Part shown: positions 1 to 64,000 of the stretch, piece by piece
How the letters are laid out: every line of letters begins with the position of its first letter
Numbering within the stretch: position 1 is the stretch's first letter
DNA from: an uncultured Gemmatimonadales bacterium
GTDB taxonomy: Bacteria; Gemmatimonadota; Gemmatimonadetes; Gemmatimonadales; GWC2-71-9
Length of the DNA: 64,000 nucleotides
Assembly: GCA_963817715.1 (NCBI GenBank)
Contig: CAWFPG010000005.1
Location: 641,187-705,186, forward strand
Direction: 5' to 3'
Position numbers and translations under genes: made by a program
The notes under the pieces: model-generated
What the model was told of the DNA's origin: nothing
The model's database searches: none
The model's input: only the letters and a program-made list of their open reading frames with translations

Positions 1-532
1 GTTCCTCGAAGCTGCGCCCCAACACCGTGCCGGTTCCTGCCGTCGTCTCCAGCAGGAGCATCACCTCGCCGGGCACCGCCCGGAGCCCCTCGCTGATCGC
101 AGTGGCGTTGCGCTCGAGGCCGGCGTCGTGGTCGTCGATGAAGTTCCCGGGGTGGGAGACAATCCCGTCGAGGCCGAGCGTGGCAGAACGCTGCAGTTCA
201 CCTTGAAACGCTGTTATCGATTTCTGGCGCAATGCCGGGTCCGGTGAGGCGAGGTTGATCAGGTACGAATCATGCGAAACGATGGCGGCAACCGGATGCT
301 CGGCCCGGGCCTCGCGGAATTTCGCCGCGATCTCCGGGGTGATCTCGGGTTCGCGCCACATGTTGGGTGTCTTGGTGAAGATCTGGAGGGCCGTGGCACC
401 GATCGCCGCCCCGCGGGCGGGGGCAGTGGCCGGTCCGCCCTGAATGGAGACGTGGGCCCCTAGCTGCTCGGCGGCGGCCCTCCCCTGCGGTTTCCTGGTT
501 GCTCGAGGCTTCGTGGCTGACTTTCCTCGCAT
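1..532 (-). CDS. nfo: Endonuclease IV (AP endonuclease), N-terminal part; C-terminus runs off the left edge
   Basis: Own minus-strand translation gives LGAHVSIQGG..LQIFTKTPNMW..SHDSYLINLASPD..GIVSHPGNF..LLLETTAGTG, typical Nfo motifs. Absent from the ORF track because there is no stop inside the window. ATG 532 is the first in-frame ATG, so the start is uncertain. Confidence 0.8.
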   Translation of the reverse strand, partial: MRGKSATKPRATRKPQGRAAAEQLGAHVSIQGGPATAPARGAAIGATALQIFTKTPNMWREPEITPEIAAKFREARAEHPVAAIVSHDSYLINLASPDPALRQKSITAFQGELQRSATLGLDGIVSHPGNFIDDHDAGLERNATAISEGLRAVPGEVMLLLETTAGTGTVLGRSFEE

Positions 533-548
533 CGACTCCCCTGAGGTG

Positions 549-1982
549 ATGGCTGGCCGACCCGGGCATCCGAGCCGTGGCCAGCGACCGCTGGTTGTCC
601 TGGTCGGCGACCCGGCCCAGCGTCCCGACCATCTCGAGCGCGACCTGCTCCGGGCCGGTTTCCTGATGGCCGAGGCCGACAGTCCAGCGGCGATCCCGGG
701 CAGGCCCGCGATGGTGCTGGTCTGCTGCTCGGCCCTCGCTCCCGACTGTGGCGAGCTGGTGGCCGCCCTCACCTCGGCCCGCGACAGCGGAGCCCAGGTG
801 GTGGCCCTCATCGCCGGTGGGGTGCCCGACGACCTGGTCCGTGCGGCGGAGACCGGCGCCGACGAGGCGATCCTGCTCCCGGCGGAGTCGGCGATGCTGA
901 TCCCGCGGCTCTGGGCCAGGGTGGTCTCGCCCCGGGTGGTCGCGCACGGCCCAGCCAGCAACGATCTCCGCCTCTTCGAGATTCTGCAACAGGTCGCCAC
1001 TGAACTCCACCGCGACGACATGCTCCATGCCCTGGTGCGGGGGATCTCCCGGAGTCTCGAGGTCCGCTCGGTCTCCTGCCTGCTGCACCACGAAGATGCC
1101 ACCACCGGCCGCCTGGTGGCGGCCAGCGACTCCCCCAAGGTGCGCGACGCCGACACGCTGCTCGAGCGGTGGCCCGAGGCGGTCACGGCGGCCAACCATG
1201 GCGAGACCTTCTACCTCCGCAACGTCGGGATCGACCCGCGATTCGAGGTGGAGCCGGGCCGCCCCCCGCTGGCCGGCCCGCCAGCCGACCTCGACGCCGT
1301 GGCGGCGATCCCGCTCCTGGCGATGGGGCGCCCTGTCGGGACGGTGGTGCTGCGCACCCGACGGGGCGAGACCCCGCTCTCGCCCGGTCAGGTGGCCTTC
1401 GCCGAGCTGGCCGTTTCGGCGACCGGGCGGCTGCTCGAGACCGACGATCGCCGGGGCGCGATCGCCCGCCGCCAGGCCAGCGTGGCCCACGTCGACCCGC
1501 TGACCGGCTGCGGCACCCTCGACGCGCTCGACCAGCGGATCCGCGAGGAGTTCGAGCGGGCACGTCGCTACGAGATGACCTTCGCCCTGGCGCTGCTCGA
1601 TGTCGATGCGATGCGCTTCATCAACGACCGACTCGGTCGCGACGGCGGCCATCGTGTGCTGGCCGACCTCGGCCGGCTGCTGCAGCGCGAGCTGCGCGGT
1701 CCCGACTTCGTGGCCCGCTACGGTGGCGAGGAGTTCGTGCTGCTGCTCCCCGAGACCGACGAAGAGGGGGCCCGCGACATGGTCCGCCGGATCCGATCGC
1801 AGATGGAGTTCGCTGGCCTCGGCGAGGCCCAGCTCGGGATCCGCTGCCGGCTCACCGCCGGCGTGGTCACCTATCCCCATCCGGGGGTGCACAAGCCGGA
1901 GGACCTCTTCGCCCTTGTCGAGGCCGCACTGCTCGATGGCAAGGGGCAGGACGTCGATCGGATCGGCAGCTCGGCGGCGTAG
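549..1982 (+). CDS. Diguanylate cyclase: degenerate receiver-like domain + GAF-like region + GGDEF domain
   Basis: ORF 444..1982. The C-terminus has DPLTGCGTLDALD and RYGGEEFVLLLPETD (GGEEF site). Start set at ATG 549 because 444-532 would overlap the divergent nfo start. Confidence 0.85.
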   Translation: MAGRPGHPSRGQRPLVVLVGDPAQRPDHLERDLLRAGFLMAEADSPAAIPGRPAMVLVCCSALAPDCGELVAALTSARDSGAQVVALIAGGVPDDLVRAAETGADEAILLPAESAMLIPRLWARVVSPRVVAHGPASNDLRLFEILQQVATELHRDDMLHALVRGISRSLEVRSVSCLLHHEDATTGRLVAASDSPKVRDADTLLERWPEAVTAANHGETFYLRNVGIDPRFEVEPGRPPLAGPPADLDAVAAIPLLAMGRPVGTVVLRTRRGETPLSPGQVAFAELAVSATGRLLETDDRRGAIARRQASVAHVDPLTGCGTLDALDQRIREEFERARRYEMTFALALLDVDAMRFINDRLGRDGGHRVLADLGRLLQRELRGPDFVARYGGEEFVLLLPETDEEGARDMVRRIRSQMEFAGLGEAQLGIRCRLTAGVVTYPHPGVHKPEDLFALVEAALLDGKGQDVDRIGSSAA

Positions 1983-1984
1983 GC

Positions 1985-2087
1985 GGAGAACAGAGAACGG
2001 AGAACGGAGAACAGAGAACGGGGATCGGAGGGAGTGGACTCGCACGTCCTCCGCTCTCCGTTCTCTGTTCTCCGTTCTCCGTTCTCC
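1985..2087. repeat. Inverted tandem-heptamer arrays: (GGAGAAC/AGAGAAC)x5-6 at 1985-2026 and (GTTCTCC/GTTCTCT)x5 at 2053-2087; long hairpin, likely bidirectional terminator
   Basis: Units counted directly. The right array is the reverse complement of the left. The element fills the gap between the convergent stops at 1982 and 2089. Confidence 0.9.
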
Positions 2088-2088
2088 G

Positions 2089-3387
2089 TCAGTTCCCCCG
2101 TCGCTGCAGCCAGACCAGCGGATCGAGGGTGATCTGGTTGTCGCCCCGGATCTCGAAATAGAGATGGGGTCCCTGGTCGGAGCCGAGCCCCCCCACCGTA
2201 CCGATCACCTGACCCTTGGCGATCGTGTCACCCTTGTTGACCTCGGTGGTCGAGAGCTGGGAGTAGACCGCGAAGAGGCCGCTGGTGTGCTCCACGATCA
2301 GGGTGAGGCCGTAGGTGCCGAGGCGCTCCTTGAGGAGCACCTTGCCGGCATCGACGGCGTGCACCGCGGACCCCGCGGGGGCACCGATCGCGATCCCGTT
2401 GTGCCGGATGGTGCCGCCGTTGGGGAGCTGCTCGGTGCCGAACTGGTAGAGGATCCGGCCCTCGACCGGCCAGTCGAGCTTGCCGATGTCGGCGGTGCTC
2501 ACGCCGCGGTCGCCGCGTCCGGCGGCGACGTTGGTGTTGCGCCGGGCCCGTTCCAGCGCGGCGAGGATGTCGTTGAGCCGTGCTTCGTCGCGCTCCAGGG
2601 TGGTCAGCTTGGTCTTGGTCTGCTGGCTGTTGCGCTGCAGGGTGCGCAGGGTGCTCTGTTGCTCCTGCATCAGGTCGCCGTAGCGCTGCAGCTCCGACTC
2701 GCGCTCCTGGCGGCGACGATCGAGCTGGTTCTGGATGCCCAGGAGCTGGTTGCGCTGGCGGCGGACCCGCTCGGTGAGTCGTTCGACCTCGGTGACCAGG
2801 GTGCGGTCCTGGCGTGAGGTGAGATAGAGGTACTTGTAGCGGGTCAGCAGGTCGCCGAACGATTCCGCAGTGAGCAACACCTGGAACGTGTAGAGCGGCC
2901 CTCGCTTGTAGATGTCGGCGAGCCGGCGGCGCAGCACGGCCTTGCGCTCGGCCAGGTTGTCCTCGGCGAGTGCGACCTCGGAGGCCGAGCCCTCGAGTTG
3001 CGAGCCGAGTCCCCGGATCTGGCGCTCGATCTCGGTGACCAGTTCGTTGGTGTTGTTGCGCTGCCGCTGCAGGTTGCGAAGCTGGGCATTGACGTCGGTC
3101 ACCCGACCCTGGAGTCGCTGCTGCTGCTCAAGGAGCTGTTGGCGCTCGCGACGGATCTGCTGGAGCCGCTCCCGCGAGCGCTGGAGCTCGGGGTTGTCCT
3201 GGGCGTGGAGTGGCGGCGCGACCGCGAGGAGGAGGAGCGCGAAGGCGAGCAGGCGGGAGAGCGCGAAGGCGAATCCGGAACGCTGCCGGCTCGCTTGCGA
3301 GCCGGCCGATCTCAGCTTTCGATCGGCATCGGCCGTGCCGCGAGCGACGCGGCAGCTTCGCGCGCTCGTCGTCCCGCCGTCTCGCAC
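2089..3387 (-). CDS. Coiled-coil protein with degenerate LytM/M23 domain (EnvC-like amidase activator)
   Basis: C-terminal part of ORF 2089..4335. It has a signal/anchor segment FAFALSRLLAFALLLLAVAPPLHAQ and a long Q/R/L/E-rich coiled coil. The LytM domain reads IRHNGIAIGAP (Asp of HxxxD replaced by Ala) and GPHLYFEIR (HxH degenerate). GTG 3387 lies 2 nt after the ftsX stop. Confidence 0.8.
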   Translation of the reverse strand: MRDGGTTSARSCRVARGTADADRKLRSAGSQASRQRSGFAFALSRLLAFALLLLAVAPPLHAQDNPELQRSRERLQQIRRERQQLLEQQQRLQGRVTDVNAQLRNLQRQRNNTNELVTEIERQIRGLGSQLEGSASEVALAEDNLAERKAVLRRRLADIYKRGPLYTFQVLLTAESFGDLLTRYKYLYLTSRQDRTLVTEVERLTERVRRQRNQLLGIQNQLDRRRQERESELQRYGDLMQEQQSTLRTLQRNSQQTKTKLTTLERDEARLNDILAALERARRNTNVAAGRGDRGVSTADIGKLDWPVEGRILYQFGTEQLPNGGTIRHNGIAIGAPAGSAVHAVDAGKVLLKERLGTYGLTLIVEHTSGLFAVYSQLSTTEVNKGDTIAKGQVIGTVGGLGSDQGPHLYFEIRGDNQITLDPLVWLQRRGN

Positions 3388-3389
3388 GG

Positions 3390-4259
3390 CTAGACCTTCC
3401 TCAGGTGCCGGCCGACGCTCACCAGCGACCCGCCGAGGCCGATCACGATCCCGAAGGCGAGGAACGCGAGCGCCTGGGGGACGGAGAAGAAGGTGAGGCC
3501 CACGCCGAGGCCGAGTCCCTGGGCCCGGAAGCCGAGGAAGACGGCGTAGCAGAGCGCCCAGGCGAGGAGGCCGCCGAGGAAGCCCTTGAGGGCGCCCTCG
3601 AGCAGGAAGGGGCCGCGGATGAACCAGTCGGTGGCGCCGACCAGCCGCATGATGGTGATCTCGCGGGCACGCTGGAGCACGGTGATGCGGATGGTGATCC
3701 CGATGATCACCACCGAGACCAGCGCGAAGGCGAGCCCGATCGAGAGACCGACCAGGCCGGCGACGGTCCGCAGCCGGTCGAGCTGCTCGACCCACTCCTG
3801 GCCGTAGCGGACGTCGTCGACAAACGGGAAGCCCCGGAGTCGCTCGGCGAGGTCCTTGATGTGCGCGGCATCGCGGAAGCCAGGCTTGAGCCGCAACTCG
3901 ATCGAGGGCGGCAGGGGATTGACCTCGAGATCCTCGTACGCGTCGCGAAACTCGACCAGTTCGCGGCGCGCCCGCGCCAGGGCCGAGTCCTCCGACACAT
4001 AGCCGACGCTCTGCACCTCGGGGAAGGCGCCGATGTCCTCCATGGCGACCGCGAGCGACTGGCTCGGCGTGCCGCGGAGGACGAAGGCCACCACCTCGAC
4101 GCGTTCCTCGAGCCCGCCGATGGCGCCGCGAAGGTTGAGCAGCACCAGGCCGAAGAGGCCGGTCACGAAGAGCGCAAAGGCGATGGTGGTGACCGACAGG
4201 ATCGACAGCGTGCGGGTGCGCCGGAAGGCGAGCAGGGCCTCGCGCCAGAGCAGCTTCAC
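3390..4259 (-). CDS. ftsX: Cell-division ABC transporter permease FtsX
   Basis: ORF track 289 aa with typical FtsX topology and N-terminus MKLLWREALLAFRRTR. There is a 4-nt overlap with the ftsE stop. Confidence 0.85.
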   Translation of the reverse strand: MKLLWREALLAFRRTRTLSILSVTTIAFALFVTGLFGLVLLNLRGAIGGLEERVEVVAFVLRGTPSQSLAVAMEDIGAFPEVQSVGYVSEDSALARARRELVEFRDAYEDLEVNPLPPSIELRLKPGFRDAAHIKDLAERLRGFPFVDDVRYGQEWVEQLDRLRTVAGLVGLSIGLAFALVSVVIIGITIRITVLQRAREITIMRLVGATDWFIRGPFLLEGALKGFLGGLLAWALCYAVFLGFRAQGLGLGVGLTFFSVPQALAFLAFGIVIGLGGSLVSVGRHLRKV

Positions 4260-4942
4260 AGCGCCTCCCCGAGGTCGGCGGTCGAGTCGAAGACCAGCCG
4301 GCCGTCGCGCAGCTCGAGGATCCGGTGCCCCGCATGGCGGACCAGGTCGAGGTCGTGGGTGGCCATCAGCACCACCGTGCCGGCCTCGTTGATCTCGCGC
4401 AGCAACTGGAAGACGCCGCGGGTGGCGCGCTCGTCGAGGTTGCCGGTCGGCTCGTCGGCCAGCAGCACCGGCGGGTCGTTGACCAGTGCCCGGGCGATCG
4501 CGACACGCTGCTGCTCGCCACCGGAGAGTTCGCGCGGAAAGGCGTCGGCCTTGGGCAGCAGGCCAACCTGGTCGAGCACCCGCTTCACCCGGGCCGGAAT
4601 CACGTCGGCACGCGCGTTGGTGACCTCGAGGGCGAAGGCGATGTTCTCCGCGGCGGTGCGGTCCTCGAGCAACCGGAAGTCCTGGAAGACGATCCCCAGC
4701 CGGCGGCGGAGGCGCGGCACCTCGTCGCGCCGGAGTCGGGTGATCGCGAAGCCGGAGACCCGCACGTCGCCGGAGGTCGGCTGTTCCTCGGCGTACATCA
4801 GCTTGAGCACGGTCGACTTGCCGGCGCCGGAATGGCCGGTGAGGAAGACGAACTCGCCGCGTCCCACGTGGAAGGTGAGCGCATCGAGGGCGGCGGCCGT
4901 CCCCGACGGGTACTGCTTGGTGACCTTGGTAAAGCGGATCAT
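4256..4942 (-). CDS. ftsE: Cell-division ABC transporter ATPase FtsE
   Basis: MIRFTKVTKQY.., Walker A GHSGAGKST, signature LSGGEQQR, Walker B VLLADEPTG. Confidence 0.92.
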   Translation of the reverse strand: MIRFTKVTKQYPSGTAAALDALTFHVGRGEFVFLTGHSGAGKSTVLKLMYAEEQPTSGDVRVSGFAITRLRRDEVPRLRRRLGIVFQDFRLLEDRTAAENIAFALEVTNARADVIPARVKRVLDQVGLLPKADAFPRELSGGEQQRVAIARALVNDPPVLLADEPTGNLDERATRGVFQLLREINEAGTVVLMATHDLDLVRHAGHRILELRDGRLVFDSTADLGEAL

Positions 4943-4955
4943 GACGCCGGCTCCG

Positions 4956-6098
4956 TCACAGTGCCTGTTCCAGGTCGGCGATCAGGTCGGCCGCATCCTC
5001 GCAGCCGCAGGAGAGCCGCATGAAGCCGTCGGGGATACCCATCGCGGCGCGCTCCTCGGGGGACAGCGTCTTGTGCGAGGTGAGTCGCGGTTCGCTGATC
5101 AGCGACTCGACCCCGGCCAGCGAGGGGGCGTGCATCACCACCCGAAGCCGGCTGCAAAAGCGCTGGGCCGCGGCCCCGCTGCGCAGCTGGAGGCCGAGCA
5201 TGCCACCAAAGCCATCAAGCACGGTGCGGGCGATCTCGTGATCGGGGTGCGACGCGAGCCCCGGCCAGTGCACCGCCGTGAACTCGCTGCGGCCGGTGGC
5301 CCACTCGGCGATCGCGGCGGCGTTGGTGGTCGCGCGCTCGACCCGGAGTGCCAGCGTCTTCATGCCGCGCTCCACCAGCCAGGCCGCGTGCGGGTCGATC
5401 GACGGGCCCCAATTGCGCAGCAGTCGGGTCACCTCGTCGATCACCGAGGCGCTTCCCGCCACCGCGCCGGCGATCACGTCAGTGTGACCGGCGAGGTACT
5501 TCGTCGCGCTGGTGATCACCACGTCGGCGCCGTGCTCGAGCGGCCGCAAGTTGATCGGCGAGGCGAAGGTCGCATCGACCAGCAGCGCCAACCCGCGGTC
5601 GGCGCTCACCTTGGCAATTGCCGGCAGGTCGAGCACCCGGGCCAGCGGATTGGTCACCGCCTCGACGAAGATTGCCCGGGTCGTCTTCCGGATCGCCTTG
5701 CGCCAGTCGCGGGGCTGGTCGGGATCGACGTAGCTCACCGCGATGCCGTGGCGACCGAACTCCTGGTCGAAGAGCGCGCGGGTGCCGCCGTAGATCCAGC
5801 GTGAGGCGAGCAGGTGGTCGCCCGGCCTGAGCACCGCGAGATGGGCCAGCGCCGTGGCGGCCATGCCGCTGGCGAGGAAGATCGACCGCTCGGCGCCCTC
5901 CAGCGCCGCGTAGCGCCGAGCCACCTCGATCTGGTTGGGGTTGTTGCCGTAGCGGGTGTAGCGCACCTCCTCGGTGCTGCCAGGCGGATTGCGGAAGGTG
6001 GTGCTCTGGTAGATCGGGGTGACCGCCGGATCGCCCGGTTCACCGCTGCGGGGCGGACCGTGGATGGCCAGGGTCGAGGGGCCGGGACGCCGGGTCAC
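4956..6098 (-). CDS. PLP-dependent Cys/Met-metabolism enzyme (cystathionine gamma-synthase/beta- or gamma-lyase family)
   Basis: 380 aa with TPIYQSTTF and the PLP-lysine motif SATKYLAGHTDVIAG. Exact specificity cannot be decided from sequence by eye. Confidence 0.85.
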   Translation of the reverse strand: MTRRPGPSTLAIHGPPRSGEPGDPAVTPIYQSTTFRNPPGSTEEVRYTRYGNNPNQIEVARRYAALEGAERSIFLASGMAATALAHLAVLRPGDHLLASRWIYGGTRALFDQEFGRHGIAVSYVDPDQPRDWRKAIRKTTRAIFVEAVTNPLARVLDLPAIAKVSADRGLALLVDATFASPINLRPLEHGADVVITSATKYLAGHTDVIAGAVAGSASVIDEVTRLLRNWGPSIDPHAAWLVERGMKTLALRVERATTNAAAIAEWATGRSEFTAVHWPGLASHPDHEIARTVLDGFGGMLGLQLRSGAAAQRFCSRLRVVMHAPSLAGVESLISEPRLTSHKTLSPEERAAMGIPDGFMRLSCGCEDAADLIADLEQAL

Positions 6099-6640
6099 GC
6101 GAGGACTCCGAGCTCGTAGGTTGCGTCGGGGTTGGCGAGGATGCAGCGCGAGGCGGCGAGGCCGTCAAGCGCCCGGCGGGTGCGCAGCTCGGGCCAGCTG
6201 AGGCGCTCGGCGATGGGGCCGGTCGTGGCGCGGCGCACCACTTCGAGGATCGCGAAGGCCGCGCGCCAGTCGTCGGGGACCTCGCCGAGGAGTCGCGGCC
6301 GGTCGGTCTGGTCGTCGATCGCCACCACGGCGAGGCCGTGCCGGCTCAGCGCATGGTCGATCGCCTCGGCCTGATCCTCCCGCACCCCCGAGAGGATCAC
6401 CCGGGTCACCGGCAGCTCATGCAGCGCGGCGACGAGCTTGGCGACCACTTCGTCGGCACAGGAGAAGTCGACCAGGCCGATTCGCGAGAAGTCGAGCAGC
6501 GCCTCGGTGCGGTCGTGGCGTCGGAGGGTGGAGACCAGCCGGTGGCGCACGGCGGCACCAGTCGGCCTGGTGACGAGGTCGCGATACGCCGCCGTGGTCG
6601 CCTCGCGCAGCACCGCGTCGAGCGGAATCACCCCGTTCAT
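6095..6640 (-). CDS. STAS-like (DUF4325-type) protein with C-terminal winged-helix-like tail
   Basis: Last 181 codons of ORF 6095..8251 starting MNGVIPLDAVLRE. LLDFSRIGLVDFSCADEVVAKLV resembles STAS-like DUF4325. ATGA overlap with the upstream gene stop and 4-nt overlap with the downstream start. Confidence 0.6.
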   Translation of the reverse strand: MNGVIPLDAVLREATTAAYRDLVTRPTGAAVRHRLVSTLRRHDRTEALLDFSRIGLVDFSCADEVVAKLVAALHELPVTRVILSGVREDQAEAIDHALSRHGLAVVAIDDQTDRPRLLGEVPDDWRAAFAILEVVRRATTGPIAERLSWPELRTRRALDGLAASRCILANPDATYELGVLA

Positions 6641-7530
6641 CCGTTGGTCTCCTTGCCCGGGATCACGATCGTCACCTGCGAGCCGGGGAACCAAGCCAGC
6701 CCCTCGGTCATCGGGGGCTCGTCGTCCCACGACGGGACGATCGCCACCCGCGCCGTCCCGCTGCGAATGCTGATCTTCCCCTGCCAGCGTGCAAGGTAGC
6801 GCTTGGTGCCCGCCAGGCCCTGCCCGCGTCCCGGATCGCGGAAGCGCGAGATGCCGTGAATCAGCGCCGTCTCGATCGCCAGGCCGTCGCTCCAGCGGTC
6901 GCCGAACCGGCGCGCCTGGGTTGCCTCGAGTGAGCGGCGGAAGCCGATCCCGGCGTCGCTCACCGCGATCACCGCCACCTTGCGACCCAGCCGCCGCCGG
7001 AAGTTGTAGACATGGACCGCGACCCAGCCGCCGGTCCCCGCGTGCTCGACGATGTTCTGGCAGGTCTCCGAGAGCGACTGGCCAAAGCCGCCGACGACCG
7101 CGGCCTCGAGGCCGAGCTCGTCGCGCAGGATCCGGGTGGAGCGCTCGGTCACCTTGCCGACGACCTCGTGCACGTCCTTCGCCTCCCGGACCGGGGTGAT
7201 CGGCAGCAGCACGTCGCTCTGCTCCTCGGCCCGACGGCGCGGCACCTTGCCGTGCAGCTCGAAGTACGGTTCGGCGTGCGCCAGGAAGCCGACCTTGGCC
7301 CAATACGATGCCACGTCGCTGGCAGGCAGGGCCAGCCGGGGCTGCGGCGCGCCTTCCTCCTGCAGCGCCTGTCCGAGGGTGAGCAGCGCAACGAACCCCG
7401 CCGGCGACGCCCACTCGGTCGCGTGGGCATCGATCAGCAACCGGTCGGGCGGCCACTCGGGGAGGGCGGCCGCGAGCTGGTCCACCGAGCGGTGGTCGAG
7501 ATGACTGGGTACGGTCACGACCTGCATCAC
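6637..7530 (-). CDS. GHKL-type ATP-binding protein (RsbW/SpoIIAB-like serine kinase fold) with N-terminal STAS-like region
   Basis: 297 aa with N-box ETCQNIVEHAG, G1 IAVSDAGIGF and G2 GRGQGLAGTKRYL. GTG 7530 or ATG 7527 overlaps the PfkB stop. Confidence 0.7.
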   Translation of the reverse strand: MMQVVTVPSHLDHRSVDQLAAALPEWPPDRLLIDAHATEWASPAGFVALLTLGQALQEEGAPQPRLALPASDVASYWAKVGFLAHAEPYFELHGKVPRRRAEEQSDVLLPITPVREAKDVHEVVGKVTERSTRILRDELGLEAAVVGGFGQSLSETCQNIVEHAGTGGWVAVHVYNFRRRLGRKVAVIAVSDAGIGFRRSLEATQARRFGDRWSDGLAIETALIHGISRFRDPGRGQGLAGTKRYLARWQGKISIRSGTARVAIVPSWDDEPPMTEGLAWFPGSQVTIVIPGKETNG

Positions 7531-8474
7531 GCCTCCACCAGACGGCCACGAAGGTGATGGGCGAGTCCGGTCGCCCCCCGGAAGGTGGCATTGCGGGCCG
7601 CTGCGCGCGATGCCCCGGCCAGGGCCACCTCGAGCCGGTCACCGGCGAGCAACCGCGCAAAGCAGGTTGCCCCGAACACATCGCCGCATCCCGTGGGGTC
7701 GATCGCCTCCACCGCCACCGCCTCGACGCGCTCGGTGCGGATGGTGGCACCGGTGGCCGCCGTGCGGGCCGCCAGGGTGGTGAACCCCGGTCGGGCCACG
7801 TAGGCGGCGCCCTGGGCTCCGAGGGTGACCACCAGCAGCGAGACACCGGCGGCGAGTGCCTCGACCGCCACCGCCATCGGGTCGGGGCCGAGCTGGCGCA
7901 TCTCGTCCTCGTTGAGCTGGATGGCATCGAAGCAGCTGAACCACGTTGCTGCCCCCGCCAGTGGCTGCAGCCGCCGAATCCCGTCGGGCTCGGTGCCGAG
8001 CAGCAGCGAGTGGAAATCGCCGAAGATCGGGCCGGCGAAGCCGTGCCGCAGCGCCTCGGCGGTACCCATGGGCAGTTCGAAGCCGCTGATGAAGTTGCAG
8101 TAGATCGCATCGAGGTCGCCGACCAGCGGACCCAGCTCGGGCCAGGTCCATGCCGGGACTCCGCCCGACATCCGTTCGCAGCGTCGCTCGGTCGATTCGT
8201 AGCGGAGCACCACCCGGTTGTTGGCCACCGGCACCTCGACGCAGCGGCCACCGGGGACGAGGCGGGTCAGGGTGCCCAGCAGGGTCGCGGCGCGCGGGGC
8301 GAGGTCGCGACCGACCTTGATGAGCGGCACCACCTCCCAGTCGTCGGGCAGCGAGGCGTCGAGCGCGGCCAGCGCATAGGCGATCCCTCCCCACTCCTCG
8401 ACCGGCGGGGCGAGGGGGTCACGTCCGTGGATTTCATCCCAGACGAGCGAGCCGATGACGCCGACGCGGGGCAT
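7527..8474 (-). CDS. PfkB-family carbohydrate/nucleoside kinase
   Basis: C-terminal 315 codons of ORF 7527..9086 from MPRVGVIGSLVWDEI. The PfkB signature DPTGCGDVFGATCFA lies near the C-terminus. The start overlaps the ROK stop by 1 nt. Confidence 0.75.
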   Translation of the reverse strand: MPRVGVIGSLVWDEIHGRDPLAPPVEEWGGIAYALAALDASLPDDWEVVPLIKVGRDLAPRAATLLGTLTRLVPGGRCVEVPVANNRVVLRYESTERRCERMSGGVPAWTWPELGPLVGDLDAIYCNFISGFELPMGTAEALRHGFAGPIFGDFHSLLLGTEPDGIRRLQPLAGAATWFSCFDAIQLNEDEMRQLGPDPMAVAVEALAAGVSLLVVTLGAQGAAYVARPGFTTLAARTAATGATIRTERVEAVAVEAIDPTGCGDVFGATCFARLLAGDRLEVALAGASRAAARNATFRGATGLAHHLRGRLVEA

Positions 8475-9469
8475 CAGGTGGTCCCGTCCTCCCGAGCGTC
8501 GAGGAACGCCTTGGCGGCACCGTAGACGCCCGCCATCCCGTGCAGGGTGCCGGGCACGATCCGGCAGGCCTCGACCGCCGGACGGAAGGCGCGGCGAGCG
8601 ACCTCGCGCCTGAGCGGCTCGAAGAGCAGGTCGCCGGCCTGGGTCACGCCGCCGGCGACGACCACGAGGTCGGGGTTGAAGATGTTGAGCAGGTTGGCGA
8701 CACCGGCGCCGAGGTAATGGGCGGTGTCGCGCACCACGTCGCGGGCGACCTGGTCGCCGTCCTGGGCGCCGGCGAAGACCGTCTGCGCCGTGATGGCGTC
8801 GATGCTGCCGCCGGCCAGTGCGATCAGGTTGCTGTCGAGGCCGGTGCGGATCTCCTCGATGGCCCGCATCGCGATCGCGGGACCGGACGCATAGGCCTCG
8901 AGGCAACCATAGTTGCCGCAGGGGCAGCGGCGGCCGTCCATGTCGATCGTCATGTGGCCGATCTCGCCGGCACAGTCGGAGGCGCCATGGTGGAGCCGGC
9001 CGTTGAGGACCAGGCCTCCGCCGATCCCGGTGCCAATCGTGATCCCGATCGCGTGGCGGGCTCCGCGGGCCGATCCGACCCAGCACTCCCCGAGGACGGC
9101 GCAGTTGGCGTCGTTGTCGAGCACCGCCGGAAGTCCCAGTGCCTCGGCGAGGCGATCGCGCAGCGGCACGTCGACCCAGCCGAGGTTGGGAGTGAGGAGC
9201 ACCACGCCGCGGGCAGTGTCGAGCGGGCCGGGGGCGCCGATGCCGATGCCGTGCACATGGGCGTCGGGTTCCAGCTCGCCGATCCGGGCGAGCGTCTCCC
9301 GAGCCATGGCGGCGATGCTGGTGATCACCGTGTCGGTGCCGCGGGCGGCGTCGGTGGGGCGGGTGTGCTCGCCCATGACGCGGCTGCCATCGACGGCCAC
9401 CGCGCCGACAACGAGGTTGGTGCCACCGATATCGATACCGAGTACGTAGTCCAGGGTGTCCTCGCTCAG
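8474..9469 (-). CDS. ROK-family sugar kinase (glucokinase-like)
   Basis: DYVLGIDIGGTNLVVGAV ATP motif and the ROK zinc motif CPCGNYGCLEAYASG. No ATG/GTG/TTG precedes the GIDIGGT motif. CTG 9469 overlapping the GT9 stop (CTGA) is the only candidate, so the start is uncertain. Confidence 0.75.
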   Translation of the reverse strand: MSEDTLDYVLGIDIGGTNLVVGAVAVDGSRVMGEHTRPTDAARGTDTVITSIAAMARETLARIGELEPDAHVHGIGIGAPGPLDTARGVVLLTPNLGWVDVPLRDRLAEALGLPAVLDNDANCAVLGECWVGSARGARHAIGITIGTGIGGGLVLNGRLHHGASDCAGEIGHMTIDMDGRRCPCGNYGCLEAYASGPAIAMRAIEEIRTGLDSNLIALAGGSIDAITAQTVFAGAQDGDQVARDVVRDTAHYLGAGVANLLNIFNPDLVVVAGGVTQAGDLLFEPLRREVARRAFRPAVEACRIVPGTLHGMAGVYGAAKAFLDAREDGTT

Positions 9470-10464
9470 GTCGAAAGCAGCGGGGTGAGGGCCGCGCGCA
9501 CGCGGTCGAGGTCGAGATCCACCATGCAGCGATGGTGGCCCAGCGGACAGCGCGCCGGTCCGTGAGGTGAGCAGGGTCGACAGGCGAGGTCGCCCAGCTC
9601 GACGATCACATCCCTGGCGCCCTGGGGGCCGAAGCCGAAGGCCGGCACCGTGGGGCCGAAGAGCGCCACCGTTGGAACGCCCACCGCCTGGGCCAGGTGC
9701 AGTGGCAACGAGTCGTTGCTGACCAGCGCCACCGCCCGGGCCAGCACCGCCGCCGAGGCGCGGATCGGCAGCACGCCAGCGGCGCTGGCCCCGCCATGGC
9801 GTGCCGCAGCGACCACCCCCTCGGCCAGGGCCCGGTCCTCGGGACCGCCGAGCACCACCACCGGCAGGTCGAGGGTGCCGGCCAGCTCGGGATACTTGTC
9901 CCAGCGCTTGGTACCCCAGATCGAGCCGGGCGCCAGGGCCACAAACCGACCCCCGATGCCGACCGTCTCGAGCCAGGCGGCGGCCGTGGCGTGGTCGGTC
10001 GCGGTGAGCCCGAGGGTCGGCCGTCGCGGGCCGTCCTCCCCGACCAGCGCCAGCAGCCGGGCGGTCTCGTGCGCCTCGCGGGGCCGCGGCACCCGGCGGG
10101 TATAGCACCAGCGCGCCGGGGCGTCGGCGAAGCCGATGCGCTCCGGGATGCCGGCCAGCAGCGCCACCAGTCCCGACCGCCACGACCTGTGGGGAAGATA
10201 GGCCCGGGCGTAGCCCGCGGCACGCAGCTCGGCGGCAAGGCGGCGGATGCCGCCCAGGCCCCGCGCTGCGCCGCGCTTGTCGTGGCGGAGCACCCGCCGC
10301 ACCGCCGGATGGGTCTCCAGCAGCTGGACGGCCCCGGGCGTGGTCACCACGTCGACCGGGCCGTGGCGCTCGGCGAGCGCCTCGAGCAGCGGCGTGGTGA
10401 GGACCACGTCGCCGAGAAAGGCGGTCTGGATGACGAGGGTCGGTGGTCGATGGTCGATGGTCAA
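9466..10464 (-). CDS. Glycosyltransferase family 9 (LPS heptosyltransferase-like)
   Basis: 332 aa with LVIQTAFLGDVVLTTPLLEAL at the N-terminus, typical of the GT9 fold. The only upstream start is TTG 10464, which lies inside the heptamer repeat. Confidence 0.75.
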   Translation of the reverse strand: MTIDHRPPTLVIQTAFLGDVVLTTPLLEALAERHGPVDVVTTPGAVQLLETHPAVRRVLRHDKRGAARGLGGIRRLAAELRAAGYARAYLPHRSWRSGLVALLAGIPERIGFADAPARWCYTRRVPRPREAHETARLLALVGEDGPRRPTLGLTATDHATAAAWLETVGIGGRFVALAPGSIWGTKRWDKYPELAGTLDLPVVVLGGPEDRALAEGVVAAARHGGASAAGVLPIRASAAVLARAVALVSNDSLPLHLAQAVGVPTVALFGPTVPAFGFGPQGARDVIVELGDLACRPCSPHGPARCPLGHHRCMVDLDLDRVRAALTPLLST

Positions 10465-10561
10465 TGCTCACTCCGGCCCGGCGGGTGCGGCGGCACGGCC
10501 GGATGCAGCAGCTCTCCGCCAGATGGTCGCGCCATCGACGATCGACAATCGACCATCGACC
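10438..10561. repeat. Inverted tandem-heptamer arrays: (GGTCGRT/GGTCAAT)x4 at 10438-10465 and (ATCGACN)x4 at 10534-10561, with a 68-nt GC-rich spacer carrying its own hairpin
   Basis: Units counted directly. The element lies between the lepA stop (10567) and the GT9 start, and the left array overlaps TTG 10464. Confidence 0.9.
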
Positions 10562-10566
10562 CTGTG

Positions 10567-12366
10567 CTAGTCCACCTGCAGCACGGCCAGGAACGCCTCC
10601 TGCGGGATCTCCACCGAGCCGACCTGCTTCATGCGCTTCTTCCCCTCCTTCTGCTTCTCGAGGAGCTTGCGCTTGCGGGTGATGTCGCCGCCATAGCACT
10701 TGGCGAGGACGTCCTTGCGCATCGGCGGGATCGACTCGCGGGCGATCACCTTGGCGCCGATGGTGGCCTGGATCGCCACCGCGAAGAGCTGCCGCGGGAT
10801 CAGCTCCTTCAGCTTCTCGGCGATCTTGCGGCCCCACTCGTACGCCTTGTCGCGGTGGATGATCACGCTGAAGGCATCGATCGGGTCGCCGTTGATCAGC
10901 ATGTCGAGCTTGACCAGCGGCGACGGGCGGAAGCCGGCCATCTCGTAGTCGAGCGAGGCATAGCCACGCGAGATCGACTTGAGCTTGTCGTAGAAGTCGA
11001 GGACGATCTCGCCGAGCGGGAAGTCGAAGTTGAACTCGACCCGGGCGGTGTCGATGTAGGTCATCCCGTGATAGACGCCGCGGCGTTCCTGGCCCAGCTT
11101 CATGATCCCGCCGATGTACTCGGCCGGCGCCATGATCCGCGCCTTCACGTAGGGCTCCTCGATCCGGGCGATGCTCGCCGGGTCGGGGAGGTCGCTGGGG
11201 TTCTCGACGTCGACCATCGTCCCATCGGTGAGGTAGACGTCGTACTCCACCGTCGGCACCGTGGTGATCAGGTCGAGCCCGAACTCGCGCTCGAGCCGTT
11301 CCTGGACGATCTCGAGGTGGAGCAGCCCCAGGAAGCCGCAGCGGAAGCCGAAGCCCAGCGCGGTCGACGACTCGGGCTGGTACTGCAGCGAGGCGTCGTT
11401 GAGCACCAGCTTCTCGAGCGCGTCGCGAAGGTCCTCGTACTGATTGACGTCGGTGGGATAGACGCCGGCGAAGACCATCGACTTCACCTCGCGGTACCCC
11501 GGCAGCAGCTCGGTGGCCTGCCGCGCCGCGTCGAACACCGTGTCGCCCACCCGGGCGTCGCGCACGTCGCGCAGCGACGCCACGAAGTAGCCGACCTCGC
11601 CGGCCTCCAGCTCGCCGGTGGGTCGCTGGCCCAGCGCGAGGTAGCCGACCTCGTCGACGCGGTACACGTCGTCGGGGTGTGAGCCGAAGGCGACCTCCAT
11701 CCCGGCCCGGAGCCGGCCGTCGACCACCCGGATGCTGGGGATCGCCCCGCGGTAGCGGTCGTAGTACGAATCGAAGATCAGGGCACGGAGGGGTGCCTCG
11801 GGCGACCCCGAGGGCGGCGGCACCCGGGCGACGATCCGTTCGAGCAGCTCGGGGACCCCGGTGCCGTCCTTGGCCGAGACCGCGAGGATCTCCTCGCGCC
11901 GGGCACCGATCAGCTCGATGATCTCCTCCGCCCGCCGCTCGGGCTCGGCGCCGGGGAGGTCGATCTTGTTGAGCACCGGGATGATCTCGAGCCCGGCGTC
12001 GAGGGCCAGGAAGAGGTTGGAGAGCGTCTGCGCCTGGATCCCCTGCGAGGCGTCGACCACGAGGATCGCCCCCTCACAGGCATTGAGCGAACGCGAGACC
12101 TCGTAGGTGAAGTCGACGTGTCCGGGGGTGTCGATCAGGTTCAGCTCGTAGTCGTTGCCGTCGGCGGCCCGGTAGGCCATCCGTACCGCATTGAGCTTGA
12201 TGGTGATGCCGCGTTCCCGCTCCAGGTCCATCTGGTCGGTGACCTGCGACCGCATCTCGCGCTTGGAGACCGTCCCGGTCAGTTCGATCAGGCGGTCGGC
12301 CAGGGTCGACTTGCCGTGGTCGATGTGCGCGACGATGCAGAAATTGCGGATGGCGTTCTGGCGCAT
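10567..12366 (-). CDS. lepA: Elongation factor 4 (LepA)
   Basis: [39 protein letters not shown]. 599 aa from ATG 12366, which is internal to track ORF 10567..12435. Confidence 0.95.
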
Positions 12367-12381
12367 AGGGGCGGAAATATA

Positions 12382-12476
12382 CCGGAGCGGAGGGTGGAGG
12401 ACGGCACGACGGAAAACGGAGGGCGGTCCCGCCACCCTCCCCCCCGTTCTCGGTCGTGCCGCCCTCCGCCCTCCGG
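12382..12476. repeat. ~95-nt imperfect palindrome in the divergent lepA/eamA promoter region
   Basis: Outer arms CCGGAG (12382) and CTCCGG (12471). Perfect 9-bp core CGGCACGAC (12402-12410) pairs with GTCGTGCCG (12453-12461). GGAGGG/CCCTCC motifs occur throughout. Confidence 0.8.
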
Positions 12477-12494
12477 CATGGTAGCTTTTCCCCC

Positions 12495-13385
12495 ATGCGG
12501 CGCCCCTTGCTCTCTCCCGCCACCGGCATGCTCCTGGTCGTGCTCTTCTGGGGCGGCAACTTCACCGCCACCAAGCTGGCCTTCGCGGAGATCCCCCCGC
12601 TCGCCTTCACCGCCCTCCGGTTCGCGGTGGCGTCGCTGGTCCTCTGGCTGATCGTGCGGCGGGTCGAGGGACCCCGGCCGCTGCCGGCCGGCGCCCTCAA
12701 GCGGTTGGTGATCCTCGGTCTGGTCGGCAATACCGGCTACCAGCTCTGCTTCGTCGAGGGGCTGGCCCGGACCTCGGCGACCAAGAGCGCGATGATCCTC
12801 GCCATCCTCCCGGTGGCCGTGACGGTCGCCGCCGCGGCACTGCGGATCGAGACCGTCACCACCCGGCAACGGCTGGCGGTGCTGGTCGCGACGGTCGGGG
12901 TGGCGCTGGTGCTGCTCGCCCGGGGCGGCTCGATCGGCGGCCCGGTGGGGCTCGGCGACCTGCTGCTGTTCGTCGGCGTGCTCGCCTGGACCGGCTACAC
13001 CCTGATGCTCCGCCGCTGGGCACTGCCGATCTCGTCGCTGCGCCTCACGGCCTGGACGATGTACACCGGCACGCCGTTGTTGCTGGTGATCGGCCTGCCC
13101 GAGCTGCTGGGGACCGATTGGCGGGCGGTGACGGTGGCCGGCTGGGGCGGCGTGGGCTACGCGGCGCTGCTGTCGCTGGTGGCCGCCTACATCCTCTGGA
13201 ACCGAGGGGTCGCCATGCTCGGCGCCTCGCGCGCCGCGGTCTACAACACCCTGGTCCCGTTCGTCGCGACGGTGATCGCGTTCATCGGACTGGGTGAGCG
13301 GCCCGGACCGCTCCACCTGATCGGGGGCCTGCTGATCGTGAGTGGCGTGCTGCTGGCCCGACAGGCCCCGGCGCCGGAAGGGTAG
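12495..13385 (+). CDS. EamA/DMT-family transporter
   Basis: Ten-TM-like hydrophobic profile with [29 protein letters not shown] 12495 was chosen over GTG 12456, which lies inside the palindrome. Confidence 0.8.
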
Positions 13386-13386
13386 G

Positions 13387-13523
13387 GGCGACAGGCGACA
13401 GGCGACGGGCGACAGGCGACAGGCGACAGGCGGTGGATGGAGGCTAGCTTCCGGTCGCTTGTCGCTTGTCGCCCGTCGCCCGTCGCCCGTCGCTTGTCGC
13501 TTGTCGCTTGTCGCCTGTCGCCC
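13387..13523. repeat. Inverted tandem-heptamer arrays: (GGCGACA/GGCGACG)x6-7 at 13387-13435 and (GTCGCTT/GTCGCCC/GTCGCCT)x10 at 13454-13523
   Basis: Units counted directly. Arms are unequal (6-7 versus 10 units). The element starts 2 nt after the eamA stop and ends 12 nt before the next start. Confidence 0.9.
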
Positions 13524-13534
13524 TCGAGGATCCC

Positions 13535-13876
13535 GTGCCCGACTCCCTCCAGGATTTCAATGCCTTCCGCTCCCGGATGAACGATCTCATCCTCGGCGCC
13601 GGCAACCTGACCATCAACCGCTTCTTCGCGCTGGACCACCGTGCCTACGAGCCTGGCGCGCTCGGCAAGCAGCAGAAGGAGATGCTGGGGCTGGTGGCGT
13701 CGCTGGTGCTGCGCTGCGACGACTGCATCACCTATCACATCGAGCAGTGCCATGCAGCGGGCGTCAGCCGCGAGGAATTCCTCGAGGTCTTCTCGGTGGG
13801 ACTGGTGGTGGGCGGCAGCATCGTGATCCCGCACCTCCGGCGGGCGATGGCGCGGCTGGAGGAGCTGGAACGATAG
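13535..13876 (+). CDS. Carboxymuconolactone decarboxylase/AhpD-like family protein (CxxC)
   Basis: LVASLVLRCDDCITYHIEQCHAAGVSREEFLEVF..GGSIVIPHLRRA. GTG 13535 is preceded by GAGGA. The upstream part of track ORF 13466.. is repeat sequence. Confidence 0.75.
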   Translation: MPDSLQDFNAFRSRMNDLILGAGNLTINRFFALDHRAYEPGALGKQQKEMLGLVASLVLRCDDCITYHIEQCHAAGVSREEFLEVFSVGLVVGGSIVIPHLRRAMARLEELER

Positions 13877-13997
13877 ACGATAGACGATAGACGATAGACG
13901 ATAGCCGACCGTCGGTCGCCCGCAACGCGCAGGGGCCGGATCTCCAAGGTGGAGCCGGCCCCTGCGTTCGTCTATCGTCTATCGTCTATCGTCTATC
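13872..13997. repeat. Inverted tandem-heptamer arrays: (GATAGAC)x4 + GATAGCC at 13872-13906 and (GTCTATC)x4 at 13970-13997, enclosing a perfect 11-bp GC hairpin (13929-13939 / 13955-13965)
   Basis: Units counted directly. The TAG stop of the AhpD-like gene lies in the first unit, and the minus-strand TAG of the M28 gene lies in the last unit. Confidence 0.92.
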
Positions 13998-15589
13998 GTT
14001 CACTCCCCACGATCTCCTTGTAGCTCTCGGGGTTCCACTGCGGTCGCTGGACCGTGTTGGCGATCTCGGCGCCGAGGTAGAACGCCACCTTCGCCACCCG
14101 CGACAGCTTGTCCGTGTTGATCAGTCCCACCTCGTCGTCGCTGCGGTGGTACTGGTCGTGGACCCCGTTGAAGAAGAAGAGGATCGGCACGCCCTTGCGG
14201 GCGAAGTTGAAGTGGTCGGAGCGGAAATAGAAGCGCTGCTCGGGCCAGATGTCGTCGGCGGTGGTGAGGTGCAGCTCCGGGTGCCGGGCGTTGACGCGTG
14301 CCAGCGTGGTGCCCATGTCGGAGTGCTCCTTGCCGATGACCACGATCGAGTCCGGCGCGTTGCGGCCGATCATGTCCATGTTGATGTCGGCCACGATCAG
14401 GCTCTCGGGCACCGTCGGGATGCTCGGAGAACCACTGCGAGCCGAGCAGCCCCTTCTCCTCGCCCGACACATTGAGGATCAGGATCGAGCGCTTGGGCTT
14501 GACCTTGAGGCGGCTGTAGGCCTCGGCGACCATCACCACGCCGGTGCTGCCGGAGCCGTCATCGTCGGCGCCGTTGCAGATGCTGTCGACCGGCATCCCG
14601 TCCTTGGCGGGTGCGGCGCGGCAGCCACCCACCCCGTCGCCGATCGTGCCGATGTGGTCCATGTGGGCCGAATAGACCACGTACTCGTTCTTGAGCACGG
14701 GGTCGGAGCCCGGGATCATCGCCACCACGTTGGGGGCGGTGGTGCGCTCGAGTTCGTGTTCGCTCACATGCAGCATGAGGGAGACCGTCTCCGGGACCTC
14801 CTGGATGACGGGAGCCGGGGACTGCCGCATCTGATCCCAGTCGGGACGGTTCGCCGCCTGCGGGTCGTTGGCGAAGAATTCGTCGTGGATCCAGATCTCG
14901 GGTGCGGCGGTTGACGGCAGGTCGAGCTGGAAGCGTCCACCGGAGGAGAGCTGCTGCTGGATACGCTTGAAGGCCTCCGGCCGGTCGTTGCGCAGCATGA
15001 CCAGCCCCGCCGGCCCGCCGGCCCGGATCGCGTTGCGCCAGCTGTTCCAGTCGCGCGCCCGAGCCGAGTCGTAGACCATGAACGCGATCTTGCCGTGCAG
15101 ATCGACGCCCTGGATCGCCTCGGGGGTGAGCGCGCCACCGAAGATCACCAGCCCCCCGGTCGCGTCACCGCGTCCCGCGCTCCGGACCAGACCCCAGTCG
15201 GTGAGCGGATATCGGGTGTAGGTGCCGTTTTCGTCGGACTGGAGCCACGATTGCGTCAGGTCGACCGACTTCTTCACCAACGGGTAGCGCTGGAACCAGC
15301 CGCCGTTCTCCCCGGCCGGCTGGAGGCCCCACCGCTGGTAGAGCGACGCGAAATAGGCCGCGGTCTTGTCGAGCCCTGCCGACGGGGTGTTGCGGCCCCC
15401 CATCGAGTCGTCGGCGATCACCGAGAGCCGCTCCAGCACCGAGGCCGGGGTGATCGACGATGCCGCGCGGCTGAGCTCGGCCTCATAGGGGGCCGCCCCT
15501 GGAATCGGCTGCGGCGGAGCGTGGCTGCAGCCCGTCAGGACTGGAACCAGCAGGGCGGCCAGGGCCGTACGGTACGCAATGCGAGACAT
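13993..15589 (-). pseudogene. M28-family aminopeptidase lipoprotein with PA domain, interrupted by a 1-nt frameshift near 14417-14419
   Basis: ORF 14000..15889 carries MSRIAYRTALAALLVPVLTGCS (lipobox) through ..GADDDGSGS..VSGEEKGLLGSQWFSEHP. The continuation TVPESLIVADINMDMIGR..FRSDHFNFARKGVP is in ORF 13993..14472. Removing one G of the GGG run restores WFSEHPTVPESL. Confidence 0.8.
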
Positions 15590-15751
15590 CTCGGTCTCCC
15601 GTGGAGAGGATGGGACACCGGCACGGGGTGCGCCGTCGGCGCTGTCGCGGTGCCGGCCGCTGAGCTCAGGGAATATGTCACGATACGAAACGGATCGAGC
15701 CCGGTTTCGCGGTTTGCCGCCTTCGCGGGGGTCCGGTAGCTTGCTTGCCCC

Positions 15752-16672
15752 ATGTCGCCTGCCGTGAACCGTCGTGCCGGGGCCTCCCGGAGTCGCCTGG
15801 ACCTCCTCAGTCCCGGGGATGTGGCGCGTCTGGGTGGGCTCGAGGTGACCACCGAATCGATCGTCGACGGTTTCCTTGCCGGGTTGCATCGCTCACCGCG
15901 CCGCGGCTTCTCGGTCGAGTTCGCGGAGCATCGGCAGTACCAGCCCGGTGATGACCCCCGCTACATCGACTGGAAGTTGCTGGGCCGCACCGATCGGCTC
16001 CACGTGAAGCAGTTCGAGGAGGAGACCAACCTCCGCGCCATGCTGGTCGTCGACGCCAGCGCGTCGATGGGCTGGCGCGGCGATGAGGAGCGACTCACCA
16101 AGCTCGATTACGCCGCCCGGCTCGCCGGGGCGCTGGCGCTGGTGCTGCTCCGCCAGCACGACGCGGCGGGGCTGGTGACCTTCGACGAGCAGGTCCGCAG
16201 CGTCACCCCGCCCCGGCTCCGAGCCGGCCACTGGCGGATGCTGGCGGGCACCCTCGCCGCGCTGGCGCCGGGGCACCGCACCGCAGCCGAGCCGGCGCTC
16301 CACCAGGTGGTCGGGGCGCTGCGCCGACGCGGCATGGTGGTGTTCATCTCCGACCTCCTGCTCGACCGGGCAGTCACCCTCAAGGCGCTCAAGTTCCTGC
16401 GGCACCGTGGCCACGACGTGTTGGTGCTGCACATCGCCGATCCGGCCGAGCTGGAGCTGGGCAGCGGCGACGAGACCAGGTTCCGCGATCCGGAGACCGG
16501 CGAGACGGTGACGCTGGCGCCGAGTGAATGGGCCAGCGCCTACCGATCCACGGTGCAGGGGGTGGTGCGCGACTGGGGGATGGCCTGTCGCGGGTCGGGG
16601 ATCCACTACACCCTGCTCACCACCGACCTGCCATTCGGCGAGGCACTGGGTCGGGCCCTGGCGGCACGATGA
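15752..16672 (+). CDS. DUF58 family protein (vWA-like, MoxR-system associated)
   Basis: HRSPRRGFSVEFAEHRQYQPGDDPRYIDWKLLGRTDRLHVKQFEEETN and LVVDASASM. Confidence 0.85.
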   Translation: MSPAVNRRAGASRSRLDLLSPGDVARLGGLEVTTESIVDGFLAGLHRSPRRGFSVEFAEHRQYQPGDDPRYIDWKLLGRTDRLHVKQFEEETNLRAMLVVDASASMGWRGDEERLTKLDYAARLAGALALVLLRQHDAAGLVTFDEQVRSVTPPRLRAGHWRMLAGTLAALAPGHRTAAEPALHQVVGALRRRGMVVFISDLLLDRAVTLKALKFLRHRGHDVLVLHIADPAELELGSGDETRFRDPETGETVTLAPSEWASAYRSTVQGVVRDWGMACRGSGIHYTLLTTDLPFGEALGRALAAR

Positions 16673-18453
16673 CCTTCGCCACACCATGGGCTCTGCTGGG
16701 GCTGCTTGCGGCCGCGGTGCCGATCATCCTCCATCTGGTGCAGCGTCGGGAACCGCCCGAACGCGCCTTTCCGGCGGTACGCTATCTCGAGGATGCCACC
16801 CGCGACCACCGGCGACGCTTGCGGCTGCGCCATTGGTTGCTGTTGCTGCTGCGAACCCTGCTGATCGTGGCGTTGGTCCTCGCCGCGGCCGGACCGCTGG
16901 CGCGCCGGGCGGTGCCGCTGGGGGAGCACGCGCCGACCGCCCTGGTGCTGGTGCTCGACAACTCGGCGAGCAGTGCCGCGGTGGTCGATGGTGAGCCGGT
17001 GGTCGATGGGCTGCGACGTGCCGCACGCGAGATCCTCGCTCATGCCACGCCCGCCGATCGCCTCTGGCTGGTGCTGGCCGATGGGGTGGCCCGTCGCGGC
17101 ACCGCACCGGAGCTGCTCAAGCGACTCGATCAGGCGACGGCCGGCGGTGGTCGCCTCGACCTGGCGACGGCGATCCGGCAGGGACGCGACCTGGTCGAGG
17201 CCAGCGGCCGCCGTGGCGAGGTGGTGCTGCTCACCGATGCCCAGCGGAGCGCGATCGGTCCGGTCGACGGCGAGGGGCCAGTCGTGGTCCTGCGCCCCGA
17301 CGGCGCTGCGCCGCCCAACCGCACCGTGGCCCGGCTCGACCCCGGGGCACAGCCATGGGGCCCTGAGGGGGGGCGCCTCGAGCTGGCCGTGGCGGCCGAC
17401 GACACGAGCGCGGTGCCGGTCAGCCTCGGATTCGCCGGCCAAGGCACCCGCGACCTGTTGGTGACCCCCGGGGTGCCGGTGACCGAGCGGATCGCCGGTT
17501 CCGCGCCCGGGTGGCACCGCCTCGACGTGGTGCTGCCCCCCGATGAATTGCGACTCGACGACGCCGCCGCGGTGGCCGTTCGTGTCGCCCCGCCGGCGAC
17601 CGTCACCTGGGATCCGGGTGATCGCTTCCTCGACGCCGCGCTGGCGGTGCTGGCTGACGCCGGCCGGATCCGTCGCGGCGGCGGACTGCGAATCGGCGCC
17701 CTCGGTCCTGGTGCCTCGATTGTGGTGCCGCCCGAGGACCCCGCGCTCCTCGGTGCGCTCAATCGCCAGTTGGCGGCCCGAGGATCGGCCTGGCGCTATG
17801 GCGATCTCGTCGTCGCACCGGCCGTGACCGACAGCGCCGCGCTCCTCCCCGAGCGGGTCCGGATCAGCCGACGGGTGGGATTGGTCGCCAGCGGTCCGGG
17901 GGCCGACACCCTGCTCACCGCTGATGGCGAGGTGTGGGCCGGCCGGTCCGGCGACCTGGTGCTGCTCGGCTCCCGGTTCGAGCCGGCCTGGACGGCGCTG
18001 CCGATCCGGGCGGCCTTCGTGCCGTTGCTCGACGCGCTGGCGACCCGCACGGTGCGGGGGGAACCGCTGCTGCCAATGGCCACCGTGGGCCGGCCACTCC
18101 AGCTCCCCACCCGGGCTACTGCGATCGATGATGGTCGGGGGCCGGTGGATGTGGAGGGCGGGGCACCGTGGGTCCCACCGGCCCCGGGGGTCTTCTGGCT
18201 GCTCGATGGCCGCGACACGTTGGGTGCGGTGCGCTCGGTGATCGATCCTCGCGAGTCGGAACTGGCCCGGGCCAGCGACGCCGAGATCGAGGCCGCCTGG
18301 CCTGGAGCCACGGTCGCGTCGCTCAACGACGGTGCGATGTGGGCGTTCTCGGCGGGCGGGCGTGGCGACCTCCGGCCGCTGCTGCTGGTTTTCGCGCTCG
18401 GCTGCCTGGTGGGAGAATCGCTGTTGGCCGGCCGACGCGGACCGGCAGGCTGA
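16669..18453 (+). CDS. BatA N-terminal-domain membrane protein with vWA-like region
   Basis: MTFATPWALLGLLAAAVPIILHLVQRRE (aerotolerance BatA_N type), LVLVLDNSASS, and a C-terminal TM. ATGA overlap with the DUF58 stop. Confidence 0.75.
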   Translation: MTFATPWALLGLLAAAVPIILHLVQRREPPERAFPAVRYLEDATRDHRRRLRLRHWLLLLLRTLLIVALVLAAAGPLARRAVPLGEHAPTALVLVLDNSASSAAVVDGEPVVDGLRRAAREILAHATPADRLWLVLADGVARRGTAPELLKRLDQATAGGGRLDLATAIRQGRDLVEASGRRGEVVLLTDAQRSAIGPVDGEGPVVVLRPDGAAPPNRTVARLDPGAQPWGPEGGRLELAVAADDTSAVPVSLGFAGQGTRDLLVTPGVPVTERIAGSAPGWHRLDVVLPPDELRLDDAAAVAVRVAPPATVTWDPGDRFLDAALAVLADAGRIRRGGGLRIGALGPGASIVVPPEDPALLGALNRQLAARGSAWRYGDLVVAPAVTDSAALLPERVRISRRVGLVASGPGADTLLTADGEVWAGRSGDLVLLGSRFEPAWTALPIRAAFVPLLDALATRTVRGEPLLPMATVGRPLQLPTRATAIDDGRGPVDVEGGAPWVPPAPGVFWLLDGRDTLGAVRSVIDPRESELARASDAEIEAAWPGATVASLNDGAMWAFSAGGRGDLRPLLLVFALGCLVGESLLAGRRGPAG

Positions 18454-18467
18454 TATATTGCGGCGTC

Positions 18468-18557
18468 GCGAATGGCGAGCGGCGGAGGATGGGCAACGGT
18501 GTCGGCAGCGACTGCCGAACAGCGCCCGTTGTTCGCGGGTCGCTGTTCGCCATTCGC
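18468..18557. repeat. ~90-nt imperfect palindrome upstream of mfd
   Basis: Outer arms GCGAATGGCGA (18468-18478) and TCGCCATTCGC (18547-18557). Inner arms TCGGCAG (18502-18508) and CTGCCGA (18512-18518). Confidence 0.8.
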
Positions 18558-18639
18558 CTTTGCACCTGCTGGAGAGTGATGCAGTGACGCTGGGCAGGAC
18601 CCGCCAATCCATGATCACCGTTCCGGTCACCGACCGAGC

Positions 18640-21600
18640 GTGACGCTGACGACCATCCCGTCGCCGTCGCGCGCCGTCGTCCCCGTTCTCGATGCCTTCG
18701 AGCGGTGCGCCGGTATTCGCGAGATCGCCGGCCGGATTCCCGGCCGCGGCGAGACCCTCAACCTCGTCGGTCTGCCAGGGTCGAGTGGCGCGGTGCTCGC
18801 CGCATGGCTGACGGAACGAGTCGGCGCCGGCCGCCTCGTGGTGGTGCTGGCCACCACGCCCGGCGACGCGGAGCGCTGGCTGTCCGACCTGCAGCAGCTG
18901 GTCGGCGAGGGTGTCGCGCTCTATCCCCAGCGCGAGGGGCTCGCCGAGGAGGAGCCGCACTACGAGATCGCCGGCGAGCGGATCGAGACCCTCGAGGCGC
19001 TGATGCGCGGCGACCTCCGCGTGCTGGTCACCACCGCGCGCGCCAGTGCCGAGCGGACCGCGGTGCCGGAGGCATTGGAGTCACTTCGGCTCCGGATCGC
19101 AGCGGGTCAGGACCAGCCGCTCGGGGCCGTCGTCACGGCGCTGGAGGAGATGGGCTATCGGCGGACCGCCCAGGTCACCGAGGTTGCGGAGTTCTCGGTT
19201 CGCGGCGGGATCGTCGACATCTACGGTTTCGGGATGCCGGCGCCGGTGCGGATCGAGTGGTGGGGCGACGAGGTCTCGTCCCTCAGGCACTTCGACCTCA
19301 CCACGCAGCGCAGCGGCGACGACGTCGGCGATGTCACGGTGTTGCCGATCGCCAGCACGCGTGTGGCCCGCGCGCTCAGCGGCGGCGGGCCGACGACGCG
19401 TCGCTCCCTGCTCGACCTGCTCCCGGGCGACACGATCATCGTCGAGGAAGCGATCGGCCCCGACGCCGAGGAGGTCGAGCGGGCCTGGCGGGAGGCGGAG
19501 CACCACCGCGACATCGCCCGCCGGCTCGGTGAGGACGCCCCCCCGCGCGAGGATCTCTTCCTGGCACCCGAGGCGTGGCGAGCGAAGTTGGCCGCCCTCG
19601 GTCGGTTGGTGCTTCGCGCCGAGCGGGCCGATGTGCAGGTGGGCTTCTTCCCCCCGGAGAAGGTGAATCGCGATCTGGGAGCGCTGCGGGCGCTGCTGGG
19701 GCACGGCACCCCGACCCTGATTCTCTGCGACAACGAAGGACAGCGCGAGCGGCTCGACGAGCTGCTCGAGGTGAACGGCTTCCGGCCCGCCGGCACCACG
19801 TTGGTGGTGGGGTCACTCGACGGCGGCTTCGTGATGCCGACCCTCCGGGTGCTCACCGACCACGAGATCTTCCGTCGGGCACGCCGGCTGCGGCGCAGCC
19901 GGCGCTACCGGCAGGCCGCGCCGTCGGCGGTGACCGGCACGCTCACCGAGGGCGACTACGTGGTGCACCTCGAGCACGGCATCGGGGTCTATCGCGGCAT
20001 CCAGAGCATCACCGTCGAGGGCGGCACGATCGAGGTGGCGATCCTCGAGTACGAGGGGGGCGACCGACTCAACGTGCCGCTCTACCGACTCGACCAGATG
20101 GAGCGCTATCGCGCCGCTGGCGACGACGGCGAGCGGCCGCCACCCCGGATCCACCGGCTCGGCGGCGCGGCCTGGAAGAAAGTCCGCGACAAGACACGCG
20201 CGGCGATCCAGGCAATGGCGGCCGAGTTGCTCGATCTCTACGCCCGGCGAAAGGTCAGTGCCGGCTACGCCTTCCCGCCCGACGGCCGCTGGCAGCGGGA
20301 GCTGGAATCGTCGTTCCTCTACGAGGACACCCGCGACCAGCGCTCGGCGACCGACGACATCAAGGCCGGCATGGAGCGTCCCCAGCCGATGGACCGGTTG
20401 CTGGTGGGCGACGTGGGCTACGGCAAGACCGAGGTCGCGGTGCGGGCCGCGTTCAAGGCGGTGCAGGGTGGCAAGCAGGTGGCGGTGCTGGTGCCGACCA
20501 CGATCCTGGCCGAGCAGCACTTCCGTACCTTCGCCGACCGGCTGGCCGACTACCCGGTCACTGTAGAAGCGCTGTCGCGCTTCCGCACCGCGCGGGAGCA
20601 GAAGGAGACGGTGCGTCGGCTCGCCACCGGCGAGCTCGACATCGTGATCGGCACCCATCGCCTGCTCAGCAAGGACATCGAGTTCAAGGATCTCGGGCTG
20701 CTGATCGTCGACGAGGAGCACCGCTTCGGGGTGCGCCACAAGGAGCGACTCAAGCAGCTCCGGCTCCAGGTCGACGTGCTCACCCTCACGGCCACGCCGA
20801 TCCCGCGCACGCTGCACCTCTCGCTCGCGGGCCTGCGCGACATGACGGTGATCGAGACGCCTCCCCGCGACCGGTCGCCGATCCTCACCTTCGTCGAGCC
20901 GTGGGACGACGCCCTCCTCGAGGAGGCGATCGCCCGTGAGCTCGACCGCGGCGGTCAGGTCTTCTTCGTCCACAACCGGATCGAGACGATCGAGACGATC
21001 GCGGCACGGGTGCGGTCGCTGGCCCCGCAGGCCCGAGTGGCGGTGGGGCACGGCCAGATGGCGGCCGACGACCTCGAGGACGTGATGCAGGCGTTCGTGG
21101 TCGGCGACCTCGACATCCTGGTCTCGACGATGATTGTCGAGTCGGGGCTCGACGTCCCCAATGCCAACACGATGATCGTCCACGACGCGCACCGCTTCGG
21201 GTTGGCGCAGCTCTACCAGCTGCGGGGCCGGGTCGGCCGCAGCCATCGGCGGGCGTCGTGCTACCTCCTGGTACCCGACACGATCGACGATGCGGCGGAG
21301 GAACGATTGAAGGTCCTCGAGCATCATACCGACCTGGGGGCCGGCTACCGGATCGCGCTGCGCGACCTGGAGCTCCGGGGGGCCGGCAACCTGCTGGGCG
21401 CCGAGCAGTCGGGCCATGCCCAGGCGGTCGGCTTCGACCTCTACCTTCGCTGGTTGGAGGAGACGGTCTCCGCGCTCCGGAACCAGGCCGGTGCTGTGGA
21501 AGCCCCGGCCCCGCCGGACGTCCACTTCGACGTGGCCACCCGCTTCCCGGACGCCTACGTGGCCGACGATGGCACCAAGCTGGAGCTCTACCGGCGACTG

Positions 21601-21945
21601 GCGCGGGCGTCGGCTCCGGGCGACATTGATGAGCTGCGGGCGGAACTCAGGGAGCGCTTCGGGCCGCCCCCGGTCGAGGCCGATGCGCTGCTCGACATGG
21701 GGCGGTTGCGCGTGCTGGGGGCCCAGCTGGGCCTGCAGCACGTGCTGGTCCGGGGCAACGAGGCCCGGTTGTCGTTCCGCCAGGGGGCCACGCCGAGGAT
21801 GGCGGGGCTCACCCGGGCGCTCGACGACGTCCAGCTGGCCGCCGAGGTCCGCCGGACGGTGCCGCTCTCGCTCCGCCTGGTGCGGCTCGGGGGCGAGCCG
21901 CTGATACCCGCGCTGGTTCGCGCCCTGCGGCAGGTGGCCGCGTGA
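18640..21945 (+). CDS. mfd: Transcription-repair coupling factor Mfd
   Basis: 1101 aa with GDYVVHLEHGIGVY, GDVGYGKTEVAVRAAF, DEEHRFGV and the TRG-type motif QLRGRVGR. GTG start. Confidence 0.95.
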   Translation: MTLTTIPSPSRAVVPVLDAFERCAGIREIAGRIPGRGETLNLVGLPGSSGAVLAAWLTERVGAGRLVVVLATTPGDAERWLSDLQQLVGEGVALYPQREGLAEEEPHYEIAGERIETLEALMRGDLRVLVTTARASAERTAVPEALESLRLRIAAGQDQPLGAVVTALEEMGYRRTAQVTEVAEFSVRGGIVDIYGFGMPAPVRIEWWGDEVSSLRHFDLTTQRSGDDVGDVTVLPIASTRVARALSGGGPTTRRSLLDLLPGDTIIVEEAIGPDAEEVERAWREAEHHRDIARRLGEDAPPREDLFLAPEAWRAKLAALGRLVLRAERADVQVGFFPPEKVNRDLGALRALLGHGTPTLILCDNEGQRERLDELLEVNGFRPAGTTLVVGSLDGGFVMPTLRVLTDHEIFRRARRLRRSRRYRQAAPSAVTGTLTEGDYVVHLEHGIGVYRGIQSITVEGGTIEVAILEYEGGDRLNVPLYRLDQMERYRAAGDDGERPPPRIHRLGGAAWKKVRDKTRAAIQAMAAELLDLYARRKVSAGYAFPPDGRWQRELESSFLYEDTRDQRSATDDIKAGMERPQPMDRLLVGDVGYGKTEVAVRAAFKAVQGGKQVAVLVPTTILAEQHFRTFADRLADYPVTVEALSRFRTAREQKETVRRLATGELDIVIGTHRLLSKDIEFKDLGLLIVDEEHRFGVRHKERLKQLRLQVDVLTLTATPIPRTLHLSLAGLRDMTVIETPPRDRSPILTFVEPWDDALLEEAIARELDRGGQVFFVHNRIETIETIAARVRSLAPQARVAVGHGQMAADDLEDVMQAFVVGDLDILVSTMIVESGLDVPNANTMIVHDAHRFGLAQLYQLRGRVGRSHRRASCYLLVPDTIDDAAEERLKVLEHHTDLGAGYRIALRDLELRGAGNLLGAEQSGHAQAVGFDLYLRWLEETVSALRNQAGAVEAPAPPDVHFDVATRFPDAYVADDGTKLELYRRLARASAPGDIDELRAELRERFGPPPVEADALLDMGRLRVLGAQLGLQHVLVRGNEARLSFRQGATPRMAGLTRALDDVQLAAEVRRTVPLSLRLVRLGGEPLIPALVRALRQVAA

Positions 21946-21980
21946 GGCGCCGCACGTCCTTCACCGAATCGAGGAGTCTG

Positions 21981-23453
21981 ATGCGCCGTTCGTTGCTGCT
22001 GGTCGGGTCGCTTGCCTTCACCCTGGGCGCTTGCGGCGGTGATGCCTTCACCGCCCATCCCGACATCGCCGCGGAGGCGGCCGGGCAGAAGCTGCCGGCC
22101 AAGCGCGTGGCCGAGATCCTGACCAGCGTGAAGGGCGTCAAGGTGTCGCCTGAGGCGGCCCAGTTCGTGGCCTCGCTCTGGGTCGACTACACCCTCTTCT
22201 CCCAGGCGGTGGCCGACGGCTCGCTCGCATCCGACTCGACCACGATCGCCGACGCGATGTGGACCGATGTGGCCGAGATCACGGCGGGCCACTTCTTCGA
22301 CTCGCTGATTGCCCGGCGCGCCCAGGTCACGCCCGAGAAGGTCGACAGTGCCTACAAGGCCGGCGACATCCGGGTGCTGCAGCACGTGCTGATCACCGTC
22401 GATCCCTCGGCGACCCAGGCGGAACGGCACACCGCCGAGCTGAAGGCCCAGCGGATTCACGATCGGGCCGTGGCCGGCGCCGACTTCGGCAAGCTGGCCC
22501 TGGACAATTCCGGCGACGTCTCGACCAAGGTCGACAGCGGCTTCCTGCCGCCGTCGCCCAAGGGCGCCTTTGTCCCGGCGTTCGACTCGGCCGCCTGGCT
22601 CCTGGAGCCCGGTCAGGTGAGCGACGTGGTGGTCACCAGCTATGGCTTCCACGTGATTCGCCGTGCCAGCGAGGCCCAGGCCAAGGCGCGGATCGAGACC
22701 TGGCTGCCCAAGCCGCTGGTGAGTGCGATGGAGGCGGGCTACTTCGCCGAGCTCGACTCGGTGAAGGACGTGCAGCTGGCCAAGGACGCGGCCGAGCACG
22801 CCAAGGAGGTCCTGGCCGATCTCACCAAGGCGGGGGGGAGCACTCGCACGCTGATCACCTATGATGGCGGCAAGATCACCGAGGCCGACTTCGCGAAGTG
22901 GGTTCGTGCGATGACCGCAGACCCGGTGCAGGGTCCCCAGGCGCTCGAGCAGATGCGGCAGCTCCCCGATTCGGTGGTCGAGACCGCGCTCAAGCAGGTG
23001 GCCCAGCGCTACCTCTTCCTCCAGCAGGCCAAGGACGAGGGCATCGGCATCACGCCCGACGATTGGCAGCAGGTCAAGGCCAGCTTCGAGGCCTCGGTCG
23101 ACACGCTCAAGCAGCAGATCGGGCTGGGGCCCGACGTGATCGATCCGAACGCCCCCGAGGCCGACCGGCGCAATGCGGCGGCGATGCGGGTCGACCAGTT
23201 CTTCGACCGGATGACGCAGGGACAGTCGCGGATGCGGCTGCTGCCGGGGATGCTCACCTGGTCGTTGCGCGAGCACACCAAGGCCGGCGTGAACCCGGCC
23301 GGGGTCCAGCAGGCGGTGTCGCTGGCGGAGGCACAGCTGGCCGCCCGTGACTCCAGTGCCCAGGGTCCCGACTCGGCCGCGGCGGGCGCGATGCCGTCGC
23401 CGATCAAGCCCGCGCCGGGCGGACCGCCGGTGCCGGGCGGCGACAGCCAGTGA
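21981..23453 (+). CDS. Peptidyl-prolyl isomerase (PpiC/parvulin-type) lipoprotein
   Basis: MRRSLLLVGSLAFTLGACGG lipobox after RBS GAGGAG. Parvulin motif GFLPPSPKGAFVPAFDSAAW..VVTSYGFHVIRR. GTG 21942 (GTGA overlap with mfd) is an alternative start. Confidence 0.8.
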   Translation: MRRSLLLVGSLAFTLGACGGDAFTAHPDIAAEAAGQKLPAKRVAEILTSVKGVKVSPEAAQFVASLWVDYTLFSQAVADGSLASDSTTIADAMWTDVAEITAGHFFDSLIARRAQVTPEKVDSAYKAGDIRVLQHVLITVDPSATQAERHTAELKAQRIHDRAVAGADFGKLALDNSGDVSTKVDSGFLPPSPKGAFVPAFDSAAWLLEPGQVSDVVVTSYGFHVIRRASEAQAKARIETWLPKPLVSAMEAGYFAELDSVKDVQLAKDAAEHAKEVLADLTKAGGSTRTLITYDGGKITEADFAKWVRAMTADPVQGPQALEQMRQLPDSVVETALKQVAQRYLFLQQAKDEGIGITPDDWQQVKASFEASVDTLKQQIGLGPDVIDPNAPEADRRNAAAMRVDQFFDRMTQGQSRMRLLPGMLTWSLREHTKAGVNPAGVQQAVSLAEAQLAARDSSAQGPDSAAAGAMPSPIKPAPGGPPVPGGDSQ

Positions 23454-24784
23454 TCCAGCGGCGACGTCGCGCGCCGTGGCTGGCGGCGGTGCTCCTCGCG
23501 AGCACCGTCGCCGGGCCGCTGCAGGCGCAGGGGCCCGAAGCGCCGGTGGACCGGCTCGTCGCGGTCGTCGGCAGCACGGCGATCACCTACACCCAGCTGC
23601 AGGAGGAGTTCTACTCCCGGTACACCGCGAGTGGGCGGCAACCCCCCACGGACACGGCCGAGGTGCTCCGGCAGATGCGTCCCCTCCTCGACACGTTGAT
23701 TGACGAAGAACTGATCTATCAGCAGGCGCTCCGCGACACGACGATACAGATCACGCCGCTCGAGGTGAGCGACGCCGTCGACGCCACCATGCGGCAGACC
23801 CGACGGCAGTTCCCCACCGAGCAGGCCTTCCTCGATGAGTTGCGGCGGGCAGGTTTTCTCGGCATCGACGATTACCGTCGCTGGATGATCGAGAAGCAGG
23901 GACGCGAGTTGCTGAAGAACCGCTACGAGGCGAAGCTCCGCGACGACGGCACCCTGGCGCCGCTCGCCCCGACCGAGCGCGAGGTGCGGGCCTACTACGA
24001 CAGCCACCTTGACCAGATCCCGGTCCGTCCGCCGACGATCTGGATCAAGCAGATCGTGGTGCGGCCCCTGCCGGACTCGGCCGAGAAGACTGCGGCATAC
24101 CGGCTGGCCGACTCGCTGGCCAAGGCGATCCGCGCGGGTGCCGATTTCGGGGCGATCGCCCGTCGCTACTCGGCCGATGCCGTGAGCGCCGAGCAGGGTG
24201 GCGACCTGGGCTGGAACCGGCCTGGAAAGTTCGTGCGGGAGTTCGACCGGGTGGCGTTCTCACTCGCGCCGGGCACCGTCTCCAACCCGGTCGAGACCGT
24301 CTACGGCTATCACATCATCCAGGTCGAGCGGGTGCGGCCCACCGAGATCAAGCTGCGCCACATCCTCATCGCACCGACGATCGACTCCTCCGGGGTGGCT
24401 GCCGCCGATTCACTGGCGCACCGGATCCGTGACCAGGTGCTGGCCGGTGCCTCGTTCGATTCGCTGCAAGCGGTGTACAGCGATCCCGCCGAGGAGCGGG
24501 AGGCCCGCGGCATCGTGATCGACTCGCTGCCGAGCTACTACCAGCAGGCGGTGGCGGGGGTCGATTCGGGACAGGTGTCGGGGGTCTTCGCCCTCACGGT
24601 GCCCGGCTCGCCGGTGCCGCCCAAGTATGGCGTCGTGAAGGTGCTGCAACGGGTGCCCGCCGGGCCGTATCCCTTCGATGAGATCCGCGAGAACATCCGC
24701 ACCGCACTGGGCCAGTCGATGGGGCAGCAGAAGTACCTGGCCGAGTTGCGCAAGAAGTCCTACATCGACATTCGAGACCTGTGA
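23450..24784 (+). CDS. surA: SurA-like periplasmic chaperone/peptidyl-prolyl isomerase
   Basis: Signal peptide, then a SurA_N-like region VDRLVAVVGSTAITYTQL and parvulin domain GGDLGWNRPGKFVREFDRVAF..YGYHIIQVERV. GTGA overlap upstream. Followed by pdxA, as in the classical surA-pdxA arrangement. Confidence 0.75.
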   Translation: MIQRRRRAPWLAAVLLASTVAGPLQAQGPEAPVDRLVAVVGSTAITYTQLQEEFYSRYTASGRQPPTDTAEVLRQMRPLLDTLIDEELIYQQALRDTTIQITPLEVSDAVDATMRQTRRQFPTEQAFLDELRRAGFLGIDDYRRWMIEKQGRELLKNRYEAKLRDDGTLAPLAPTEREVRAYYDSHLDQIPVRPPTIWIKQIVVRPLPDSAEKTAAYRLADSLAKAIRAGADFGAIARRYSADAVSAEQGGDLGWNRPGKFVREFDRVAFSLAPGTVSNPVETVYGYHIIQVERVRPTEIKLRHILIAPTIDSSGVAAADSLAHRIRDQVLAGASFDSLQAVYSDPAEEREARGIVIDSLPSYYQQAVAGVDSGQVSGVFALTVPGSPVPPKYGVVKVLQRVPAGPYPFDEIRENIRTALGQSMGQQKYLAELRKKSYIDIRDL

Positions 24785-25695
24785 GCCACCGGGTCCGGCT
24801 CGGTGTCACCCTTGGGGACCCGCGCGGAATCGGACCCGAGATCACGGCGGCGGTGCTGGCCGCCGGCATCGACGCCGAGATCACGGTGATCGGTGCGCGC
24901 GAGCAGATCGCCGATCTTCCCGCCGCGCGGCATGAGGCGGTGGGGGCATGGCGAGACCCCGAGCCGGTGGCGCGGCCCCGCGCGGTCGATGCCGGCCTGG
25001 TCGCCGGCCGGGCGATCGAGCGCGCGGCCCAACTCGCCCTGGCCGGCGAGGTTGATGCGATCGTGACTGCGCCGGTCGAGAAGCACGCCCTGCATCTGGC
25101 AGGCTTTCCCTATCCCGGGCACACCGAGTGGCTGGCGCACCTGGCCGGCGGGGTCGACGTGGCGATGATGCTCGCCAGCGACCGGCTCCGCGTGGTGCTG
25201 GTGACCACCCACATGCCGCTCCGCGACGTGCCGCTGGTGCTCACCACCGACAAGGTGGTGCGCGCCGGCGAGGTGACCGCGCGGGCGCTCCGGGAGTGGT
25301 TCGGGATACCCGAGCCGCGGCTGGCGCTCTGCGCCCTCAACCCGCATGCCGGCGAGCAGGGGCTCTTCGGCGACGAGGAGGCGCGGATCCTGGCGCCGGC
25401 GGCGGAGCGGCTGGGGGCGGCGGGGCCACTGCCGGCCGACACCGTCTTCGTGCGGGCGATGCGGGGTGAATTCGATGCGGTGCTGGCACCCTACCACGAC
25501 GTGGGGATGACCGCGATCAAGGTCGCCTCGTTCGGCCACGGGGTGAATGTGACCCTCGGGCTGCCGTTCATCCGCACCTCGCCCGACCACGGCACCGCCA
25601 TCGACATCGCTGGCACGGGACGTGCCGACCCGTCCAGTATGCAGGCCGCCGTTGCCCTGGCCCTCGACCTCGCCCGCCGGAGCCGCCCGTCATGA
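24781..25695 (+). CDS. pdxA: 4-hydroxythreonine-4-phosphate dehydrogenase PdxA
   Basis: [53 protein letters not shown]. Confidence 0.9.
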
Positions 25696-26453
25696 GCCTT
25701 CGCGTCTCGGTCCTGATCCCGGTCTACAACGAAGCGCGTACCCTCCGCTCGCTGGTGGAGCAGGTGCGCGCGGTGCCGATGGACAAGGAATTGGTCTGTG
25801 TCAACGATGGCTCCAGCGACGGCAGTGCCGAGATCCTCGACACGCTGCTCGCCGAGGGGCTCGTCGACGTGGTGCATCACCAGCCGCGCAACTTCGGCAA
25901 GGGTGCCGCGATCCGCGAGGCAATCGCCCGGGCGACCGGCGACGTGGTGGTGGTCCAGGATGCCGACCTCGAGTACGACCCCAGCGAGATCCCGACGCTG
26001 CTCGGCCCGATCGAGGAGGGTGATGCCGATGCGGTGTTCGGGTCGCGTTTTCTGGGCGGGCCGCACCGGGTGCTCTACTTCTGGCACTCGGTCGGCAACG
26101 CGCTCCTCACGGTGCTGTCGAACATGCTCACCGACCTGAACCTCACCGACATGGAGACCTGCTACAAGGTCATCCGCGCCCCGCTCGCCAAGAAGCTGAT
26201 CCTGACCACCAACCGGTTCGGCTTCGAGCCCGAGGTGACCGCCCGGCTCGCCCAGGCGCGGGCCCGCATCTGGGAGCTGCCGATTTCCTACAGCGGTCGG
26301 ACCTACGAGGAGGGGAAGAAGATCGGCTGGAAGGACGGTGTCGCGGCGTTCATGCACATCGTGCGGTTCAATGTCTTCCCGCCGAAGAATCCCCGGGTGC
26401 GGCGTCGACACCGGTCACCGTTCGACACGCCACCGGCGAATCGTGATGCCTGA
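25692..26453 (+). CDS. Glycosyltransferase family 2
   Basis: [36 protein letters not shown] overlap with pdxA. Confidence 0.85.
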
Positions 26454-26487
26454 CGGGAGGGGGTGAACGGGGCCGATCGGCTGTCGG

Positions 26488-27810
26488 TCACGCCTCGTCC
26501 TTCACCTCCAGCCGCACCGTGTCGACGCGCCGCCCGTCCATGGCGACAATCTCGAACTCGTGCCTGCCGAGGGTCACCCGATCGCCCACGCGGGGCAGGT
26601 GGCCGAGTTGGCCGAACAGCAACCCGCCCAGGGTGGTGTAGTCGCCGTCGTCGAGCGAGGCGCTGAAGCGGTTGTTGAAGTCGCTGATCGGCATCGCACC
26701 ATCGAGGGTGACCGAGCCGTCGATGCCGGCGGGCGACGGGTGCAGCTCCGGATCGTACTCGTCGTAGATCTCGCCGACGATCTCCTCCAGCAGGTCCTCC
26801 ATCGTCACCAGGCCGGCGGTGCCGCCGTACTCGTCGAGCACCAGCGCCATGTGGGTCTTGAGCCGCTTCATGTCGGTCAGCACGTCCTCCACCTCGCGGG
26901 TGCTGGGGACGAAGACCGGCTGCCGCATGATCCGGGCGATCGGGGTGCCGGGACTCTCGCGCAGGGCGCGGAGGATGTCCTTGGCGTGGACCACGCCGAC
27001 GACCTCATCGAGCGAGCCGGTGTAGACCGGATAGCGGGACCGACCGGCCGCCGCGACCTCGTCGGCGGCCGCCTCGACCGTGGCGTCGGCGGCGATCGCG
27101 GTGATCTCGGTCCGCGGGGTCATCACCTCCTCGGCGCGCTTCTCACTGAACTCGAAGACCCCCTCGAGCATCCGGGCGTCCTGGCTCCCCAGCGAGCCCC
27201 CCTCGCCGGACTGCTCGACCAGCATCCGGATCTCCTCGGCCGAGTGGAGTCGTTCGTGGTCCTGGGGCGCCCGGATGCCGATCAGCCGCAGCAGGGCATT
27301 GGCGGTGCCGTTGAGGATCGCGATCGGGAGGTGCATCACCCAGGCGAAGCCGATCAGCGGGATGATGATCCAGGCGGCGATCCGCTCGGGATAGAGCAGC
27401 GCCAGGGCCTTGGGCACCAGCTCGCCGAGAATGATGTGGAGTGTCGTGATCAGGGTGAACGCCACCGCGACCGCCGCGGTGTGGCCAGCGAGCACGGTGA
27501 GGATCCCCGGGGCATCGGTGAAGAGGGCCTCGAAGAGGTGGGCCAGCGCCGGCTCGCCGATCCAGCCCAGGCCGAGCGAGGCCAGGGTGATGCCGAGCTG
27601 GGTGGCGGAGATGTAGCGGTCGAGGTGTTGGACCGCCTCGAGGGCCAGCCTAGCTTTGCGGTCTCCGGTCTGGGCGTACTCCTCCAGCCGGGTCCGCCGG
27701 GCGCCCACCAGGGCGAACTCGGCGGAGACGAAGTAGGCGTTGGCCAGCACCAGCGCCAGGACGGCGATGATGCCCGCGGCAGTCGGCGTGGGCGCTAACG
27801 GGGGTTCCAT
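26488..27810 (-). CDS. HlyC/CorC (CNNM) family transporter: DUF21 + CBS pair + CorC_HlyC
   Basis: From MEPPLAPTPTAAGIIAVLALVLANAYFVSAEFALVGARR, with a CBS region and C-terminus RVGDRVTLGRHEFEIVAMDGRRVDTVRLEV. Confidence 0.85.
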   Translation of the reverse strand: MEPPLAPTPTAAGIIAVLALVLANAYFVSAEFALVGARRTRLEEYAQTGDRKARLALEAVQHLDRYISATQLGITLASLGLGWIGEPALAHLFEALFTDAPGILTVLAGHTAAVAVAFTLITTLHIILGELVPKALALLYPERIAAWIIIPLIGFAWVMHLPIAILNGTANALLRLIGIRAPQDHERLHSAEEIRMLVEQSGEGGSLGSQDARMLEGVFEFSEKRAEEVMTPRTEITAIAADATVEAAADEVAAAGRSRYPVYTGSLDEVVGVVHAKDILRALRESPGTPIARIMRQPVFVPSTREVEDVLTDMKRLKTHMALVLDEYGGTAGLVTMEDLLEEIVGEIYDEYDPELHPSPAGIDGSVTLDGAMPISDFNNRFSASLDDGDYTTLGGLLFGQLGHLPRVGDRVTLGRHEFEIVAMDGRRVDTVRLEVKDEA

Positions 27811-27859
27811 GATCCCCGAAGGGTAACGGCCCCCCATCCGGGGGGCGAGGGAGTCGCGG

Positions 27860-28729
27860 GTGACGAAGAAGCTGGCCCTGGTCCTGGCCCTGACGGCGGT
27901 GTTCCTGCTGGTGGAGATCGTGGGCGGTCTCCTGAGCGGGTCGCTGGCGCTGCTGGCCGATGCCGGACACATGGCCACCGATGTTGCCGCGCTGACCCTG
28001 GCGATGATCGGAGCCCAGATCGCCCAGCGCCGGGCCGCGCCGGCCCACAAGTTCGGCAACCTCCGCTGGGAGGTGCTGGCCGCGCTGATCAACGGGCTGA
28101 TTCTCGCCGCGGTGGCGGTGGGGATCTCGATCGAGGCGCTCGACCGCCTTCGCCAGCCGCAGCCGATCAATGCGCTGCTCTTCGGGGGGGTGGCCGTCGC
28201 CGGATTGGTGGTCAACGTGGTCGCCCTGCGGCTGCTCCACGGCCACCACCACGACGACCTCAATGTCCGCGGCGCCTACCTCCATATCATGGGCGACGTG
28301 CTGGGCTCGCTCGGCGCGATCGCCGCTGCGGTGGTGATCGAGTTCACCGGCTGGCTCCCGGCCGACCCGATCATCTCGGCGCTGATCTCGCTGCTGATCC
28401 TCGGCTCGGCGTGGCGGCTGATTCGCGACTCGGGCCGGATCCTGCTCGACCAGGTGCCCCCCGACGTCGAGGTGCCGGCCGTTGAGGGCCGGATGCTGGC
28501 GGTCGAGGGGGTCGATCGGGTCCACGACGTCCATGTCTGGACCGTCACCTCAGGCCTGGTGGCGATGAGCGCCCACGCGGTGGTGCCCGATCTCGAGGCC
28601 CATCCCGCCACCCTCAGGCGGTTGGGCGACGAGATGGCGGCGTTCGGGTTTGGTCACGTCACGATCCAGCTCGAGACCGGTGGCCCCTGTCAGGGGGAGG
28701 AGTGCGGCGATCACACCCCGGTGCGCTGA
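27860..28729 (+). CDS. Cation diffusion facilitator (CzcD/ZitB-like) metal efflux protein
   Basis: LLADAGHMATDVAAL, HGHHHDDLNVRGAYLHIMGDVLGS, VHDVHVWTV. GTG start. Confidence 0.88.
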   Translation: MTKKLALVLALTAVFLLVEIVGGLLSGSLALLADAGHMATDVAALTLAMIGAQIAQRRAAPAHKFGNLRWEVLAALINGLILAAVAVGISIEALDRLRQPQPINALLFGGVAVAGLVVNVVALRLLHGHHHDDLNVRGAYLHIMGDVLGSLGAIAAAVVIEFTGWLPADPIISALISLLILGSAWRLIRDSGRILLDQVPPDVEVPAVEGRMLAVEGVDRVHDVHVWTVTSGLVAMSAHAVVPDLEAHPATLRRLGDEMAAFGFGHVTIQLETGGPCQGEECGDHTPVR

Positions 28730-28739
28730 TCGGGGGCCG

Positions 28740-29303
28740 CTACGGGTTGCCGCTCACCGCCCGGAAGTGGCCCGTGACGGGGAACGTCTCGGCGTCCGGA
28801 TCGACCTGGGTCGGGATCGACGTCATGTCGAATTTCAGTCGACCCTCGATGAAGGTGCTGCCGACCGTGATGGAGTCGACCCCGATGGTGGCTGTCGGGA
28901 TGGTGTAGGTGATTGCGTGCACCACGTCGACCGTCCCCTCCGCGCGCCGCGATGACGACGCCGTCCCACCCACCACGGCCGCGTGCTGCGTTCCGTCGGA
29001 CCCGGTTTGTATCGCCCCGATGCGGAGCGTCAGGGTACCCACCGGCCGGCCGGTGAGAGGAGCCGCGCCGAGATAGATCAAGCCAGCGTTCGGTTCCCAG
29101 CTGGTGCTCACGCCGCCTGTTCCATCCAGGATCCGCATCTCGCTCGAGAGACTGTCCCCGATGGAGATGAGGTAATTGCCTCCTTCGCCGGGGGTTGGGT
29201 CGGGGTTGTTGGGGTTGCTCGGGTTGCCGGGGCTGGTCGGGCCGGCGCTGCATCCGAGGGAGAGCAGCAGGGCCGTGGCGGACAACAGGAAGGCAGGACG
29301 CAT
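28740..29303 (-). CDS. Hypothetical lipoprotein
   Basis: MRPAFLLSATALLLSLGCSAG lipobox followed by a Pro/Asn/Gly linker. High GC3. No recognisable family. Confidence 0.55.
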   Translation of the reverse strand: MRPAFLLSATALLLSLGCSAGPTSPGNPSNPNNPDPTPGEGGNYLISIGDSLSSEMRILDGTGGVSTSWEPNAGLIYLGAAPLTGRPVGTLTLRIGAIQTGSDGTQHAAVVGGTASSSRRAEGTVDVVHAITYTIPTATIGVDSITVGSTFIEGRLKFDMTSIPTQVDPDAETFPVTGHFRAVSGNP

Positions 29304-29408
29304 CGTGGGACCACCTCGTTGGGGTTCGCCCTCCTCAACGCAGGACCCCCCGCCAGCCCGCCAACAGGGCGGGAGCACCCCCGGTGCCTTGCGGCACGTG
29401 GGGGTGTC

Positions 29409-29420
29409 CCATATATATGG
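29409..29420. promoter_or_regulatory. Perfect AT-core palindrome CCATATATATGG, 40 nt upstream of the typA start
   Basis: The only 8-nt pure A/T stretch seen in this otherwise G/C-saturated divergent intergenic region. Candidate -10/UP element or operator. Confidence 0.35.
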
Positions 29421-29460
29421 CGCCCTTGAGCCGTTGTGGCTCGGTGAAAGGCTGTATCAG

Positions 29461-31314
29461 GTGCAGATCCGCAACATCGCCATCATTGCGCACGTCGACC
29501 ATGGCAAGACGACGCTGGTGGACCAGATGCTCCGGCAGGCCGGGGCGTTCCGGGCCAACCAGCAGGTCGAGGAGCGCGTGATGGATTCCAACCCGCTCGA
29601 GAAGGAGCGGGGCATCACGATCCTGGCCAAGAACACCGCCGTTCAGTGGCACGGTACCAAGATCAACATCGTCGACACCCCCGGCCATGCCGATTTCGGT
29701 GGTGAGGTGGAGCGGATCCTCAGGATGGTCGACGGGGTGCTGATCCTGGTCGATGCCGCCGAGGGGCCGATGCCGCAGACCCGGTTCGTGACTCGCAAGG
29801 CGCTGGCGCTGGGGCTCCAGCCGATCGTGGCGATCAACAAGATCGACCGGGCCGACGCCGAGCCGATGCGGGTGCACGATGAGGTGCTGTCGCTCTTCCT
29901 CGACCTCGAGGCCACCGAGCAGCAGCTCGACTGCCCGTTTCTCTACACCTCCTCGCGGGCCGGCACCGCCACCGTCGAGCTCGACCAGCCTGGCGATTCG
30001 CTCGCACCGCTGTTCGACACGATCCTGGCCACGGTGCCGGAGCCGACCGGCGACCCCACCCACCCGTTCCAGATGCTGATCTCGACCCTCGACTTCTCGA
30101 CCTTCCTCGGCCGGATCGCCATCGGTCGGGTCGAGCAGGGCCGGATCGCGGTGGGCGACCACGTGGCGCTGTTGCCGCTCGGCGAGCCGGGAATGATGGG
30201 CGACGAACCCGGGGTACAGCAGGGCCGGGTCACCAGGCTCTACACCTTCGATGGTCTGGCCCGGGTCGAGGTCAAGGAGGCCGGAGCAGGCGACATCGTC
30301 GCGCTGGCCGGCTTCGACGGGATCGAGATCGGCAAGACCTTCACCGCGATCGACCATCTCGAACGGCTGGCCGGGATCGCGGTGGAGGAGCCGACGATCT
30401 CGGTCGACTTCATCGTCAACTCGAGCCCGTTCGCCGGGCGCGAGGGGAAGTATGTGACCTCGCGGCAGCTCCGCGACCGGCTCTTCAAGGAGCTGGAGCG
30501 GAACGTCGCCCTCCGGGTCGAGCCGACCCCGTCGCCCGACACCCACGCCGTGAGCGGGCGGGGCGAACTCCACCTCGGCATCCTGATGGAGACGATGCGC
30601 CGCGAGGGCTACGAGTTCCAGGTGAGCCGACCCCGGGTGATCCTCAAGGAGGGGCCCTCGGGCGAGCGGTTGGAGCCCTACGAGGAACTGATCGTCGACG
30701 TTCCCGAGGAGCACATGGGCGTCGTGATGGAGAAGCTGGGACCGCGCCGCACGGAAATGATCGAGATGCGAAACCCGGGGCAGGGGATGGTCCGTCTGAC
30801 CTTCAAGATCCCGTCGCGTGGGCTCTTCGGGTACCGGTCGGAGTTCCTGACCGACACCCGGGGCACCGGGATCATCCACCACCGCTTCCTGGAGTACGGG
30901 CCCTGGGCAGGGCCGCTGACCGGGCGCAAGCGGGGGGTGCTGGTCGCGGACCGGGAGGCCTCGGTGGTCGCCTATGCCCTCGGCAACCTGCAGGAGCGGG
31001 CCCAGCTGTTCGTGGCCCCGGGCGAACATGTGTACGAGGGGATGATCGTCGGCGAGAATTCGCGGCCGGGCGACATGGACGTGAACGTGGGCAAGGAGAA
31101 GAAGCTCACCAACATGCGCACCACGGCCACCGACGACAACGTCCTCCTCGAGCCGCCTCGGGAGATCACCCTCGAGTATGCCATGGAGTACATCGAGGAG
31201 GACGAGCTCATCGAGGTGACACCGGAGCACATCCGGCTCAGGAAGCGGCTGTTGCAGGCAAACGATCGCAAGCGGGCTCAGCGGGCGGCCAACCGGGTGG
31301 CCGACACCCCATGA
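29461..31314 (+). CDS. typA: Translational GTPase TypA/BipA
   Basis: From GTG 29461: [43 protein letters not shown]. About 617 aa. Confidence 0.95.
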
Positions 31315-31574
31315 CCATCACTTACCCGGGAAACCTTTCGGAGGTCACCATGTCGGCGTGGGAGGCGTCCCTCGAGGCGGCGCTGGACGAGGAGGAGTTC
31401 GTCATGAAGCGGCGGTTCGATGAGGATGGGAACGAGGATTTCGACTTTGATGACGACGCGGACGACGATGACGACGAGGACGACGACGAGTTCGACGACG
31501 ATGACGACGATGACGAGGACGAGGACGAAGACTACGACGACTTCTCATTCGGCGATGACGACGACGACAGCTGA
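31311..31574 (+). CDS. Small extremely acidic protein (87 aa; C-terminal half almost pure Asp/Glu with DFDF and DDFSFG aromatic islands)
   Basis: ATGA overlap with the typA stop. In-frame (GAC/GAT/GAG)n. Followed by hairpin 31607-31636. No family recognised. Confidence 0.6.
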   Translation: MTITYPGNLSEVTMSAWEASLEAALDEEEFVMKRRFDEDGNEDFDFDDDADDDDDEDDDEFDDDDDDDEDEDEDYDDFSFGDDDDDS

Positions 31575-31606
31575 TTCCCGCGGTTGATCCCCCCTCGCCA
31601 ATGCCT

Positions 31607-31636
31607 CCGCCCCGGCCGCTCCCGCGGTCGGGGCGG
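31607..31636. terminator. GC hairpin CCGCCCCG..CGGGGCGG between convergent genes
   Basis: 8-bp perfect stem with a 14-nt loop, 33 nt after the acidic-ORF stop and 14 nt from the AI-2E-family stop. Confidence 0.5.
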
Positions 31637-31649
31637 AGTCGTGCCCGGC

Positions 31650-32711
31650 TCAGCGGTCGAGCAGGACCGCGATCGGGTGCAGGCGCTCCACCCTGGCGAA
31701 GATCACCTGGAGCATCACGGTGAGCGGCACCGCCAGGAGGGCGCCAGCACCGCCCCAGACCCAGCCCCAGTAGAGCAGGCTCAGGAACACCGCCACCGGA
31801 TTGAGCGGCAGGTGACGACCCATCAGGTGCGGGGTCACCAGGTTGCCCTCGATGGTGTTGATCGCCACGCAACCGCCCACCACCAGCAGGACGCCGGTGG
31901 TACTGGTGAGCGTCACCAGCGCGACGGCCCCGATCAGCAGCACGGTGAGCAGGGCACCGGCGTAGGGGATGTAGTTGAGCAGGTACGCCACCACGCCCCA
32001 GAGCAGCGGGTTGGGCAGTCCCGCGATCGCCACCAGCGCTCCGGTGGCCACCCCAACGCCCGCGCTCGTGAGGGTGTTGATGAGCATGTACCGCGACATC
32101 TGCAGCTCGAGCTCGGCCAGGACCGCTTCCATGTTCGCGACACCGGCGCGGTGCTCGATCAGCGACGCGATCTTCCTCCGGAAAACCGGTAGCGTCGCGA
32201 GGAGGAAAAAGGTCAGGAACACGACGGTACCGGCCGTGGCGACCACACTGGTGGTGCTGATGCTGAGGCGCTGCAGCAGGCCCGGCGTCTTCAGTTGCAC
32301 CGTCGGGGGATCGCCCGGCCCGCCGGTTCCCGTGGCGCGGTCCACCTTGCGCGCGGTCTCCTGGATCGGCCGGATCATCCGCTCGAGCTTGGTCTTCACC
32401 CGGGCCAGGGAGGCCGGCGCGCGCTCGACCCACGTCACGGCCGGGCCGGCAAGCACCACGACGCCGGTGATCACGCCACCAAGCATCCCGAAGACCACCA
32501 AGGCGGCCGCCAGTTGGGTGGACACGCCGAGACGGTGCAGTGCTTGCACTGGCCGATCGAGCAGCAGGGTCAGCAGCCCGGCAATGGCGATCGGCAGCAG
32601 CAGGGTGGCCCCGAGGCGGAGTGCCGCCGTGAGGAGAATCAGGAAGATCCCGATCTGGAGCATGGTGGTGACTGGCGGACCGGGGATCCGGGGCGTGTCA
32701 GGGGCGGTCAT
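31650..32711 (-). CDS. AI-2E family transporter (PerM/UPF0118)
   Basis: 353 aa from ATG 32711. Multi-TM profile with GVVAYLLNYIPYAGALLTVL and the C-terminal block VAVFLSLLYWGWVWGGAGALLAVPLT. Confidence 0.75.
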   Translation of the reverse strand: MTAPDTPRIPGPPVTTMLQIGIFLILLTAALRLGATLLLPIAIAGLLTLLLDRPVQALHRLGVSTQLAAALVVFGMLGGVITGVVVLAGPAVTWVERAPASLARVKTKLERMIRPIQETARKVDRATGTGGPGDPPTVQLKTPGLLQRLSISTTSVVATAGTVVFLTFFLLATLPVFRRKIASLIEHRAGVANMEAVLAELELQMSRYMLINTLTSAGVGVATGALVAIAGLPNPLLWGVVAYLLNYIPYAGALLTVLLIGAVALVTLTSTTGVLLVVGGCVAINTIEGNLVTPHLMGRHLPLNPVAVFLSLLYWGWVWGGAGALLAVPLTVMLQVIFARVERLHPIAVLLDR

Positions 32712-32793
32712 GACGCCAGGACATGGATGGGAAGCGGCACCGCGCGACAGGGGCTGCGGGGAAGCATGGGGGCGTCGTCGCGGCTCGCGGTCG

Positions 32794-33264
32794 TCAGATC
32801 GTGAAGTTGAGGCCCGCGGCGAGCTGGCCGGTCGAGCCGTTGTTGGCCGTGAAACGGAACTCGCCGAACGGGTGCACCCGGCCGCGGAGCGACTCCGCAC
32901 CGATGAAGGCATTCACGCCCATGTCGGTGCGTGAGTCTCCGTTGCCGCGCCGCGCCACATTGAGGCCCGTCCCCAGATAGAGCCAGTCGCCGGAGTGGGT
33001 CCCGATGCGATACTTGAGGTCGACGTTGAGGTTCGAGGCCGACCCATGATCCACCAGGAAGATGTCGAACGAGGGGTAGAACTCCAGGTGGTGTGCGATC
33101 GGGGCGCTGAACTGGGCGCCGAGCCCGACATCCTTCAGGTCGAACTGATAGGACACACGCGGGCCGAGGTGCATCTTGCTGGTCTGCGCCTGGACGGCAC
33201 CGGTGCCGACGATCGTGGCCGACAGCGCGAGCATGGTGAGCGGGTGGAACAAGCGGAACCGCAT
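32794..33264 (-). CDS. Small outer-membrane beta-barrel protein (porin-family/OmpW-like size)
   Basis: Signal peptide MRFRLFHPLTMLALSATIVGTGAVQAQ, then an alternating hydrophobic strand pattern. 156 aa. Confidence 0.55.
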   Translation of the reverse strand: MRFRLFHPLTMLALSATIVGTGAVQAQTSKMHLGPRVSYQFDLKDVGLGAQFSAPIAHHLEFYPSFDIFLVDHGSASNLNVDLKYRIGTHSGDWLYLGTGLNVARRGNGDSRTDMGVNAFIGAESLRGRVHPFGEFRFTANNGSTGQLAAGLNFTI

Positions 33265-33396
33265 GGACTCTCCTGGGACGGGGATCGGGGGATCCCCGAA
33301 GGCTAGTCCGCGCGCCAGGTCTTCACCATCGCTCGTCAGGGGGAGTGGTGGAGCTCGATCGTTAGGATGGTTTCGAGTGACACCGTGTCCGGTCCG

Positions 33397-34110
33397 CTAT
33401 TTCGCGCGCCGTCGATGACGGAACGCGGCCACCTCGAGACGGCTCCGCAGGGCCAGTTTCTCGAGGACGTTGTGGACGTGGCTCTTGACGGTGTGCACCG
33501 CAATCTCGAGCCGGGTCGCGATCTCCTTGTTGCTGAGCCCCTCGCCGAGCAGGTCGACCACCTCGACCTCGCGCGGAGTCAGCTGCACCGACTCGAGGAG
33601 CTGCTCGGGGTCGCCGGCCGGCAGGTTGGCCACGATCTGGGTGAAGAGCGAGTTCGCCAGTGCCTCGGGCAGCACTTCGGTGCCCGCCGCCACGGCTCGG
33701 ATGGTCGCGAAGAATTCGTCGAACGACGCGTTCTTCATGATGAAGCCGGACGCCCCTGCCCGCACGAAGTTGGCGACATCCTCCTGGCTCGCGAGCAAAC
33801 CCATGACGATCACCCGAGCCGATGGCACGTCACGATGAATCGTTGCCGTCAAGGCAAGGGTGTCGTGGTCCTCCAGCCCGAGGTCCACCAGGACGACCTC
33901 GGGACTTGCCTCACGCACCTTGGCCAGCGCCTCGGTCGCGTCGGCCGAGGCCGTCAGCACCTTGAAGCCGGGTTGGCTGCGGATCATCAGCGTGATGCCC
34001 TCGCGCAGCAGCCGGTTGTCGTCGATCACGACCAGGGAGATCGTCGCCGGGGTGGCCTTGGAGGCGCTCTTGCGAGGCCTGGCCGTGGTCCGTCGTGCGG
34101 CCTTCTTCAT
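33397..34110 (-). CDS. NarL/LuxR-type response regulator (paralog 1) with basic S/T/P-rich N-terminal tail
   Basis: MKKAARRTTARPRKSASKATPATIS tail, receiver VVIDDN..VVLVDLGL, and LuxR HTH LTPREVEVVDLLGEGLSNKEIATRLEIAVHTVKSHVHNVLEKL. Confidence 0.88.
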   Translation of the reverse strand: MKKAARRTTARPRKSASKATPATISLVVIDDNRLLREGITLMIRSQPGFKVLTASADATEALAKVREASPEVVLVDLGLEDHDTLALTATIHRDVPSARVIVMGLLASQEDVANFVRAGASGFIMKNASFDEFFATIRAVAAGTEVLPEALANSLFTQIVANLPAGDPEQLLESVQLTPREVEVVDLLGEGLSNKEIATRLEIAVHTVKSHVHNVLEKLALRSRLEVAAFRHRRRAK

Positions 34111-34285
34111 GTGTCGCGCTCCTCGCCCGTCCCCATGCGGTGCTGCCTGATCCACGCGTTGAGCGGCGTCGGCCCGCGCCACATCGACGGGGTGGGAAGG
34201 GCCGTTGGCGGCGGGCTGCCCCAGGGCAGGGAACGGCTTCTCCCGGTGGTGGACATCGGGCGTCTCACGAATTCCCGCCCGGCGA

Positions 34286-34435
34286 TCAGAGGGCTCGGCG
34301 GCCGCGGATCACCCGCAGGATCACCACCACCAAGGCGATCACGAGGAGCACGTGCACCACGCCGCCCATCGTGTAGCCGGTCATCATGCCCATCGCCCAC
34401 AGGATCAGGAGGATGACGATCAGGGTTTCGAGCAT
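34286..34435 (-). CDS. lmo0937-family small membrane protein (49 aa)
   Basis: MLETLIVILLILWAMGMMTGYTMGGVVHVLLVIALVVVILRVIRGRRAL matches the remembered pattern of this family. Internal ATG of track ORF 34286..34549. Confidence 0.65.
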   Translation of the reverse strand: MLETLIVILLILWAMGMMTGYTMGGVVHVLLVIALVVVILRVIRGRRAL

Positions 34436-34799
34436 TGGGAATCTCCGATGATGGGGCTGGTGGCATGCCGCGTCCGTGTCGTGGTGGTGCCGATCTCTGC
34501 CGTGTCGGGCCACGTGCACGAAGGACAGGCCGGGGGTCCGGCCCGTCACGCGAGGCCAGATGGAGGAAAGGTGCCCGGCCAGATGCAGGTGGACAATCGC
34601 TCCAACGACGGATCTTCCAGCGAGTTGTTCGAGACCGGCCGACGCCGGAGGATCGCACTGGATCGCGCCCGGCGCCCTCGCTCAAGGGGACTAATTCTCC
34701 TTCCTCCCTAGGAGCGATTGGTGCGCAAGGATCCCCAGGGTAGCGTTCGGGACGCGGGGCCGCACTCGGTCCCGCGACCGTCCTTCCGAGGAGTACCCT

Positions 34800-35156
34800 G
34801 TGTCCAAGCACATCCCGATCACCCTGGTCGCGGCACTCGCCACGATAGCCCTCAGCACTCCCCTCGTCGCGCAGGCGCGCAGCACGGTGACCCCGTCGAG
34901 TCTCGATGCGGCGGTCACGGCCCAGGCCCCCGGAAGTCGAGCCGCCCTGACGGCAGCGCTCGCGACGGACCGGAGCCTTGCGGCCGCCGGCCGGCTCGGG
35001 TTGACGGCCGACGACATCGCCACCCGGGTGGCCACCCTCGACGATGCCACGGTGCAGCAGCTGACCGATCGCCTCCTGGTCGGCGGCGCCAATGTCGTGA
35101 TCAGCACCACCGCGATCATCATCGTGCTGTTGATCCTGATCCTGCTGACCACCTGA
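34800..35156 (+). CDS. PA2779-like secreted, C-terminally anchored protein
   Basis: GTG start after GAGGAG. Signal peptide MSKHIPITLVAALATIALSTPLVAQA. LGLTADDIATRVATLDDATVQQLTDRLLVGG is followed by the TM VVISTTAIIIVLLILILLTT. Resemblance to PA2779-family proteins is from memory only. Confidence 0.6.
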   Translation: MSKHIPITLVAALATIALSTPLVAQARSTVTPSSLDAAVTAQAPGSRAALTAALATDRSLAAAGRLGLTADDIATRVATLDDATVQQLTDRLLVGGANVVISTTAIIIVLLILILLTT

Positions 35157-35195
35157 TGACGTGAGGGCGGCGAGGCTGCCAACGGCGATCACCGT

Positions 35196-37235
35196 ATGAT
35201 CGCGGTCGTTGCGTGGGTTCTGCTGGCAGTCCCGATGCCCGCCACCCGGCCAGCAGGGCCGGTGGTGCTCCAGGTCCCGTTCGTCCAGCAGTCGGAACTG
35301 CTCTGCGGCGGTGCCGCCATCGCGATGCTCGAGCGATGGTGGGGCCGCCGTGGTGTGGATGCCGAGGCGTTCGCTCCGCTGGTCCGCCCGGCCCTGGGGG
35401 GAATCACCACGGGCGACCTGGTCGCGGCCACTCGCGCGCGTGGCTGGCTCACCAGCGAGGTCCGGGGCACCATCGACCTGGTGCGACAGGCCCTGCGCGA
35501 CTCGGTCCCCGTCGTCGCACTCATCGCCGTGTCGCCGACTCGATATCACTACGTGGTGATCGTGGGCTGGAGCGATGATCGCGTGGTGTTCCACGATCCG
35601 GCGGTGGGCCCGTTCGTCAACCGATCCACGGTGGCCTTCCTCCGGCAGTGGAGCGCCACCGATCAATGGGCCCTGCTGGTGCGACCCTCGCCGGTCACCG
35701 AGTCGCCCATCGCGGCCATGTCGGTGCAGGCACCACCACCTACCGACTCGCTACCCTGCCGTCCCTGGCTCGACCAGGCCGCTGCGGCCGCCAGCGATCA
35801 TCACCTCGCCGCCGCCGACCGCGCACTCGCGCTCGCGCGGGTCAGCTGCCCCACCGAGGCGCTGGTCGACCGGGAGCTGGCCGGGATCCGATTTCGGCAG
35901 GGCCGCCAGGCCGAGGCCGGTCTCCTCGTGAGCGATTACCTGCGGCGGGCACCTGGCGATTCGCTCGCCTGGCAACTGCTGGCCAGCAGCCGCTATCTCG
36001 AGGGGCGACGTGGCGAGGCGCTCGACGCATGGAACGTGATCGGGCGGCCGTTGGTGGACCTGGTGCACATCGACGGCAGTCATCACGTCCGCTTCGGGGT
36101 CCTGACCGGCGCACTCGGTCTCCCGGTCGGTACGGTGCTCACTCGGGAACGGCTGGCGCTGGCGAACCGACGGATTGACGACGTTCCTGCACTGTCCCGC
36201 ACCAGGGTGACGTATGTGGCCGTCCCGGGTGGCCTGGTCGAGGTTCGTGCCGCAGTGGTCGAACATCCGGTGGTCGCCCCGCTTCCCATGCTGCTGCTCA
36301 CGACCGCAGTGCGCGCCTTCACGCGCCAGGACGTCGCCGTTCCGGTCGCCTCGCCCTTCGGGGCGGGCGAGCGATGGGTTGCTCAGTGGCGGTGGGAGGC
36401 CGCCGACCCTCGCCGGGCTGTGCGGTTGGACATCCCGGCCCGAGTCGTGATCCCGGGCGTGGTCAACGTCGGCGGCAGCTGGGAGGGGTTCCACGTCGGC
36501 AACGGTGACCAGGCGGTGTCCGCGTCGAGGGAGGAGCGACGGACGACGACACTCGGTTTCACCGGCTGGGCCACGGCACATGCCGAGGCGCTGGTCGGCC
36601 TCCGTCTGGAAGCGTGGACCCGGGGTGACCGCGCCCTCGCCGTGACGCTCGGCACCGCCCGACACTGGCTCGATGATCGCGCCGTGGTGGCCGTGGTTGG
36701 TGAACAGGCGCTCCCGCTTGGCCGGGGGACCGGCTATGCGCGGATCAGCGTCAGCCTGGCGTGGCGTTCCCCGGTCGCTGCCCATCGGTTGGATTGGTCG
36801 GGTCGCCTCGGTGGCGACTGGGCAAGTGTCAGGACCCCGCTCGGGCTCCGGCCGATGGCAGGCGGCGACCCCGCCCGGCGAATTCCGTTGCGCGCCCACC
36901 CCTTGATCCGGAGTGACCTGTTGGTGGCTCGGCAGGCCGGTCGTGGGGTGATCCATGGAGGCTTCGCCGTCGACCGGCACATCGCCGATGTCGATCGCCT
37001 CACCCTGGCAGTCGGGCTCTTCCTGGATGGTGCCCAGGTGATGCTCCCGGCCGACGGATCGTCGCGCTCAACCCGATTCCTCGATGCCGGGATCGGTGTC
37101 CGGGTCGGCGCGATCGGGAACACCGGCATGGCCCTGCGTCTCGACCTGGCCCGTGGGCTCCTCGAGGATCGGCGTTGGGCGCTGAGTGCGGGGCTGCAGC
37201 AGCCGTGGCCGCCACGGCTGCGCCCGCTTCCGTGA
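35196..37235 (+). CDS. Secreted C39-like cysteine peptidase fused to TPR-like repeats, a POTRA-like domain and an Omp85/TpsB-like beta-barrel
   Basis: Signal peptide. The C39 domain has the Cys in QQSELLCGGAAIAML, the His in RYHYVVIVGW, and VFHDP. Helical repeats follow (SLAWQLLASSRYLEGRRGEALDAW). The POTRA-like stretch is LPVGTVLTRERLALANRRIDDVPALSRTRVTYVAVPGGLVEVRAAV. The terminal barrel strands read AGIGVRVGAIGNTGMALRLDLARGL. Confidence 0.7.
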   Translation: MIAVVAWVLLAVPMPATRPAGPVVLQVPFVQQSELLCGGAAIAMLERWWGRRGVDAEAFAPLVRPALGGITTGDLVAATRARGWLTSEVRGTIDLVRQALRDSVPVVALIAVSPTRYHYVVIVGWSDDRVVFHDPAVGPFVNRSTVAFLRQWSATDQWALLVRPSPVTESPIAAMSVQAPPPTDSLPCRPWLDQAAAAASDHHLAAADRALALARVSCPTEALVDRELAGIRFRQGRQAEAGLLVSDYLRRAPGDSLAWQLLASSRYLEGRRGEALDAWNVIGRPLVDLVHIDGSHHVRFGVLTGALGLPVGTVLTRERLALANRRIDDVPALSRTRVTYVAVPGGLVEVRAAVVEHPVVAPLPMLLLTTAVRAFTRQDVAVPVASPFGAGERWVAQWRWEAADPRRAVRLDIPARVVIPGVVNVGGSWEGFHVGNGDQAVSASREERRTTTLGFTGWATAHAEALVGLRLEAWTRGDRALAVTLGTARHWLDDRAVVAVVGEQALPLGRGTGYARISVSLAWRSPVAAHRLDWSGRLGGDWASVRTPLGLRPMAGGDPARRIPLRAHPLIRSDLLVARQAGRGVIHGGFAVDRHIADVDRLTLAVGLFLDGAQVMLPADGSSRSTRFLDAGIGVRVGAIGNTGMALRLDLARGLLEDRRWALSAGLQQPWPPRLRPLP

Positions 37236-37262
37236 GCGCGGTGGTGATGGTGACTCGACGCG

Positions 37263-38087
37263 TCAGGGCTTCTTGGCCGCCGGCGGTGGGGGCAGTGCCA
37301 GGAGCCGGCGTCGGAAGGCGCGGAATTCCGGGGTGTCGGTGGCCAGGCCGCGCAGCTGACTCGCCGGGTGCGCAGCGATCAGCGCCTCGGTGGTGGTGAT
37401 CCGATCCTCCTCGAGCGGATGGGTGGCGAAGAACGCGTCCACGGCGCTGGGGTTGCGCTGCCGCTCGCTCAGCAGGATGCGGAACATCGCCGGGATGCCG
37501 GCCGGGCTGATGCCCGCCTTGATCGTGGTGGCCACGGCCTCGGCATCGGCCTCCTGTTCATCGCTCCGGCTGAATTTCGCGAACAGGGCGCTGCCGCCGA
37601 GGTTGATGGCCGTCTGGCCGGTGCCACTGTCGCAGATCTTGGTGAGCGTGCAGAGTGCCATCACGCCGGCGTCCGCACCCCGGGCCTGCTGCATCTGCTG
37701 GACCGTGTGTCGCAGCGTGACATGGCCGATCTCGTGCCCGAGGACGCCGGCGAGTTGGCTCATGTTCGTGGCCTGCTCGATCAGCCCGCGGTTGACATAC
37801 ACCCAACCGCCCGGCACCGCAAAGGCATTGACCTCCCGGCTGTCGACCACGGCAAAGTGCCAGGTGAGCCCTCGCGTGTCGGTGACCCGGGCCAGGCGGT
37901 TGCCGAGCGTGGTGATGTAGCGCACGGTCGCGCGATCCGAGAGCAGCGGCAGTTGTTGCGCGATCTGGGTGGAATAGTCCACACCCATCTGCTGCTCCTG
38001 CTGCTGCGAGATGGCGCACGAGGTGCCCAGCAGCACGAATCCGGCGAGCCACTGGCGCCGCCCGAGTCCCGCGTGACGGAATCGCAT
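37263..38087 (-). CDS. M48-family zinc metalloprotease lipoprotein (LoiP/BepA-like)
   Basis: WLAGFVLLGTSCA lipobox, NAFAVPGGWVYVNRGL, HEIGHVTLRH (HExxH). ATG 38099 is an alternative start. Confidence 0.85.
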   Translation of the reverse strand: MRFRHAGLGRRQWLAGFVLLGTSCAISQQQEQQMGVDYSTQIAQQLPLLSDRATVRYITTLGNRLARVTDTRGLTWHFAVVDSREVNAFAVPGGWVYVNRGLIEQATNMSQLAGVLGHEIGHVTLRHTVQQMQQARGADAGVMALCTLTKICDSGTGQTAINLGGSALFAKFSRSDEQEADAEAVATTIKAGISPAGIPAMFRILLSERQRNPSAVDAFFATHPLEEDRITTTEALIAAHPASQLRGLATDTPEFRAFRRRLLALPPPPAAKKP

Positions 38088-38330
38088 GGGTTCTGTCATC
38101 CTTTCATGCCGGTGCCGTTCGGGGGAATGTCCCCGGGCAGCATGGTGGTCATCGCCGATGGCGACACGACCGTGCCGCAAGATCGGTTCGTCCACCCTAC
38201 ACCGCCATCACCCGTTCGGCCTAGATCCGATTCCCATCCTTCGATCAATGGCCCCGCGACGGTTGGCGCATAGACTTCCCATCGGGTCAATCAGTTCGCA
38301 TCCAGGCCCGTCACCGCAAGGGAGAAGCTT

Positions 38331-38987
38331 GTGCCGAAATCACTGCAGGCGGTACCAATCATGTTCCTGATCCTGGCAGGCTGTGCCACCCACAGCCAGA
38401 CCGGTGCCGTGATCGGCACGGGCGGCGGAGCGGTGGTTGGCGGCGTCGTCGGCCGGATGACCGGCTCCACGGCGCGGGGCGCCATCATCGGAGCCGTGGT
38501 CGGTGGGGCCGCCGGGGCGATCATCGGCGACCGCATGGACCGGCAGGCGAAGGAACTCGAGCAGAACATCAAGGGTGCCACGGTGACGCGGGTGGGCGAG
38601 GGCATCGCCGTGACCTTCGCCTCGGGACTGCTCTTCGACTTCGATTCCGACGTGCTGCGGTCCGAAGCACAGGCCAACCTGCGTGAATTGGCGTCGAGCC
38701 TCGAGAAGTACGGCGATTCCGACCTCCTGATTCTCGGGCACACCGACGCGGTGGGATCGACCGCCTACAACCAGGGTCTCTCGGAGCGACGCGCCAACGC
38801 CGTCTACAACTACCTCGCGACCCAGGGCGTGACTCGGGCGCGCATGGGAACGCGCGGACTCGGCGAGACCGATCCGATCGCCGACAACGATACCGAAGCC
38901 GGTCGACAGGCCAATCGCCGGGTCGAGGTGTCGATCTTTGCCAGCGAGGCGGCCCGTGCCGCCGCCGTCAAGGCCGCCGGTGAGTGA
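38331..38987 (+). CDS. OmpA-family lipoprotein with glycine-zipper N-domain (YiaD-like)
   Basis: LILAGCATH lipobox, Gly-zipper GAVIGTGGGAVVGGVVG..GAIIGAVVGGAAGAIIG, OmpA_C GHTDAVGSTAYNQGLSERRANAV..NRRVEV. Confidence 0.88.
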   Translation: MPKSLQAVPIMFLILAGCATHSQTGAVIGTGGGAVVGGVVGRMTGSTARGAIIGAVVGGAAGAIIGDRMDRQAKELEQNIKGATVTRVGEGIAVTFASGLLFDFDSDVLRSEAQANLRELASSLEKYGDSDLLILGHTDAVGSTAYNQGLSERRANAVYNYLATQGVTRARMGTRGLGETDPIADNDTEAGRQANRRVEVSIFASEAARAAAVKAAGE

Positions 38988-39029
38988 GGACGTCCGAGTA
39001 GTGTCAACACGAACCGGGGAGAGTGGCGC

Positions 39030-39296
39030 ATGGACTTCGTGACTTTGATCATCGTCGGCCTCGTGGCCGGCCTGTTGGCCAGTCTGGTGATGGGCGGCAT
39101 CGGGTACGGCATCCTCGGTGATATCGTGGTCGGCATCATCGGCGCATTCCTCGGCGGCTGGCTCTTCACCGTGCTCGCGATCCGGATGCCCATCGGGGGC
39201 ATCGCCGGCACGATCCTCGTCGCCTTCGTGGGGGCCGTGGTGTTGCTGCTGGTGCTGCGGGTGCTCGGCCGAGCTCGCGGGGCATCGCGAGCATGA
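39030..39296 (+). CDS. GlsB/YeaQ/YmgE-family stress membrane protein
   Basis: MDFVTLIIVGLVAGLLASLVMGG..ILGDIVVGIIGAFLGGWLF, typical of the transglycosylase-associated family. Confidence 0.8.
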   Translation: MDFVTLIIVGLVAGLLASLVMGGIGYGILGDIVVGIIGAFLGGWLFTVLAIRMPIGGIAGTILVAFVGAVVLLLVLRVLGRARGASRA

Positions 39297-40339
39297 CGTC
39301 GCACCGGCGCCCCCTGACGACCGTGGAGGGAAGGACCCCGCGGGAGAACGGCCTCGTGATGCCGACCCGCGAGGTGTCCCCGACCGCGCCCCGGTGCAAC
39401 GACCTGGCCCGCGCCATGCTGGCATCGATTGGTGACGCGGTCATCATGTCGGATCTCGATGGAGCGGTCACCTATCTCAATCCGGCCGCGGAGCGGATCA
39501 CCGGTTGGCCATTGCGGGAGGCCCGGGGGCGGCAGCTCGCCGTCGTCATGCCGCTCATCGCCGAGGCCACCCGTCAACCGATTCCCGACCGGGTTGCGCG
39601 CTGCCTGGCCGAGCGACGCGCGATCGACCTGGAGGACGGGGTCCTCCTCCTTCGTCGCGACGGCACGGAGCTGCCGGTCGGCGACTCGACGGCCCCGGTG
39701 CTCGGCCCGGACGGGATCGTGGAGGGCGTGATCATGGTGGTCCAGGACGAAAGCGAGCAGCGCCGTGTGGGTCACCAGCTCTCGTACGAGGCCACCCACG
39801 ATGCCCTCACCGGGTTGTTCAACCGGCGCGGCTTCGAGCGACGGCTCGTCCGGGTGGTGGCAGACCTCGAGGGGAGCACCGTCCGCCACGTGCTGCTCTA
39901 TCTTGACCTCGACGGGTTCAAGCTGGTGAACGACACGTGGGGTCACCAGGCCGGCGACGACCTGTTGCGGGATCTTGGCCGTCGGCTGGATGCGCTGACG
40001 CGAAGTGGCGACTCCGTCGCGCGAATCGGGGGCGACGAGTTCGCCATCCTGCTGGAGAACTGTCCGCCGGCCGAGGGTCGACGCATCGCCGACGCGGTCC
40101 GCCTCGAAGTCTCTGGGTGCGGCGTTGCGGTCCGGGAAGGGCGTCCGACCCTCGGCGTGAGCATCGGGGTCGTGGACCTGGTGTCTGGATGTGATGACGT
40201 GGACACGATCCTGCACAAGGTCGATTCCGCCTGCTACCGGGCCAAGCGCGGCGGCGGCAATCGCATTCGCCGTCCGGATCGACGCCCGTCGGGCGGAACG
40301 GAAGGCGCCGGGGTTGGAGCTACCGCATCAGCTGGCTGA
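39293..40339 (+). CDS. PAS-GGDEF diguanylate cyclase
   Basis: PAS DAVIMSDLDGAVTYLNPAAERITGW. GGDEF HDALTGLFNRRGFE..LDLDGFKLVNDTWGHQAGD..RIGGDEFAILL. ATGA overlap with the upstream gene. Confidence 0.88.
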   Translation: MTSHRRPLTTVEGRTPRENGLVMPTREVSPTAPRCNDLARAMLASIGDAVIMSDLDGAVTYLNPAAERITGWPLREARGRQLAVVMPLIAEATRQPIPDRVARCLAERRAIDLEDGVLLLRRDGTELPVGDSTAPVLGPDGIVEGVIMVVQDESEQRRVGHQLSYEATHDALTGLFNRRGFERRLVRVVADLEGSTVRHVLLYLDLDGFKLVNDTWGHQAGDDLLRDLGRRLDALTRSGDSVARIGGDEFAILLENCPPAEGRRIADAVRLEVSGCGVAVREGRPTLGVSIGVVDLVSGCDDVDTILHKVDSACYRAKRGGGNRIRRPDRRPSGGTEGAGVGATASAG

Positions 40340-40495
40340 ATGCGTACACGAAGAGGGACGCACCGACGAGCACGGCGGCTCCCGTGCCGATCCTGCGTCT
40401 CGTGGCGATCGCCATCAGCCAGTCGCTACCCGAGCGGCGACCATACTCCGGCCGGTGGCGATCCGACGGGGCCCGACGCCACCCACCTTCCCGTT

Positions 40496-40711
40496 TCACT
40501 TTCGCTTGGCCACGCCGGTGATCAGCAGCAGCGCGCCGGCGGCCATGACCACCCCACCGATCCAGGGCGGGATCGCCCGGTGCTCGGTGGCGGTGACCTT
40601 GAAATCGCCCACCCGCACCATCTCGGACCTCGACGTGAAGCTGCCCCCGATGAAGAGCAGGAAGGCGCCCACACCAAGGACCACGAGTCCGGCAATGCTG
40701 CGTGAGTTCAT
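40496..40711 (-). CDS. Small two-TM membrane protein (DUF3185-like)
   Basis: 71 aa: MNSRSIAGLVVLGVGAFLLFIGG...IPPWIGGVVMAAGALLLITGVAKRK. Confidence 0.5.
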   Translation of the reverse strand: MNSRSIAGLVVLGVGAFLLFIGGSFTSRSEMVRVGDFKVTATEHRAIPPWIGGVVMAAGALLLITGVAKRK

Positions 40712-40898
40712 GGCAACGCTCGGCGGTGACGTGGGGTCCGGTTCTGGTCGTGTAGCTGGCGGGCAGACATTTCAGCTCCGTGGTGTGGGCGCGGGCCACA
40801 GGCAGCACCGCCGAGGGAAGAGTATCCGTGCCACGACCGATTCTGCATCCATCCACTGAGCCATCGTGGAGCGCCACCCAAGGGTGGACACCACTGAA

Positions 40899-41654
40899 TC
40901 AGGCACCGGGGATCGCATCGATGACAAGGTCGGAGCGTCGCAGGGACGACAGGTAGCGCGCCGGTCCCTCGCCCGGGGGCGGCTGCGGCCTGGCGGGCGA
41001 ACGCGGGCCGCCACGGCGGGACAGCATGGCCACCTCCAGCCGACTGTCCGCCGACAGTTTCGCGAGGATGCGGTGCACGTGGCTCTTGACGGTGTGTGCC
41101 GAGATGCGCAGCCGGGTGGCGATCGTCTTGTTGGCCAGTCCCTGCACCACGAGGTCGCAGACATCCTGCTCACGCCTGGTGAGTCGGGGCCGACGGACCC
41201 GGCGTGCCGGTTCCGGTGGTGTACGCCAGCTGATGAGTTGGGCGAAGAGCGCGGCGGTCAACTCCGGGGGCAGCACCCGCTCCCCTCGTGCCACCGCACG
41301 GACGGTGTCGAGGAAGGTCGGGAGGGTGGCCTGCCCCATCACGAATCCCGACACGCCGGCCCGGATGAAGCTCGAGACATCGGTCACCCCGGCGACGAGG
41401 CCCATCAGCATCGTCCGGGAGCCCGGGACGTCGCCGTGAAGTGCGCCGGTGAGCGTGAGCGCGTCGCCCTCAGTGCCACGGAGGTTCACCAGCACCACGT
41501 TCGGCTGCCGCGCCCGGATCAGTCGCAGGGCATCATCGGCGCCGGCGGCTGCCGCCAGCACGACGAACCCCGGTTGGCCACGAATCAGGCTCAACACACC
41601 TTCGCGAGCCAGGGCGTCGTCGTCGATGAGCACCATCGAGATCCGCTCGGTCAT
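40899..41654 (-). CDS. NarL/LuxR-type regulator (paralog 2) with the phospho-acceptor Asp replaced by Asn
   Basis: MTERISMVLIDDDALAREG..NVVLVNLRG, where paralogs have VVLVDLGL and VVLIDLGL. The Asn codon is at 41484-41486. HTH LTRREQDVCDLVVQGLANKTIATRLRISAHTVKSHVHRILAKL. Confidence 0.85.
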   Translation of the reverse strand: MTERISMVLIDDDALAREGVLSLIRGQPGFVVLAAAAGADDALRLIRARQPNVVLVNLRGTEGDALTLTGALHGDVPGSRTMLMGLVAGVTDVSSFIRAGVSGFVMGQATLPTFLDTVRAVARGERVLPPELTAALFAQLISWRTPPEPARRVRRPRLTRREQDVCDLVVQGLANKTIATRLRISAHTVKSHVHRILAKLSADSRLEVAMLSRRGGPRSPARPQPPPGEGPARYLSSLRRSDLVIDAIPGA

Positions 41655-41870
41655 CGGGAGGCTGGGGTCCGTGCCGTGTGGCAGCCGGGCATGCGTGGTG
41701 ATGTCCATGCCGGGCGTGAGCACAGGACGACCGATCGGCAGCCGCGTGAGAGGCTGTCTCGGTCGGGCAGGGCACCTTGCGGTGACTGAGGTTGATTGTG
41801 CACGCCGCAATCTGCGGAGTGCGGGGGGCAGGGACAATCGGTCATTGGGACTAGCACGCACCGCCTCGAA

Positions 41871-41893
41871 CAGGCAACCGGACCGGTTGCCTG
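41871..41893. terminator. Perfect 23-bp palindrome CAGGCAACCGG-A-CCGGTTGCCTG abutting the stop of regulator paralog 3
   Basis: 11-bp arms read directly. Immediately downstream (minus strand) of stop 41894-41896. Could be a terminator or a protein-binding site. Confidence 0.45.
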
Positions 41894-42631
41894 TCACGGC
41901 TCGCGTGGCGGTGCCTCCAGGGTGCCGTGACTGAAGGCGGCGACCTCGAGGCGGCTCCGGAGGGCCAGTTTCTCGAGGATGTTGTGCACGTGGCTCTTGA
42001 CGGTGTGGATCGCGATGTGGAGCCGGGAGGCGATGGCCTTGTTGCTCAAACCCTCACCGATGAGGTGGACCACCTCGCGCTCCCGGCTGGTGAGGCGCAC
42101 CGAGTCCCCGGATTGGGCGGGGTGCTGGCCGATGGCGTTCCGGGCGATCTGGGAGAACAAGGAATTGGTCAGTTCGGCCGGCAGGATCTCCCCGCCCGCG
42201 GCGACCGCCCGGACGGTCGCAAAGAACTCGGTGAAGGTGGCGTTCTTCATCACGAAGCCCGAGGCGCCCGCCTTCACGTAGTCGGCGATGTCATCCTGCA
42301 GCGGGACCATGCCCATCATGATGACCCGAGCCGAGGGAACCTCGGTGCGGATGGTCGTGGACAGGCTGAGGCTGTCGTGATCAGGCAAGCCAAGGTCGAT
42401 CAGGACCACATCGGGCCTGGCGTCGCGCACCTTGCGTAGGGCCTCGTCCGCATCCGCAGATGCGGCCAGGACGGTGAACCCGGGCTCCGCCCGTACCCGG
42501 TTCGTGATGCCCTCGCGCAACAGACGGTTGTCCTCGATCAGGACAAGGGCGATCGTCTCGGGCGGCGGGGACGCATCGGGCCTGGATGAGGGCGCCGGGG
42601 ATCGTGCCGTCGTCTTCTTCCGTGTTCCCAC
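41894..42631 (-). CDS. NarL/LuxR-type response regulator (paralog 3) with basic S/T/P-rich N-terminal tail
   Basis: From GTG 42631: VGTRKKTTARSPAPSSRPDASPPPETIALVLIEDN..VVLIDLGL..LTSREREVVHLIGEGLSNKAIASRLHIAIHTVKSHVHNILEKL. Roughly two-thirds identical to paralog 1 by eye. Confidence 0.85.
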   Translation of the reverse strand: MGTRKKTTARSPAPSSRPDASPPPETIALVLIEDNRLLREGITNRVRAEPGFTVLAASADADEALRKVRDARPDVVLIDLGLPDHDSLSLSTTIRTEVPSARVIMMGMVPLQDDIADYVKAGASGFVMKNATFTEFFATVRAVAAGGEILPAELTNSLFSQIARNAIGQHPAQSGDSVRLTSREREVVHLIGEGLSNKAIASRLHIAIHTVKSHVHNILEKLALRSRLEVAAFSHGTLEAPPREP

Positions 42632-42839
42632 ATCGGCCTCGATTCGTGGATCCCGCCGGCTCCGTATCCCGACAAACCGTTGATTGGCGCGGCGCGGGTC
42701 TCGGATACACATCGGCACAGGTCGGGGGCGGCATCGTCATGCCCCCCCGGCCCGCAAGTCCATGCTGCCCCGTGTGTCCATGGAGGATATTGGGCCGTAC
42801 GGGTGTCAGCAACCGTGGGGCACCGACGTACCTTACCGG

Positions 42840-43478
42840 ATGACCGAGATCCCTCCCCGATCGGCACCGACCGATCCGGATGCCGGTGACGCCGCGCTCC
42901 GTGCCCGTCTCACGGCACTGTTCGACGAGGGATGGTCGCTCTGCGAGCGGTTTGCCGGTGCCGCCGGGGACCGTCCCTTTCACCCCTTCGTGGCGGCCGA
43001 CTACGACGTGGTTTGTGCGGCACTCTGGCCCCGTCGCCGCGAGGGGCTGCGTTTCCTGGAGTGGGGATCGGCCAACGGGGTGATCACCGTGATGGCCGAC
43101 CTGCTCGGCTTCGAGGCGTGCGGCATCGAGCTCGACGAGAGCCTGGTGGAGACGGCCCGGGCGCTGGCGCGCCAATTCGATTCCCGGGCCCGCTTCGTGG
43201 CGGGGAGTTTCCTGCCGACCGGCTACCGCTGGCGTCCCCGCGATGGCGACGCCCGGACCGGCACGCTCGGCACCGGGCGCTCCGGGTATCTGGAACTGGG
43301 GCGCGCCCTCGACGAGTTCGATGTGGTCTTCGGCTACCCGTGGGATGGCGAGGCGCCGATGATGCACGACGTGATGCGCAGCTACGGCCGTGACGATGCC
43401 GTGCTGCTGCTCCACAGCGCCAGCGACGGCATCCGGGCGTGGCGCGGCGGGCGCGAGGTCACCGACGCGCGTTGGTGA
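42840..43478 (+). CDS. Putative class I SAM-dependent methyltransferase-like protein
   Basis: Motif-I-like RFLEWGSANGVITVMADLLGFEACGIELDESLVETAR. Start ATG 42840 is internal to track ORF 42684... Function is uncertain. Confidence 0.5.
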   Translation: MTEIPPRSAPTDPDAGDAALRARLTALFDEGWSLCERFAGAAGDRPFHPFVAADYDVVCAALWPRRREGLRFLEWGSANGVITVMADLLGFEACGIELDESLVETARALARQFDSRARFVAGSFLPTGYRWRPRDGDARTGTLGTGRSGYLELGRALDEFDVVFGYPWDGEAPMMHDVMRSYGRDDAVLLLHSASDGIRAWRGGREVTDARW

Positions 43479-43503
43479 CCCGCGGGCCGCCCCACCCATC
43501 ACA

Positions 43504-43944
43504 TCACCAGGTCGAGGCCTTGCCGAGGTCCACCGTCCGGCTCGTGGAGGAGGTGCCGGAGGTCATCTTCACCACAAGCTGCTGTTTCGATCGCGACCCC
43601 TTCCGCACCTGGAAGGTCCAGGTGCGCTTCGCGGCGCAGCGACCCGATGCGGTGTAGCGCCGGTCCATCTTGCCGCCGGTCGGGATGCGCTCGTTCTGGA
43701 TCTTGAGCTGGACGATGGAGAACAGCTTCGCCACGACCGCATGGTTTCGGACCGTGCTGTCGTACAGATCGACGAACACATCGAAGCTGTAGTTGTTGGT
43801 GGCGCGAATGGCGAAGGTGCAGCTCTCCGCGCTCATGGTGCCGGCGGTGGCGGCGGCAGACGGGGTCGCAGTCCCCAGCAGCGCGACTGCCGCGGTCAGG
43901 GTGAGGATGAACACACCGACGCGGGTCCGGGGTGATGCACGCAT
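43504..43944 (-). CDS. Hypothetical secreted protein (146 aa, two Cys)
   Basis: Signal peptide MRASPRTRVGVFILTLTAAVALLGTATPSAAA. Coding-like composition, visibly less GC-rich than its neighbours. No family recognised. Confidence 0.55.
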   Translation of the reverse strand: MRASPRTRVGVFILTLTAAVALLGTATPSAAATAGTMSAESCTFAIRATNNYSFDVFVDLYDSTVRNHAVVAKLFSIVQLKIQNERIPTGGKMDRRYTASGRCAAKRTWTFQVRKGSRSKQQLVVKMTSGTSSTSRTVDLGKASTW

Positions 43945-43988
43945 GCCAGGTTCCTTTCATGGACTGACGAGGGAAGTGCGTGTCGGGC

Positions 43989-44567
43989 TCAGAGCCCGTC
44001 GCCGTGGATTTCGCTCTTGAAGAACAGCGGACTCGTCGCGGTGTCCGAGCCGCTGGCGCCGGCAGGGACGACCAGGATCACCGTGACGATCGGGTGACTC
44101 GGTCTGGGTTCGCCGAAGGTGAGCTTTCCCGACTCGATGTCGCGGGAGACCTGCGCCACCGGAACGGCCGACCCCTTGGTGCTCCACTTGCACGGCCAGG
44201 CTGACCAGAGGACACCACTCGGTGGCAGGTACCGTCCCGAGATCGCCGTGCGTCCGGGCGCCGTGACGGTGAAGCTCCGGGACTGCCAGTGGCCGACGAT
44301 CTTGCCGGCCGAGATGCGAAGCACCACGACCACCAGCGACGGGTCGCCGCGCCCGGTCGTGGTCAGCACCAGGCCGTCGTGCCGCAGTTGGTCGGCGGTG
44401 AGCCCCGTGGTGGTGGTCATCGCCTCCGACGAGTTGGCAGTGAGCGCAAGGGCGAAGGTGGTGGTCGCCGACCGGGTCTGTGCCGTGGCGGGCGCGGCGG
44501 CCAGCGCAAGTGCCGTGGCGGTGAGCGTGGCGAGTCGAGCCGAGGCTCGAGAGCGCAACTGATCCAT
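43989..44567 (-). CDS. Hypothetical secreted protein (192 aa)
   Basis: ATG 44567 preceded by GGAGGA. Signal peptide MDQLRSRASARLATLTATALALAAAPATAQ. No family recognised. Confidence 0.55.
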   Translation of the reverse strand: MDQLRSRASARLATLTATALALAAAPATAQTRSATTTFALALTANSSEAMTTTTGLTADQLRHDGLVLTTTGRGDPSLVVVVLRISAGKIVGHWQSRSFTVTAPGRTAISGRYLPPSGVLWSAWPCKWSTKGSAVPVAQVSRDIESGKLTFGEPRPSHPIVTVILVVPAGASGSDTATSPLFFKSEIHGDGL

Positions 44568-44796
44568 GGTGTCCTCCCTCACAGTGGGGTGCGAGCGCGC
44601 CATCGGTGCGGCGGACCGGCTGCAGCGGGCGACTGTCAACCTCAACGACTTGTCACCCGCATGTCCGCCAGTCGGATGTGGCCCGTCGGCCTCGGGCTCC
44701 GGCACTCGCCACCCGAAGACCCGCCGGGGTTGGCGGAGCGGTGGCGAGAAGATCGTTCAGGAGGGCAACGTCACCCTTCAACCGAACGGACACGCC

Positions 44797-46065
44797 ATGC
44801 ATCTCCGCCCGTGCGCCGGCGCACTCGCGTTGCTCTCGTCGCTCTGCGGGGCCAATCTCGCGGGGCAGTCGGGGGGGATCTCCTACACCGTCCAGACCAC
44901 CATCGGCGGTGGCACCGCGGTGATGCAGGTACGCCAGGATTCGATGCTTGGGGTGGCCGGTGGTGAGAGCGAAGCGCTGATCACTGGAGTGGCCGTCGGC
45001 GGTGCCGTGCTGCGGTGGGAGGACGATCTCGGGTTGCTTGTCCCGCTGGTGGACGTTCCCGAGGCTGTCGGCACCGGACTGATGTTCCCTTCGCCCTTCG
45101 GTGGCCTTGGCCGGGTCGACTCGGCGCGGGTGACCGAGTCCCTGAAGCCGGGCGAACGGCAGTTGGCCGGACACCGGGCTGTGCGGACCATGATCCGGGT
45201 CGATCTCTGGTGGCACCACATCGGCGACGATGGCGTCGCCACGCCGGTGCATTCGACCGGTGACGCCGAGTGGTGGTCCGCGCCGGATCTCCCCTATTCG
45301 GCCCTGGCCGTTGCCGGGACCACCTTGGGGCAGATGGCTGCCCTGCCGCTCGCCGGGCAGCACCTCGACCTCGCCCAGGCGCTGTATCATCGAATCGAGC
45401 CAACCCTCCGTGGCCGGGGATTGCTGCTCCGTGCCTCCGTGATCGACTCACTCCAGGTCGATCCCGATGCGCCGCTTGGTGGACTCGATGAAGCGCGCGA
45501 AGTCAGGGTGGATTCGTTGGCCGCGATCCCCGCGTTCGATGCCCGGGTGTGGCTCGACCGCCCGCGAACCACGCGGGCATTCTTCACGGCACTCAGGTAT
45601 GTCCAGCTCATGGCGCTTGAAGAGTGCGCCGAGGCACTTGGCACGGCCGGCGGATCGGCGACGTGGAACGGGTGGGGTGAGACCCCGGTCACCGTCGCAC
45701 ACGCCGTCACGGCCGATGGTGATCGCACGGTGGTCGTCGGCAGCCGCTCGGAGCGGGCACTCCACTGCATCCATCTTGTGGTCCCGGGCGCGGCACTTTC
45801 GGTGGGTCCCCATCCAGTCGAGTCGCTCGGGAGCGAGACCGGACCCAACGGACTGGCAATCGATGCCGATGCGGACGGGGTTCGCGTGCTCGTCCTCGGA
45901 CGTGGAACGCTGCACATCGGCGCACTCGACCGCGACGGCATGGCGGGAAGTCTCGACGGCGCCGGGTCGGTCGCGGTGCTGCGACGGCAGGGCCCGACCA
46001 GCCTGATGGCCACCGATTCGGTGCGACTGCAGTTCACCGCGGTGCCGTTGCCTGACGAGCCGTGA
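44797..46065 (+). CDS. Hypothetical secreted protein (422 aa)
   Basis: ATG 44797 with signal peptide MHLRPCAGALALLSSLCGANLAGQ. High GC3 throughout. No family recognised. Confidence 0.55.
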   Translation: MHLRPCAGALALLSSLCGANLAGQSGGISYTVQTTIGGGTAVMQVRQDSMLGVAGGESEALITGVAVGGAVLRWEDDLGLLVPLVDVPEAVGTGLMFPSPFGGLGRVDSARVTESLKPGERQLAGHRAVRTMIRVDLWWHHIGDDGVATPVHSTGDAEWWSAPDLPYSALAVAGTTLGQMAALPLAGQHLDLAQALYHRIEPTLRGRGLLLRASVIDSLQVDPDAPLGGLDEAREVRVDSLAAIPAFDARVWLDRPRTTRAFFTALRYVQLMALEECAEALGTAGGSATWNGWGETPVTVAHAVTADGDRTVVVGSRSERALHCIHLVVPGAALSVGPHPVESLGSETGPNGLAIDADADGVRVLVLGRGTLHIGALDRDGMAGSLDGAGSVAVLRRQGPTSLMATDSVRLQFTAVPLPDEP

Positions 46066-46195
46066 GTCAGCCGGTGCAGGTGATGGTACCGTCACGGCAC
46101 CGGTGGAGGATGGCGGCCCGATGGCGGAATGTCCGCGCAGCGGGTAGAATGGCCGGAGCAGGTCGCTTGCGACTGTTCCCGCCACCGGTCCGGCC

Positions 46196-46748
46196 ATGTC
46201 CACCGATCCAGAGACAATCACGGCACTGCTTGCCCAATGGAGCGACGGTGACGATGAGGCGTTCCCGCGGCTCGTGGCGCTCGCCTACGACGATCTCCGT
46301 GCCATCGCCCACCGGCGATTGCTCGCGGCGTCGGTGGATGGGCTCGCCACCACCGCCCTGGTGCATGAGGCCTATCTCAAGCTGGTCGGGCACGCCGGGG
46401 GCGAATGGCAGAGTCGTGCCCATTTCTATGCGTTCGCGTCGCGGGCCATGCGCCACATCCTGGTGGACCAGGCCCGGCGCAGCAATCGGCTGCGACACGG
46501 TGGTGGCGCGGTTCGGGTCTCCTTGCATGACGGGGCGGTCGCCGTCCCCGAGGCCCCCGATGACGTGCTCGGCATCGATGAGGCGGTGACCCGATTGGCC
46601 GAGCACCATCCGCGGATGGCCCAGATCGTGGAACTCCGGTTCTTCGGTGGGCTCGCCGTGCCTGAAGTGGCCGAGACGCTGCAGACGTCGGTGCGCACGG
46701 TCGAGCGCGAGTGGACTCGTGCCAAGGCGTATCTGCTGGAGGATCTGC

Positions 46749-46768
<20 letters not shown>
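46196..46768 (+). CDS. ECF-type sigma-70 factor (kinase-associated ECF class)
   Basis: LLAQWSDGDDEAFPRLVALAYDDLRAIAHRRL, TALVHEAYLKL (region 2), VELRFFGGLAVPEVAETLQTSVRTVEREW (region 4). Confidence 0.88.
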
Positions 46769-49388
<2,620 letters not shown>

Positions 49389-49508
49389 TCCGTGGTCAGG
49401 CGATGTCGTGCCGACGGATCAGGTCGGACCATGGCGGATGCCGGCCTTGGACGACGTTGAGTCAGGGAGCCCAGCTTCCTGATGGTCATGTCAGCCAAGG
49501 AGTCCACG

Positions 49509-50825
49509 ATGTTCCTCACCAGGCGCTCACCACTGGCCCTCGGGGGCACCCTGCTGCTCCTCGCCGCCATCGGGATGCCCGGTCGAGCGGAAGGCCAGAT
49601 CCTCAAGAAGCTCAAGAAGGCGGCCAAGAACGCCGCCGAGTCCGAAATGGTGAACCAGGTCGATCGATTGGTCCGGGACAAGGTCCGCTGCGTCTTCGAT
49701 GATCTCGAGTGCATCAAGAACGCCGAGGCCTCGGGGAAGGGTGCGGTGCTCACCGACGACACCGGCGACCTGTTGCTCGACGGTGAGGGGCAGCCGGTTT
49801 CCGATCCGGCTCAGGGGGCCGAACTGGCCGCCAGGGAGCAGCGCACCGTGCGTCCCGGCGAGGGCGCCTGGGCCAATTACGATTTCCAGCCGGGCGATTC
49901 CGTGCTGGTGTTCGACGACTTCACGCGGGACAGCGTGGGCGACTTTCCGCGCCGGTTCGAGTTGGTCGAGGGCAACTTCGAGGTCGTCGACTGGAACGGC
50001 GCGCGGTATCTCCGGGCGACCTCGTATGGCGTGGTGGCCATTCCCCTGCCCACGACACTACCCGATCGATTCACGCTCGAGTTCACCACGAGCATCCAGC
50101 ACGGCAATGGCTTCGTCCGGGTCACCACGGGTCGGGCCTACTGGGGGCCGGCCCGCACCTATCATGGCACGGCGATTTCCGTCGGGCGAGGCCGGGCGGG
50201 TTTCCTCCCCGTGGCGAGCACCGGTCCGCAGGTGCTCACCAAGTTCGCCGCCGATCTGGTGACCGAGGCATTGGCACCGATCCGTGTGATGGCCGATGGT
50301 GACCACATGAAGATGTATCTCGGCGAGCAGCGGGTGGGGAACGCACCGAACACCATCTTTCCCCGTAGCGACACGCTGTTCATTGCCGTGGGCACGGCCA
50401 ATGAGCAGTCGCCGATCCTCATCGGGCCAATTCGGGTCGCCGCCGGCGGGCGCGACCTGTACGATCGCCTGGCACAGGATGGCCGTGCCGCGACCCAGGG
50501 GATCCTCTTCGCGACGAACAGCGCACGGATCCGCCCCGAATCGACGCCGACCCTGGCGGAGATCGCCACGATGCTGCGCAAGCACCCCCAGCTCCGGCTC
50601 TCGATCGAGGGGCACACTGATAGCCAGGGCACCGCCGACTTCAATCAGGGACTCTCGGAACGGCGTGCCGCGGCGGTGGTCGAGTACCTCACCGAGCAGA
50701 TGGGGATCGAGCCTGCCCGGCTCGAATCGGCCGGCTTCGGCGAGTCGCGGCCGACCGCACCCAACGACACGCCGGAAGGAATGCAGCAGAACCGGCGGGT
50801 GGAACTGGTGCGACTCGACAGCTGA
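49509..50825 (+). CDS. Secreted protein with jelly-roll/LamG-like middle domain and OmpA_C peptidoglycan-binding domain
   Basis: ATG 49509 after AAGGAG, with a signal peptide. C-terminus ILFATNSARIRPES..EGHTDSQGTADFNQGLSERRAAAV..NRRVELV. Confidence 0.8.
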   Translation: MFLTRRSPLALGGTLLLLAAIGMPGRAEGQILKKLKKAAKNAAESEMVNQVDRLVRDKVRCVFDDLECIKNAEASGKGAVLTDDTGDLLLDGEGQPVSDPAQGAELAAREQRTVRPGEGAWANYDFQPGDSVLVFDDFTRDSVGDFPRRFELVEGNFEVVDWNGARYLRATSYGVVAIPLPTTLPDRFTLEFTTSIQHGNGFVRVTTGRAYWGPARTYHGTAISVGRGRAGFLPVASTGPQVLTKFAADLVTEALAPIRVMADGDHMKMYLGEQRVGNAPNTIFPRSDTLFIAVGTANEQSPILIGPIRVAAGGRDLYDRLAQDGRAATQGILFATNSARIRPESTPTLAEIATMLRKHPQLRLSIEGHTDSQGTADFNQGLSERRAAAVVEYLTEQMGIEPARLESAGFGESRPTAPNDTPEGMQQNRRVELVRLDS

Positions 50826-50846
50826 GGCGCAGCCTGGCAGGGAAAC

Positions 50847-50874
50847 GTGCCCGGAGCCGTTCGGCTTCGGGCAC
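50847..50874. terminator. Hairpin GTGCCCGGAGCC-GTTC-GGCTTCGGGCAC between convergent genes
   Basis: 12-nt arms with one G/A mismatch and a 4-nt loop, located between stops 50825 and 50900. Confidence 0.55.
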
Positions 50875-50899
50875 CTCTCCTGTCAAACCGGACTGGGGG

Positions 50900-51854
50900 T
50901 CAGAAGTGCTTGAAGATCGACAGCCGCAGCGCGGCGCTCTGGTCGCTGGTGGTGAGCGGCACCGCCACCCCGATGCCCACCAGCAGGTGGTCGCCGCCCA
51001 ACGGGGCGAACTTGATCCCTGCCGCCGCCGAGGTGGCGTTGCTGCCGGCCTCGGGCCCACTCAGGCCGGCGCTGCCGTTGAGCTCCAGCAGGCCCTGCAC
51101 CCGCGGCGACACGTGGTAGAGCGCCGAGAAGTCGTAGCCGAAGTCGGTGCCGACCTCCTCACCCGCGCGCTGCTTGGTGGGGATCCCGAACCGTCCCCAT
51201 GATACCAGCTCGAGCCGACCGACCATGACGCCGATGTTGAGGAACGGCTCGAGATCCCAGATGTGATCCGACCCGGTGCCGGCCGTCGCGTTGCCGGTCG
51301 GGAAGCCGACCGAGAGGCCGTAGCCCAGCAGCACGCCGCGCTCCTCGAAGGCGTAGTTGGCGAACTTGAGCGTCGCCTCGAAGTTGCCCAGTCCCGAGGT
51401 GGAGGAACCGCCGTCGGGGTTGAGGAAGCCGTAGGGCAGGCCGACCTCGAGACTGAAGGCCCGGGTGAAGGCGTACTCGCCCTCGAGGCCGATCTCCGAT
51501 TCCTTCCCGTCGCTGGCCCAGCTGTGGTCGGCGTCGATGCGGACCTTGGTGTCCGGCGACACCGACTCAGTGAAGATCGGATGGGAGAAGTGCAGCCCCT
51601 CCCCATGCCGACGCATCATGCTGGTCGCCGAGGGAGCATCGAGGCTGAAGGCGGCGACAGGCCGTCGGGCAGTCTCTGCTGCCGAGGTTGCCGCAGTCGA
51701 TGGTCCATCGGTTGAACGGGTGATCCCCGACCACGGCGAGGCGATGGGGGCGAGGTCGGCTGTCGTCTGCGCCGTGCCGCTCCGCGGCAGGATGGCGAGG
51801 GCGACAATGAGAGCACCCGAGGCGCACAGCCCCGGTGGTGGTCCGGTGTGGCAT
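50900..51854 (-). pseudogene. Outer-membrane beta-barrel (MetA/phenol-degradation-type transporter family-like) with a 1-nt frameshift in its signal-peptide region
   Basis: Barrel body is ORF 50900..51619, ending ..LRLSIFKHF. In-frame upstream is GLCASGALIVALAILPRSGTAQ without any ATG/GTG/TTG. ATG 51854, with GGAGGA 6 nt upstream, gives MPHRTTTG in the adjacent frame. Deleting one C of CCCC (51830-51833) fuses them into a canonical signal peptide. Confidence 0.7.
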
Positions 51855-51935
51855 GGATGATCCTCCAGCAGTCAGGGGCAACGAGCCGGGGCCCGCTGCC
51901 GATGGTTGGTGCACGGTAGTGTCCTGCGGATCGTG

Positions 51936-52295
51936 TCAGGCGATCGCAGGAGGTGCGCGCACCGGCGGGAGGGTGGTGGGTACGAGGAGGGTCGGGGCCC
52001 GGCGGGCCACGCGCAGGTTGGGCACCCGTTGCGCGGGTGCCTCCAGCGCACGGACGATCGCCACGAGGTCCGGCATGCGGACGAAATCGGCGCGGCAGGG
52101 GCAGGTGCAGGCGCAGCAGGGGTGTCCCGGCATGCGGGACGACGAGTGGTCGCTCGGGGCGTGGGTGCTGTGGTCCGCTGCGGCCATCCCGTCCGGCATC
52201 TGCCGGGCGCATGGCGTGCTCGCCATGGCAGCCTGGCCGGCCAACAGGGCCAGGATGGCAACGAGGTGCGCGATGGGATGGCGCCGAGCGAGCAT
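51936..52295 (-). CDS. Secreted His/Met/Cys-rich protein (putative metal-binding)
   Basis: Signal peptide MLARRHPIAHLVAILALLAGQAAMA, then MPDGMAAADHSTHAPSDHSSSRMPGHPCCACTCPC. GC3 is high in this frame only. Confidence 0.55.
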   Translation of the reverse strand: MLARRHPIAHLVAILALLAGQAAMASTPCARQMPDGMAAADHSTHAPSDHSSSRMPGHPCCACTCPCRADFVRMPDLVAIVRALEAPAQRVPNLRVARRAPTLLVPTTLPPVRAPPAIA

Positions 52296-52416
52296 CGGAT
52301 CCGCGGAAACGGGGAGTGAATCGCTCGGATTCTAACACGGTGCCCGGGGCACACGAAACGGTCCCCCTGCCGTCATGACGACAGGGGCGAATCCGACTCG
52401 TGACGCTCGCGAGGCG

Positions 52417-52686
52417 TTACGGGTGCGGCAGGTCCGGCGCCGCCGTGGCGCTGTCGCCGCCGAGCGGGCACTCCACGCAGGTGCGCACCTCGGGATGACC
52501 ACAGACAGGGCAGACGTAGAGGTCTGCCACCACCAGGGCCGCCTCGCGCAGCCGTTCGGCCAGCTGCTCGGCGCGGCGCCGCGTGAGCGTCAGCGGGGCG
52601 CAGGCATCAGCGATCTCGGACAGCGTGGTGCGGACGCGGTTGACGCGCCATTCGCGATAGGTGCCAGGTCCGACCATTGTGGTCAT
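52417..52686 (-). CDS. Small zinc-ribbon protein (89 aa)
   Basis: ATG 52686 after GGGAGG. CPVCGHPEVRTCVECP (CxxC-x8-CxxC). High GC3. Confidence 0.5.
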   Translation of the reverse strand: MTTMVGPGTYREWRVNRVRTTLSEIADACAPLTLTRRRAEQLAERLREAALVVADLYVCPVCGHPEVRTCVECPLGGDSATAAPDLPHP

Positions 52687-52885
52687 GTCACCTCCCGATT
52701 GTGGTGGTCCTGACTCCTTGATACTCGGGGTCTCACCGCGTGAGCGCAAGGGAGGGAAACGGGAGCATGTCGGTCGGAAACCCGCATGGCACAAGGGTTT
52801 CAAGGGGACCGGGGTGTTCGGGATTCAGCGCCATCCGGGTCGGGTCCTCCGGTGCGTCCAGGGTCGTCCTGTCCGTCGTCGGCGG

Positions 52886-55765
52886 CTATCTCCGCAACTC
52901 CTCGAGGGCGACCGTCGTGAACGGATTGCGTCCGGCGCGGAGCTCCTCCACCCACCGGCGCTGCTTCACGGTAGCCGCTTCGCCGAGACCGACGATGGCT
53001 GGATCGTTGAGGTACGCCTCGTAGTCGGTGGCGGCGCCAGCCAGGTCGCCGGTGAGCGCGCGGGCGAGGCCGCGCGAGTCGTGGAACCTGGCGACATCCT
53101 CGGGAGCGCCGTTCGCCACGGCACGATTGCACGCCGGCATCGCCCGCTCGGCGAAGCCGTTGAGCGCCCCCTGCCAGCAGAGCGCGTTCCAGCGGCGCGC
53201 ATCGCCCGGTTCCTGCAGGGCGCCCACCAGGGTCGCCTCGGCGAGCTTGCTGAAGCGTGCCCCAAGCACCGTGTCGCCGCTGGCCCCGGCCTCGCGCGCC
53301 CAGAAGCCGAGTCGCGAGATTCTGTCGACCACGTCGGGCGACAGGGCGATCTCGCGCGCCACGTAGCGGGCCATTGTCGTCGGCCGATCCTCCATCAGGG
53401 TGAGGCGCGCGAGCGCCGAATACCCCTCGCGCAGGTCGAGCGCGTCCGCGCCCAGTCGGCGCTGCAATGAATCCTCCACTGCTGATGGGGTGGTCGCAGT
53501 GGCCTCCAGCAGCATCGCGAGCACCATCAGCGCCTCGAAGCGCTGCCCATGTGCCCGGGGCCCGATCCGGGAATCGCGCATTGCCGCCAGCGCGATCGGG
53601 ACCGCCGTGTCCAGCGTCGCCCGGGTCCGGTCCCACTGCTTGGCGAGCCCCTCGACGTGGCCCCTCGCGACCCGATAACCGTTGGCCTGCGTCGGGTCGT
53701 CCGGGAAGATGGCGTCGAAGCGATCCACGAGCTGGCCCCAGGTGGCAATGGCCTTCTCGTGCTCGCCGGCGTCCTGATAGGCCATGGCGAGGTTCCACAT
53801 GCCCTGCTCGTAGGTCGGTGCCGTGGAGGAATCCCGACCCTCCCCCAGGTGCGCGAGCAGCGTTTCGTAGATCGCCACCGCGCGCTTGGCCTGTCCGGCC
53901 GCGGAGTAGGACAGCGCGAGATTGTTCGCCAGGGCATCCTTCACCGTCGGTGTCCAGAATGGGCTCGCGACCACCGTGTCCGCCAGCAGGGATTCGAGCG
54001 TGGCGATCGCCTCGTCGTGACGGGCGGCGTTGATCAGCAGGCGACTCCTCAGGTCCCGGAGGCTCAGGACATACTGGTTGCCGGGGGCCACCTGTCGGGT
54101 CAGGGCATTTCTGGCGGAGTCGAGTTGGGCGAGGGCGCTGTCGGTCGCGCCACTCGCCTGCCGGGCCCACGCCACGCCGGAGAGGGCATTGAGCCATGCC
54201 ATGGTGTCGCTGGCGAAGTTCGCCTCCCTGATCCGGAGGGCTCGCTCCCTGAGCGTCCGGACCTCCGTGCCCGCGCTCCGGTAGCCACCGAGGGCATTGC
54301 GCGAGATCGCGTCTGCCAACCGGGCGAGGTAACCGGCGAGCGTGGGATCGTCGGGGTTGAGGACACTGTCGGCCAGCGCGACCGCCCGTCGATCCAGTCG
54401 CTCCGTGGCATCGAAGAACCCGAGGCCCCCGTAGGCGTCGCCGAGGGTCGCCAGCACGCGGGCCTTGACCACCGGCTGCCCGTCGAGTTGCTGCTCCACC
54501 TGGGTGACGCCACGGTCGAGCAGGTCGCGGGCGGTGAGGTTGCCGCCCGACTGGAGTGTCGGCTCGGCCGAGTGGAAGAGGTCGACGAGGAAGTCGGAGA
54601 CCGCCGTCGAGGTGCGGGCCTCGCGTTCGGCGCTCGCGAGGGCCGTCGTGGCGCGACGTTCCGCCCGGTTGGCGCGCACGAGGCCGATCGCGGTGGTGAT
54701 GCTCCCGCCGACCAGTGCCAGGAGCGCCAGCACCGCGGCCACCACGGATCCGCGGTTGCGTCGTACGAACCGCTCGAACTTGTAGCGGGCGCTGGGCGGA
54801 CGGGCCGCGACCGGCTCATGGCGCAGGTGGCGCTGGAGGTCCTCGCCGAACGCCAGGGCCGTCGCGTAGCGACGCTCGCGTTCCGGTGCGAGGGCTCGCA
54901 TCGCGACCCAGTCGAGGTCGCCCGCAAGTTCGCGCCGAAGCTGGCCGAGATTGGTGCGGCGGCGCGTGGCGACCTCGACGGCGGCCCCGGCAAGGGTGTC
55001 GAGTCGCGCGCTCGGTGTCGGTGGATTGGTCTCCCGCATCACCAGCCGGGCAATGAACGGCAGGAAGCCGAGTTCCTGCGGATCGAGCGGCAGGCGGCCG
55101 ACCAGCAATTCGTAGAGGATCACGCCCAGGGCATAGACATCGGCCCGGGTGTCGATGTCCACCCCATCGCTGTCGGCCTGCTCCGGGGCCATGTAGGCGG
55201 GCGTGCCGATGATCTGGCCGTGCTGGGTGAGCAGCGACTGCTCGCCGAGTCGCAGGTCGATCGCCTTGGCGATGCCGAAGTCGATCACCTTCGGTCGCGG
55301 GGCCCCGGCCTGTTCGGTCACGAGGATGTTGGTCGGCTTGAGGTCGCGATGGATCACGCCCTTCTGGTGGGCGTGCTGGATCGCATCGCAGACCTCGATG
55401 AACAAGCGCAGGCGATCGGCAGTCGACACCTGGTGGGTGTCGCAGTACTCGGTGATCGGGAGGCCCTCGATGTACTCCATCACGAAGTACGGGGACCCGT
55501 CGCTGGCGGTGCCGGCGTCGTAGACCTTCGCGATGGCGGGGTGCTCCATCACCGCCAGGGCCTGGCGCTCGGCGGCGAACCGTTGTGCGATCTCGCCCGA
55601 CGCGTCCCCGGCGTCACGAATCAGCTTGAGCGCCACCCGGCGGCGCACCGGTTCGGACTGCTCGGCGGCGTACACCACCCCCATCCCGCCCTCGCCGAGC
55701 ACGGCGGTGATGCGATAGGGGCCGATCATCGCCGGCGCGGCCTCATGGGGCGGTTGGGTAGGCAT
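52886..55765 (-). CDS. Ser/Thr protein kinase with TM segment and long TPR region
   Basis: From ATG 55765: GEGGMGVVYAA, VALKLI, HRDLKPTNILV, DFGIAKAI, MAPEQ, then TPR-like repeats to the C-terminus. Confidence 0.9.
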   Translation of the reverse strand: MPTQPPHEAAPAMIGPYRITAVLGEGGMGVVYAAEQSEPVRRRVALKLIRDAGDASGEIAQRFAAERQALAVMEHPAIAKVYDAGTASDGSPYFVMEYIEGLPITEYCDTHQVSTADRLRLFIEVCDAIQHAHQKGVIHRDLKPTNILVTEQAGAPRPKVIDFGIAKAIDLRLGEQSLLTQHGQIIGTPAYMAPEQADSDGVDIDTRADVYALGVILYELLVGRLPLDPQELGFLPFIARLVMRETNPPTPSARLDTLAGAAVEVATRRRTNLGQLRRELAGDLDWVAMRALAPERERRYATALAFGEDLQRHLRHEPVAARPPSARYKFERFVRRNRGSVVAAVLALLALVGGSITTAIGLVRANRAERRATTALASAEREARTSTAVSDFLVDLFHSAEPTLQSGGNLTARDLLDRGVTQVEQQLDGQPVVKARVLATLGDAYGGLGFFDATERLDRRAVALADSVLNPDDPTLAGYLARLADAISRNALGGYRSAGTEVRTLRERALRIREANFASDTMAWLNALSGVAWARQASGATDSALAQLDSARNALTRQVAPGNQYVLSLRDLRSRLLINAARHDEAIATLESLLADTVVASPFWTPTVKDALANNLALSYSAAGQAKRAVAIYETLLAHLGEGRDSSTAPTYEQGMWNLAMAYQDAGEHEKAIATWGQLVDRFDAIFPDDPTQANGYRVARGHVEGLAKQWDRTRATLDTAVPIALAAMRDSRIGPRAHGQRFEALMVLAMLLEATATTPSAVEDSLQRRLGADALDLREGYSALARLTLMEDRPTTMARYVAREIALSPDVVDRISRLGFWAREAGASGDTVLGARFSKLAEATLVGALQEPGDARRWNALCWQGALNGFAERAMPACNRAVANGAPEDVARFHDSRGLARALTGDLAGAATDYEAYLNDPAIVGLGEAATVKQRRWVEELRAGRNPFTTVALEELRR

Positions 55766-55918
55766 GCGGGTTCCTCGATTGGAGGGCTTAGTATCCCGCC
55801 CGTAGAGGATCACGGCAAGTCGAGTCTGGCGTGATCCCGCCGATCCTGGGTGGTTCTTCCGGTCGCGAGTCAGGGAGAGTCACCATCACACCATCAGAGC
55901 CCGGCTGCAGGTGTGGCG

Positions 55919-57842
55919 CTAGCGGCCCGCGGACGACCTGCGCCGCGCCCGTGCCAGGATGTCGAGCCGTCCGGCGACGACCGGATCCCCGAGGAGCGCC
56001 TCCAGCGGTGCCGCCAGCGGACGCTGCCAGTCGGGATGCGCCGACGACCTGGTGCCCGGCAGGTTCACGCCGCGAGGCTCGAGCCAGAGATCCTCGAGCC
56101 AGGGGATGACCAGCGGTGACGCCGAGCGACCCAGCCAGTCGAGCAGCGCCTCCAGATAGGCCGCCGGGTCGTCGGCGGACACCCCGAGATGCTCGGCGAG
56201 CCGCCGGATCCCCCAGCGCCGTTCGTCACGCACGTCCTGCTCCCGATCAGCGGCGAGGAGCCCGTGTCGCAGCCGTTCGGCGATGTCGGTCGCCTGGAGC
56301 CACCCCGCAAAGGTCGGGGTGTCGTGGCTGCCGATCAGCGCGACGTCGCGTTCACCCGGAGGCGCCAGGTCCCGTCCGGTCGTCACCGCCTCGAACTCGG
56401 CCAGGTACATCCCCCAGATCCGGTGGCGCGGCAGGGCCGCATCGATCTCGTCGGGGACGGTGCCGAGATTCTCGCCGACAACTTCGCACCGATGGCGCAC
56501 CGACTCGAGCGTCAGGATGGCGAACAGTTCCTCGGTGGGATACGAGACGTACGTGCCCTGGTCGAGGTCCAGGCCGCGCGGGATCCAGTAGAGGCGACTG
56601 AGCGCCATCACGTGGTCCACCCGAAGCACGCCGGCGAGTGCCATCTGGTGCCCGATCGACGCGGCGAGGTAGCGGTGGCCATCCTCCCGGGATGCCGTCG
56701 GGAGCACGGGCCGGAAGCCCCAGTCCTGGCCGCTCGGGAATCCGAGATCGGGCGGCGCCCCGACCGACATCTCCTCGGCGAAGAGCCGCTGGCGCGACCA
56801 GGGGTCGTAGCCATCGGGGTCGACGCCGACGGCGAGGTCGAGGCCGAGCCGGATCTCCGCCGCCTCGAGCCGCGCGCGCAGCTCGGCCAGTTGGCGCCGG
56901 GCGAGCAGCTGGGCCATCAGGTGCAGCTGCTCCTCGTCGGGATCAACCTGGTCGTCGCTGAGGGTGCCCGCGCGGGCCGGCGCGGGCCAGGCCCGCCAGT
57001 CGCGGCCGAGGCGGGCCTGCGCGCCGCGGAACCGGGCGTAGCGCCGCAATTCGTCGTCGAGGTCCGCGTCGTCGGGACGAGGTCGGCCGGCGAGAGCCTC
57101 TCGCACCTCGTCTGCCGCGCGCACCACGTCGAGGCGATCCACCGGCCCGACCGGTCGATGCTCGCCGCGCCAGGTCGAGGATCAGCTCCGACCAGAACAG
57201 CCGGCTCACCGGGGAATAGGGACTCGGCTCGGCGGGCGCGACATTGAAGGTCGGGAGGAGGGGCAACACGGTCACGAGGTCACCGCCCCGATCGCGGATC
57301 CGCCGGCAGAGCCACTCGAGGTCGGCGAGGTCGCCGACCGCCCGACTGCGTGAGGTGCGCAGGGCGGCAAGCTGGGCACCGACTCCCCAGCGGGCCGCGT
57401 TGCCCTCGCGACGATATGCCTCCAGCGGCGCGGCGATGATCCGGCACGTCGCGGTGCGGTCGCCGGCGCGCAGCGTGAGGTCGTGATAGCCGAGCGGCAG
57501 GGCGGGGAGGTGCACGGTGCCGCCATCGACCTGCACGCGGAGATGGGCGCCACCTTCGAGGATCAGTTCGGCGCCATCGAGCCGGTCACCGTGGGTGCGG
57601 ATCGGTGGCGACACGCCCTCCCAGGCGACCCGGACCGGTTCCGCGAGGCGGGCCGGCCCGAGCGAATCCATCGCCTGCAGGCACCCGGCGGCCTCGGCCG
57701 CCGACGCGATCGGGGCGCCAAGCGCGGCGCAGATGCGGACCAGCGTCTCCGCCTCCACGGCGACCGCCCGACCGAGTCCGTCGGTGTAGGCGACGTGCAC
57801 GCCGAGTCGCCGGGCAAGGGTGTGCAGGGGATCGGGGAGCAT
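55919..57842 (-). pseudogene. malQ: 4-alpha-glucanotransferase (MalQ) interrupted by a 1-nt frameshift near 57165-57166
   Basis: The N-terminal half in ORF 56943..57974 (MLPDPLHTLARRLGV..PYSPVSRLFWSELILDLAR) continues in ORF 55919..57142 as EHRPVGPVDRLDVV..RVDHVMALSRLYWIP. Removing one base of GCGCGGCGAG joins the two frames. Confidence 0.8.
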
Positions 57843-57996
57843 CCCGGAGGATGGCACCGCAGGGCGTCGGGGGCCAGAGGCGGGACGCTTGCGCCGGCCC
57901 CCGGGGCGGCGTACTAGTGATGGCACTCGGGCGTCCGCGCCGGATGCCCCAGCTCTCTTTCCGCACCTTCCCAACCGCCCGCCCGGAGCGTCGCGC

Positions 57997-59706
<1,710 letters not shown>

Positions 59707-59713
59707 TCCGGCG

Positions 59714-59914
59714 ATGAACCTCGACCTGCGGCTGCCGATCGGACTGATGTTCACCACCTTCGGGGTCCTGCTGACGATCTTCGGCCTGGTCTCCGGCCGG
59801 GCGATCTACGATCGCTCCCTGGGGATCAACGTGAACCTCTGGTGGGGACTGGTCCAGCTGGGCTTCGGCCTGTTGATGCTCTGGCTGGCGCGCCGAGCCC
59901 GTCGCGCCGGTTGA
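59714..59914 (+). CDS. Small two-TM membrane protein following the symporter
   Basis: MNLDLRLPIGLMFTTFGVLLTIFGL..WWGLVQLGFGLLMLWLARR. 8 nt after the SSF stop. Confidence 0.5.
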   Translation: MNLDLRLPIGLMFTTFGVLLTIFGLVSGRAIYDRSLGINVNLWWGLVQLGFGLLMLWLARRARRAG

Positions 59915-60022
59915 CCCGGACCAGTGCCGGCCCGCTCGGCTTTGCGGATCCGGGGCGGCGCTATGTTGCGGAGATTCAGGCCATCGGACTGAAGCCGTCT
60001 CGACAGGGGAGCAGAGCAGACG

Positions 60023-60499
60023 ATGCAGCGACTGATGCGGCGGATCCGCGGCGCGCTCGGGATGGCGATCGCGTGGGGCATCACCTGGGCAGTCGGCGCG
60101 GCGGGGTTCCTCGCCGTCCTCGCCCTGGTGCTCCGGCCCATCGCCTTCTGGCCAGGGCTCCGCGGCATCACCCTTCTCGGCGGGATCTCGGGGATGATCT
60201 CCGGCTTCGTCTTCGCCCTGGCGCTTGGTGTGTTCCACCGCAACCGCACCCTGGCCGACCTGCGGGTGTCGCGCATGGCGCTCTGGGGGGCGGCGGCGGG
60301 GATCGTCGTGCCCCTCGTGTTGCTGACCATGACCCTCCTTGGTGGCCCGAACATGACGGCCACCTCCCTGTTCACCAGTCTCGGCGTGCTCGGGTTGACG
60401 GGTGCCGTGACCGGCGCGGGGATGGTGCGCCTCGCCCAGGCGGGCGATCCGGAGCTCTCCGCCGGGCGCTCACAGCGTCGACTCCCACGCGATGACTGA
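60023..60499 (+). CDS. Hypothetical four-TM membrane protein
   Basis: 158-aa ORF with a hydrophobic profile and high GC3. It overlaps the next start by 8 nt. Confidence 0.5.
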   Translation: MQRLMRRIRGALGMAIAWGITWAVGAAGFLAVLALVLRPIAFWPGLRGITLLGGISGMISGFVFALALGVFHRNRTLADLRVSRMALWGAAAGIVVPLVLLTMTLLGGPNMTATSLFTSLGVLGLTGAVTGAGMVRLAQAGDPELSAGRSQRRLPRDD

Positions 60500-60944
60500 C
60501 CGAGACTCGACCGCCTGGCCCAACGGGATGCCCGCCGTCGGCCAGCAGGCGCGACTCAGCCGCGAGATCACCGCGGGCGACATCGAGCTGTTCACCGCCA
60601 TCAGCGGCGACAGGAACCCGATCCATTATGACGCCGACGTGGCGGCTGCCACCCGCTTCGGCGGCATCGTGGTGCAGGGCGGCGTGACCAGCGCGATCCT
60701 CAACGCCGTCGTCGCCGAGCAGTTGCCCGGACCCGGCACGGTCTTCCTCGAGGTCCATTGGCGCTTCCTGGCACCGGTGCGCCCCGGCGACACGATCACC
60801 GGCGAGGTGACCGTGACGTCGGTCCGCGAGGACAAGCCGGTCACCACGCTCGACACCCGAGTGGTGCGCGACGATGGCACGGTGGTGCTCGACGGCACGG
60901 CGGTGTGCTACACGATGGTGGTCGATAGACGAGATACGAGATAG
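60492..60944 (+). CDS. MaoC-like (R)-specific enoyl-CoA hydratase/dehydratase
   Basis: ITAGDIELFTAISGDRNPIHYD..GIVVQGGVTSAIL, a hot-dog fold motif. Confidence 0.85.
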   Translation: MTDRDSTAWPNGMPAVGQQARLSREITAGDIELFTAISGDRNPIHYDADVAAATRFGGIVVQGGVTSAILNAVVAEQLPGPGTVFLEVHWRFLAPVRPGDTITGEVTVTSVREDKPVTTLDTRVVRDDGTVVLDGTAVCYTMVVDRRDTR

Positions 60945-61007
60945 GAGATACGAGATACGAGATACGAGGTACGAGGTACGAGGTACGAGATACGAGATAC
61001 GAGGGAC
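60924..61007. repeat. Direct array of 12 tandem heptamers (GATAGAC, GAGATAC x6, GAGATAG, GAGGTAC x3, GAGGGAC) with no inverted partner
   Basis: Units counted directly. The maoC TAG stop (60942-60944) is supplied by the GAGATAG variant unit. Confidence 0.92.
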
Positions 61008-61129
61008 GCAGGGCGATGGGTTGCGGCTCTTAACATCCGGTGCCGGGGACGTCCTCCTCCAACCGGGTCCCCAGTCGATACCCCCTGGTGCCGATAGCGA
61101 GGGCCTTTCCCCCGACCCCGAGCGATTCC

Positions 61130-62178
61130 ATGCGATGCCGTCCCCCGTTCCGTCGGTCCGGTTGGTGTGTCCTTGGCATGGTCGCCTGCGGTGGAGGCCC
61201 CGCTGCCCCCACCGATCCCGGTGGCTCCCTGCCATCGCTGGCCTGCACCATCTTCCCGGCCGACAATCCCTGGAACGCCGACGTGTCCGGCTACCCGGTC
61301 CACCCGGAGTCGGCAGCGTTCATCGCCCGGCTGGGGCTCACGTGGCGGTTGTCCTTCGTGCCCAACTTGCCGGTGAACGTGGTGAACACCGTCCGTGACC
61401 ACGTCCCGTTCGTGACGATCACCTACACCAGGAGCGCCGGCGACCCGGGTCCCATGCCGATTCCGGCCGACGCGCGCTACCACGTCAAGGACCCATCGAA
61501 ATTGGTGCTCGACGACAACCACCTCGTGCTGGTCGACGAAGGCGGTTGCAGGCTCTACGAGCTCTGGAGCGTGGCGGGCCCGAACGCCGACGGGAGCTGG
61601 ACGGTGGGCTCCGGGGCGATCTTCGATCTCACGTCCAACCGGCTCCGCCCGGATCACTCGCCTGCCTCGGCCGCCTCCGGACTGCCGGTGTTCGCTGGCA
61701 TCGCCCGAGCCGACGAGATGCGGGCGGGCGCGATCCACCATGCGCTCTCGATCCCCGTCACCCTCACCCAGGAGGGATTCATCCATCCCGCCACCCAGTG
61801 GCAGTCGGACCAGATCTATCGCACCAAGTTGCCGCTGGCCTGCGGGCAGCCATCGTTCGACTTCCCGGAGCTCTGCGCCAGGTGCTGGCCGGGACATTCG
61901 TGTACGAGGATCCCCACAACATCCCGATGGGACTCCGGCTCCGGCTCAAGGCGAGTTTCGACCTGGGCGGATACACCGGTCAGGCCCGGGTACTGCTCGA
62001 GGCGGCGAAGCACTACGGCCTATTGGTGAGTGACGGCAGCGGGACCAGCGGGCTGCTCCGTGGCGAGAAGGTGGCCGACCCGGCCTCCTGGGACTGGGAT
62101 CCGACGATCAGCGCGACCCTCGCCGGAGTGCCAGCCACGGCGTTCGAGGTGGTCGGCACTGGGCCGATCCTGCACTAA
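61130..62178 (+). pseudogene. Conserved-hypothetical lipoprotein interrupted by a frameshift near 61870
   Basis: MRCRPPFRRSGWCVLGMVACGG lipobox, and ORF 61040.. carries ..CRLYELWSV..AIHHALSIPVTLTQEGFIHPATQ. The C-terminal part PMGLRLRLKASFDLGGYTGQARVLLEAAKHYGLLVSDGSG is in ORF 61546..62178. GC3 phase switches between about 61868 and 61876. Confidence 0.65.
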
Positions 62179-62330
62179 TCGGCGGCGTGCGCGTGCCCAG
62201 GCTGCCCTCACCCCAGGGCCTCCCGCAGGGGGTGCGCGATGCCGGCCTCCCCGGGTTGGAGGGTGTTGCCCGTGCGTGGCCCGGCGTCCGGTCGTACTCG
62301 AACGTCATCGCTCACTGCGACGGCGCGGGC

Positions 62331-62912
62331 TCACGACGCCAGGCGGACCGCGGTGACGCTGATGTGCCGCGCCCCCTCGGGATGGAGCTCGCTCCGGAAG
62401 AGCACGATGGTGTCGAGCGACCACGAGTCGGCCGGCGTGGGGACGGTGGCGAGCGTCGTACCGAGGCGGGTGCGATCGCGCCGGCTGGTCTCGCGTCGCA
62501 CCCGGCCGATGGTCACGTGGGGCGTGAAGCGCCCGGTGTCGGGGTTGATCCCGATCCTCGCCAGGGCGTCATCGAGGCGTCGCCTGAGGAGGAGAAGGCG
62601 ATCGACCTGGCCGCCGGGAGTGGCGGCGACGACACGCGGCTGCCGCCGGTCGGGGAAGCCGGAGATTGCCCCCAGGGCCAGTGCCACTGGTGGGAACGCG
62701 TCGGTCGCGTCCTGCATCGCGGTGGCGATCCGGCCCTCGAGGTCGGCCGCCGTGGCCCCGAGGAATCGCACGGTCAGGTGCATTCGCGCGACCGGCTCCC
62801 ATCGCATGGCGTGGCCGTGTGCCTGCTGGAGCTCACGCTGGATCGCCCCCAGGCGCTGCGACAGCTCGAGGGGAAGGGGAGCGGCGATGAAAAGGCGCTG
62901 GGTCTCGGGCAT
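62331..62912 (-). CDS. ligT: 2H phosphoesterase, RNA 2',3'-cyclic phosphodiesterase (LigT/ThpR)
   Basis: From ATG 62912: MPETQRLFIAAPLP, with two HxT/S motifs HLTVRF and HVTIGR. Confidence 0.85.
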   Translation of the reverse strand: MPETQRLFIAAPLPLELSQRLGAIQRELQQAHGHAMRWEPVARMHLTVRFLGATAADLEGRIATAMQDATDAFPPVALALGAISGFPDRRQPRVVAATPGGQVDRLLLLRRRLDDALARIGINPDTGRFTPHVTIGRVRRETSRRDRTRLGTTLATVPTPADSWSLDTIVLFRSELHPEGARHISVTAVRLAS

Positions 62913-62915
62913 GCT

Positions 62916-62933
62916 GGTAGCTTTGAAGCTACC
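62916..62933. promoter_or_regulatory. Perfect inverted repeat GGTAGCTT-TG-AAGCTACC filling the 21-nt gap between divergent start codons
   Basis: Read directly. It is flanked by ATG 62912 (minus strand) and ATG 62934 (plus strand). Confidence 0.5.
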
Positions 62934-63410
62934 ATGCAGCCACGCGAGATCTGGTCGGGCGGGCAGACCGGCGTCGACCGCGCCGGGTGGGACGCGGCGC
63001 GCGCCGTCGGCATTCCCATCAACGGCTGGGTGCCCCGGGGCCGGCTGGCCGAGGACGGGCAGGTGCCGGCCGGCTACGGCAAGCTGATGCAGACTACGAC
63101 AGCTGACTATCTGGAGCGCACCACCGCCAACGTGCGCGACAGCGACGCGACGCTGATCCTCTTTCGGGGCGAACTCACCGGCGGTACGGCATTCACACAC
63201 GACGAGGCGATCCGGCTCGGCAAACCGGTGCTGGCGGTCGATCTCGCCTCGCACGATCCAGACGTCCTGGTCGGGCAGATTCGGGAGTGGCTCGCAGCGC
63301 TGGAAGCTCAGCGGCTCAATGTTGCCGGTCCCCGAGAGAGCAAGTGTCCGGGAATCCACGACGAGGCGGCCGGTGTGCTCCGCATTGTGCTGGAGGAGGC
63401 AATCGCTTGA
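62934..63410 (+). CDS. SLOG-superfamily protein (YpsA / 'putative molybdenum carrier' family)
   Basis: From ATG 62934: IWSGGQTGVDRAGWDAARAVGIPINGWVPRGRLAEDG..NVRDSDATLILFRGELTGGTAF..GKPVLAVDL. Confidence 0.75.
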   Translation: MQPREIWSGGQTGVDRAGWDAARAVGIPINGWVPRGRLAEDGQVPAGYGKLMQTTTADYLERTTANVRDSDATLILFRGELTGGTAFTHDEAIRLGKPVLAVDLASHDPDVLVGQIREWLAALEAQRLNVAGPRESKCPGIHDEAAGVLRIVLEEAIA

Positions 63411-63511
63411 CACGCTCGCCTGCCTCGCGATAGGATCCGGCAGCGCGAGAGGCACCTCGCCAGACAATGGTCGGCCCCCGGAACCAAGTGCCACGGCACC
63501 GGGAGACGCCA

Positions 63512-63534
63512 CCAAGGAAATCCCCTTTCCTTGG
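63512..63534. promoter_or_regulatory. Hairpin CCAAGGAAA-TCCCC-TTTCCTTGG whose 3' arm overlaps the GGAGG Shine-Dalgarno of the protease gene
   Basis: 9-bp perfect stem. GGAGG is at 63533-63537 and the ATG at 63542. Confidence 0.45.
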
Positions 63535-63541
63535 AGGCACG

Positions 63542-64000
63542 ATGCCCGCGCTTCGCGTGATCATGCCCGTTCTGCTTGCCCTCCCCATCTTCGGTACCAG
63601 CCTCGCCCACCATGCCGCCAGTGACGGGACGGCGATCATTCGTCGTCACGACGTGCCCGATTCGCTCTATCTCCAGCTCGGTGCACGCTATCACTCGCTC
63701 GTCCACGTCAATCTCCCCGTGCCCGGCCATGCGTCCGACTGCGAGGCGACCCTGATCGCCCCGCAATGGGTGGTGACCGCGGCCCATGTGGCGGTCGAGG
63801 TCCGCCCCGGGCATCGCGTCACGGTCGGCGGTCGGGAGGTGGTTGTCGATTCGGTGTACATCCATCCGGACTGGGACGGCGGATCCGACGACATCGCCAT
63901 GCTGCATCTCGCCGAGCCGGTCACCGATGTGCCCCTGGCACGGCTCTATCGCGGGGACGACGAGCTCCACGCGGTGGCAGTGCTGGTCGGCTCCGGCGAC
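63542..64000 (+). CDS. Secreted trypsin-like (S1) serine protease, N-terminal part; runs off the right edge
   Basis: Own translation gives MPALRVIMPVLLALPIFGTSLAHH signal, CEATLIAPQWVVTAAHV (catalytic His) and DDIAMLHLAEPV (catalytic Asp). Not in the ORF track because there is no stop in the window. Confidence 0.75.
   Translation, partial: MPALRVIMPVLLALPIFGTSLAHHAASDGTAIIRRHDVPDSLYLQLGARYHSLVHVNLPVPGHASDCEATLIAPQWVVTAAHVAVEVRPGHRVTVGGREVVVDSVYIHPDWDGGSDDIAMLHLAEPVTDVPLARLYRGDDELHAVAVLVGSGD

What the first reader, a model, noticed from the sequence alone, without database searches (positions are those of the whole stretch)
34800..37235. Candidate new outer-membrane system: secreted C39 cysteine peptidase fused to TPR + POTRA + Omp85-type barrel, with a PA2779-like tail-anchored partner
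Seen: the 679-aa product has four parts. First, a cleavable-looking signal peptide. Second, a papain-like C39 core with the Cys in LLCGGAAIAML, the His in RYHYVVIVGW, and HDP. Third, about 130 aa of TPR-like helices. Fourth, a POTRA-like unit (VGTVLTRERLALANRRIDDVPALSRTRVTYVAVPGGLVEVRAAV) and about 300 aa of amphipathic strands ending AGIGVRVGAIGNTGMALRLDLARGL, like the last strands of Omp85/TpsB barrels. Forty nt upstream, a 118-aa protein with a signal peptide, an A/T-rich linker, LTADDIATRVATLDDATVQQLTDRLLVGG and a terminal TM resembles (from memory) PA2779-family proteins. Those are encoded next to 'PA2778 family cysteine peptidases', a name-only gene pair of unknown function. Established: C39 domains are best known as cytoplasmic leader-cleaving domains of bacteriocin ABC exporters, and POTRA-barrels are OM insertases or two-partner-secretion translocators. 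Inference: a periplasm-facing protease physically built into an OM translocator. It could couple processing with export or surface display of the small partner or another substrate, or act as a proteolytic envelope-stress sensor. I do not know of a described C39-Omp85 fusion.
Basis: partly seen in the sequence, partly recalled or inferred. Interest (0 to 1): 0.8.

Follow-up and report, generated by a model that had tools for sequence, protein, structure and literature searches.

The report
Cysteine protease fused to Omp85 barrel
A conserved two-gene unit of Gemmatimonadota encodes an outer-membrane barrel of the BamA/Omp85 kind joined to a double-glycine-type cysteine protease, next to a small tail-anchored protein that carries a matching Gly-Gly motif; I found no description of this combination, and its function is untested.

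Summary
Window 35196-37235 (+) encodes a 679-aa protein with five parts: a signal peptide, a C39 cysteine peptidase, three TPR repeats, one POTRA domain and an Omp85-type beta-barrel. The AlphaFold2 model is confident (pLDDT 91, pTM 0.86). Foldseek matches the C-terminal half to BamA, TamA and CdiB (E about 1e-13). It matches the N-terminal domain to the double-glycine peptidases ComA, PCAT1 and LahT150.

This is not an assembly artefact. A profile of the POTRA and barrel finds 851 protein clusters, and 131 of the best 149 also carry the C39-TPR part.

The 118-aa gene 39 nt upstream (34800-35156) is a PA2779-family protein. It has a signal peptide, a helical region, a nearly invariant L-A-G-G and a very conserved hydrophobic tail that ends the protein. 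This gene lies directly upstream of the fusion in 37 of 37 testable species genomes and in three distant homologues. No other neighbour is conserved.

My best reading is an outer-membrane-anchored, periplasm-facing protease that cuts its partner after Gly-Gly. Export through the barrel is possible but not shown. The closest analogues are PlpD, FapD/FapF and BepA-BamA. I class it as a new variant of a known kind.

The parts
34800..35156 (+). Partner gene: 118-aa PA2779/DUF6627-family protein (GTG start, GAGGAG 7 nt upstream)
   Evidence: All 58 aligned homologues hit PA2779_fam (best E 9.5e-13).
34800..34877 (+). Partner signal peptide, aa 1-26, ending ...PLVAQA|RS
   Evidence: Read from the sequence. 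A24 and Q25 are conserved or invariant in alignment A2.
35073..35087 (+). Partner L-L-V-G-G motif, aa 92-96 (family consensus LAGG): the proposed cleavage site, after G96
   Evidence: In 59 homologues, -1 G 100%, -2 G 100%, -3 A 92%, -4 L 92%. Also present in distant partners in L048, L052 and L053 and in the Vicinamibacterales family.
35094..35153 (+). Partner C-terminal hydrophobic tail VVISTTAIIIVLLILILLTT, aa 99-118: the most conserved part of the protein, and it ends the protein
   Evidence: I101, S102, T104, I107, I108, L110 and L111 are invariant.
35196..37235 (+). Fusion gene: 679-aa protein made of signal peptide, C39, TPR, POTRA and Omp85 barrel
35196..35261 (+). N-terminal hydrophobic signal-like segment, aa 1-22
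   Evidence: It aligns with the signal peptides of homologues such as P0010. The public gene call starts at V23, which would remove it.
35268..35690 (+). C39 cysteine peptidase domain, aa 25-165. Catalytic residues: Q32 (35289-35291), C37 (35304-35306), H118 (35547-35549), D134 (35595-35597)
   Evidence: Pfam. The four residues are invariant. Foldseek: ComA peptidase domain 3k8u TM 0.80, LahT150 6mpz TM 0.77.
35691..35759 (+). Low-confidence Pro-rich linker, aa 166-188, ending in conserved C188
   Evidence: pLDDT is below 50 at aa 169-178. C188 and C218 are a conserved pair.
35760..36038 (+). Three TPR repeats (six helices), aa 189-281
   Evidence: DSSP. Foldseek to CTPR3: TM 0.86-0.89, rmsd about 1 A. 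40 of 59 homologues hit the TPR part of the BepA model.
36051..36263 (+). Single POTRA domain (beta-alpha-alpha-beta-beta), aa 286-356
   Evidence: DSSP. Pfam POTRA scores 28.1 bits in relative P0281 and POTRA_1 23.6 bits in fused relative P0190.
36282..36326 (+). Helix between POTRA and first barrel strand, aa 363-377; position relative to the barrel unknown
   Evidence: DSSP. The tools do not give coordinates.
36330..37196 (+). Omp85-type beta-barrel, aa 379-667 (15 long DSSP strands plus a short one)
   Evidence: Foldseek to BamA, TamA and CdiB, probability 1.0, 425-510 aligned columns. Pfam Omp85 is above its cut-off in relatives P0217 and P0259.
36825..36935 (+). Long L6-like loop, aa 544-580, with invariant R566 in (L/P)LRAHP
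   Evidence: Conservation in 106 distant homologues.
37020..37034 (+). F609-x-D611-x-A613 on a late strand, resembling the Omp85 (F/G)xDxG motif
   Evidence: F in 104 of 107, D in 106 of 107, A in 100 of 107 sequences.

Best explanation
This is a two-gene envelope module. The large protein sits in the outer membrane through a divergent Omp85-family barrel. A single POTRA domain, three TPR repeats and an active double-glycine-type C39 cysteine protease hang from it into the periplasm. The small co-encoded protein is exported by Sec and loses its signal peptide. It is then held by its C-terminal hydrophobic tail. The protease cuts it after the conserved L-A-G-G, three residues before the tail. 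That separates a helical domain of about 70 aa from a very conserved hydrophobic peptide of 22-25 aa.

Shown: the domain architecture, the conserved catalytic residues, the conserved GG motif and the strict gene pairing. Inferred: the periplasmic topology, that the partner is the substrate, and the cleavage site. Open: whether the barrel only anchors and positions the protease, as in PlpD, or also receives one of the two products.
For: - Architecture: the model has pLDDT 91.3 and pTM 0.86. Foldseek matches BamA, TamA and CdiB at E about 1e-13. The N-terminal domain is closest to the double-glycine peptidases ComA, PCAT1 and LahT150.
- Active enzyme: Q32, C37, H118 and D134 are invariant in 117 close homologues and in 106 homologues of 30-49% identity.
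- Omp85 features are kept: invariant R566 in the long loop, FxDxA and DxGxG.
- Partner motif: GG 100%, A at -3 in 92%, L at -4 in 92%, at a fixed 22-24 residues from the C-terminus. It is kept in distant partners.
- Pairing: the fusion lies directly downstream of the partner in 37 of 37 species genomes with downstream DNA. The partner lies directly upstream in L001, L003, L048, L052 and L053. Other neighbours of the window occur in at most 7 of 42 loci.
- The same pairing defines the PA2778 and PA2779 families of NCBIfam.
- Extracytoplasmic location: homologues have signal peptides, and there is a conserved non-catalytic Cys pair, C188 and C218.
- Precedents: the PlpD enzyme domain is periplasmic (PMC11116518), and FapD is an active periplasmic C39 protease (PMC5557850).
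Against: - No cleavage has been observed and no model of the complex could be made.
- Upstream of GG, only position -4 fits the classical double-glycine leader. Position -7 is acidic in 86% of partners, where classical leaders are hydrophobic. No double-glycine leader model hits the partner.
- Geometry is awkward. A protease held at the outer membrane would have to reach a site three residues from a tail that Sec should leave in the inner membrane.
- A Vicinamibacterales branch of the partner family keeps LAGG and the tail but has no C39 gene within 5-8 kb in 3 of 3 loci. The motif may therefore serve another purpose.
- GG could simply be a hinge at the membrane surface.
Confidence: 0.45

Rival explanations
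1. Processing is coupled to export. After cleavage, the POTRA domain captures the released partner fragment and the Omp85 barrel moves it across or into the outer membrane. This would resemble TpsB/TpsA, or FapD with FapF, in a single polypeptide.
For: - The Omp85 functional motifs (the L6-like Arg and FxDxA) stay invariant, as expected for a working barrel rather than a decaying anchor.
- Stand-alone signal peptide-POTRA-barrel relatives exist, so the barrel lineage functions without the protease.
- CdiB is among the structural matches.
- FapD protease activity is required for secretion through an outer-membrane barrel (PMC5557850).
Against: - The partner has no TPS domain and no beta-rich or beta-signal segment.
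- There is one POTRA domain and no N-terminal plug helix, unlike TpsB.
- The curated PA2778 family model is 255 positions long, so those proteins lack a barrel and cleavage would not depend on one.
- The best structural matches are BamA and TamA, whose barrels are closed to the outside (PMC4104836).
Confidence: 0.15
2. It is an envelope quality-control or assembly factor: a BepA-like protease-TPR unit permanently joined to a BamA-like barrel. It acts on stalled or misassembled envelope proteins. The small protein would then be a regulator, an inhibitor or an inner-membrane tether, not the substrate.
For: - 40 of 59 homologues hit the BepA model through the TPR region (best E 8.7e-7).
- BamA and TamA are the best structural matches.
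- PlpD shows that Omp85 barrels can carry periplasmic enzymes acting on envelope components (PMC11116518).
- The orphan partner family in Vicinamibacterales shows the small protein can exist without an adjacent protease gene.
Against: - TPR models cross-hit each other easily.
- The nearest structural relatives of the protease are narrow-specificity double-glycine peptidases, not general proteases.
- The strict one-to-one pairing with a protein that carries an invariant GG is left unexplained.
Confidence: 0.2
3. It is a type Vd-style autotransporter or toxin. The C39-TPR part would be a passenger pushed to the cell surface or released, and the small protein would be an immunity factor.
For: - The order passenger-POTRA-barrel matches the original type Vd scheme (PMC4104836).
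- Papain-like toxin/immunity pairs and a CdiA-CT toxin appear among the weaker structural matches.
- PA2778 was listed as a possible T6SS toxin in a TraDIS screen and not followed up (bioRxiv 10.1101/733030).
Against: - The type Vd model was overturned for PlpD itself, whose enzyme domain is periplasmic (PMC11116518).
- The family is not polymorphic as toxin systems are: sequences are conserved across the family, with 47-60% identity among the close homologues and invariant core residues.
- The small gene is upstream, not downstream.
- The candidate immunity gene in the TraDIS screen lay downstream of PA2778, so it was not PA2779.
Confidence: 0.07

Closest known systems
PlpD/FplA (patatin-like Omp85 proteins, formerly type Vd secretion)
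   Same: The order of parts is the same: signal peptide, enzyme domain, one POTRA, Omp85 barrel. The PlpD enzyme domain stays in the periplasm, packed against POTRA (PMC11116518). The high pTM of the model here (0.86) is consistent with similar packing.
   Different: The enzyme is a C39 cysteine protease with three TPR repeats, not a patatin lipase. There is a dedicated small partner gene. The barrel is too divergent for Pfam to detect in the window protein. Dimerisation is untested.
PA2778 family cysteine peptidase with PA2779 family protein (NCBIfam NF033920 and NF033919)
   Same: The N-terminal 25-278 aa align with positions 3-246 of the 255-position PA2778 model (E 4e-17). The partner aligns with positions 3-113 of the 123-position PA2779 model. 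The two genes are adjacent.
   Different: Scores are below the curated cut-offs (62 against 150 bits; 34 against 40 bits). The PA2778 model ends where POTRA begins here, so that family lacks the POTRA and barrel. I found no functional study of either family.
FapD and FapF of the Pseudomonas functional amyloid system
   Same: A Sec-exported, periplasmic, catalytically active C39 protease works with an outer-membrane beta-barrel (PMC5557850).
   Different: FapD and FapF are separate proteins. FapF is a trimeric 12-strand barrel, not an Omp85 barrel. The substrates are amyloid subunits. No amyloid genes lie near this gene pair.
C39 peptidase domains of PCAT/AMS ABC exporters (ComA, PCAT1, LahT)
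   Same: These are the best structural matches (TM 0.77-0.82, rmsd 2.5-3.0 A). The Gln/Cys/His/Asp set is the same. They cut after Gly-Gly, and the partner has an invariant GG with Leu at -4.
   Different: Those domains are cytoplasmic and fused to an ABC transporter, and they remove an N-terminal leader. Here the domain is extracytoplasmic and fused to an outer-membrane barrel, and it would remove a C-terminal anchor.
BamA, TamA and BamA-like single-POTRA Omp85 proteins; BepA docked on BAM
   Same: The barrel and POTRA fold are shared. The long loop has an invariant Arg and there is an FxDxG-like motif. A protease plus TPR next to an Omp85 barrel recalls BepA on BamA.
   Different: There is one POTRA rather than five or three. 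A sequence profile detects no similarity to solved Omp85 proteins. The protease is covalently attached and belongs to a different catalytic class from BepA (M48).
TpsB/TpsA two-partner secretion (FhaC, CdiB)
   Same: An Omp85-superfamily barrel is encoded next to a dedicated partner. CdiB appears among the structural matches.
   Different: TpsB has two POTRA domains and an N-terminal plug helix. TpsA is large and carries a TPS domain. The partner here is 118 aa, helical and tail-anchored.

Membership tests
Omp85 superfamily | Membrane beta-barrel with the 16-strand Omp85 fold | tested here: met
   Foldseek of a model with pLDDT 91 matches BamA, TamA and CdiB at E 1e-13 to 1e-10, probability 1.0, over 425-510 columns. 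DSSP gives 15 long strands and one short one.
Omp85 superfamily | At least one POTRA domain directly N-terminal to the barrel | tested here: met
   A beta-alpha-alpha-beta-beta unit at aa 286-356. Pfam POTRA scores 28.1 bits (cut-off 21.3) in family member P0281, and POTRA_1 scores 23.6 bits (cut-off 23) in fused member P0190.
Omp85 superfamily | Sequence match to the Pfam Omp85 (PF01103) or ShlB model | tested here: inconclusive
   There is no hit in the window protein and none with the family profile against PDB sequences. Relatives linked by the same profile do reach the cut-off: P0217 at 27.4 bits and fused P0259 at 24.1 bits, against a cut-off of 24.
Omp85 superfamily | Conserved loop-6 (V/I)RG(Y/F) and strand-13 (F/G)xDxG motifs (motif definitions are from my own knowledge) | tested here: inconclusive
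   The long loop at aa 544-580 has invariant R566 in (L/P)LRAHP. F609-x-D611-x-A613 lies on the second strand after it. These are similar in kind to the canonical motifs but not identical.
Peptidase family C39 | Pfam C39 models above the gathering score | tested here: met
   PF13529 scores 34.3 bits (cut-off 24) and PF03412 scores 31.5 bits (cut-off 22).
Peptidase family C39 | Catalytic Cys, His and Asp plus the oxyanion Gln | tested here: met
   Q32, C37, H118 and D134 are invariant in alignments A1 and in 106 representatives. The fold matches ComA, PCAT1 and LahT150.
Peptidase family C39 | Cleavage after a double-glycine motif | not testable with these tools
   Only the candidate site, LAGG in the partner, is seen.
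PA2778 family cysteine peptidase (NF033920) | Score at or above the curated cut-off of 150 bits | tested here: not met
   62.4 bits for the full protein and 66.6 bits for the isolated domain. All 59 homologues hit the model, best E 1e-21. This is homologous but outside the curated equivalog.
PA2778 family cysteine peptidase (NF033920) | Encoded next to a PA2779-family gene | tested here: met
PA2779 family protein (NF033919) / DUF6627 | Score at or above the curated cut-off (40 bits for NCBIfam, 27 bits for Pfam) | tested here: not met
   34 bits and 25.5 bits for the window protein. All 58 homologues hit the NCBIfam model, best E 9.5e-13.
TpsB transporter (two-partner secretion, type Vb) | Two POTRA domains, an N-terminal plug helix, and a TpsA partner with a TPS domain | tested here: not met
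   There is one POTRA and the N-terminus is a protease. The partner is 118 aa with no TPS or haemagglutination-domain hit.
Patatin-like Omp85 (PlpD, type Vd) | N-terminal patatin-like lipase domain | tested here: not met
   The N-terminal domain is C39 plus TPR. Only the arrangement of domains is shared.
Peptidase-containing ABC transporter (PCAT) | C39 domain fused to ABC transmembrane and ATPase domains | tested here: not met
   The NHLM_micro_ABC1 and bacteriocin_ABC models match only their peptidase part (aa 28-153). There is no ABC domain in the protein or next to it.

The most novel reading that the evidence does not exclude
By analogy with classical C39 systems, the functional product would be the piece C-terminal to Gly-Gly. 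Here that is the very conserved 22-25-aa hydrophobic peptide (x2-3-VISTTAIIIxLLILILL). The fused Omp85 barrel would take up this alpha-helical peptide and insert it into, or pass it across, the outer membrane. That would make the pair a self-contained cleave-and-deliver machine, and the first bacterial Omp85 that handles a helical membrane peptide.
Probability: 0.1. Interest if true: 0.9.

Novelty: new variant of a known kind. Interest (0 to 1): 0.62.

Why it matters
- It adds a subfamily to the Omp85 superfamily. The 2014 census lists ten subfamilies, none with a cysteine protease (PMC4104836).
- Hundreds of proteins now labelled only 'C39 family peptidase' or 'hypothetical' are in fact outer-membrane barrel proteins. 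Domain databases miss this half.
- It gives the uncharacterised PA2778/PA2779 gene pair its first concrete, testable hypothesis: cleavage after an invariant Gly-Gly that releases a tail-anchored protein.
- Together with PlpD, it supports the idea that the Omp85 scaffold has been reused several times to hold periplasmic enzymes at the outer membrane.
- It offers a natural covalent version of arrangements otherwise seen as separate proteins: BepA on BamA, and FapD with FapF.

Tried and rejected
- Co-folding partner and fusion. In an artificial linker construct, MAFFT spread the partner homologues over the wrong region, so I did not submit it. The tool also returns no coordinates or contacts.
- Sequence link to solved Omp85 proteins. 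A profile of POTRA plus barrel against PDB sequences found nothing. The link came from the predicted structure and from Pfam hits in relatives.
- Barrel-less PA2778-type genes on plasmids. tblastn found only ABC-exporter peptidase domains.
- Taxonomy of the distant fused clades. Cluster look-ups gave no organism names.
- Promoter and terminator scan: none found.
- Rfam: nothing found.
- Repeats: chance level.
- A 14-nt complement between the partner's tail codons and the fusion start codon is not a stable structure (z = -0.30).
- T6SS toxin lead for PA2778. The candidate immunity gene there lay downstream of PA2778, not at PA2779, and it was not followed up.
- Assembly fusion: rejected.
- The convergent M48 peptidase gene as part of the system: rejected, since it is found in 1 of 42 loci.
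Full report
**What is there**

The window is about 69% G+C. On the + strand it carries a 118-aa ORF at 34800-35156, with a GTG start and GAGGAG 7 nt upstream. A 679-aa ORF follows 39 nt later at 35196-37235. Long ORFs on the opposite strand are the usual by-product of high G+C and have no support. No Rfam family, promoter-like site, terminator-like site or meaningful repeat lies in the region.

**The large protein, N-terminal half**

- Pfam places Peptidase_C39_2 (34.3 bits, cut-off 24), Peptidase_C39 (31.5 bits, cut-off 22) and Peptidase_C70 on aa 25-153. There are only weak TPR hits at aa 204-282.
- NCBIfam aligns aa 25-278 with positions 3-246 of the 255-position 'PA2778 family cysteine peptidase' model. 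The E-value is 4e-17, but the 62 bits are below the 150-bit cut-off.
- Q32, C37, H118 and D134 are invariant in 117 homologues of 45-59% identity. They are also invariant in 106 full-length cluster representatives of 30-49% identity.
- A separate AlphaFold2 model of aa 23-282 (pLDDT 92) is closest to the double-glycine peptidase domains of ComA (3k8u, TM 0.80; 5xe9, TM 0.82), PCAT1 and LahT150 (6mpz, TM 0.77). Its helical part matches three-repeat TPR proteins at about 1 A rmsd.
- Two further cysteines, C188 and C218, are conserved. A possible disulfide between them would fit an extracytoplasmic location.

**The large protein, C-terminal half**

- Pfam finds nothing on aa 290-679.
- The full-length AlphaFold2 model is confident (pLDDT 91.3, pTM 0.86). 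It shows a beta-alpha-alpha-beta-beta unit at aa 286-356, a helix at aa 363-377, then long antiparallel strands from aa 379 to 667, interrupted by a long loop at aa 544-580.
- Foldseek against the PDB returns BamA from several phyla, TamA and CdiB. E-values run from 9e-14 to 1e-10, with probability 1.0 and 425-510 aligned columns at 9-17% identity.
- A sequence profile of this half finds no solved Omp85 protein. Family members linked by that profile do reach the Pfam cut-offs: Omp85 in P0217 (27.4 bits) and in fused P0259 (24.1 bits), POTRA in P0281 (28.1 bits), and POTRA_1 in P0190.
- Conservation in the barrel is concentrated where Omp85 proteins are conserved: invariant R566 in the long loop, then F609-x-D611-x-A613, D630-x-G632-x-G634 and R648-x-D650 on the last strands.

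**Not an artefact, and how widespread**

- The first protein search found at least 688 homologues. The best 120 are mostly 650-708 aa (three shorter, 596-648 aa), and 118 of them cover at least 94% of the query.
- The POTRA-barrel profile, run against 1.84 billion cluster representatives, found 851 clusters at E up to 1e-3 and 373 at E up to 1e-30.
- Of the best 149, 131 also carry the C39-TPR part. Most of the rest are fragments.
- Three (P0217, P0275, P0281) are genuine stand-alone proteins with a signal peptide, POTRA and barrel. For P0217 and P0281, whose contigs I examined, no C39 gene or partner gene lies nearby.
- Named members are from Gemmatimonadota.

**The small protein**

It has a signal peptide ending PLVAQA|RS, about 70 residues of predicted helix, the motif L-L-V-G-G at aa 92-96, and then ANVVISTTAIIIVLLILILLTT, which ends the protein.

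- In 58 aligned homologues the tail is the best conserved part, with seven invariant positions, preceded by LAGG.
- Counted from GG: -1 G 100%, -2 G 100%, -3 A 92%, -4 L 92%, -7 Asp or Glu 86%. GG lies 22-24 residues from the C-terminus.
- All 58 hit PA2779_fam, with a best E of 9.5e-13. The window protein scores 34 bits against a cut-off of 40.
- No solved structure is related.

**The pairing**

- I scanned one genome per species with the tail motif. This gave 40 loci: 38 Gemmatimonadota, one MAG labelled delta proteobacterium, and one Vicinamibacterales.
- Set aside the Vicinamibacterales locus (L043, discussed below). In all 37 of the remaining 39 loci that have DNA downstream, the C39-TPR gene follows directly on the same strand. 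In 33 of them the sequence reaches into the barrel. Two long-read assemblies (L012, L017) have apparent frameshifts.
- Starting instead from fusion proteins, the small gene lies directly upstream in L001 and L003. The same holds for the distant homologues L048, L052 and L053, whose partners all keep ALAGG and the tail.
- None of the window's other neighbours is conserved. The response regulators, the AI-2E transporter, the M48 peptidase and the OmpA-like lipoprotein each occur in at most 7 of 42 loci.
- The unit is therefore two genes.

**An exception that matters**

A large Vicinamibacterales branch of the partner family (277 hits) keeps L(A/V)GG and the tail. It has no C39 gene within 5-8 kb in three of three loci examined. 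Either the protease is encoded elsewhere in those genomes, or the motif has a role that does not depend on this protease.

**Mechanism**

The best-supported reading is an outer-membrane-anchored, periplasm-facing double-glycine protease whose dedicated substrate is the co-encoded tail-anchored protein, cut after LAGG.

The architecture, the catalytic residues, the motif and the pairing are shown. The topology is inferred from three things: signal peptides in homologues, the confident packing of the domains (pTM 0.86 for the whole protein against 0.58 for the isolated N-terminal half), and PlpD, whose enzyme domain was shown experimentally to be periplasmic (PMC11116518). The substrate relation and the cleavage site are inference.

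Three points weaken this reading:
- The region upstream of GG is only a partial fit to classical leaders.
- It is not obvious how an enzyme held at the outer membrane reaches a site next to an inner-membrane anchor.
- The partner family has an orphan branch.

Whether the barrel merely anchors the enzyme or also receives a product cannot be decided here. Retention of the Omp85 motifs and the existence of stand-alone relatives favour a working barrel. The lack of any TPS domain or beta-signal in the partner argues against a TpsB-like or BamA-like client relation.

**Comparison with what is known**

- The ten Omp85 subfamilies listed in 2014 include WD40, metallophosphoesterase and patatin fusions, but no cysteine protease (PMC4104836).
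- FapD shows that C39 proteases can act in the periplasm together with an outer-membrane barrel (PMC5557850).
- 40 of 59 homologues hit the BepA model through their TPR part, which recalls BepA docked on BamA.
- Full-text searches found no paper describing a C39-Omp85 fusion, DUF6627, or a function for PA2778 or PA2779.

**Verdict**

This is a new variant within known kinds: the Omp85 superfamily, C39 peptidases and the PA2778/PA2779 pair. It has a clear, testable mechanistic hypothesis. Interest 0.62.

Noticed in passing
L043 5001-5369; L050 8001-8387; L051 8001-8387: A large Vicinamibacterales (Acidobacteriota) family of PA2779-like small proteins (277 hits) keeps L(A/V)GG and the ISTT.III.LL.LIL tail. 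It has no C39 gene within 5-8 kb in three of three loci.
   Followed up: partly
P0217 (L047 247-1605), P0281 (L044 1440-2768), P0275: These are stand-alone relatives of the barrel half, with a signal peptide, one POTRA and the barrel. For P0217 and P0281, whose contigs were examined, no protease or partner gene lies nearby. They are the members that reach the Pfam Omp85 and POTRA cut-offs, and they may represent the ancestral form.
   Followed up: partly
window 36858-36866 (aa 555-557 of the fusion): The conserved long barrel loop carries its own A-G-G (consensus LWPxAGGxL). This resembles the partner's LAGG. It may be coincidence.
   Followed up: no
window 35760-36038: The TPR region of 40 of 59 homologues hits the NCBIfam model of BepA, the BAM-associated M48 protease (best E 8.7e-7).
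   Followed up: partly
window 37263-38195 (-): An M48 metallopeptidase gene converges on the fusion gene, ending 27 nt after its stop codon. It is not a conserved neighbour (1 of 42 loci).
   Followed up: yes
window 35196-35261: The public gene call for this protein (P0001, 657 aa) starts at V23 and drops the hydrophobic N-terminus. That segment aligns with the signal peptides of homologues, so ATG 35196 is the likelier start. About 10 of the 117 aligned sequences have a lipobox-like Cys in the signal peptide.
   Followed up: partly
L012 5364-7467; L017 5288-7465: In two long-read MAG assemblies the fusion gene is split into two overlapping ORFs. These look like frameshift errors rather than real split genes.
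   Followed up: no
window 31311-31574 (+): An 87-aa ORF overlaps the stop codon of the TypA/BipA-like GTPase ORF by 4 nt. It encodes an extremely acidic Asp/Glu-rich tail.
   Followed up: no
window 32794-33264 (-): A 156-aa protein with a signal peptide and strand-like repeats has no Pfam hit. It looks like a small outer-membrane barrel. It recurs near the pair in 6 of 42 loci, and its ORF overlaps the longest reading of the AI-2E transporter ORF.
   Followed up: no
window 33397-34182 (-), 40899-41897 (-), 41894-42718 (-): Three paralogous LuxR-type response-regulator genes lie within 9 kb around the pair, together with a PAS-GGDEF gene at 39293-40339.
   Followed up: no
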